A DNA stretch of 44,227 bases from Octopus bimaculoides (taxonomy: Eukaryota), in NCBI RefSeq assembly GCF_001194135.2, contig NC_068997.1, positions 35,661,525 to 35,705,751 on the forward strand. Direction: 5' to 3'. This document shows positions 1-44,227 of this stretch, piece by piece. The translations under genes and the position numbers were made by a program. The notes under the pieces were generated by a model. It was not told the DNA's origin and did not search any database. It saw only the letters and a program-made list of their open reading frames with translations. Numbering within the stretch: position 1 is the first letter of the stretch; each line of letters starts with the position of its first letter.

Positions 1-329
1 TAACAAAGAGATAGAGAGGTGGGGGTAATGCTATTATCAGAAAGCATTACTTCCTATGATAAATTTGTGGAATCATTGACAGAGAGAGGAAGGGGTACAA
101 AATATATATGCTATCGGTCTTAGCATATCTTTTGACAGGTCACTAAGAGAAGGAAGGACAAACTAACATAGATAGGGAGTTAGGGAGTGTCTATATGCTG
201 GATTCTCAATGCATACCTTCTCAAAGCTTTTACTAGTCACTAAGAGAGGAGAAGGGGAGACAGAATATTTCGAAAACTGGACGGATTATTTTTTGCAAGA
301 AAGTAACTATTTTATCTAATTTTCCGATG

Positions 330-1830
330 ATATAACAGGACATGCGGCGCATAGCTTGCATGTCTGTGAGTGCATGCCACTGGCAAAAATTCCAAAGGTT
401 CATTCATGGCATTTTTGGTTATAAACAGACCATAGACTTCTAATAAAGTTATACGGAGCCAAGAAAGGAATCCCAATACAAACAGCAAACAGACTGCAGT
501 AGTGGGGTACCATTCTATTAAACTACAATTATAGAATGGAATATCTGCCTTCAAAAAAGTTGGGACAGACTGGTGGTCTGTCTAGGCTAATTTCAAGAAA
601 TAACGAACTGGTGGAAGAAACTGTAATAGCAGTGCTAAGAGCAGAGACAGAAACAAAAAAAGTGATGTGGAACATCATGCGTGAACTACCAGTAATTTTG
701 GAAGAAATAAAAAGAAATGCAAGATTTGACAAATTTATTAATGAGACAAAAAGAAAATTGTGGTTGACAAAAGGAAATAAAGAAAGATCTGATGCAAAGA
801 ACCACCAAGATGTGAACGTGTGCTCTATATGTGATGGTGTATTAATGTACGCTCAGAGGGTGGTCATACCACAGACGTTAGAGAAGAGAATGCTAAAAGA
901 ATTCCATGTGGGACATCCAGGCATCTCTAGAATGAAAGTGCTGACACAAAGTTTCGTATACTGGCCAAGCATAGACAAGGAAGTTCAAAACCTGGTAAAA
1001 GGCTGCAGAGGATGTGTACTGGCAGCGAAACTACCTACTACAAAATGTGAACCTAGGCCGGAAGTGAAAAAACCATGGTCCTGATTGCATATCGATTCTG
1101 CAGGTCTGGTAAATGGATAATATTACTTAATAACAGTGGACAACTATACAAAATGGTCTGAGGTATTGAGGTGTAAATGACTAACCTCATATACCATAAT
1201 AAACTTCTTACATGAGCTGTTTGCAAGATTTGGTGTACTGGACATAATTGTTAACAGAACACAGTTTGTATCCTGTGAGATGTTCATGTTAGAACATAAA
1301 ACTGTAGCCCTATATCACCCTAGATTGAATGGAAGGGCTGAACAGTTCATTGACACTTTTAAGAGAGCTTTAAAGAAAGCTAATAAGGAAGCCACAGATG
1401 AGGTTGTGATCCAACAATTCTTCATATGCCAGAAGGAAGTTCACCAGCAGAATTAATGTTTGCAGAAAGGTGAAGTCAGTATTCGATAAACTATTACCAG
1501 TGAAGAAAAAAATATATGCTAGTAAAAACATGCCAAAATTCTCTAGAATCAGAGATAAGGTATATGTAAGAATGTACAAAAAAGGCAAGCAATATTGGGA
1601 AGGAGAAATTGTAACATACATAGGAAGAATGATGTATGGTGTAAGAAGCAGAAATGGAATGGAAAGGTGACATAGAAATCAGCTTAAGAAAAGGAACCAA
1701 GAGTAGAAATACTGATGGATTGGCTATATGACACTTTTCAGGTTCCAACACCATTACAAGAAGTTGAAACCACACATACAAGGAAAAGGAAATACACTGA
1801 ACTCCTAAAAGTAGACCCTAAGAAGAAAAG
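330..1830 (+). mobile_element. Gypsy/Ty3 LTR retrotransposon pol remnant (RNase H end, integrase), with stops and frameshifts
   Basis: Reads KFQRFIHG..TDH..GAKKGIPIQTANRLQ*WGTILLNYNYRMEYLPSKKLG (RNase H end). ORF 536-1084 has the integrase H2C2 finger EFHVGHPGISRMK..YWP..CRGC. Downstream PWS*LHIDSAG..VDNYTKWSEV and YHPRLNGRAEQFIDTFKRAL match the rve core. Confidence 0.9.
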
Positions 1831-1836
1831 TTATTG

Positions 1837-1837
<1 letters not shown>

Positions 1838-1891
<54 letters not shown>
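1838..1891. repeat. (TA)n microsatellite
   Basis: Uninterrupted TA dinucleotide run. Confidence 0.97.
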
Positions 1892-1895
<4 letters not shown>

Positions 1896-1937
1896 AGGAG
1901 GGGTGAATAAAAAAAATGATTGTTAACTATTAAAATT

Positions 1938-2285
1938 AAAAGGGGAGATATTGTATAGTGAAATTGTACACCTCTCCCAGTAAAAAGTAGTAGTAGCCAG
2001 CCATTATAAATAGTTCAGTAGCTGGTTGACAGGAAAATGTCAGAAGGTTGAGAGTACATGTAGACTGTTGATAATTGTATCTGTGCCTCAAAAGTAATTA
2101 TACTGTGATACTGAGTGGACATTATATTGATCCAACCTTTCGAGGATAATAACACTGTTATGACTGGGGGTCGTACAGTGCCAGATAGAACCATTCTATT
2201 GATGACTTCAGAATATAACAATATCTGTCAGAGCATCAACCATCATCAAAAGACAGATACAACAGTGGTAAAAGACTATTTTACA
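1938..2285 (+). mobile_element. Polypurine tract plus putative 3' LTR of the Gypsy remnant
   Basis: AAAAGGGGAGA (1938-1948) is followed by TGTATAGT at 1952. A TATAAATAG box lies near 2005. The segment ends ACTATTTTACA at 2285, giving TG..CA termini with an imperfect inverted match. The partner LTR is outside the window. Confidence 0.6.
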
Positions 2286-2295
2286 ATACCCAACT

Positions 2296-3946
2296 AAGGG
2301 ACCAGCTATCCAAATCGACAGTAGCTTAATAGATAAAGCAATTAAGGACATGAAGACAGGGAAAGCCAAACCCCACCGGCCCATCAGGAGTCACTGCTGA
2401 GATGCTTAAAATATCTGGTGACATAGGATATTACCTAGTCACCCAAATAGTTAATCAGGTTGTCCATGAGAGAGTCATACCCAATTGTTGGTGTAGCAGC
2501 ATTATAGTCAACTGCTACTAAAAAAAAAGGTGATGCCTTAGACAGGAATAATAACAGAGGCATCAAATTGCTGGACCAGGTGATGAAAGTCACAGAAAGG
2601 GTCATAGGTGAATTAATTAGGGAGAGAGTTATTGTAGATAAGATGCAGTTCGGATTTGTGCTAGGCAGGAACACAACTGATGCTATATTCCTGGTTGTGT
2701 AGCTGAAGGAGAAGTACCTAAACCAAAGACAGACTTCTGTACTTGGCTTTTGTTGACATGGAGAAAGCTTTTGACAACATTCCCTGGTCCCTTATCTGGT
2801 GGTCAATGGGGAAACTAGGGATAAACGAGTGGTTGGTGAGAGCTGTACAAGCCATGTACAGGGATGCTATCAGTAAGATGAAGGTTATCAATGGGTATAG
2901 CGATGAATTCAGGGTACAAGTGGGGGTTCACCAAGGATCAATACTCAATCATCTCTTGTTTATCATAGATCTCCAGACAAAAACAGATGGGCTGCCTCTG
3001 GAAGCTTCTCTATGCTGATGACCATGTTCTTATAGCTGAATCACTACTAGAACTAGAGAAGAAATTTCAGGCATGGAAGCAAGGTTTAGAATTGAGTTAA
3101 CTTGTGCATAAAAAAAAGACTCCATCAAATGCTGGGGCGAAACTAGAAGTAGTTGATAGCTTCTGTTACCTTGGTGACCAAGTCAGTAGCAGAGGTGGAT
3201 GCTCTGAGAGCATAGCTGCTAGACTAAGAATAGGCTAAGCAAAGCTCAGAGAGTTCTTACCTCTGCTAGCCTCTCCCTTAGAGCAAAAGGCAGATTGTAC
3301 GACACATGTGTGTGAACACCTATACTACACAGCAGTGAAACTGGGCTGTGACCGCTGAGGATATGTGAAGGCTTGAAAGAAACGAAGCTAGTATGCTTCG
3401 CTGGATATGCAATGTCAGTGTGCACGTATGAAAGAGTGTAAGCATCTTGAGAGAAAAGTTGGGCATAAGAATCATCAGATGTGGTGCGCAAGAGAGACAA
3501 CTGCACAGGTATGGTCATGTGATGCATATGGACGAGGACAGCTGTGCGAAGAAGTGCCTATCGCTAACTGTGGAGGGAACCTGTGGAAGAGGTAGACCCA
3601 GGAAGATATGGGATGAGGTGTTGCAGCATGTCCTTGTATCTGTTGGGCCTCACAGATACAATGACAAGTTACCGAGACCTTTGGCAATATACCGTGCTTG
3701 AGAAGACCAGTCAAGCTAGGTGAGATCATAGTTGTGGCCAATGCTGGTGTTTCATAACTGGTATCCATGCCAGTGAGATGTTTAAAAGCACCCACTACAC
3801 TCTTGGAGTGGTTGGTGTTAGGAAGGGCATCTAGCTGTAGAAACCATGCCAAATCAGATTGGAACTTGGTGCAGCTCCCCACCCCATCTTACCAGTTTTT
3901 AATCAAACCATCCAACCCATGTCTGCATAGAAAATGATGATGATGA
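2296..3946 (+). mobile_element. 5'-truncated RTE-clade LINE (RT domain, 3' UTR, (GAT)n tail)
   Basis: Motifs PSGVTAEMLK, RGIKLLDQVMKVTERVI, AFVDMEKAFD, VGVHQGS, LYADD, YLGDQ and CGRGRPRK. The family 3' UTR ends in gatgatgatgat. Confidence 0.92.
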
Positions 3947-4299
3947 TATACACATATATATCTAGCATTTTGTGTGTGTGCTTTGTGGGAGGTAGTGCTT
4001 GAGTCATGCGGGCCTGGTCAGCCATCAGGGAACTCACAGGAATCAACCCATGGTAAAGTGTGATATAGTTATTGTTCACAACAGAACGTGTATAACATGT
4101 GTAAAGGTGTGCCTCTCCATTGGAGGATTGAAAAAGCAAGTCAAAAGTGTTCATACTGTGGCACTTGTTTCTTCTGCGAGCCAACACAGCTGTGCATTAT
4201 GTAATAGAATGCACAAAACTTTCACCGGGCTTCAACATTGACTCATTTCAATGGTTCTTTCTAGCAATGGCTTTGCTTGTATACAAGAAAGCAGCTAAG

Positions 4300-4520
4300 A
4301 TATATATATATGTATGTGTGTGTGTGAGTGTATATACATTCGTGTATTTGTGTGTCCATGTTTGTGTTTGTAGCCATACACACACACACACACATATATA
4401 CACATACATATATACACACACATACGTATACATATATATATATATACATTTGTTTACACACCTGTCTTCGTCTTTTGTTTTTTTATAAATTCTCACCATA
4501 CACACACACATATATATACA
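4300..4520. repeat. Compound (TA)/(TG)/(CA) microsatellite region
   Basis: Alternating TA, TG and CA dinucleotide runs. Confidence 0.9.
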
Positions 4521-4529
4521 CAAGCCACA

Positions 4530-5557
4530 AGGGAGGCTGGGTGATAGGTATACATAGTCAAGGGTGAAGTGGAAAAGAAGACGTTTGCCAATGTCCAGCA
4601 ATGTCAGGACCAAAGAACTGAAGTATTGCAGATTCCAAGACAGTGTGTGAGAGAAAATTGTGATGTTACAGGAGAGAAATGTATCCGCATGAATGATTAT
4701 AATGATTCGAAAAAGAAAGAGGTTTGGAGAAGCCATTATGAAAGACTGCTGAACGCGGAAAATGAAAGGGAGGAGGAGAGCCTGCCAAATGTTGACCCAA
4801 TAGAAGGACCAGCTATCCAAATAGACAGCACCCTGGTAGATAAAGCAATTAAGGGTATGAAGCCAAGAAAAGCCCCCAGCCCATTAGGAGTCACTGCTGA
4901 GATGCTTAAAACATCTGGTGGTGTGGGATATGGCCTAGTCACCCGTATTGTAAACCAGGAAGTTCATGACGGAGTCATACCCAATGACTGGCTATGAGGG
5001 TAAAGTTGATGCTTTAGATAGAAATAACTACAGGGGTATGAAACTGCTGGATCAGGTGATGAAGGTCACGGAGAGTGTCATAGCCCAACTAACTAGGGAG
5101 GGAGTCTGCTTAGATGAGATGCAGTTCGTTTTTGTGTCAGATAGAAGCACCACTGATGCTATATTCCTGATTTGGCAACTGCAGGAGAAATACCTAGCCT
5201 AAGATAAACCTTTGTACTTGGCTTTTGTTGACTTGGAGAAAGCCTTTGACAGCCCCCCCCCCCGATCCCTTATCTGGTGGGCAATGAAGAAACTGAGGGT
5301 AGACGAATGGTTAATAAGGGCTGTACAGGCCCTGTACAGCGATGCCGTTAGTAAGGTTAGAGTTGGCAATGAGTAGAATGAAGAATTCTGGGTAGAAGTA
5401 GGGGTCCACCAAGGATCAGCCCTCAGCTCCCTCTTATTCATCATAGTCCTCCAGGCAATAACAGAGGCATTCAAGACAGGTTGCTCCTGGTAATCTTCTA
5501 TGCTGATGAACTGGCCCTCATAGCAGAATCACTACCAGAACTAGAAAAGAAATTGAT
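4530..5557 (+). mobile_element. RTE-clade LINE fragment (linker to RT)
   Basis: ORFs 4569-4997 and 4966-5202 contain WRSHYERLLN, KAIKGMKPRKAP, NYRGMKLLDQVMKV and TTDAIF. These are homologous to the other RTE copies in the window. Confidence 0.9.
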
Positions 5558-5559
5558 CT

Positions 5560-5960
5560 TGACCAATAGCTTGACCTTGGTTTTGCAGGCAGAGCAGTTG
5601 TGTCTTTTCCAACCATACCACACATATAGTAATCCATGGGTTTAAAACAGTGGGAATAAGGAGGCCAAAAACTGGGGTTAGTGAAGTCTCTGTTAACCAC
5701 TTCTAACTCTTTCAGAAAGTATGGTAAAGAGCCAAATCCTGCTGCCACACATATGGTCTTCCAACAGCAACCTTCTCCAGCCAGGGATTGACCACAGCCT
5801 CCAGTAGCTTCACATAACCACCTGAATTGAGTCTAAGGCATTGTTTAAAGATGAGGGAATGAATTCCAGTGTGTGGATGCTGTCACAACCCCTGCTGATC
5901 CCCTTCTTAGCTGTGGCTTGAAGTCACTATTGCAGCTGTCCATGTTATATCTTACAGCCT
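5560..5960 (-). mobile_element. Tc1/mariner-superfamily transposase relic (C-terminal catalytic part)
   Basis: Minus strand reads YVKLLEAVVNPWLEKVAVGRPYVWQQD and FWPPYSHCFKPMDYYMCGMV, a decayed WPPxSPDLNPxDY motif. Confidence 0.75.
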
Positions 5961-6291
5961 TTACAGCGTTCACAGAGCATTGAGTAACAGTCAGGATGTC
6001 AGTATTATGAAAGCCAGTGCAAATCATCATGATGCAGGTTTTATAGCCAGTCACCACTTTTTATAGTCACGTTTTGGTTACCATTTGTGTAACACTATTT
6101 TTATATGTTTCCTATTTGGAAATAGATAATAAATATATTTTACTTTTGAAGTAGGAATATATATTGATAAACCTGTCACTTATAACTTACTTATAAGTCT
6201 TAACATTATGCATAAATCCTGACTCCAGCTACATAAACGCCATAGCGAGAAATATGTACTCGGAAACACTAACGGACATTTTATGTATGCG

Positions 6292-6830
6292 ACAGATGCA
6301 CAGGGACAATAAACACTACAGATGCACAGGGACAATAAACACTACAGATGCACAGAGACAATAAACACTACAGATGCTCAGAAAACAGATTCCATCACAT
6401 GTTAGGGGAGAAACTAGAAGTAGTTGATAGCTTCCACTTCCTAGGTGACCAAGTCTGTAGTGGGAGTGGATGCTCAGAGAGTGTTACCACTAGAATAAGA
6501 ATAGCCTGGGCAAAGTTCAAAAAGCTTCTACCCCTACTGGTGACAAAGGGCCTCTCGCTCAGAGTGAAAGGTAGATTGTACGATGCATGTGTGCAAACTG
6601 CCATGCTCCATGGCAGTGAAACATGGGCCATGACTACTGAAGTCATGCGTAGGCTCGAATGGAATAAAGCTAGCATGATCCGCTGGATGTGTAGTGTCAG
6701 TGTGCACACACGACAGAGTGTAAGCACCCTTAAAGAAATGTTGGACATTAGAAGCATTGGATGTGGTATGCAAGAGAGATGTTTGCGTTGGTATGGACAT
6801 GTACTATGGATGGATGAGGAGAGCTGTAGT
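6292..6830 (+). mobile_element. RTE-clade LINE fragment with a 26-bp unit repeated three times at its 5' junction
   Basis: ORF 6348-6872 reads EKLEVVDSFHFLGDQV..RIRIAWAKF..TAMLHGSETW. It is preceded by (cagatgcacagggacaataaacacta)x3. Confidence 0.9.
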
Positions 6831-7216
6831 TATTTCTATCTAAAGCATCACCTTTACACTTGTAGCAGTTGAAGATAAACAAATTTGTGTTCTTTTAACC
6901 GCTATAAAAAAATACACAGTTTCATAATTGCAGAAATAAATTTCATTAACAAGTTGAAGAACGTGAAGAAAGAGAAAATAATTGCTACATTATTTTATTT
7001 ATGTACATTTGGCATTTATAGTACAATTGGAAAGTAAAGTTATTTTGTCGTAGAGAATTACGACTTAAAATTCACACTAGCTAATTTTTCATACTAACTA
7101 CTAGAGTTCACAACAATTCAAATAAGTGTTGTTGGATTTTTATCAGACATAGCATAAAAAATAGCCAATATCTCAATGAGTGAGTTTCGTAACAATCCTA
7201 TGAACACTATTGTGAG

Positions 7217-7380
7217 TGAAGTAGTTGTATGCTGTTAACTTAATGTGACAGTCCCCTGAAGGGAATAATACTACTGTTGATTAGACCTAGGAAGCTGCAC
7301 TGCTTCCTAGGTCTAACCAACAATAGTATTATTCCCATAAGAGGACTATCACATTTAGTTAACAGCATACAACTACTTCA
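7217..7380. repeat. Long palindrome (about 79-bp arms, 6-nt loop), MITE-like
   Basis: tgaagtagttgtatgctgttaact...cctaggaagc, loop tgcact, then gcttcctagg...agttaacagcatacaactacttca. I count 7 mismatches between the arms by eye. Confidence 0.9.
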
Positions 7381-7789
7381 TCGTATCACTACTGCATAAA
7401 TCTCTCGGAGAGATTTAGAAATGTATTATTTCTAATCTATTGTGAGTGTTGTGGAGTTTAGTAACACCCAACGAACACTCAGTAATTTCCCAAAAATCAG
7501 GGTTTTTATAACTGCTCATATCCGAATTCTAAGAACTGTATTTCATGAAAGATTTCTTTGACAAAAGTTTAGAATTTGTATATGGGCAATAATTTTAACC
7601 AATGGGGTTACCAACAATTATGCTTGTTCAAGCAAACGACCATTACGTCATATTTCCGCCTTTTATGACTTGCTACACAGGTAACTCTTTTCCAATACTA
7701 GATAGATTCCAGTCCTCCATGTCGGATAACTTTTTCTCAACTACAACTTGAATCTTTATGATCTCCAATGCCATTCACTGTTCACTGAT

Positions 7790-7905
7790 ACATTAAGTCC
7801 CACAGTGTGGCACCTTGGGCAAGTATTTTCTACTATAGCCCCAGGACTAACTAAGCCTTGTGAGTGGTTATGGTAAATGGAAATTAAAAGAAGCCTATCA
7901 TATGT
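7790..7905 (+). mobile_element. SINE fragment (tRNA-derived family, body and tail)
   Basis: gtcccacagtgtggcaccttgggcaagt..tactatagcc..gccttgtgagtgg matches an abundant octopus SINE as I recall it. A smaller related piece lies at about 20720-20770. Confidence 0.6.
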
Positions 7906-8579
7906 GTTAAAAAAAGGAGACATAAAAAAATCATTAAATTTAGCCCAAACAACCCACTTTTTCTTTTATTTTTTCAGACTGTTGCATTTCATTATACACA
8001 ATTTCTTTTGCTGTTATATATGATTCTTTTGGCCATTATGTAGTTTTTCCAATCACTTGATAATTTCAGGGCTATGTCTTGAAAATTTTTTATGTCATAT
8101 TACATATTCCTTCAGGAAATAACAAAGTTGAGCTGATATTTTCAATTCAACTATTGTTTTATATTTATTTCTTTGTTACTATCAACCCCAACTGGCAGCT
8201 GTTATTTTTCAAAATTAGTCATCCAATCACATTTAAATGCAAATTCATTGAATATCCACAAAAGACTGTATATACCCACAATTTATAAACTTTCATTATT
8301 CTTTAATTATCATAACTGTCTGATGAACAGACATGTGAAACTCTGAGTAACAATTTGTGAAGTTTTTTTTTTTCTCCTTTGATAAAACAGTTTATACAAG
8401 TTCTTCCATGTGTTCAGTGGCAACCATACTCGAAAATATGCACAGCTAAGCTAAGAAATTCTCTTGTTTTTAAATGCCTCATTCATTCAAACCCATCTAT
8501 TCTCTAAAATAATTCTTTCTTCTTTGTTCTGTAGCAAACTCATAAGAGGCGGAGAGAGAACGTAAGTTTGTTTGCCAGA

Positions 8580-9300
8580 ACATGAGAAAATATTGATTTC
8601 TCATTGGTTAAAAATTACTGCCCATATACGAATTATGAACTTCGTTGAAGAAATCTTTCACGGGGTTACGGTTCTATGATTCGTGTATGAGTAGTTATAA
8701 AAACCCTGATTTTCGGCAAAATCTCCAGTGATCGTTGGATGTTACTCAAGTCCACGACACTCACCCTTTTGAGTATAGGCTAATATATATGCCATGTTCA
8801 ATACTCAAATCCGACAATATTGAATTGTCGTGAAACCTTATTAGTTAGAATGAGAAACTAGTTAATGATAATTTTAAGTCGTAAATTCTCTACGATGAAA
8901 TGCTTTGTTTCTAAATTTCTATAAATGTAAAAATATGTATATAATAAATTCATGTAGAAACTTAATTCCTTTTATTTCTTGTTTCTTTNNNNNNNNNNNN
9001 NNNNNNNNNNNNNNNNNNNNNNNNNNNNNNNNNNNNNNNNNNNNNNNNNNNNNNNNNNNNNNNNNNNNNNNNNNNNNNNNNNNNNNNNNNNNNNNNNNNN
9101 NNNNNNNNNNNNNNNNNNNNNNNNNNNNNNNNNNNNNNNNNNNNNNNNNNNNNNNNNCTATATCTTCAACATACGTGCACATGATAAACGCTCACCCAGC
9201 GTTTTATCATGTATACATCATAACATTTACGCAGCCTAAACTAAACTAAGAGTTATGCTTAGTGATAAATACTTATAATTAAGTTATAAGTAACGAAATT
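8580..9300 (-). repeat. Unclassified AT-rich interspersed repeat, copy 2 (inverted, spans an N gap)
   Basis: Reverse complement of the blocks at 6170-7620, for example gttataaaaaccctgatt, taagtcgtaaattctctacga and tacttataattaagttataag. Confidence 0.6.
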
Positions 9301-9579
9301 ATCATTATAGTTTTTAATTAATAAACAATAAAATTTGTTATAACTTACGAATGAAAACATTATAAATAAAGATATAGTATATCTCACATTTCAACGACCT
9401 GTTGTTGTGATAAACAACCAACATAGAAAAACTGGTGTCCGACCTGTTATATACACATAAAAGTTCTAATCCTACAATGACTAACCTTGTTTCTTGGCTT
9501 CATGTACATACTTATTTCGTACTTTTCTCTAAAATAACACCTTCTTGTTTGCTATAATCCTTAAAATGACCTTTCATGT

Positions 9580-12500
9580 CGGTGATTGCATCCACCCTTT
9601 CCCACCACCAATACGAGAAATCTCTCTCACTCTTACCGAAAATCTCTTTCTCTCTCTCTCACCGGAAATCTTTCTTTTACTGGACATCTAGTTGCCCTTC
9701 CCCTCTCTCCTCCCCTATTGGTAATCTTGCTGCCCACTCCTCTCACTCCACCCCCTATCTCTAGACTAACTAAACCAGATAGTAGCCCACTTACCCTTTT
9801 TTATATTTATTTACTTACACATATCTGCAGCATCAGTAATGCTTCTCCCACAAGGCTCATAACACTTATATTAACAATGCCCCCTCACCCACCTAGTAGA
9901 GGTAACAACTTTAACAACTATTATGATGCCTGTTACCAAACGTTCACGGGAACCTTCTTTTCATGTACTGAACAACATCTCTCCTTCCTGTGTTACTTCC
10001 CATATCTCTTTTCCAGTTTTCAGAGTTGGCACTCTAAATGTAGGCAAATTGAAAGGTAGTGAGATTGTAGAGATGCTTGAACGGAGACGTGTTGCATACA
10101 AGAACTAAGAAGGAGAGGAACTTCAGCCAGAGTCCTCACAGGCAAAGCACATAGGTATAAACTCTTCTGGGAAGGTAATAGTGATATAATAGGGGGTGTG
10201 GGCATACTTCTTGCAGAGAAATGGATGGATAAGGTCATAGAGGTAGTGAGGGTGTGTGATAGAGTACTTAAACTCAGGCTAGTCTTGCAAAATGGCATAG
10301 CTACAATTATCTCTGCCTACGCCCCACAAGCAGGCCTACCAAATGAACAGAAGGATCACTTTTATGATATTCTGCAGGCTACTTCAAAGATGAGTGATAA
10401 TGATCTCATCTTTGTGGCTGAAGATTTTAATGGGCATGTCGTACAGCAATTTGGTATCTTCCATGGTGTACATAGGGGCCATAGAGTTGGTACCAGAAAT
10501 GAGGAAGTAACTAGGTTCCTGGAGTTCTACGATGCAAATAACCTATTGATCTGCAACACCAATTTCAGGAAGCCAACTAGCCACCTGATAACCTATCAAT
10601 TGGGTGACTCTGCTAGCCAGATCAATTTCATTCTCACCAGGTTGCTCTTAAATACAAAGACTCTCCCTGGTGAAGAATGTATCCCACAACATAGACTAGT
10701 TATTAGTGACTTTAGACTCGAGGCTAGAAGGATGCCCAAAACCAGACCAATCTGGAAAAGAAGACCTTGGAAGCTTAGGCACCCTTCACCTGGTCAGAGA
10801 TTTAGGGATATCCTTACCGAGAAATTTGATGATAGAGAGGAGGAGCTGCAGTGCTGTGACATAGAAGGCAGCTGGGAACTCCTGCAAGACAGCTTGCTGA
10901 GTGCCACAGACCAAATCTGTGGCTGGTGCAAAGTCCCTTCCAGACCTAGAGTAACATGGTGGTGGAATAATACGGTAGACAAAGCCATTAGAGCAAAGAA
11001 ACAGGCTTGGAAAGCCTGGAAGGGTGGGGGTAGCAGGGAACTGTACCAGATAGTCAGAAGGGAGGCTGGGTGACAGGTATACATAGCCAAGGGTGAAACA
11101 GAAAAGAAGACGTTTGCCAATGTCTAGCGACATAAGGACCAAGAACTGAAGTATTTCAGATTGCAAGACAGTGTGTGAGAGAAAATTGTGATGTCATAGG
11201 AGAGAAATGTGTCCACATGGATGATGGTGCACTTGCTTTTAGTGATTCAGAAAAGAAAGAGGCTTGGAGAAGCCATTATAAAAGATTGCTGAATGTTATG
11301 ATGAATGAGAGGAGGAGAGTCTGCCAAAGGTTGACCCAGTAGAGGGACCAGCTATCCAAATCGACAATACCCAGGTAGATAAAGACAGGGAAAGCCCCCG
11401 GCCCATCAGGAATCACTGCTAGGACGCTTAAAATATTGGGTGGTGTGGGTTATGGTCTTGTGACCCGCATCGTAAATCAGGTAGTTCATGAAAGAGTCAT
11501 ATCCAATGACTGGTGTAGCAGCACCATAGTCAACTGCTACAAGGGAAAAGGCGATGCTTTAGATAGAAATAACTACAGGGGTATCAAATTACTGGATCAG
11601 GTGATGAAAGTTACAGAGTGGGTCGTAGCCCAACTAATTAGGGAGAGAGTTAGGCTAGATGAGATGCAGTTTGGGATTGTGCCAGACAGAAGCACCACTA
11701 TGCTATATTTCTGGTAAGGCAACTGCAGGAGAAATACCTAGCCAAAGATAAACCTTTGTACTTGGCTTTTGTTGACTTGGAGAAAGCCTTTGACAGGGTC
11801 CCCTGATCCCGTATCTGGTGTGTGATGCAGAAACTAGGGATAGACAAGTGATTAATAAGAGCTGTACAGGCCCTGTACAGGGATGCTGTCAGTAAGGTGA
11901 GGGTTGGCAACCAGATAGTGAAGAATTCTGAGTAGAAGTAGGGGTCCACCAAGCATCAGTCCTCAGCCCCCTCTTATTCATTATAGTCCTCCAAGCAATA
12001 ACAGAGGAATTCAAGACAGACTGCCCTTGAGAGTTCCTATATGCTGATGACCTTGCTCTAATAGCTGAGTCACAGCCAGAACTGGAGACGAAATTTAGGG
12101 TGTGGAAGCAAGGTCTAGAATCAAAGGGCCTTAAAGTTAACCTAGCCAAAACCAAAGTCTTAGTAAGTTGGAAAGCTATCAAATCACAACACCCTTCAGG
12201 TAGATAGCCCTACTTCATCTGTAGAAAAGGCGTGGGTAGAAACTCCATACAATGTACCCGGTGTAAGCTAGGGATACATAAAAGGTGCAGCAATATCAAA
12301 GGAAGGTTAACAGGGAAAATAGTTTTTGTATGTGGCAGATGCACTGGGGTAATAAACACTGAAGATGTACAGATAACAGATTCTATCACATGCCAGGGGG
12401 AAAAATACAAGTAGTTAATAGCTTCAGCTACCTAGGTGATCAAGTCTATAGTGGGAGTGGTTGCTCTGAGAATGTAGTGACTAGAGTAAGAATAGACTAG

Positions 12501-13487
12501 GCAAAGTTCAGGGAGCTCCTACTTCTGCTGGCAACTAAGGGCCTCTCGCTCAGAGTGAAAGGTAGACTGTATGATGCATGTGTGCGAACTTCCATGCTAC
12601 ATGGTAGTGAAACATGGGCCGTGAATGCTGAGAACATGCATAGGCTTGAAAGAAATGAAGCTAGCATGATCCGCTGGATGTCTAATGTCAGTGTGCATAT
12701 ATAACAGAGTGTAAGTGCCCTAAGAGAAAAGTTGGACATAAGAAGCATCAAATGTGGTGTGCAAGAGAGGTGACTGCACTGGTATGTCCATGTGTTACAT
12801 ATGAATGAAGACAGCTGTGTGAGGAAGTGCCACTCCCTAACTGTAGAAGGAACCTGTGGAAGAGGTAGACCCAAGAAGACATGAGATGAGGTGGTGAAAT
12901 ATGACCTTGAAACATTGGGCCTCACAGAGGCAATGACAGGAGACCGGGACCTTTGGAGATATGCTGTGATTGAGAAGACCCGACAACTAAAGTGAGATCG
13001 CAGCCATGCATGTCCAACCCTGTTAAGAATATGCCTGATGCGTCAGGCAATATGATATGCTTGAGAAGACCTGTTGAGTCTAGACCTTTTAGTCTAGCCA
13101 TATAATCAGCAGGTTTCAACAGTGCTGTTTCATTTCCCTAAGGAAGCGAAATGGTCAGGACAAGTGTTCATATATGGTAGTCAACTGAGGAAATATTTGG
13201 TGATGAGGAGCTGTTTAGCACAGCCCCAAACTGGCTCCTGTGCTGGTGGCATGTAAAAAGCACCATCCAAATGTGATCGTTGCCAGGCCCACCCGACTGG
13301 CTCCTGTGCTGGTGGCACGTAAAAAGCACCCACTACACTCTTGGAGTGGTTGGCGTTAGGAAGGGCAACCAGCTGTAGAAACTTTGCCAGATCAGATTGG
13401 AGCCTGGTGCATCCACTGGCTCTCCAGACCTCAGACAAACCGTCCAACCCATGCCAGCATGGAAAATGGAAGTTAACCGATGATGAT
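9580..13487 (+). mobile_element. Near full-length degenerate RTE-clade LINE (5' UTR, APE endonuclease, RT with Cys-rich finger, 3' UTR, GAT tail)
   Basis: APE motifs TLNVG, ISAYAPQ, DFNGHV and HRLVISD. RT motifs GIKLLDQ, DLEKAFD, LYADD and YLGDQ. The 3' UTR ends in gatgatgat. Many stops and frameshifts. Confidence 0.93.
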
Positions 13488-14341
13488 CAATAAGTATCCA
13501 GACTGTTGCCATAGTAACAAAGCTAAAGTATGTAGAGTGAAGCTGCTTGACACAGATTGACCTTGAACTCTGCTGTGGATGCGCATTAAGTTTTAACGTT
13601 CTAGATTACTTATGCTATTTACAGCAGTGCTTGGAAGGAAGGTGTGTAACGTGTGATTGTTGCATTGACCATGACAGAGGAAGTTGTCATGGTGATATCT
13701 TCTCAGAAGTTTAAGCGAAGTTACAAAAAGTGTATGGAAAGGAGTGTATGAGTGGTTGAGACGTTTCCAAGATGGCCAAAAAAATGTCAATAGTGACGAG
13801 TGTTCTGGGAGACCGACAACCAGCAGAACTGAGAAAAATATCACAGATGTGATTGCAAGTATGAAGGGAAATTGTCATATCACACTCCGTGAGTTATCAG
13901 AAGATGTGCAGATTACTTATGGTTCAGTTCAGTTCATCATCACTGAAGATTTGAGTATGAGATGCATGTCTACCAAGTTTATGCCAAAACTGCTTTCAGG
14001 TGACCAAGAAGACACTTTCAGTTGTACAAGGTCTCCATGATTGTGTTAAGAATAATGAAAACTTTTTGAAAGCTTTGTATAAGCTTCTAAGCAGGTATCG
14101 CCAAACTTTTGGCAAAATTTGATGCAGATTCTCTGCTCAACTTTCTCTGTCACAGTCAATGCGATGATGACACGCTACACACCTTCCTTCCAAGCACTGC
14201 TGTAAATAGCAGAAGTTAGCTAGAATGTTAAACCTTAATGCACATGCACAGCAGAATTCAAGGTCAATCAGTGTCAAGTGGCTTCACACCGTGTGCTTTA
14301 GCTTTGTTACTATGGCAACAGTCTGGATATTTATTGATCAT
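13484..14341 (+). mobile_element. Internally deleted mariner built from two inverted 5' ends
   Basis: About 200 bp of inverted repeat (tgatcaataa-tatccagactgttgccatagtaacaaagctaaag...). ORF 13744-14040 reads YEWLRRFQDG..SGRPTT..KFMPKLL, the mariner HTH and WVP-like linker. Confidence 0.88.
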
Positions 14342-14344
14342 ACC

Positions 14345-14375
<31 letters not shown>

Positions 14376-14384
14376 AGCACACAT

Positions 14385-15240
14385 GAGGCATGCCGAAAAG
14401 TAATTTCAGGTAATGAGTTCCAGTCAACATAAAATATATCACAAATACATTTATTTAAAAAAAATATAATTGCTATCATAGCTTTCTCATTCCTCATACA
14501 TCAAAATTAAGTTCTTTAGAAGACAAAAATGCTTGGAGTGCTGTTTGAACATTGCCCTTCCTTCTAAATGTTTTTCCATGGGTAAAGCATTCAAGTGACA
14601 TAAATAAGTGAATATCTGATGGTGTTAGGTCTGGTGAGTAGGGAGGGTGAGGTAGAGTTTTCAACCTAATGAATTTAACTTTACTTGGGTTATCTTCACA
14701 GGATGTAGCCTTGCATTATCATGTTGCATGATAACTCCTTTTCTAATGACTAGAGCTGGTTGTATCTTGAGCAAAACTTGACTGACAAATTCAAGTACCT
14801 GACAATAAAATGCTGGAATGATGCTTTATTCTTGTTCCAATAATTTGAAGTGAACAAGACCTGATGTATTCTACCAAACACATAGCAATATCTTTTTTGT
14901 GGGTAGATCTGGTTTCAGTGTTGAAACTGGATTTTCATTTAGTGATACCAACTACTTCCTATGTTTATTGTGGTACAGACTTTTCATTTTTCATCACCTT
15001 TAAAATTTGATTAACAAAAGGTATTTAATTCCTGATTGCAAATTATTGCAAGTTACTGAACGCACTGCTTTATTCTCAGAAGAAAGATCTTGAGGCACCC
15101 ACTTCTCTTCTCAATACACTGTCCCAATCTGCTGAAGATTATCTTGTATGGTGGACTGATGTTTATTAAGCCTCCAGGATATGTCCTTGATACTTTAATA
15201 CAAATCCTCTTCCAAAGCTATTTGTTTGGAAATACATTAC
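14385..15240 (-). mobile_element. Degenerate mariner (DD34D-type) transposase relic
   Basis: Minus strand reads WVPQDL, GDEK, KKILLCVW, QHDNARLH and LPHPPYSPDLTPSDIHLF. Confidence 0.82.
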
Positions 15241-15246
15241 ATTTCA

Positions 15247-16570
15247 GTAACGCCAACCACTCAGAGAGTGTAATGGGTGCTTTTACGTGTCACCTGCACG
15301 AATGCCAGTCAGGCGGTACTGGCAACGGCCACGCTCAAAATGGTGTATTTTATGTGCCGCCCGCACAAGAGCCAGTCCAGGAGCACTGGCAACGATCTCG
15401 CTTGAAAATACTACGAAAGCCAGTCAGGCGGTACTGGCAACGGCCACGCTCAAAATGGTGTATTTTATGTGCCACCCACACAAGAGCCAGTCCAGGGGCA
15501 CTGGCAACGATCTCGCNNNNNNNNNNNNNNNNNNNNNNNNNNNNNNNNNNNNNNNNNNNNNNNNNNNNNNNNNNNNNNNNNNNNNNNNNNNNNNNNNNNN
15601 NNNNNNNNNNNNNNNNNNNNNNNNNNNNNNNNNNNNNNNNNNNNNNNNNNNNNNNNNNNNNNNNNNNNNNNNNNNNNNNNNNNNNNNNNNNNNNNNNNNN
15701 NNNNNNNNNNNNNNNNNNNNNNNNNNNNNNNNNNNNNNNNNNNNNNNNNNNNNNNNNNNNNNNNNNNNNNNNNNNNNNNNNNNNNNNNNNNNNNNNNNNN
15801 NNNNNNNNNNNNNNNNNNNNNNNNNNNNNNNNNNNNNNNNNNNNNNNNNNNNNNNNNNNNNNNNNNNNNNNNNNNNNNNNNNNNNNNNNNNNNNNNNNNN
15901 NNNNNNNNNNNNNNNNNNNNNNNNNNNNNNNNNNNNNNNNNNNNNNNNNNNNNNNNNNNNNNNNNNNNNNNNNNNNNNNNNNNNNNNNNNNNNNNNNNNN
16001 NNNNNNNNNNNNNNNNNNNNNNNNNNNNNNNNNNNNNNNNNNNNNNNNNNNNNNNNNNNNNNNNNNNNNNNNNNNNNNNNNNNNNNNNNNNNNNNNNNNN
16101 NNNNNNNNNNNNNNNNNNNNNNNNNNNNNNNNNNNNNNNNNNNNNNNNNNNNNNNNNNNNNNNNNNNACTCTGTCGGGTATGCACACTGACATTACACAT
16201 CCAGCGGAGCATACTGGCTTCATTCCTTGCGAGCTTACGCATGTCCTCAGCAGTCACAGCCCATGTTTCACTGCCATGAAGCATGGCTGTTCGTACGCAT
16301 GCGTCATACAGTCTGCCTTTTACTCTGAGTGAGAGTCCCTTTGTCGCCAGCAGAGGTAAGAGCTCTCTGAACTTTGCCCAAGCTATTCTTATTCTAGCAG
16401 CTACACTTTCAGCGCACACACCCCCACTACTAACTTGGTCACCCAGATAGCAGAAGCTATCAACTACGTCTAGTTTTTCTCCCTGGAATGAGACAGAGGT
16501 TGTTTCCTGTTTGTTTACAGTGTTTATTGCACCTGAACAGCTGCCACCACAATTACCAAATGGCAATTGA
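15247..16570 (-). mobile_element. RTE-clade LINE 3' fragment (spans the N gap 15517-16167)
   Basis: Minus strand reads FQGEKLDVVDSFCYLGDQV..TAMLHGSETW. The repetitive family 3' UTR lies at 15247-15516. Confidence 0.9.
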
Positions 16571-16680
16571 GTAGGGAAGATAATCTCAAGAATTCTCTAT
16601 GTAAGTGGGGTGTGTGTGTATTTATATAACGCACATGCATACATAGTCACACAAACGAAAAAGAAAATGTGAGCATATAC

Positions 16681-16966
16681 CTTTGACATTTGATGGATTT
16701 CGTGTTGCTTTTTAGGCTTTACATGTTTCCGATAGTATGCATCCAATGATACATACTGACCTCCACTGCACTTGATGTCTGAAATAATTGTAGGGTCATC
16801 AGTCACATGATACATTGTAGGCAGGTGAGCTGATATTTTCTGATATGTATTTGAAGTAAGGGCTTCAAGTACATAACTAAGTCCTTTATCTGATGCGATA
16901 GTCCTTTTCAATGACAAACTTTGGATGCATGAACGACAGGCCAAGAGAGACAAAGGTAATATTATC
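16681..16966 (-). CDS. METTL25B: Internal coding exon of a METTL25B/RRNAD1-like methyltransferase
   Basis: Acceptor ttttttgttttcaacAG and donor AAG|GTATAT. 286 nt, phase 2 to phase 0. Translates IILPLSLLACRSCIQSLSLKR...YYRKHVKPKKQHEIHQMSK, matching human METTL25B VWPLTLLALK..ALAFTR...FRKHVRPKKQHEIRRLGE as recalled from memory. Confidence 0.9.
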
Positions 16967-19900
16967 CTGTTGAAAACAAAAAAAGTTTTGTATTAGTACA
17001 TTATGTTATAAATGTACTTGTGAATAAAAGTAATACAAAGAAACAACCAACATCTTTATAATAATAAGTGAATTTTGTCATCAACTTATATTAATAAATC
17101 TTTTTTTAACTGTAAGAAGTGTTTTTACAAAGAGTGAAAGGAAACTCAAATGTGTTGAGTTACAGATGTTTGTTTTATTGACATATTGAGATACTGATGT
17201 ATGTTTTATTGAGCTATGTGTGATGTAAGAAAGCATGATTTCAAAAACTTCCTCTAACTCATTAAATTATAATCCACTTTTCTATATTGGCATATATATA
17301 TAGGACAAGAGTCCTCATTCTATGCTAGCTTGCATTATCTCATGTTGAGGAGTGTATCTCTAGGTTTAATCTTTTTAGCTGATCCCAAGTTTTCATATCT
17401 TAATATTGCACTGTGTACTTTCTGCTACCCTCTAGCAGCCACAAGTTCTCACTGAACATATAATATCCATTCATACATCACCATACCAGAACAGATGTAC
17501 ATCTTACAAAGAAAGTTACCATAAATAATACAAATCACTTTTTTTTAATTCATATACCAATTGATGTTATTATAATGATGTAACATGATACATAGATATC
17601 CAATGATTTATGAGAGACTGAAGGACGTGCACAAAAAGGAATAGCAAGGAACAATATTAGGCTGTGAGGCTGGAAACGAGCCATGTAAGCCTGGAGAATT
17701 AAGCAACCATTGAATGAGGAGTCATTTACAGTAAAAATGCAGTCTATAAGCAGGTATCACTATGAATTTTCGAAAATATTTAAATGTAATTTCTACTGTA
17801 CATTTTCATGGAGAACATCCAAAAAGAAACATTCTGATACTTCATTTATGAAATTTGGATTAATATTATTGAAAATATGACAATTTGAATAGGCCATGTC
17901 TTGCCTAATTGGCCTAAATGAATAATTCACTGAGGTGACAATTATCTTCAATTGCACAAATTAATAGCGACATGGTATAATAGTTGCCCATTTTTTTTCA
18001 GGTTTTTGGAAAGTAGACAATTTTTTGGCAATTTAAAAAATATTTATATAAAGCCTATCTTGTTACATGTAAGAAACAGTTGATTTTGAGATGTTTTCAG
18101 ACCTAGTTAAACCACAAAGTACAAGCCACAGGCATTTGGGTTTTGGCACATTTGTAGTAGGTATGGAGATAAATAAATGAGATTTTGGGACATGACACCA
18201 TTTCAAAACTTTTTTTAATGATCTATTAAAAATGGCTATAAATGGCAGAATTGTGGATCAGGATACCCACATAGGTTGCATTTTCTCTGTTTTGACAAGG
18301 ATTTTCCCAATTTTTTTTCATTACAACCTTGAGAATGTTGGGGCTAAGGCTTTTATGAAAAAAATCTTGGAAAATTTATGATCCTCACCTCCTTCCTGCC
18401 ATATCTCCAGACTGATTTTGACCAATTTTTTTACACTATGCACTTAAAAATGATGGGAGAAACCTTTCCAGTAAAAAAGGGAAAATTTTGAAACTATTTT
18501 CAAATAAAAAATATGTTTTAAGGGAGATTTAGCTGGTTTTTCTAGCACATCCCATGATCACCAGATATCTTTTTCAGAATTGTATGTAGACCTAGATTAC
18601 AAAACAAACAAAATTTGAAAACCAATTCTTTGCTTTAAGCATTAAAACATAAAATAAAAACATCTGTAACTCATTGGTAGGAGAGAGAGAGAGACAGAAA
18701 GAGAGAGAGAAAACCAAAAGTGAATATGTAAACACTACCACAAATTTTCCAACTGTATTCAAAAGGATATTCCTTGCACAATATAATTTTTATTGTTGAA
18801 ATTTGATCAATATTTTTCTAAGAAAAACAAAATTTACATGTACAAGAATATCTGCTAGGTAAAATTTAGATGTCACTCTCCACATGTAAACACAGTGAGA
18901 GGGAATAAACAACATTCTCAGTATGACAATTCCATACTAATTTTGGTCTCTATAAGACCTGTAGCTCAATTTAGTGCATTTTTTCATAGAAATATATGTT
19001 TATTTAGTAATTAGTTCATCTTTTCTTGAAATTCTGGCTCAAACTTGATATCTAAAGCCTTGAATTCTTGCTCTCGCCATGCATGAATATGCATCAGTGT
19101 ACCAACCTCTTTACTGACTTTGTTCTTTTTCACCATATTGTGGCAAGATTTGGCAATGATCATATTTAATTTGCAAGAAATTATTTTTCCTTATGATACA
19201 AAAATCTTGAAGAAAGTATGTTCACTTTTATATTCCATAATGATTATCTGACCTACCCCCATTGATTTTTTAAATATAAAAATAAGGCAACAAATGTCCT
19301 CTTCATGACTGCATGATATTCAACACAAATTACAGTGTCCCAGTGCCTTGAACTAGAACAAAGGCTACTGTTCAGCAGTCAAAAAAAGACAGGACAAACT
19401 TTATGAATGGGTGAAAATACCAGGGTGATTGAAGGATCCTGGCATGATACGTAGGTGTTGGATTTTGATCAAAACTATACGAGAAGAAGATTCACATCAA
19501 GAACTTTCAAATCTAATATATAAAACAGAGATGTGTGCATATTCGCTTTTCATGTGAAAATGGCTTCACCAATTACTTCCATACTTGTGATGCATGAATA
19601 ATTTAACTTCGGACATATAATAGGGTCTTCATTTGATTTTTTTTTTTTAAATAAAAAATATTGCTTTATATGTATGATTTACTTCTTTAAAAAGGTTTCT
19701 CAATGTCAACTTCAGGTACTGATGTAAAAACGGCAAAGTCTCTCACTCTTTTTTAATGTTCGCTATTTGTAAACAACTACGATAAATTACTGAAAGAAAT
19801 ATTTACGAAGTTTGCAAATTTAAATATTCGGTAGAAGATAGTTTTTAACAAGCTTTTATTTATACAATTTTTTCATTCCATGTTTATCTCATACATTGTT

Positions 19901-20140
19901 TGCAATGTTCAATCTGTTTCTCTCTCTTTCACATATACACACACCAGGTTTGATATCATTCTGAACTTGTGCACTTCGTTAATTTCCATAAAAATTTTTT
20001 ATTCATTTTGTTTTGCACGCCGTGTTCAGTTCTATGTATTTGTAGTTAGTCACACACGTGTTTTTGTATGTATGTTTGTATACATTTATGTATGTGTGTG
20101 TGTGTATGAGTGAAGGGGTATGTTGTCATGTATATATACA

Positions 20141-20333
20141 CAATTCCTGGTGTGACTTTGCTTTGCAATGTCTATTAATAAAGCTCAAGGTCAGTCTTTG
20201 AAATCTACTGGCTTGCTTTTCCATTGGTCACCTTTATTTTGGTTGCTCCAGGGTAGGTAGTTTGCAAGACTTATTCGTCTATGCTCCAAACCAGAAAACA
20301 AAGAATGTTGTTTACCCAGAAGCTCTTACGTAA
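20141..20333 (+). mobile_element. Helitron PIF1-helicase C-terminal fragment
   Basis: Reads QFLV*LCFAMSINKAQGQSL..CFSIGHLYFGCSRVG..LFVYAPNQKTKNVVYPEAL. Confidence 0.85.
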
Positions 20334-20397
20334 TTTCCTTCAACATATGTGGTAGAATTTATCTCCTTTCATAAAAGTGGTAAATTTTGTATTTTTG

Positions 20398-20399
<2 letters not shown>

Positions 20400-20435
<36 letters not shown>

Positions 20436-20450
20436 CATTATTATTTTGTA
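20400..20450. repeat. (ATT)n microsatellite
   Basis: Trinucleotide run. Confidence 0.95.
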
Positions 20451-21391
20451 TTATGAATTCAGAATTGATTTCCCAAATGAAGAATAAATTGAATTTAGAA
20501 TAACAAATTTCTATACAACATATTTTACTTTTTTCTTCCAATATATATAGAAAAATTTCACTCCCAGGCAATGCTGGGTGCTGCTGCTAGTGGTGTATAA
20601 TTTTCCATGGAAAATGTATTTTGAAATGAAAATGATGAAGCAAAAAGGGTGTTTTTGTGTGTTTAAACTTGTCTCCCTTCTACAGCACTCTTTAGTGATA
20701 ACGACTTATACAATATCCTTGAGTCAACCAAAGTCCTGTGAATGGATTTGGTCGACAGAAATGGAAATAAGTGTGTGTGCATGTGCTTCATTATTATTTG
20801 TGTGTGTACATGGATATGTAATCCATATAAATACATGTGATTGTTCACCCAGGCACCTCAAATAGAGGATCACTGGAATATTTCACAAATTTTTTCTGTT
20901 CCTCAGATCGACTGTATCTGGAAAATACACATCAGTTTGCTCTGTCCCTTTTGGGAGAATCCAAGTACTTCTAGGTTTCTATGAAAATCAGTTGTTGATT
21001 TGTTTCTTTTATCATAGGCACACTGGACAAAGTATACCAGTGCACCTATGATAATAAGAACAAGTGAAAATCTGTAGCCTGCTTATAAAAGCAGTAAGTT
21101 TCTCCTCAATTCCCCATAGATGTCCCCAATTTTTGAAGAGTTATTCACATCCACTGGGCAATTGATCTTTACAACAAAGTGTGGCTTTTACTCCCTGTTT
21201 CATACAACCATATTTGGCATGTTATGCTTACAGTCAGGTTGCTGTTTTTATTGGAATGGACTGCCAATATTCTTTACTTTGAAAGGTATGGCTACTCTCC
21301 AATTCTGATGTGCCTTTAGTATGGCTGTTAAAACAATCCTTCTTGTGTATAGTATTGTAAACTGTCTTGGTAACATGATCATGTCTATTAA

Positions 21392-21628
21392 GGCAGCGAG
21401 CTGGCAGAAATGTTAGCACATCGGGCAAAATGTTTAGCAGTATTTTGTCTGTCTTTACGTTCTGAGTTCAAATTCCGCCAAGGTTGACTTTGCCTTTCAT
21501 CCTTTTGGGGTCGATTAAATAAGAACCAGTTACGCACTGGGGTCGATGTAATCAACTTAATCTTTTTGTCTGTCCTTGTTTGTCCCCTCTATGTTTAGCC
21601 CCTTGTGGGCAATAAAGAAATAAGAAAC
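21392..21628 (+). mobile_element. tRNA-derived SINE, complete
   Basis: Head ggcagcgagctggcagaaatgttagc, B box gagttcaaattcc, central gcctttcatccttttggggtcgat (resembles the Meta-SINE domain as recalled) and an A-rich tail. Confidence 0.8.
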
Positions 21629-23955
21629 ATTAGCACGCTGGTTGAAATGCTTAGTAGTATTTCATCTGTTTTTACATTCTGAGTTTGTAGTGAAACCACC
21701 TCTCTCACGGTTATTTATTTACAAATGCGAACGTAGCAGGGAACAACTCTTTCCCGCCTTGCTGTGTCATCACCTGACTGACTTTTATTTTCGCGGCATT
21801 TACCTCCAGTCTGTTCGCGCCAGGACGCAAACCGACCAACCGTAGCCACTAATAAGGTCACGTGAGAGAGTGTTTTTCTGATGCTCTCTGGAGCCTCCTT
21901 GTACCTATAAATAGCCTAAATTATCCGCGCCGATTTGTCGCGGCTACAGATCTTCTAAGATCTGGTCGTAGACCACACAGCACCAACCAACCAGCCAGTT
22001 CCAGCGACATCAACAGCATCGTTCAACTACNNNNNNNNNNNNNNNNNNNNNNNNNNNNNNNNNNNNNNNNNNNNNNNNNNNNNNNNNNNNNNNNNNNNNN
22101 NNNNNNNNNNNNNNNNNNNNNNNNNNNNNNNNNNNNNNNNNNNNNNNNNNNNNNNNNNNNNNNNNNNNNNNNNNNNNNNNNNNNNNNNNNNNNNNNNNNN
22201 NNNNNNNNNNNNNNNNNNNNNNNNNNNNNNNNNNNNNNNNNNNNNNNNNNNNNNNNNNNNNNNNNNNNNNNNNNNNNNNNNNNNNNNNNNNNNNNNNNNN
22301 NNNNNNNNNNNNNNNNNNNNNNNNNNNNNNNNNNNNNNNNNNNTCTGTATCTCTTGCATTCACATACATATATTTGTATACACACTCTTCTGTTTACATG
22401 ACGGCCTGTCTTATATTGTGTTTTAATATGTCGCCTTCACACTCACACACAGACATACAGTTTAATGCTCCAATAAATCTTACTGTTATTCATCTTTATC
22501 GGTTGCATTTCTATCCTTACCTTACTGGCACTCCTTCGCATTTCACATGCGAATTCTCTATGTTATAGTATTATAACATAATATCATTATATTTTGTGTC
22601 GAGCGTGTGACGCGTTAAAAAGGAGCCTGTTTTCCATTCGTCACCATTTCTCCTTTGATTCGCACGGTCATTCTACAAACTGGTGACCCCGACGTGATTC
22701 TGTTCACACAGCTTCACTTAAATGGTGACTAAATGCCAGCGATAGGACCAACCGTTCTTTCAATTTTTTCACTACTATTATTTCCTGTTTCGTCCGTTTG
22801 TCGTTGACAAACCGACTGGTGCGAGGCTAATGTAGTGAAACCACCTCTCTCACTGTTATATATTTACAAATGCGAACGTAGCAGGAAACAACTCTTTCCC
22901 GCCTTGCTGTGTCATCACCTGACTGACTTTTATTTTCCCGGCATTTGCCTCCAGTCCGTTCGCGCCAGGACGCAAACCGACCAACCGTAGCCACTAATAA
23001 GGTCACATGAGAGAGTGTTTTTCTGATGGTTTCTGGAGCCTCCTTGTACCTATAAATAGCCTAAATTATCCGCGCCAATTCGTCGCGGCTTCAGATCCTC
23101 ACAGATCTGGTCGTTGACCACACACGTAACACAGCCAGCCAGTTTCCAGCGACGACATCAACAGCATCGTTCAACTACGTACTACAAGCATCGTCGCCAA
23201 CGTCAACATGATTTCTCCACGTACACAAGCAACTGCAGCTTCTCTTCTCAACCCTGTTTGTGTGAATCGCCTCACCACGAAATTAACAGCCAGAACTCAA
23301 CCTGCGAAGAACATCTATATCAAGAATCTGGCCCGGCATTGAAGCCTCAACTGCACAACAAGTAACTTAGCTCTGCCTCAACCTAAACCTCTTATATACA
23401 GACAATCTAACTACTGTGTACCTTAACAGAACTGGTATATTCTTATCCGTGTTACTGACTCTTATCTATACTCTGTATCTCTTGCATTCACATACATATA
23501 TTTGTACACATACACTATTTTGTTTACATGACGGCCTGTCTTATATTGTGTTTTATTATGTCGCATTCACACTCACACACAGACATACAGTTTAATGCTC
23601 CAATAAATCTTACTGTTATTCATCTTTACCGGTTGCGTCTCTATCTCTTCCTTACTGGCACTTCTTCGCATTTCACATGCGAATTCTCTATGTTATAGTA
23701 TTTTAACATATCTCATATATTTTGTGTCGACCGTGCGACGCGTTAAAAGGAGCCTGTTTTCCATTCGTCACCATTTCTCCTTTGGTTCGCACGGTCGTTC
23801 TACAAGTTCAAATTCCGCCAAGGTTGACTTTGCTTTTCATCCTTTTGGGGTCGATAAATTAAGTACCAGTTGTGTACTGGGTTGATCTAATCAACTGCCC
23901 CCCTCCCCGCTACCCAAAAATTTCAGAGCTTGTGCCTAGAGTGGAAAAGAACATT
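21625..23955 (+). mobile_element. Second SINE of the same family, split at its B box by the miniature LTR element
   Basis: ...ttacattctgAGTT at 21685 continues as AGTTcaaattccgccaaggttgactttgc...tcatccttttggggtcgataaattaagtaccag from 23805. Confidence 0.85.
21686..23804 (+). mobile_element. Non-autonomous miniature LTR retroelement (TRIM-like): LTR1 21686-22677, internal 22678-22830, LTR2 22831-23804
   Basis: Both LTRs run TGTAG...CTACA. PBS TGGTGACCCCGACGTGAT at 22681-22698 is complementary to the tRNA-Trp 3' end. TSD AGTT at 21682-85 and 23805-08. Each LTR has TATAAATA and AATAAA. The PPT is weak (ggtgcgaggctaa). Confidence 0.88.
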
Positions 23956-24296
23956 GTCATATCTCAAAGGCAAGAAGCATGCTGTAGAAGTTTTTGGACA
24001 GTTACCGATGATATGGCCGATATTGTCTATATTGGTATGGTATAATCAAGACTTTCAATCAGAATGTGAAGGCTTAGAGGCGTCCATATCTCTTTTGTTG
24101 ATCAGGTAATTAGTAACTATCTCCTGTTCTTGCATAGCAAAAGCATAGTGTTCTAGATGAGATGTGATGTATTATTGCCAGTCCAAGAGAGGTTACTATT
24201 TCTGTCAATTTTCCTGGCATTCTCCAGTCTACTGTACATGTGACCATGCATATCTTTCTGCTGGTATGATGAATATTTCTCTTAGAAATATTAGTA

Positions 24297-25640
24297 CGAG
24301 GGGGTACTCAAAAGTAATCGAAAACGTTCTCTGTGAGGTAAGCCAGTTGTAGCTCAGATTTTCACTGCTAGAAACCACTTGATGTGATCCACAGGTATCA
24401 GTCTGCCAAATGGTAGCACCAGCTGGAGTTGTACTGCCGCATGATGCATCTTTGTTTTGCGGTGCCTCTCCCTGATTTGTCGATTTTTGCAATGGCTGAA
24501 AGGAAGGAACAGTATGCTTCTGTGAAATTCTGTTTTCTGCGGGGAAAATGGCAGCCAAAACAATTGTCATGCTTCAGACAGTTTACAAGGACACTGCCAT
24601 GAACAAAACACAAGTTTATGAGTGGTTTTCACACTTTAAGAATGGTCAATTGTTGCTTGAAGACCAACCTTGTTCAGGGCAATCATCAATCTCCTGAACA
24701 AATGAGAATATCATGGAAATTCATGAACTGATCTTGGAGGACCATTGCCAAACAGTTGATGAACTTGTTGACATGACTGGTATGTCCTGGAGCTCTTGCC
24801 AATAGATTCTGAGTGAGAAATTGCAATGAAAAGAATTGCAGCAAAATTTGTGCCTTGCTTGCTCACAGAAGATCAAAAGCAGTCACAACTGAATGCATGT
24901 TGTGAAATGAAATAATAGTTGGAAGTTGATCTAGACATTTTTCAAAAGTCATCACTGATGATGAAAACTGGTGCTATGGCTATGACCCGGAAACGAAACA
25001 GCAATGAAATCAATGGAAGCATTCAATGTCACCACACCCCACAAAACAAGTGTCAAGTGAAAACAATGCTGATTTGTTTCATTGATACAAAAGAAATTGT
25101 CTACACAGAATGTGTTCCTCCTGGTCAAACTGTTAACCAAACATTTTACTTGGAAGTTCTTAAGTGTTTGTGAAATGCGGTGAGACAAAAATGCCTCAAC
25201 CTATGACAAAGTGGAGAGTGGTGGTTTCATCATGACAATGTACCTTCACACACCGCCTTAAGCATGAGACAGTTTTTCACCCAAAATGGCATGACCCCCC
25301 CNNNNNNNNNNNNNNNNNNNNNNNNNNNNNNNNNNNNNNNNNNNNNNCCCCCCCATTCACCAAGTCTTGCTCACTGCAACTTTTTTTTGTTCCGTAAATG
25401 AAAAAAGTCCTTGAAGGAAAATGTTTTACAGATATGGAAGAGATGAAGAAAAAAACAGAGGCATTAAGAAACATCACCTTGCAAGAGTTCCAGGACTGCT
25501 CTGAACAGTGGAAAATGTATCTGGACTTACGCATTGCTTCAAATAAACAATACTTTGAAGGTGATAAAAGTGTAAGCATGTAAAAGTAAGTGAACAAAAC
25601 AATATTGCAAAGTTCTGGTTTCTTTTGAGTACCCACCTCA
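24297..25640 (+). mobile_element. Full-length degenerate mariner element
   Basis: TIRs cgagggggtactcaaaag and cttttgagtacccacctca, flanked by TA on both sides. Transposase remnants VYEWF..FKNG, AKFVPCLL, DENWCYGYDPETKQQ and FHHDN. Confidence 0.92.
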
Positions 25641-27004
25641 TAAGTCAGTCCAGCCACCACAGGTTCACATGGAATAGCTGTACCCTCAGAGTACTTGTTC
25701 AGGAGTTCTTCGTCTAATCTCATGTTATTATCTTCACTGTTGAGAATACACATTTTATACTCCCTTCTGTCTTTATTGTTCAGTACGCATTGTCTAAGTG
25801 ACATGAAGTGGCACTCAAAGGCCATTTGGACTGATTTTATGCCTCTACTTCTATTTTTCCATTTAACATAGATCCTATCAGTGTCACTGCTGATATGTAA
25901 GTCAGCAGTCATTGTTATTATCTTCCTACTCTTGATGATCAAGTTGTAGATTTCTTCAAGTGTCAAGTCTACTATCCCAAATGCTGGCACTGCAAAAACA
26001 TTGTGGGATATAGTTTTATTGAATGCAGACAGCTCTGATTTCCATATCTTCTGAAGTCTGTTGCAGTATTTTGACGCACTAGCTTTATTCACAGTACCAA
26101 CATATGCAATACTGTCATCAATTCCAAGGTATTCATAACATTCATCACTGGTTACCAGGAAGCTACATAGGCCATTGATATTCATATTCCTTGCCTGGTC
26201 AAATTCTTTTTTCATTTGACCATCAAATATGAACACTTGTCTTGACCAAACTCCATTCCTATATCCAGTGAGAATCTTGTGACCAGGTGTGGGTGAAGTT
26301 AATTTTTCTTTTATCTACAGATCCTATAATGTAGCCTTTGTATTTTCTTAACAGGACTGACAAAAAGGTTCATCACTTGGATTAAAATCATAACAGATAA
26401 GCCATTAACCTGAAATATTACTATAGAGGCAGCCTTACTTCTGAACAGTTCTCTAGACAATGTTGCTGTTGTTAATCTCTTAAAGATAATGGAACCTTAG
26501 TAAGGCATAGTGACTCTATAATCCATAAGTAAAAAACTGAGTCAAATGCCTTCTTTTAGTCTAGCCATATAATCAGCAGGTTTCAACAGTGCTGTTTCAT
26601 TTCCTTAAGGAAGCGAAATGGTCAGGACAAGTGTTCATATATGGTAGTCAACTGAGGAAATATTTGGTGATGAAGAGTTGTTTAGCACAGTCCCAAACTC
26701 CTTTCTTTTCTCCTACCTGTTCTTCAGTCACTGCACTGTGTGCTATGCAGTGACCCTGTAAGAATGCATTCATGCAATAGTGTATAACTAATACATTACA
26801 TTCAAGCATGCTATGAGCCTGTAGTATTTGGTTACATGCGTCTCCTGGTTTTTAGCTACTGGTATTGTACATGTAACTGCTAACCAGTCCAGTATGTCAA
26901 TCTTGGCAGCATTCATTGTTCTTTTGAACAGGTTAATGAGGATTGGCCTGTAGAATATGAGTTGTTATACCTATAATCAACTATCAAGTCTCTCCCAAAT
27001 GATA

Positions 27005-27995
27005 ACCTGTTCAGCAGTTTTGCAATGACCATTAGGAGAGTTTCTCTATTGGTAATATAACGGTGGGTTGCCAATTTATATGGTGATTATTCTCCTGGGT
27101 AGAATTCAGAATCCATGTCGGTTGGTCGCCAGTTTATAGCGGCGTGGGTATTGAGAAGAATGATGAGTGGCAATTTATAACAGTGGAAAATTACCTATAA
27201 CAATTAGATAATTTAATCTGTTTATAATGTGTTCGACTTGAAAATATAATGAATATAAATATTTCTTTAGTAGGAATCTGTGGTGATAAATCTGTCACTT
27301 ATAACTTAATTATAAGTATTTTATCACCATACATAAATTCTAGCTCAGACTACATAAACGCTGTGGTGAGTTATGTACACCANNNNNNNNNNTATTTTAT
27401 CACCATACATAAATTCTAGCTCAGACTACATAAACGCTGTGGTGAGTTATGTACACCAGGACGCTGAACGTGCATGTATGTTGAATATAAATAAGCTCAC
27501 TCTTTTTCACTGCTATAATAACAGTTTGAATAGTTACAGAAAATTAATTTCATCAACAGGTTGAAGAAATGAAGATAAAGAAATCATTTACTAAATTAAT
27601 TTATTTACGTACATTTCATATTTACAGTACATTTTTATAAGCCAAAAGAAGACTGTTGTAGAGAGTTACGATATAAAAATTGTATGGTTAATGTTTACAT
27701 GTATTATCTAATTCTTTTGTAACTAAGCTACAAAGAGTTTTAAACAACAATTGAAAATAGCCTTGTTGAATTAGACAAAAGACTTGGCATCATAATAACC
27801 AAATCTTAGGAAAGTGAGTGTCGTGGAATCAAGTGACAACCAACAAATCAGGATTTTTATAACTGCTGATATCTGAATTCTGAGAACCGTATTTCACGAA
27901 AGATTTCTCTTTGACAAAAGTTAGAATTCAAATATGGGCAGGAATTTTAAGCAATAGGAAACTAATAACTTTACCTATTTGATCAACCTGACCAT
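27005..27995 (+). repeat. Unclassified AT-rich interspersed repeat, copy 3, inserted in the R4-like element
   Basis: Shares blocks with 6170-7620 and interrupts the R4 RT reading. Confidence 0.6.
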
Positions 27996-28611
27996 GACAT
28001 CATATCACCACTGATAAAGGTTTATTAAGACTTGCTACAGTAATATAAGTTTTAGGAGAGATGTTTGTACAGTACTCCTTCTGTAGCTCATTTAACCACC
28101 TTACATCAAGGTTGTGTTTGTTTATTTGCCAGATGCCACCCCAAAATGACTCTAGGCCATCCAGGGGAGGTACTTTCACAACCTTGATGGCATGGTTTTT
28201 CTGTACTGCAATACACTGCTGGTGAGTTTCCAGCAAACTTGTGACTGATGGCTTCTCATTTCAATAGGTGTTTTTTGTAATGAAATGTTCACTTACTGCT
28301 CACAATTCATGTTTAAGAGAAATTACCTTGCCTCCTGTCAACAGTTTCCATAGACTTTAGATAATTTATAAAGTTGCAGCTGGTGGTTTGTGAATTTATG
28401 ATTCAATTTGAACTAAATGATAGTGTCTAGCTGTTCAATACTCTTGCTGAGTCTGTCAATGTGTAACTGGAGATAAGTAATCCATTTTAGTTGTTTCTTG
28501 TCAATCTCCACTACTCCTGTATGTTGGCAAATGATAACCACAGCACAGTATAGCAAAACATTAAATACATTATTTACATTTGACAGATATTTGTCCTCAT
28601 CTTGTTTGTTG

Positions 28612-28787
28612 CTAACACGTTAAGGCTGATATAACCTCCAGCCTTCATAAGGTGTCTGGGGGAAATTTCAAACCTGGGTTCCCATTCCTAAGGTATTTTT
28701 TGATATTATTATTCAGGTCACTGCCTGGAATTGAACTCGAAATCTTGGGGTTAGTAGCATGTGCTCTTAACCATTATGCCATATGCC
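28612..28787 (-). ncRNA. tRNA-like A/B-box module (28716-28787) followed by a decayed hammerhead-like motif (28612-28657) in the Penelope 3' pLTR
   Basis: Minus strand ggcatatggcataatggttaagagc..ctactaa..gagttcaattccaggcagtgacc, then gacac-CTTATGA-a-ggctg..cagcc-ttaacg-tgtt. Confidence 0.5.
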
Positions 28788-29265
28788 CGTGGGCAATTAT
28801 GGAGTGAATTTTAGAACTTATAAATCTAATATTTTCCTATCCTTCCTTAATACCAGTTCCCATATGCTATTCATATCTGCACTTGGTCTGCTTAGGAGGT
28901 TGTTGTGTCCTAACATATGTGCTGCTTCTTTTAGTTTTCATCTTTTCCAGTGGTGTTCTCCATCTATAATTTTAACTTCATCCCACAGGAGGAGGTGGTC
29001 TCCATTTTTCCATTCATGATCAGCTATACCCGATTTATCAATATCTCCTTGTGTCACAGCTTTGCGATGTTCGTTTACCCTTATTTTGAAGGGGTGACAT
29101 GTTTTGCCTTTGTATAACCTACCACAGCTGCATGGGATGGAGTACATGCAGTCTTTGGTCATATTCTCTTCTATTGGTGGTTTTACTCGAAGGAGATATT
29201 TGCGAAGTGTTATATTACTCTTGAATACTGTCCTGATGTCATATGGGCTGCATATCTTTTGTATC

Positions 29266-30289
29266 TGTGGCGTATGCCTTAAGGGATGCTTCTCTCTCTC
29301 TCTCTGTTATATATACATGGATACAGATGTAGTGGATAACAGCTAGCCTTCGGCCGCACTTTTAGACCGTTGTGTCCACCACTCTGATTGGTTGGTATTG
29401 TCTCGCATTTTGTCTCTTGTTCTATTGCACACCAAGATGCAACCCAACCAATCGCAGCCTTCAGATAAGGTCGCATGAGACAGTCTTTTCTGAACGCCAG
29501 TTGAACCGAAAGAATGATATAAATAGCTAGCCTCTCACCGTCACAGTTTGTTAGTCTTGTCAGCTCTAGACCTTCTGAGGTCTAGCCACTGACCACAGAG
29601 AACACAGCCAGTTCCAGCGACGACAACAACAGCCACATGGAGACTCAACACTCAACCAGCAGCTTACGGCAAACTCCATCTATGTCACCTCCAGCTTCTT
29701 AGCGTCATCATCAACTTCTCAACGTACACATCACCAACAGCACTCGTACAGCTTCTCTCAACACTGTTTGTGAATTACTTCACCATGGTTAACAGCGAAT
29801 ACAACCTGCGAGAATTCCTGTACCAAGTAACCGGCAGCAGCATTGAAGCCACAACCTTTCACAACATGTGCCTTTCCCCAGCTCTGCTACACGGCCTCAA
29901 CTTCTTGTTACAGTACTTCAACCACAGTGTACCTTGGATACGAACTGGTATTTTATCATCCTTATGTCTGGACTTTCTTCTAACATCCTTATAGACTCTT
30001 TTCTATGCTCTGTACTTATCGCACATGCATACATCGATGTTTGTATAAACATACACTTTGTTTACATGACGGCCTGTCTATTATTATGTTTATGTCGAAC
30101 TCACACACACAGACATACATGTTGACATATCAATAAAACCTTCTCTTAAACCTTTTACTGGTTGTGTCTCTCTTTTCCTTTTGGCACTTATACTCATTTA
30201 TCCTCTTTTCATATTTTTATTTGTATCAACCGTGCGATGTACTAAAGGAGCCATTCCTTGTCACCTCTCCTGATTGCATGGTCATTACA
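29266..30289 (+). mobile_element. Solo LTR (1024 bp) inserted in the Penelope ORF, related to the miniature-element LTRs
   Basis: TG..CA ends and TSD TATC at 29262-65 and 30290-93. Removing it restores the Penelope reading across the junction. Shares blocks (tataaatagc, cagccagttccagcgac, tttgtttacatgacggcctgtct, aaaggagcc) with 22831-23804. Confidence 0.82.
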
Positions 30290-32214
30290 TATCTTTTCAA
30301 AGAGGCCTTTCACATAGGGTAGACAAACTGTGGACAGTTTATTGGTTTCATCCTCTCTTTTCTTCATAATTGGAGTGGATAGTATGTTTTTAGGGCAGTT
30401 GTTACTTAATAGACTGTTACTTAGCTTGATCATTTCTTCGTGGTGGGTATCATGATCACTACTTATATTCGTTGCTCAATGTTTTGGGCACTGAGCAATC
30501 CCTCTCTTTACACTGTATGGATGGTGGGAATTGAAATTGAGGTATCGTTTAGTGAAGGTTGGTTTGTGGTATACGGATGTCCTGAATCCATACTTGGTGC
30601 GTGTTATTGATATGTCCAGAAATGTTAGCTGATTGTCTTTTACCTTTTCCATTGTGAATTGTATGGATGGCTTTACTGAGTTCACATGATCTAACAGCAC
30701 TTGGACATCTTCCTGGTAGGGCCAGAGTATAACGGTGTCATCAACATATTGCAGCCATAGGGATGGTTTTAGTGGTGCTGATCCTAAAGCCAAATTCTCA
30801 AAGTATTCTATGCATATATTGGCTATTATTGGTGATAATGGCGAACCCATAGCTAAACTGTCTTCTTGTTTATTTATATCAGTGCCCATACTGAAGTAGG
30901 TAGTTTCTACACAGAAGGTCAACATTTCCATCAAGTTTCTTATTGGTATACTAGTGCGTTCTTTTAGATGGGTGTCTATCAATAGTTTTTCTTGAATCAC
31001 CAATAGTGCTTCACCAGTTGGGACACATCTAGACTCCCCACCTGGTTGGATTCAATGGGGGTATCCTTGATCAATTCTGTGAAGTAGGTGGAATGTTGAC
31101 TTCCCTGCTAATGGACTGTTTATGTCCACAAGGAAGCGGCTCAGTGGATGACATGCTGAACCTCTACAGCTCACTATAGGTCTTAATGGAATACCATCCT
31201 AGTGAATCTTAGGGAGACCGTACATGTGTGGTAGTTTACTGTAGTGTTGAGTCAGTTGTCTGTACTTCATTGGTGTAAAGTGATCCTTGTTCTTGATCAA
31301 GATCTGACAACTTCCTCTCTGTTTTCAGAATTGGGTCTTTCTTTTCTTTGCTGTAGCTACCATCACTTATAAGACTTGCCAATTTTTCAGAGTAGTCAGA
31401 CTTGTTCATCACCACTGTAGCATTTCCCTTGTCTGCTGGAAGTATTATGATGGAACTGTCACTTTGTAGTCTTTTGATAGCGAACTTTTCTTCCTTAGTG
31501 ATGTTTGGTTTGGGAAGTTTCACTTTTTCTAGTACCTTATCACCTTAATTCATCTCCCTGAGCTTCTGGTAGCTTTATGGCTATCTCTTCAATAGGGGCT
31601 ATTATGTCCAAGTATGGAATGCGCTTGTTGGTTGTCGCAAAGTTGAGACCTTTGTTTAGTACTGCTTCTTCAGAGCTTTTAGATGTCGGCTACTTACATT
31701 AATTACTGCTTTCACAGGTGGGTGATGGATTTCAGTCTTCATTCTCTGACCTTTGAGCTTCATAAACTTCTTCACCATTTCAAATTCTTTCATGTAAGAC
31801 TTTTCTAGATCTTGTTGGATTCTCTTTCTATCATCATCTCTGGTAACTTTCCTAAGTAATGAAGATAACCTCCCTTTGATTTCGTTATTCAGTTGACGTT
31901 TTTTCTAATGGTTGTAAGGATCCTCTCACAGACGAGGCCATGTCCTGCCCTATCTGCTACTCTTCTAGCTTTATATGAATCCACTGGTGCCATTATATTC
32001 AAGTCGGGTGGTACTAGCTTTGAGTCTCTACATCTACACAGGAAAGTTAGATGGTTTGAAAGACAAGCTAGTTTTTGATGGAGTTTCTCTATGTCTCCAT
32101 TTAGTCTAATGTCGGTTGTATACCAATTAGATAATACAGTTCCATATTTAAGAGATGAGGAATTATGTACATTATTTACATTTGACAGATATTTGTCCTC
32201 ATCTTGTTTGTTGC

Positions 32215-32262
32215 TAACACAATGTTTCGGCTGATATACCCTCCAGCCTTCATAAGGTGTCT
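32215..32262 (-). ncRNA. Minimal type I hammerhead-ribozyme-like motif (core variant CUUAUGA) in the Penelope 5' pLTR
   Basis: GACAC-CTTATGA-A-GGCTG(gagggtatat)CAGCC-GAAA-CA-TT-GTGTT. Stems I and II pair; the conserved G5 is replaced by U. Confidence 0.55.
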
Positions 32263-32324
32263 TGGGGAAATTTCAAACCTGGGTTCTCATTCCTGAAGTA
32301 TTTTTGGATGATATGATTAATATT

Positions 32325-34064
32325 AGTCCTCCAGGCAATAACACAAGAATTCAAGCCGGGATGCCCCTGGGAGCTCCTCTATGCTGATGACCTTGCCCTA
32401 ATTGCTGTGTCACTATCAGAACTAGAGGAGAAGTTTCAGATGTGGAAGCAAGGACTAAAATTGAAGGGCCTTAGAGTCAACCTAGCTAAAACCAAAGTCC
32501 TAATAAGTAGGAAGGTAGACAAAACACAAACCCCTTCAGGTAGATGGCCCTGCTCGATCTGTAGAAAAGGCATAGGTAGAAACTCCATAAGATGTACCCA
32601 GTGTAAGCTATGGACACATAAGAGGTGCAGCAATATCAAAGGAAGGCTAACTAGCAAGATAGTTTTTGTATGTGGCAGATGCTCAGGGGCAATAAACACT
32701 GAAAATGTGCAGAAAACAACTTCTGTCACATTCCAGGGAGGAAAACTAGACATAGTTGATAGCTTCCGCTATCTGGGTGACCAAGTTAGTAGTGGGGGAG
32801 GGTGCACTGAAAGTGTAGCTACTAGAATAAGAATAGCCTTGGCAAAGTTCAGAGAGCTCTTACCTCTGCTGGCGACAAAGGGCCTCTCACTCAGAATAAA
32901 AGGCAGACTCTATGATGCACGTGTACGAACAGCCATGCTACACGGCAGTGAAACAAGGGCAGTGACTGCTGAGGAGATGCGTAAGCTCACAAGAAACCAC
33001 CCCAGTATGCTCCGATGGATGTGTAATGTCAGTGTGCATACTCAACAGAGTGTAAGTACCATGAGAGAAAAGTTAGATCTAAGAAGCATCAGTTGTGGTG
33101 TGCAAGAGAGACGATTGCGCTGGTATGGACATGTGGCAAGAATAGATGAGGATAGCTGTGTGAAAAAGTGCCACACCCTAGCAGTTGAGGGAACCTGTGG
33201 AAGAGGTAGACCCAGGAAGACCTGAGATGAGGTGGTGAAGCATGACCTCTGAAATTTAGGCCTCACCAAGGCAATAACCAGTGACTGGGACCTTTGGAAA
33301 TATGCAGTACATGAGAAAACCTGGCAAGGCAAGTGAGAACATAATCTGTGACCTCTGCCAGAAGTGTAGCCAGCTCACTTATTCGTATCTTTACTTCATT
33401 GGACACTAAACACTCTGCTTGCAAAGACCTGTTGAGGCAAGTGAATTTGGAATTTGAAATTTGAAATCTGAAATCGAACCAAATCTGACGACTGGCACCC
33501 ATGCCGACCTCTCTTCCATTGGACACCAAACTCTGCTTGCGAAGACCTGTTGGGGCAAGTGAAATTGAAATCGTAATTGAACCATACTCGATGACTGGCA
33601 CCTGCGCCAGTAGAGCACAAACAGCGCTGTCTGAGCATGTTCATTGCCAGAGCAGCTGTCTGGCTACCGTGCTAGTGGCCTGTAAATAGCACGATTTGAG
33701 CGTAATCATTACCATCGTTGCCCCCCCCACCAATAACTTGTGCTGGAGGCACGTTAGAAAATTATTCAAACGAGATCGTTGCCAGTGTCGCTGGACTGGC
33801 TCCCGTGCTGGTGACACCTAAAAAACACCTTTTTGAGCGTTGTCGTTGCCAGTACCGCCTGACTGGCCCTTGTGCCGGTGGCACGTAAAAGCACCCACCC
33901 CACTACACTCTCGGAGTGGTTGGCGTTAGGAAGGGCATCCAGCTGTAGAAACTCTGCCAGATCAGATTGGAGTCTGGTGCAGCCTTCTGGCTTGCCAGTC
34001 CTCAGTCAAATCGTCCAGCCCATGCTAGCATGGAAAGCGGATGTTAAACGATGATGATGATGAT
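32325..34064 (+). mobile_element. 5'-truncated RTE-clade LINE inserted in the Penelope 5' pLTR
   Basis: LLYADD is followed by ORF 32407-33225 (PHD-like finger, YLGDQ, CGRGRPRK), the 3' UTR and a (GAT)n tail at about 34050-34064. pLTR sequence resumes immediately afterwards. Confidence 0.93.
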
Positions 34065-34285
34065 GTCTGCCTGGAATCGAACTTGGAATCTTGGGGTTAG
34101 TAGCCGTGCTCTTAAATATTGATAAATCGGGTATAGCTGATCATGTATGGAAAAATGGAGACCACCTCCCCGTGGGATGAAGTTAAAATAATAGATAGAG
34201 AACACCACCAGAAAATACGAAAACGCCACTGCCACCGCTGAAAAATACCTTAGGAATGAGAATCCAGATTTGAAATTTCACCAAG

Positions 34286-34333
34286 AACACCATATGAAAG
34301 CTGGAGGGTATATCAGCTGAAACGTAGTGTTAG
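34286..34333 (+). ncRNA. Hammerhead-like motif in the inverted Penelope terminal segment
   Basis: AACAC-CATATGA-A-AGCTG(gagggtatat)CAGCT-GAAA-CG-TA-GTGTT. Confidence 0.45.
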
Positions 34334-35055
34334 CAACAAACAAGATGAGGACAAATATCCATCAAATGTAAATAATGTACATAATTCCTCATCTCTTAAA
34401 TATAGAACTGTAAAACATTAAATGTCCAAAAGTTGGGATTCTTAATTTCTGCTAACTGTTCTTTAGCTATTTCATCCATCATACCTTATTGTTGGTTGGT
34501 TTTCTATCAATTTGTGTGGGTAACTGTTTATTAATGTAGATGGTGTAGTTTTGTTTGAATTTTGTTTTTAATGTTCTTTCAGTTATTTGTATTCTTTACT
34601 CATTATTATTGTTTGTTCATAATCAGTTACTGTTTGCTTGTGTGATGACAGTAACTTTGTCTCTGTTTTACATATACATATATGGTTCACACTGTTTATA
34701 ACTTTCCACTAGTCTACAGGTCTTTGCTGTATGATTTTGATAATCTGTTGAGGTAGCAGCAAATCTTTTATCAAGGAAGACTGCCTCTTATGAGTTCTTT
34801 GGCACTGAAGTTTGAGGAGTGGGGTATTTTAGATCTCAGTAATTCTTCATCTTTTACATGCAATCTATCAAAAGGTCTTCCCTAACCTTTTTACAGAATT
34901 GCTAAACATCTTGGTTCAATTCAAAGGACCACTGGAATTTCTTGATAGCCCCATGACCTACAATAGCTAACCCAATTCTTCTGTTTAGCCATAGTACATA
35001 CAGTAGTAATCCCACGTGTTGTGTTCAGTTAAATTTCTCCACTTGATTACTATAA

Positions 35056-35385
35056 TCTATATATATAAAAATGAGAATGTGTGTCTGTCTGTCTGTCTGT
35101 GTGAATCCCTAAAACTCGAGAACTACGCAACCAATTTCATTCAAATTTTACACATGCCTTACTTAGGGTTCCAGTTGTGTTTTAGTCAAAAAAAATTATT
35201 AACTTCTTGCAGAGTTCGAGCACACGGCAACATAATATCTCCTCCACTATTTAAGTATTACGTGTCAAAAGTGAAACAAAAACACTCATGTCAAATACTT
35301 TCACTTTAAAAATGAAACTATTCCACTAACTGAAACAATCACATTTCGATACTGTAGTGACAGATACTTTCACAGAGAGAGAAAG

Positions 35386-35416
<31 letters not shown>

Positions 35417-36557
35417 TGTATANNNNNNNNNNNNNNNNNNNNNNNNNNNNNNNNNNNNNNNNNNNNNNNNNNNNNNNNNNNNNNNNNNNNNNNNNNNNNN
35501 NNNNNNNNNNNNNNNNNNNNNNNNNNNNNNNNNNNNNNNNNNNNNNNNNNNNNNNNNNNNNNNNNNNNNNNNNNNNNNNNNNNNNNNNNNNNNNNNNNNN
35601 NNNNNNNNNNNNNNNNNNNNNNNNNNNNNNNNNNNNNNNNNNNNNNNNNNNNNNNNNNNNNNNNNNNNNNNNNNNNNNNNNNNNNNNNNNNNNNNNNNNN
35701 NNNNNNNNNNNNNNNNNNNNNNNNNNNNNNNNNNNNNNNNNNNNNNNNNNNNNNNNNNNNNNNNNNNNNNNNNNNNNNNNNNNNNNNNNNNNNNNNNNNN
35801 NNNNNNNNNNNNNNNNNNNNNNNNNNNNNNNNNNNNNNNNNNNNNNNNNNNNNNNNNNNNNNNNNNNNNNNNNNNNNNNNNNNNNNNNNNNNNNNNNNNN
35901 NNNNNNNNNNNNNNNNNNNNNNNNNNNNNNNNNNNNNNNNNNNNNNNNNNNNNNNNNNNNNNNNNNNNNNNNNNNNNNNNNNNNNNNNNNNNNNNNNNNN
36001 NNNNNNNNNNNNNNNNNNNNNNNNNNNNNNNNNNNNNNNNNNNNNNNNNNNNNNNNNNNNNNNNNNNNNNNNNNNNNNNNNNNNNNNNNNNNNNNNNNNN
36101 NNNNNNNNNNNNNNNNNNNNNNNNNNNNNNNNNNNNNNNNNNNNNNNNNNNNNNNNNNNNNNNNNNNNNNNNNNNNNNNNNNNNNNNNNNNNNNNNNNNN
36201 NNNNNNNNNNNNNNNNNNNNNNNNNNNNNNNNNNNNNNTGGAAGAGCCCTGCTTCTCACATGGACAACTGTATGTTGGCTGCTCAAGAGTGGGCAGCAAC
36301 AAAAAATCTATTTGTATATGCTCCACAAGGGAAAACAAGGAACATAGTTTACAAGGAGGTGTTATAATCACAACAGCAAGAAAGTATGTACATGATCACC
36401 TTCTTTTACGAAACTTCATTGACTTTCATATATATACGTGTGTTTGGGTGCATGTGTGTATATACATCTCTCTATATAAAGATGATGAGTAGTCTAGACG
36501 GCGTTTTTAAATTTCATTATTCTCTTTAACCCGGGCAACGCCGGGTATTTCTGCTAG
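35056..36557 (+). mobile_element. Non-autonomous Helitron (spans the N gap 35423-36238)
   Basis: 5' A|TCTATATATATAAAA. Helicase tail CFSHGQLYVGCSRVG..LFVYAPQGKTRNIVYKEVL*. 3' hairpin cccgggcaacgccggg followed by CTAG|T. Confidence 0.88.
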
Positions 36558-36990
36558 TATTCTATAAAAAGGTGCCTCGTTGCATTTATTCAAAGAAGAG
36601 AACCAGTTTTATTTGCTACCCTTGTATTAATGGCAGAGTTCTAAAGGATAGTATTCATTACAGAAATATACCAATGTGACTGACTTCAATGTGTGTATGT
36701 GTGTGTGTGTGTGTGTGCTTTTTTTTTGGGGGGGGGGTTATATGCATGCATGTATGTATGTATGTACGTATATACAGGCTTGGTGTTCAGAAAGGCACTA
36801 AACCTTTATCGTAGGCAATAAGGCTTGTATTTAAGACTACATTAGTCAAAACATTCTATAGCCATAATCAACTGTTTAGTCTAAAATCACAAAACTCAGA
36901 GTTAAATTTTAGTGTTATAAAGATTAACTATATAAAACTTTAGCATTGTAGTTAGATAGTAAACAAAAATCATCAACTGAAAGTTCGTAC

Positions 36991-37109
36991 TTGCTTTTGG
37001 TGTTCTTATTCACTGTAAGAAGTTCTGCAACATCTGAAGTAGTCATCTTCTGAAAACAATCACGCCAGCTTGGAAGCAGTTTCTCCCAGTGATTCAACAC
37101 AAAAAAGTC
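36991..37109 (-). CDS. METTL25B: Upstream internal coding exon of the METTL25B/RRNAD1-like gene
   Basis: Acceptor attttaaAG and donor AA|GTACGA. 119 nt translating DFFVLNHWEKLLPSWRDCFQKMTTSDVAELLTVNKNTKS, similar to human EFFTDNLWDTLPCSWQEAL (recalled). Its trailing AA plus the G at 16966 forms AAG (Lys) in frame. Confidence 0.88.
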
Positions 37110-37182
37110 CTTTAAAATATATATAAAATTACATTTAGAAATAGCATTTTATGAAATATACAATATTTAAATAACACTAAAA

Positions 37183-40100
37183 CCCTTTAGCATTCAGATT
37201 ATTCTGTCAAATGTAATGCTTATTTATTCAGATTGCTTTGAATTAATCATAGCTTATCTCGCAGTACTGGGATTTCAATGATGTCATCATCATCATCATT
37301 GTTGTTGTTTAACTTCCACTTTCCATGCTGGCATGGGTTGAACGGTGTGACTGAGGGCTGGCAAGGCTGCACCAGGCTCGAATCCATCTGGTAAAGTTTT
37401 TACAGCTGGTTGCCCTTCCTAATGCCAACCACTCTGAGAGTATAGTGGGTGCTTTTTACGTACCACCGGCATGAGGGCCAGTTAGATGGTACTGGCATTG
37501 ACTATGTTTGAATGGTGCTTTTTACGTGCCACCAGTACGGGAGCCAGTCAGGTGGCACTGGTAATGACCACACTCAAATGGTGCTTTCTACATGCCACCA
37601 GCATGGGACCTGTCAGCCGGCACTGGCAACAACCACGCACAAATGGTGCTTTTCACATGCCACTGGCACGGCAGCCAGTCAGGCAACACTGGCAATGATC
37701 ACACTTGAATGATGCCATTTATGTGCCACTGGCACAGGTGCCAATCAGGCAGTACTGTCATCGGCCACAACAACAATTTCACTTGCCTCAGCAGGTCTTC
37801 GCAAGCTCAGTTTATTGTCCAATGATTGAAGGGTACTCTTAAATGGACTGGTTATGCTACACTAGCATAGGCCATGGTTACGGACTCATTTGGCATGCCA
37901 GGTCTTTTCAAGCACAATCTCGCAAGGTCTTGGTCACTTGTCATCACCTTGGTAAGGCCCAACGTTCGAAGGTTGTGCTTCAACACATCATCCCAGGTCT
38001 TCCTCTTCCACAAGTTCCCTCTACTGCTAGGGTGAAACACTTTTTCACAGCTGTTCTCATTCATACACATGTCCATACTAGCACAGTCGTCTCTCTCGCA
38101 CACCACATCTGATACTTCTTATGTCCAACTTTTCTGTCAAGTGCTTACACTCTATGCACACTGACATTACACATCCAGCAGAGCATACTAGCTTCATTCC
38201 TTGCAAGCTTACGCATGTCATCAGTAGTCATGGCCCATATTTCACTACCATGTAGCATGGCTGTTTGCACACATGCATCATACAGCCTACCTTTCACTCA
38301 GCAGAGGTAGGAGCCCTCTGAAGTTTGTCCAGGCTATTCTTATTCTAGCAGTTACACTCTCAGAGCATCCACCCCAGCTACTAACTTGGTCACCTAGGTA
38401 ACAGAAACTATCAACTACTTGTAGTTTGTCCCCCTGGAATGTGATGGAAGCTGTTTTCTGCACATTTTCAGTGTTTATTGCTCCTGAGCATTTGCCACAC
38501 ACAAAAACTATCTTCCCAGTTAGCCTTCCTTTGATATTGCTGCACCTCTTATGTGTCCNNNNNNNNNNAGCATTTGCCACACACAAAAACTATCTTCCCA
38601 GTTAGCCTTCCTTTGATATTGCTGCACCTCTTATGTGTCCATAGCTTACACTGGGTACATCTTATAGAGTTTCTACCTACGCCTTTTCTACAGATCGAGA
38701 AGGGTCATCTACCTCAAGGGATCTGTGGTTTGTCTGCCTTCCTACTTACTAAGACTTCGATTTTTGCTAGATTGACTCTAAGGCCCTTCGATTCTAGACC
38801 TTGCTTCCACACCTGAAACTTCTCCTCTAGTTCTGATAGTGACTCAGCTATTAGAGCAAGGTCATCAGCATAGAAAAGCTCCCAGGGGCATTCAGTCTTG
38901 AGTTCCTCTGTTATTGCCTGGAGGACTATGACGAATAAGAGGGGCCTGAGAACTGATCCTTAGTGGACCCCTACCCCAATCCGGAATTCTTCACTGTACT
39001 CATTGCCAACCCTAACCTTTCTGACAGCGTCCCTGTACATGTCTTGTACAACTCTCACTAACCATTCATCTATCCCTAGTTTCTACATTGACCACCATAT
39101 AAGGGAAAGCCAGGCACAGAGGTTTATCTTTGGGTAGGTATTTCTCCGGCAGCTGTCTTACCAGAAATATAGCATCACTGGTGCTTTTCCCTGGCACAAA
39201 CTCAAACTGCATCTTGTCTAGACTGACTCTCTCCCTAATTAGTTGGGCTATGATCCTCTCTGTGACTTTCATTACCAATAACTTGATACCTCTGTAATTA
39301 TTTGTATCTAATGCATCACCTTTACCTTTGTAGCAGTTGACTATGGTGTTGCTACACCAGTCATTAGGTATGACTCCTTCATGTATCACCTGATTGACTA
39401 TACAGGCGACTAGATTATAGCCAACACCTCCAGATATTTTAAGCATCTCTGCAGTGATTCCTGCTGGGCCGTGGGCTTTCCCTGTCTTCATACTCTTAAT
39501 TGTTTTATCTACCAAGGTACTGTCAATTCAGATTGCTGGTCCCTCTGTTGGGTCAACAGACCCTCTTTCTCCCATTCATTCTCTTCATTTAGCAACCTTT
39601 CATAGTGGCATCTCCAAGTCTCTCTCCTTGCAGCCTCATTAAATGCAAGTGAGCCATCATCCATGCAGACACATTTCTCTCCTATGACATCATGAGTCTC
39701 TCCCACACACTGTCTTGCAACACGAAACACTTCACGTGTTTGGTCCTCACAATGCAGAACATTGGCAAATTCTTTCTTATCTGCTTCCCCTCTAGCTAAG
39801 TAAACCTGTCTCCTAGCTTCCCTACTGGCAGTCTGATACAATTCCCTGCTACTACTGTTCTTCCAGTCCTTACATGCCTGTTTCTTTTTCCTAATGGCCC
39901 TGTCAACTACATTGTTCCGCCACCACATTATCTTGGGTCGAGAGGAGACTTTGCACCATCCACAGATCTGGTCAGTAGCCCTCAACAGGTTGTCCCATAG
40001 AAACCTCTAGTTGACTTCCACATCATGTGACGCTATATCCCCCTCCATTTCGTCAAAAGCTTTGAGTAATACGTCTCTAAATCACTGTCCATTTGCAGGA

Positions 40101-40850
40101 TCCTTAAGCTTCCAGACCCTTCTTCTCCATGCTGGTCATCTTCTGGGCATCTATTTAGCCCTGATCCTGAATTCGCTAACTACTAATCTATGCTGTGGGG
40201 TGCATTCTTCACGTGGGAAGGTTTTGGCATTTATAAGTGGCCATCTTTCCCGTTTCCTGGTAAGGATGTAGTCAATTTGACTAGTGCGTCCACCAGATCG
40301 GTAAGTGAATGGGTGACTGGCAGGTTTCCTGAAGTTAGTATTACAAACCAAAAGATCATTTGCATCACAAAACTCCAGCAACCTGGTTCCCTCCTCATTG
40401 CAGGAACCAAAACCATAGCCTCCATGTATGCCATGGAAGCCCCCTGCATGTTGTCCAACATGCCCATTGAAGTCACCAGCCACAAAGAAAAGGTCCTGTC
40501 ATTCGTCAACGAGGTAGTCAGCAAGAGGGTGTCATAAAATCAGTCTTTGTGTTCATCATGAGGGGCATAATCCTAGATAATAGTTGCTAACCCATGTTGC
40601 AGCACTAATCTAATTTTAAGTATTCTATCACAGACTCTGACTACCTCAATTACTTTATGAACCCATTTCTCCGCAAGAAGTATACCCATGCCCCTCAGTG
40701 TTCTCTGCCCAGAAAATCTTATACCTATGTTCTTTGCCTGTAAGGAAGCTAGCAGAACTTCTACTCCACCCTACTTCTTGGATGTAGCACAAATCTACAT
40801 TGTAGGGTAAGTGTAAGATGCCAGATCTGGCCATGTTAAATACTAAAGGG
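37183..40850. mobile_element. Small piggyBac-type MITE split by an RTE insertion (native parts about 37183-37283 and 40798-40850)
   Basis: Ends CCCTTTAGCATT and AATACTAAAGGG|TTAA. The left TTAA is degenerate (taaaa). Confidence 0.65.
37284..40797 (-). mobile_element. Near full-length degenerate RTE-clade LINE (APE, RT, 3' UTR, GAT tail)
   Basis: Minus ORFs read AGDFNGHVG..HRLVVSEF, WCKVSSRPK, NYRGIKLL and YLGDQV. The tail appears as catcatcatcat at about 37284. Confidence 0.92.
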
Positions 40851-41708
40851 TTAAACTAATTATCATGTAGTTAAATTAGTGTTAGCATATTTAATACATT
40901 GAACATCAAAAGCCTAACTAGAAATACTTATATGATGAGGAAAAAAAAACAGCACATCAATTAACAGTTTGGATTCTTAACTGACCACCTCAGCAAAGCA
41001 AAGACTATTCTAAACTGACCAAAATATTTCTAATTAGATTTTTAATGCTCACTACATTAAATGTAACAACAGCAGCAGGAAGCCGCACATTTGGTGCAAT
41101 CATGAATCTACTTTTGGCAGTACTTACTTGGATGTTTGAAACAAATAGCACCTTTGAAAAATTACCTCAGTGAGTTATTAATTATCATGTAAATTAGTTA
41201 ATTTTATATAGAATTCTATTACAGCCAACTGATGCATAACCAGCTTATTTTGTTGCAATTATTCACAAGGGTATGTATCTAAAATTAATTTCTTCTTGTA
41301 TTTGTACCAGGGTAGAAAAATTGGTTGCTAAATACAAGAAATTATGCATTGCATTTCCATATTAGAGAAGGTGTTATATAAATTATGACAATGAGAAATA
41401 TTGTATAATAGATATGTATAAATATTCAGAAAAACCAAAGAGCAGCTCATAAATATAACAGAGAACTAAATACAGGGTTTGCAAGAAACTTAAGGTTCAA
41501 ACAATTTCACAGAGGCTACATTTTACACTTTTTATACAGTCCATTGCCCTCAAAAGTTTAATAAAATTTAGAATTGTGTGTTTAATGTTTAGGAAAAAAA
41601 AATACAGATTGTTATTTAAAAGAAAAATAAACAGAAACAACTTTGAATAAGTAGTGATTTCTAAATAAGCTGGTAGTGAAATAATTCTGTAGAGTATACA
41701 GTCATCTG

Positions 41709-43319
41709 TCTATCTACATATCTATAAAAGTGAGGTTTTGTGTGTGTAAACTTGCATAACTTCTGAAGTTCACAAGTGATTTTCTCCAAACTGGGAACAT
41801 ACATTACTTATGTTCCAGAGATGGTTTTAGACTCTCAGAAGTTTTCACATAATGAGTAGCGGGCCCTCTGGGAGCAGAAAACACCCTTTCCTGAGTTACT
41901 TGGAAAAGGGTGATAACTCTTTGCAAAGTAACTTTCAGATTATTGATTTTCTCCCTTACATCCATTGGTAAAAAACTATGACAATCTCAATTGGCTGTGT
42001 GAAAGAGCAATACTGGCTTCAAAAAACAGCACTGTAAGTAAAATTAATGAGCAGCTGTTAACAGTACCTTCCTGGAAGTATTCACATCTATAAGTCAGAT
42101 GATACAATCCCAGGTCCAGGAGAGGGTGTAAATTATCCAACAGAATTTTTCAATTCACTGGAGCCTCCAGGACTACCTTCCCACAGATTGGAACTTAAAG
42201 TGGGAGCTCCAGTAATGTTATTGAGGAATTTGGATCTACTAACACTCTGCAATGGGACACACCTGGTAGTAAAGCAGATGATGCCACGTTATTGAGGTCA
42301 CCATTCTCTCTGGATGTGGAAAAGGAGAGTATGTTTTCATACCCAGAATTCCTCTCACTCCATTGGGAACAGAAATTCCTTTTTCATTCAGAAGAAAACA
42401 ATTTCCAATTCATATCAGCTTCACAATATCTATCAATAAATCTCAGGGTTAAACACTGTCTATAGTAGAACTTCACTTGGAAGAGTCATGCTTCTCACAC
42501 GAGCAATTAAATGTTGGCTGCTCTAGAGCGGGAAGCAAAAAAAATCTATTTGCATTTGTTCCATAAGAGAAAAGAAAGAATATTGTTTACCAAGAGGTTT
42601 TGTAGGAATTACTACATCCTACATATATTCCAGTATCCATTGCTCTTTGTGAATAGTGAAGATGGATACCATTTTGGCATAATACCAACAAACTCGAAGA
42701 CAGCATCAACAAAACAGTTTCCTGCGTGGACTCCAGAATCAAAGCAAATTCTCTAAGTAGTCACACCAACCACATGGTAAGCGACTACGCCTTACTTTTT
42801 CAAGTAATTCATTACTACACATTCTCATGTAACTGCATAAGCTCAGTATATGTTTCTTATTCTACAGCCACACCAGCAATCCATTCTCAAACCTTCACTT
42901 TCTGCAACATTTCAACAGTTCACTTCCCCATTTCTGTCTCCCATTGCAGCCCCTTTCTGGAATGTATCCATTTACATACATTATCTCCATTACACCTACA
43001 TTCATTTGACTGTCAACCATACAATGGGCTGTGTTAGATGCAGTGCCAACCACTGTAAAGGAGAGTATATCCACTGACAGCTTTTCAGTGCATTTAAAAA
43101 TCACATACACCCCACCCCCAATTTTCCACGACAGGTTAGGACCTGGAATCCTCCAAACAGATGCATGACATATCACTTAGTTGAATTAGTCCATCATTTA
43201 CTCCACAAATGTTTTGTTGTCAATGCTGCACTTTCCCGTCTCACGTTTCAACATAACTGCAATATATATATACAAACTATGCCATTTTAGTCCCAAGCAA
43301 TGCCAAGTATCTCTGTTAG
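41709..43319 (+). mobile_element. Older internally deleted Helitron retaining the PIF1 helicase C-terminus (about 42000-42606)
   Basis: 5' tctatctacatatctataaaag. Helicase reads PTEFFNSLEPPGLPSHRLELKVGAPVMLLRNL..LCNGT..FIPRIPL..QFP..SINKSQG..CFSH. The 3' end is decayed: cccaagcaatgccaagtatctctgTTAG|T at 43292-43320. Confidence 0.8.
42880..43170 (-). mobile_element. Possible old LINE APE-endonuclease fragment
   Basis: IGGGVYVIF..VMEIMYVNGYIPERGC..WGSEL resembles the APE motif GVG..NVISAYAPQVGC..FWSEL. Confidence 0.35.
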
Positions 43320-43930
43320 TTTCTAACATATCCCAACGTTTACTTCAACTTCAAATTAATGAAATTTCAGCCTAGCAGCTTTTGAATATGGAACAGAGAG
43401 GAAATAAATACTATAATTCATTTAATCTAACATTCTGCATTTTGTCTATTCACTGTGAGCAAGGACAATAAATATTGACTTTATATGTCCTCCCAACGTG
43501 ATTTTCGACTCCTGTAGGCTGAGCAAGGAGTGAGTTCAAGTATGTTGGTCCTTTCAACTAACGGTTTTAAGCATGCAATGAACAAAATTCAGTATAAATT
43601 TATCTTATTGTAAAATCGAAGAAAACCTTAAATCGAAGGACAGATTCTAAATACATATGGTAAATAATTCTATACAAAACATAAATCAATTAATACATTA
43701 AAATTAAAATTTAAAATTTTCACGCTGCATTACATAGATATTTTTCAGCAGTATAGACACACACTAAACCATCTATAATATACATATATGCACGCGTAAA
43801 GACGCCAGCGAGTATCGAGTAAGAAAAGAAAAGATACTTCGAGTAAGAAAAGAAAGGAAACATACTTCCCAAATTGTGCGTAACAAACACACACAAAATA
43901 AAATTACATATATATATATATATATATATA

Positions 43931-44227
43931 CTAGCAGAAATACCCGGCGTTGCCCGGGTTAAACTGAATAATGAAATCTAAAAACGCCGTCTAGACTACG
44001 CATCATCTTTATATATAGAGATGTATATACACGCACGCACCCAAACACATGTATATATATGTATATCAATATAAATATATGAAAGTCAATGAAGTTTCGT
44101 AAAAGAAGGTGATCATGTACATACTTTCTTGCTGTTGTGATTATAACACCTCATTGTAAACTATGTTCCTTGTTTTCCCTTGTGGAGCATATACAAACAG
44201 GTTTTTTGTTGCTGCCCACTCTTGAGC
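43931..44227 (-). mobile_element. Helitron 3' end, same family as 35056-36557, continuing beyond the window
   Basis: A|CTAGcagaaatacccggcgttgcccggg is the reverse complement of the hairpin and CTAG end. Near-identical to 36283-36557. Confidence 0.9.

What the first reader, a model, noticed from the sequence alone, without database searches (positions are those of the whole stretch)
21682..23808. Miniature LTR retroelement with ~1-kb LTRs, tRNA-Trp primer site and only 153 bp of internal sequence
Seen: AGTT-[TGTAG..CTACA]-aac-TGGTGACCCCGACGTGAT-about 130 bp non-coding-weak PPT-[TGTAG..CTACA]-AGTT. The 18-nt PBS is the exact complement of the eukaryotic tRNA-Trp(CCA) 3' end, and the 4-bp TSD fits a Gypsy-type integrase. 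The LTR1-internal-LTR2 junctions are gap-free. The N gap in LTR1 (313 nt) roughly matches the missing LTR segment. Established: TRIMs have this layout but usually much shorter terminal repeats. Inference: this is a non-autonomous, trans-mobilised LTR family that may be undescribed in cephalopods. The LTR differences are clustered, which hints at recombination between sibling templates.
Basis: partly seen in the sequence, partly recalled or inferred. Interest (0 to 1): 0.7.

Follow-up and report, generated by a model that had tools for sequence, protein, structure and literature searches.

The report
Non-coding mini LTR retroelement in octopus
This is a real but old and ordinary insertion of a gene-less LTR retrotransposon into a SINE copy in an octopus genome. 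Whether it belongs to a multiplying "miniature" family or is a one-off deleted copy could not be tested with the data within reach.

Summary
The structure is there exactly as described: AGTT, LTR1 (21686-22677, 313 N inside), AAC, an 18-nt tRNA-Trp primer site, 132 more non-coding bases, LTR2 (22831-23804), AGTT.

- **Insertion:** An intact neighbouring copy of the target SINE-like repeat serves as an empty site. It shows a clean insertion with a 4-bp duplication.
- **Assembly gap:** Both sides of the gap align in order to LTR2, and 293 nt are missing against 313 N.
- **Age:** The LTRs differ by 5.2% (K2P), so the copy is roughly 7 million years old.
- **Coding:** Nothing in it encodes a protein.
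- **Transcription signals:** Each LTR has a TATA box and one AATAAA. A 70%-identical solo LTR of a sister family at 29260-30289 conserves both.
- **Host:** An Octopus, with best matches to O. bimaculoides.

It is therefore a genuine LTR retroelement that cannot move on its own.

- It fails the TRIM size criteria (under 1 kb in total, 100-250-bp repeats).
- The "clustered differences, hence recombination" claim rests on one marginal 60-nt patch next to a contig end.
- Copy number and an autonomous partner could not be checked. No searchable collection held octopus DNA, and a SINE control also found nothing.

Interest is low.

The parts
21682..21685 (+). Left copy of the 4-bp target-site duplication AGTT
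   Evidence: The intact paralogous repeat reads CTGAGTTCAAATT with a single AGTT.
21686..22677 (+). 5' LTR (LTR1), TGTAG..CTACA. It contains the assembly gap 22031-22343 (313 N).
   Evidence: Positions 21686-22030 align to LTR2 1-348, and 22344-22677 align to LTR2 642-974.
21906..21913 (+). TATAAATA box in LTR1 (inferred Pol II promoter near the end of U3)
   Evidence: The same motif is in LTR2 (23051) and in the sister LTR (29518).
22472..22477 (+). The only AATAAA in LTR1 (inferred polyadenylation signal near the R/U5 border)
   Evidence: It is conserved in LTR2 (23602) and in the sister LTR (30132).
22681..22698 (+). Primer-binding site TGGTGACCCCGACGTGAT, 3 nt (AAC) after the LTR end
   Evidence: unique in the window, 0.01 expected by chance. 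(listed as the complement of tRNA-Trp in PMC4635179).
22678..22830 (+). Internal region of 153 bp, non-coding, with no similarity elsewhere in the window
22818..22830 (+). Weak polypurine-tract candidate GGTGCGAGGCTAA (9 of 13 purines) abutting LTR2
   Evidence: Read directly from the sequence. Function is inferred from position only.
22831..23804 (+). 3' LTR (LTR2), 974 nt, TGTAG..CTACA, complete. TATAAATA at 23051 and AATAAA at 23602.
23805..23808 (+). Right copy of the target-site duplication AGTT
21623..21685 (+). Left half of the SINE-like repeat that was hit by the insertion
   Evidence: (family D5).
23805..23896 (+). Right half of the interrupted SINE-like repeat
   Evidence: (family D3). 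A copy also occurs in the O. sinensis locus L003.
21406..21557 (+). Intact neighbouring copy of the same SINE-like repeat, which serves as the empty-site reference
29260..30289 (+). Solo LTR of a sister family (1030 bp, TGTAT..TTACA, about 70% identical to LTR2). It lies inside a Penelope-like element and is flanked by TATCTTT on both sides.

Best explanation
This is a genuine integrated copy of an LTR retroelement with no genes: two ~975-nt LTRs around 153 bp.

**Proposed life cycle (inferred)**
1. Pol II starts about 30 nt after the TATA box in the 5' LTR and polyadenylates after the AATAAA in the 3' LTR.
2. This gives a ~1.7-kb RNA of the form R-U5-PBS-132 nt-U3-R. By this reading U3 is about 250 nt, R about 545 nt and U5 about 180 nt.
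3. The RNA is packaged into particles made by an autonomous LTR element of the same lineage.
4. Host tRNA-Trp anneals to the 18-nt PBS and primes minus-strand synthesis.
5. Plus-strand synthesis starts at the purine-poor tract next to the 3' LTR.
6. The partner's integrase joins the TG..CA ends into the target with a 4-bp stagger, giving AGTT on each side.

The target was a SINE-like repeat in an Octopus genome.

**What I commit to.** The copy was already short when it integrated, so it was mobilised in trans. It has since aged about 7 million years and is probably dead.

**Shown:** the LTR pair, the TSD, the empty site, the PBS identity, the absence of coding capacity, and the LTR divergence.

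**Inferred:** the U3/R/U5 borders, trans-mobilisation, the kind of partner, and that the shortening came before integration.
For: - **LTRs:** Collinear LTR pair at 94.9% identity.
- **Insertion:** Perfect 4-bp TSD, and the interrupted repeat is restored when the element is removed.
- **PBS:** An exact 18-nt tRNA-Trp complement 3 nt after the LTR.
- **Transcription signals:** One TATAAATA and one AATAAA per LTR, both kept in a 70%-identical sister LTR.
- **No coding:** No ORF over 101 codons, and no protein similarity in six frames.
- **Contiguity:** The LTR1 3' part, the internal region and LTR2 lie in one gap-free contig.
- **Shape:** The internal region keeps exactly what reverse transcription needs in cis (a PBS at one edge, a tract next to the 3' LTR) and little else. 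That is the normal shape of non-autonomous LTR elements (PMC6934838; PMC10886601). A random later deletion would rarely produce it.
- **Lineage:** A second LTR of the same lineage 5.5 kb away shows the lineage is not rare in this genome.
Against: - No second copy with the same internal region was seen. None could be looked for outside the 44-kb window.
- No autonomous partner with this LTR or PBS was found in the window or in the three fetched loci.
- The polypurine tract is poor (9 of 13 purines). A well-adapted, repeatedly mobilised family might be expected to keep a better one.
- The locus lies in a short-read scaffold with a gap inside LTR1.
Confidence: 0.5

Rival explanations
1. This is a one-off deletion after insertion. 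A full-length, autonomous LTR retrotransposon integrated here. Illegitimate recombination later removed almost all of its internal region, leaving 153 bp. No mini family exists.
For: - The copy is old (K2P 0.052), so there was time for deletions.
- The PPT is poor, as if the true PPT-bearing end might be partly gone.
- No other copy of the internal region is in the window.
- Internally deleted LTR elements are common in genomes (established knowledge).
Against: - Both breakpoints would have to fall within about 130 nt of the LTR edges without touching either LTR or the 18-nt PBS. For a random deletion in a region of several kb this is unlikely.
- The TG..CA ends of both LTRs and the TSD are untouched.
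Confidence: 0.3
2. This is an assembly artefact. The true locus holds a full internal region or a third LTR. It is hidden either in the N gap, whose length is only an estimate, or by a chimeric join inside the 22344-25301 contig.
For: - The scaffold comes from short reads and has seven N gaps in 44 kb. One of them is inside LTR1.
- Repeats of this kind are where assemblers fail.
- The only patch of dense LTR1/LTR2 differences lies next to the contig end.
Against: - The gap edges align in order to LTR2, and the missing 293 nt fit the 313 N.
- The two parts of LTR1 are about equally diverged from LTR2 (5.5% and 4.5%), as expected for one LTR.
- The two flanks are halves of one SINE copy, so the scaffold join is right.
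- The PBS, the internal region and LTR2 are in continuous sequence.
Confidence: 0.1
3. The LTR differences reflect recombination or gene conversion with sibling copies rather than plain ageing.
For: One 60-nt window (21932-21990) holds 10 of the 34 substitutions and most of the indels in the 5' part (p about 0.02).
Against: - The index of dispersion over 50-nt bins is only 1.3. The rest is evenly spread, with 7 CpG transitions typical of ordinary decay.
- The patch is within 100 nt of a contig end.
- The same stretch is also the least conserved, indel-rich part in the comparison with the sister LTR.
- Template mixing during reverse transcription does not make the two LTRs of one copy differ (established knowledge).
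Confidence: 0.1

Closest known systems
TRIM (terminal-repeat retrotransposons in miniature). Animal examples include biv-TRIM of bivalves and the Helenus elements.
   Same: - Layout: two direct terminal repeats, an internal domain that starts with a tRNA-complementary PBS and ends next to the 3' repeat, no genes, and a TSD.
- Animal Helenus elements also give 4-bp TSDs (PMC10886601).
- Dependence on an autonomous partner is presumed.
   Different: - TRIMs are defined as under 1000 bp with 100-250-bp repeats. Here the repeats are ~975 nt and the whole is ~2.1 kb.
- The LTRs carry a Pol II-type TATA box and AATAAA. No tRNA- or 5S-derived part was found.
- Family status is not shown.
LARD (large retrotransposon derivatives of plants; from my own knowledge)
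   Same: Gene-less LTR elements with full-size LTRs, mobilised in trans.
   Different: LARDs are several kb long with a long conserved non-coding internal domain. Here the internal region is only 153 bp.
Internally deleted or non-autonomous derivatives of autonomous LTR elements, such as mouse ETn relative to MusD (from my own knowledge)
   Same: Partner-type LTRs, PBS and PPT are kept while the coding region is lost. Movement uses the partner's proteins.
   Different: Those keep kilobases of internal sequence, and their partners are known. Here almost nothing is kept and no partner is known.
Ty3/gypsy-type (Metaviridae) LTR retrotransposons of Octopus
   Same: - TG..CA ends and a 4-bp TSD.
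- Ty3-like elements are the main recently active LTR group reported in O. vulgaris: 9 families with 147 insertions (PMC13282606).
   Different: No gag or pol is present, so the superfamily cannot be assigned. BEL/Pao, Copia or retrovirus-like partners are not excluded.
Avian leukosis-type retroviruses (primer choice only)
   Same: The identical 18-nt PBS complementary to tRNA-Trp (PMC4635179; PMC5029493).
   Different: Only the primer choice is shared. The host, LTR sequence and structure are unrelated, so this implies no relationship.

Membership tests
LTR retrotransposon (structural definition) | Two long direct terminal repeats ending in TG..CA | tested here: met
   LTR1 and LTR2 are 94.9% identical, with TGTAG..CTACA ends.
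LTR retrotransposon (structural definition) | Target-site duplication of 4-6 bp, shown against an empty site | tested here: met
   AGTT on both sides. An intact paralogous repeat has a single AGTT, and the junction aligns without a gap.
LTR retrotransposon (structural definition) | PBS complementary to a tRNA 3' end just after the 5' LTR | tested here: met
   An 18/18 match to the published tRNA-Trp complement, 3 nt after the LTR. The host's own tRNA-Trp gene was not available. None is in the window or the fetched loci.
LTR retrotransposon (structural definition) | Polypurine tract just before the 3' LTR | tested here: inconclusive
   GGTGCGAGGCTAA has only 9 of 13 purines.
TRIM | Total length under 1000 bp | tested here: not met
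   2,119 positions as assembled, or about 2,100 if the gap is 293 nt. Definition.
TRIM | Terminal repeats of 100-250 bp | tested here: not met
   LTR2 is 974 nt. Definition.
TRIM | No coding capacity | tested here: met
   The longest stop-free stretch is 101 codons. Neither the six-frame query nor the 83-aa ORF found a homologue. The ORFs are not conserved in the sister LTR.
TRIM / non-autonomous LTR family | Many copies with the same internal domain at different sites with different TSDs | not testable with these tools
   There is no second copy in the window. The collections hold no octopus DNA: a SINE control gave 0 hits, and the LTR 21-mer gave 0 hits.
TRIM / non-autonomous LTR family | An autonomous partner with related LTRs and the same PBS | not testable with these tools
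   None in the window or in loci L001-L003. The decayed integrase at 536-1900 has no associated LTR of this type.
TRIMp3 (Cassandra, Helenus, Ajax) | tRNA- or 5S-derived Pol III promoter inside the LTR | tested here: not met
   No tRNA by ARAGORN and no Rfam family in the window. The LTR has TATAAATA and AATAAA instead.
LARD | Long (kb-scale) non-coding internal domain | tested here: not met
   The internal region is 153 bp.
Ty3/gypsy (Metaviridae) | Pol with RT-RNase H-IN order and RT phylogeny | not testable with these tools
   The element has no pol. A 4-bp TSD is compatible with this family but not specific to it.
Troyka | CG..CG termini and a 3-bp TSD | tested here: not met
   The termini are TG..CA and the TSD is 4 bp.

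The most novel reading that the evidence does not exclude
The element is one member of an undescribed octopus family of gene-less LTR retroelements with full-size (~1 kb) LTRs and a minimal 153-bp core. It would be primed by tRNA-Trp and copied in trans by a Ty3-like partner. All cis signals for packaging would then have to lie in the long R-U5 region plus about 130 nt of leader.
Probability: 0.4. Interest if true: 0.3.

Novelty: new member of a known kind. Interest (0 to 1): 0.2.

Why it matters
The stakes are modest.

- **If it is a family:** It would add a non-autonomous LTR group to cephalopod repeat libraries, where LTR elements are a small and little-curated fraction. It would also give a natural "minimal vector" showing which cis sequences an octopus LTR element needs to be copied.
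- **If it is a one-off:** It is simply a well-preserved textbook example of an LTR insertion with its empty site next door.
- **Either way:** The locus is a useful test case for repeat annotation. LTR finders that expect kilobases of internal sequence, and TRIM finders that expect short repeats, would both miss it.

Tried and rejected
1. **ORF trick to reach other copies.** The 83-aa LTR ORF and a six-frame pseudo-protein of 22600-23808 found nothing among 5.8 billion proteins. Exact look-ups of 19 window ORFs were all absent. Raw ORFs of this genome are therefore not in that collection.
2. **DNA scans.** A 21/22-mer conserved in all three LTR copies found 0 hits in IMG/VR and 0 in JGI metagenomes. 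An octopus SINE core used as a control also found 0. These negatives therefore say nothing about copy number.
3. **Fishing for a partner.** The window's decayed integrase gave 33 hits. Loci were fetched from O. bimaculoides (L001), O. sinensis (L003) and an unrelated ENA assembly (L002). None held the LTR, the internal region or the PBS. Two further O. bimaculoides proteins had no contig on record.
4. **Small RNA genes.** tRNA and Rfam scans of the window were empty. This rejects a Pol III-type (Helenus or Cassandra-like) LTR.
5. **Troyka.** Rejected on termini and TSD length.
6. **Tandem duplication of a solo LTR plus flank.** Rejected, because the internal region and the right flank are unrelated and the internal region starts with a true PBS.
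7. **Conserved LTR-encoded protein.** Rejected, because the ATG and the frame are not kept in the sister LTR.
8. **Pfam on the translated element.** It was not repeated because one search already covered the question.

Full report
**Observation.**
- AGTT at 21682-21685 is followed by a repeat starting TGTAG at 21686 and ending CTACA at 22677.
- AAC follows, then TGGTGACCCCGACGTGAT (22681-22698).
- Another 132 nt follow, then a second repeat (22831-23804, 974 nt) with the same TGTAG..CTACA ends, then AGTT (23805-23808).
- The internal region is 22678-22830, 153 bp.
- A BLAST of LTR2 against the window finds LTR1 in two collinear pieces on either side of the N run.

**The assembly gap.** This was tested first, as the scan's program asked.
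- The left edge (up to 22030) aligns to LTR2 up to 23178.
- The right edge (from 22344) aligns to LTR2 from 23472.
- The order is kept and there is no overlap, so the gap replaces 293 nt of LTR and is written as 313 N.
- The two readable parts of LTR1 are similarly diverged from LTR2: 19 substitutions in 343 sites and 15 in 330.
- No reading frame crosses the gap, because nothing here codes.
- The stretch from the LTR1 3' part through the PBS, the internal region, LTR2 and the right flank up to 25301 is one uninterrupted contig.

**Proof of insertion.** The element sits inside a ~150-nt SINE-like repeat, and an intact copy of that repeat lies just upstream (21406-21557). I removed the element and one AGTT by joining 21685 to 23809. 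The interrupted copy then aligns to the intact one without any gap at the junction (128/152 identical). The intact copy reads CTGAGTTCAAATT with a single AGTT. This is an in-window empty site. It shows that the two flanks belong together, so the scaffold join is right. It also shows that the two LTRs came in with one integration event that duplicated exactly 4 bp.

**Primer site.** The 18-mer is unique in the window. With up to three mismatches, 0.01 matches are expected by chance. The same 18-mer is listed as the complement of tRNA-Trp in a table of retroviral PBS primers (PMC4635179). It is also used as a PBS primer for chicken endogenous proviruses (PMC5029493). I could not obtain an octopus tRNA-Trp gene: none is in the window or in the fetched loci. 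An exact 18-nt match at the right distance from the LTR cannot be chance. From my own knowledge, tRNA-Trp is strongly conserved among animals. The polypurine tract is poor: GGTGCGAGGCTAA has 9 of 13 purines.

**LTR anatomy (inferred).**
- Each LTR has one TATAAATA (21906, 23051) and one AATAAA (22472, 23602).
- Both motifs are kept in a diverged relative at 29260-30289 (29518 and 30132). That relative is about 70% identical to LTR2 over 856 aligned positions.
- A 22-mer, TTGTTTACATGACGGCCTGTCT, is also kept in all three LTR copies.
- Conservation across two families makes the TATA and poly(A) signals credible.
- They imply a U3 of about 250 nt, an unusually long R of about 545 nt and a U5 of about 180 nt. 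The transcript would be about 1.7 kb.

**No coding capacity.** The longest stop-free stretch in any frame is 101 codons. The 83-aa ORF in LTR2 has no homologue. A concatenated six-frame translation of 22600-23808 gave no hit at E of 0.01 or better. The ATG and the frame of that ORF are not kept in the sister LTR. ARAGORN and Rfam found no tRNA-like or other RNA family.

**Age and the "clustered differences".**
- LTR1 and LTR2 differ by 34 substitutions in 673 sites (19 transitions, 15 transversions, 7 of them CpG transitions). K2P is 0.052.
- The calibration used for Octopus repeats is a JC distance of 0.09 for 25 million years (PMC13282606). With it, K/2 per lineage gives roughly 7 million years.
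- The differences are mostly evenly spread. The index of dispersion is 1.3.
- The exception is one 60-nt patch (21932-21990) with 10 substitutions (p about 0.02), plus several indels.
- That patch is within 100 nt of the contig end. It coincides with the least conserved, indel-rich stretch in the comparison with the sister LTR.
The two LTRs of a new copy are synthesised from the same strands, so mixed templates would not make them differ.

**Host and context.**
- The window is packed with decayed mobile elements: a Ty3/gypsy-type integrase at 536-1900, LINE fragments, a mariner transposase and a Penelope-like element.
- The integrase's best named relatives are Octopus bimaculoides proteins at 70-71% identity, and O. 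sinensis at 49%.
- Repeats of the window match an O. bimaculoides chromosome locus at 70-96% identity.
- The target SINE-like repeat occurs in an O. sinensis locus at 80% identity.
- The cephalopod assignment is therefore supported.

**What it is.** It is a true LTR retroelement copy that cannot encode its own proteins. There are three ways to get there.
- **(a) It integrated as a short element and was copied in trans.** It could be a member of a non-autonomous family or a single born-deleted copy.
- **(b) A full-length element was deleted after insertion.**
- **(c) The assembly hides more sequence.**

I favour (a) at about 0.5, for two reasons. What remains is precisely the cis set needed for reverse transcription, with both LTRs, both TG..CA ends, the TSD and all 18 PBS bases intact. 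A random later deletion would need both breakpoints within about 130 nt of the LTR edges.

Option (b) stays at about 0.3. The copy is old, the polypurine tract is poor, and internally deleted LTR elements are common.

Option (c) is about 0.1. The gap arithmetic, the equal divergence of the two LTR1 parts, the empty-site proof and the contiguous internal region all argue against it. Only long reads can close the question.

**Comparison with known kinds.**
- **TRIM:** The layout is that of a TRIM. However, published definitions require under 1000 bp in total and 100-250-bp repeats (PMC6934838; PMC10886601). This element fails both, so it should not be filed as a TRIM.
- **LARD:** It is not a LARD, because the internal domain is tiny.
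- **Pol III-promoter TRIM:** Not one, because there is no small-RNA part.
- **Troyka:** Not one, because the ends are TG..CA and the TSD is 4 bp.
- **Superfamily:** It cannot be assigned without pol. A 4-bp TSD is compatible with Ty3/gypsy, the main recently active LTR group reported in O. vulgaris, but it does not identify it.
- **tRNA-Trp PBS:** The primer site shared with avian retroviruses is a shared primer choice only.

**What could not be done.** The decisive test is to count loci with the same internal region and find a partner. That needs a nucleotide search of an octopus genome, which no tool here allows.
- The protein-based detours failed.
- The DNA scans of IMG/VR and JGI metagenomes were empty. 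A control with the very abundant octopus SINE was empty too, so these negatives carry no information.
- The three loci fetched through integrase homologues contained neither the LTR nor the PBS.

**Verdict.** The element is best described as a non-coding, TRIM-like but full-LTR retroelement copy, a new member of a known kind, and of low general interest.

Noticed in passing
window 29253-30296: A solo LTR of a sister family lies at 29260-30289 (1030 bp, TGTAT..TTACA, about 70% identical to LTR2). It is flanked by a 7-bp direct repeat, TATCTTT. That is longer than the 4 bp of the main element and longer than the usual 4-6 bp. Removing the LTR plus one repeat copy restores a single reading frame in the host element. 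The 7-bp length is unexplained.
   Followed up: partly
window ~28800-31600, minus strand: A decayed Penelope-like element is interrupted by that solo LTR. It has an RT ORF at 30476-31003 (Pfam RVT_1) and a GIY-YIG-like endonuclease motif (CMYSIPCSCGRLYKGKT...RVNEH) at about 28900-29200. After excision in silico, the frame reads ...CLPYVKGLFEKICSPYDIRTVFKS... across the junction.
   Followed up: partly
window 21406-21557, 21623-21685 and 23805-23896: Two adjacent copies of a ~150-nt SINE-like repeat are present, 84% identical to each other. The LTR element landed inside the B-box-like GTTCAAATTCC of the second copy. SINEs make up about 12% of an Octopus genome (PMC13282606), so one hit does not show a target preference.
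   Followed up: partly
window 21906-22477 and 23051-23607; 29518-30137: The TATA box and the only AATAAA are 551 nt apart in the main LTR and 614 nt apart in the sister LTR. This implies an unusually long R region of about 0.55-0.6 kb, if these are the signals actually used. No transcript data were available.
   Followed up: no
window 536-1900, plus strand: A decayed Ty3/gypsy-type pol fragment has an integrase H2C2 zinc finger and an rve core with stops. It is 70-71% identical to Octopus bimaculoides proteins and 77% identical at the DNA level to an O. bimaculoides chromosome locus (L001 10589-12167). No LTR of the studied type lies next to it.
   Followed up: partly
window 22679-22685, 22725-22731 and 22814-22820: The motif (AC)TGGTG(A/C) occurs three times in the 153-bp internal region: at the start of the PBS, about 45 nt downstream, and in the tract next to LTR2 (ACTGGTGCGAGGC). 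It may be chance. No tRNA match was found for the last one.
   Followed up: no
window 22831-23804: LTR2 is not CpG-depleted (45 CpG, observed/expected 1.08), although 7 of the 34 LTR1/LTR2 substitutions are CpG transitions.
   Followed up: no
locus L002 (ENA ERZ21867824, ctg123002l): Many of the integrase homologues (45-51% identity) come from long contigs of ENA assemblies. The one fetched shares no repeat with the window, so it is not octopus. Its organism is unknown.
   Followed up: no
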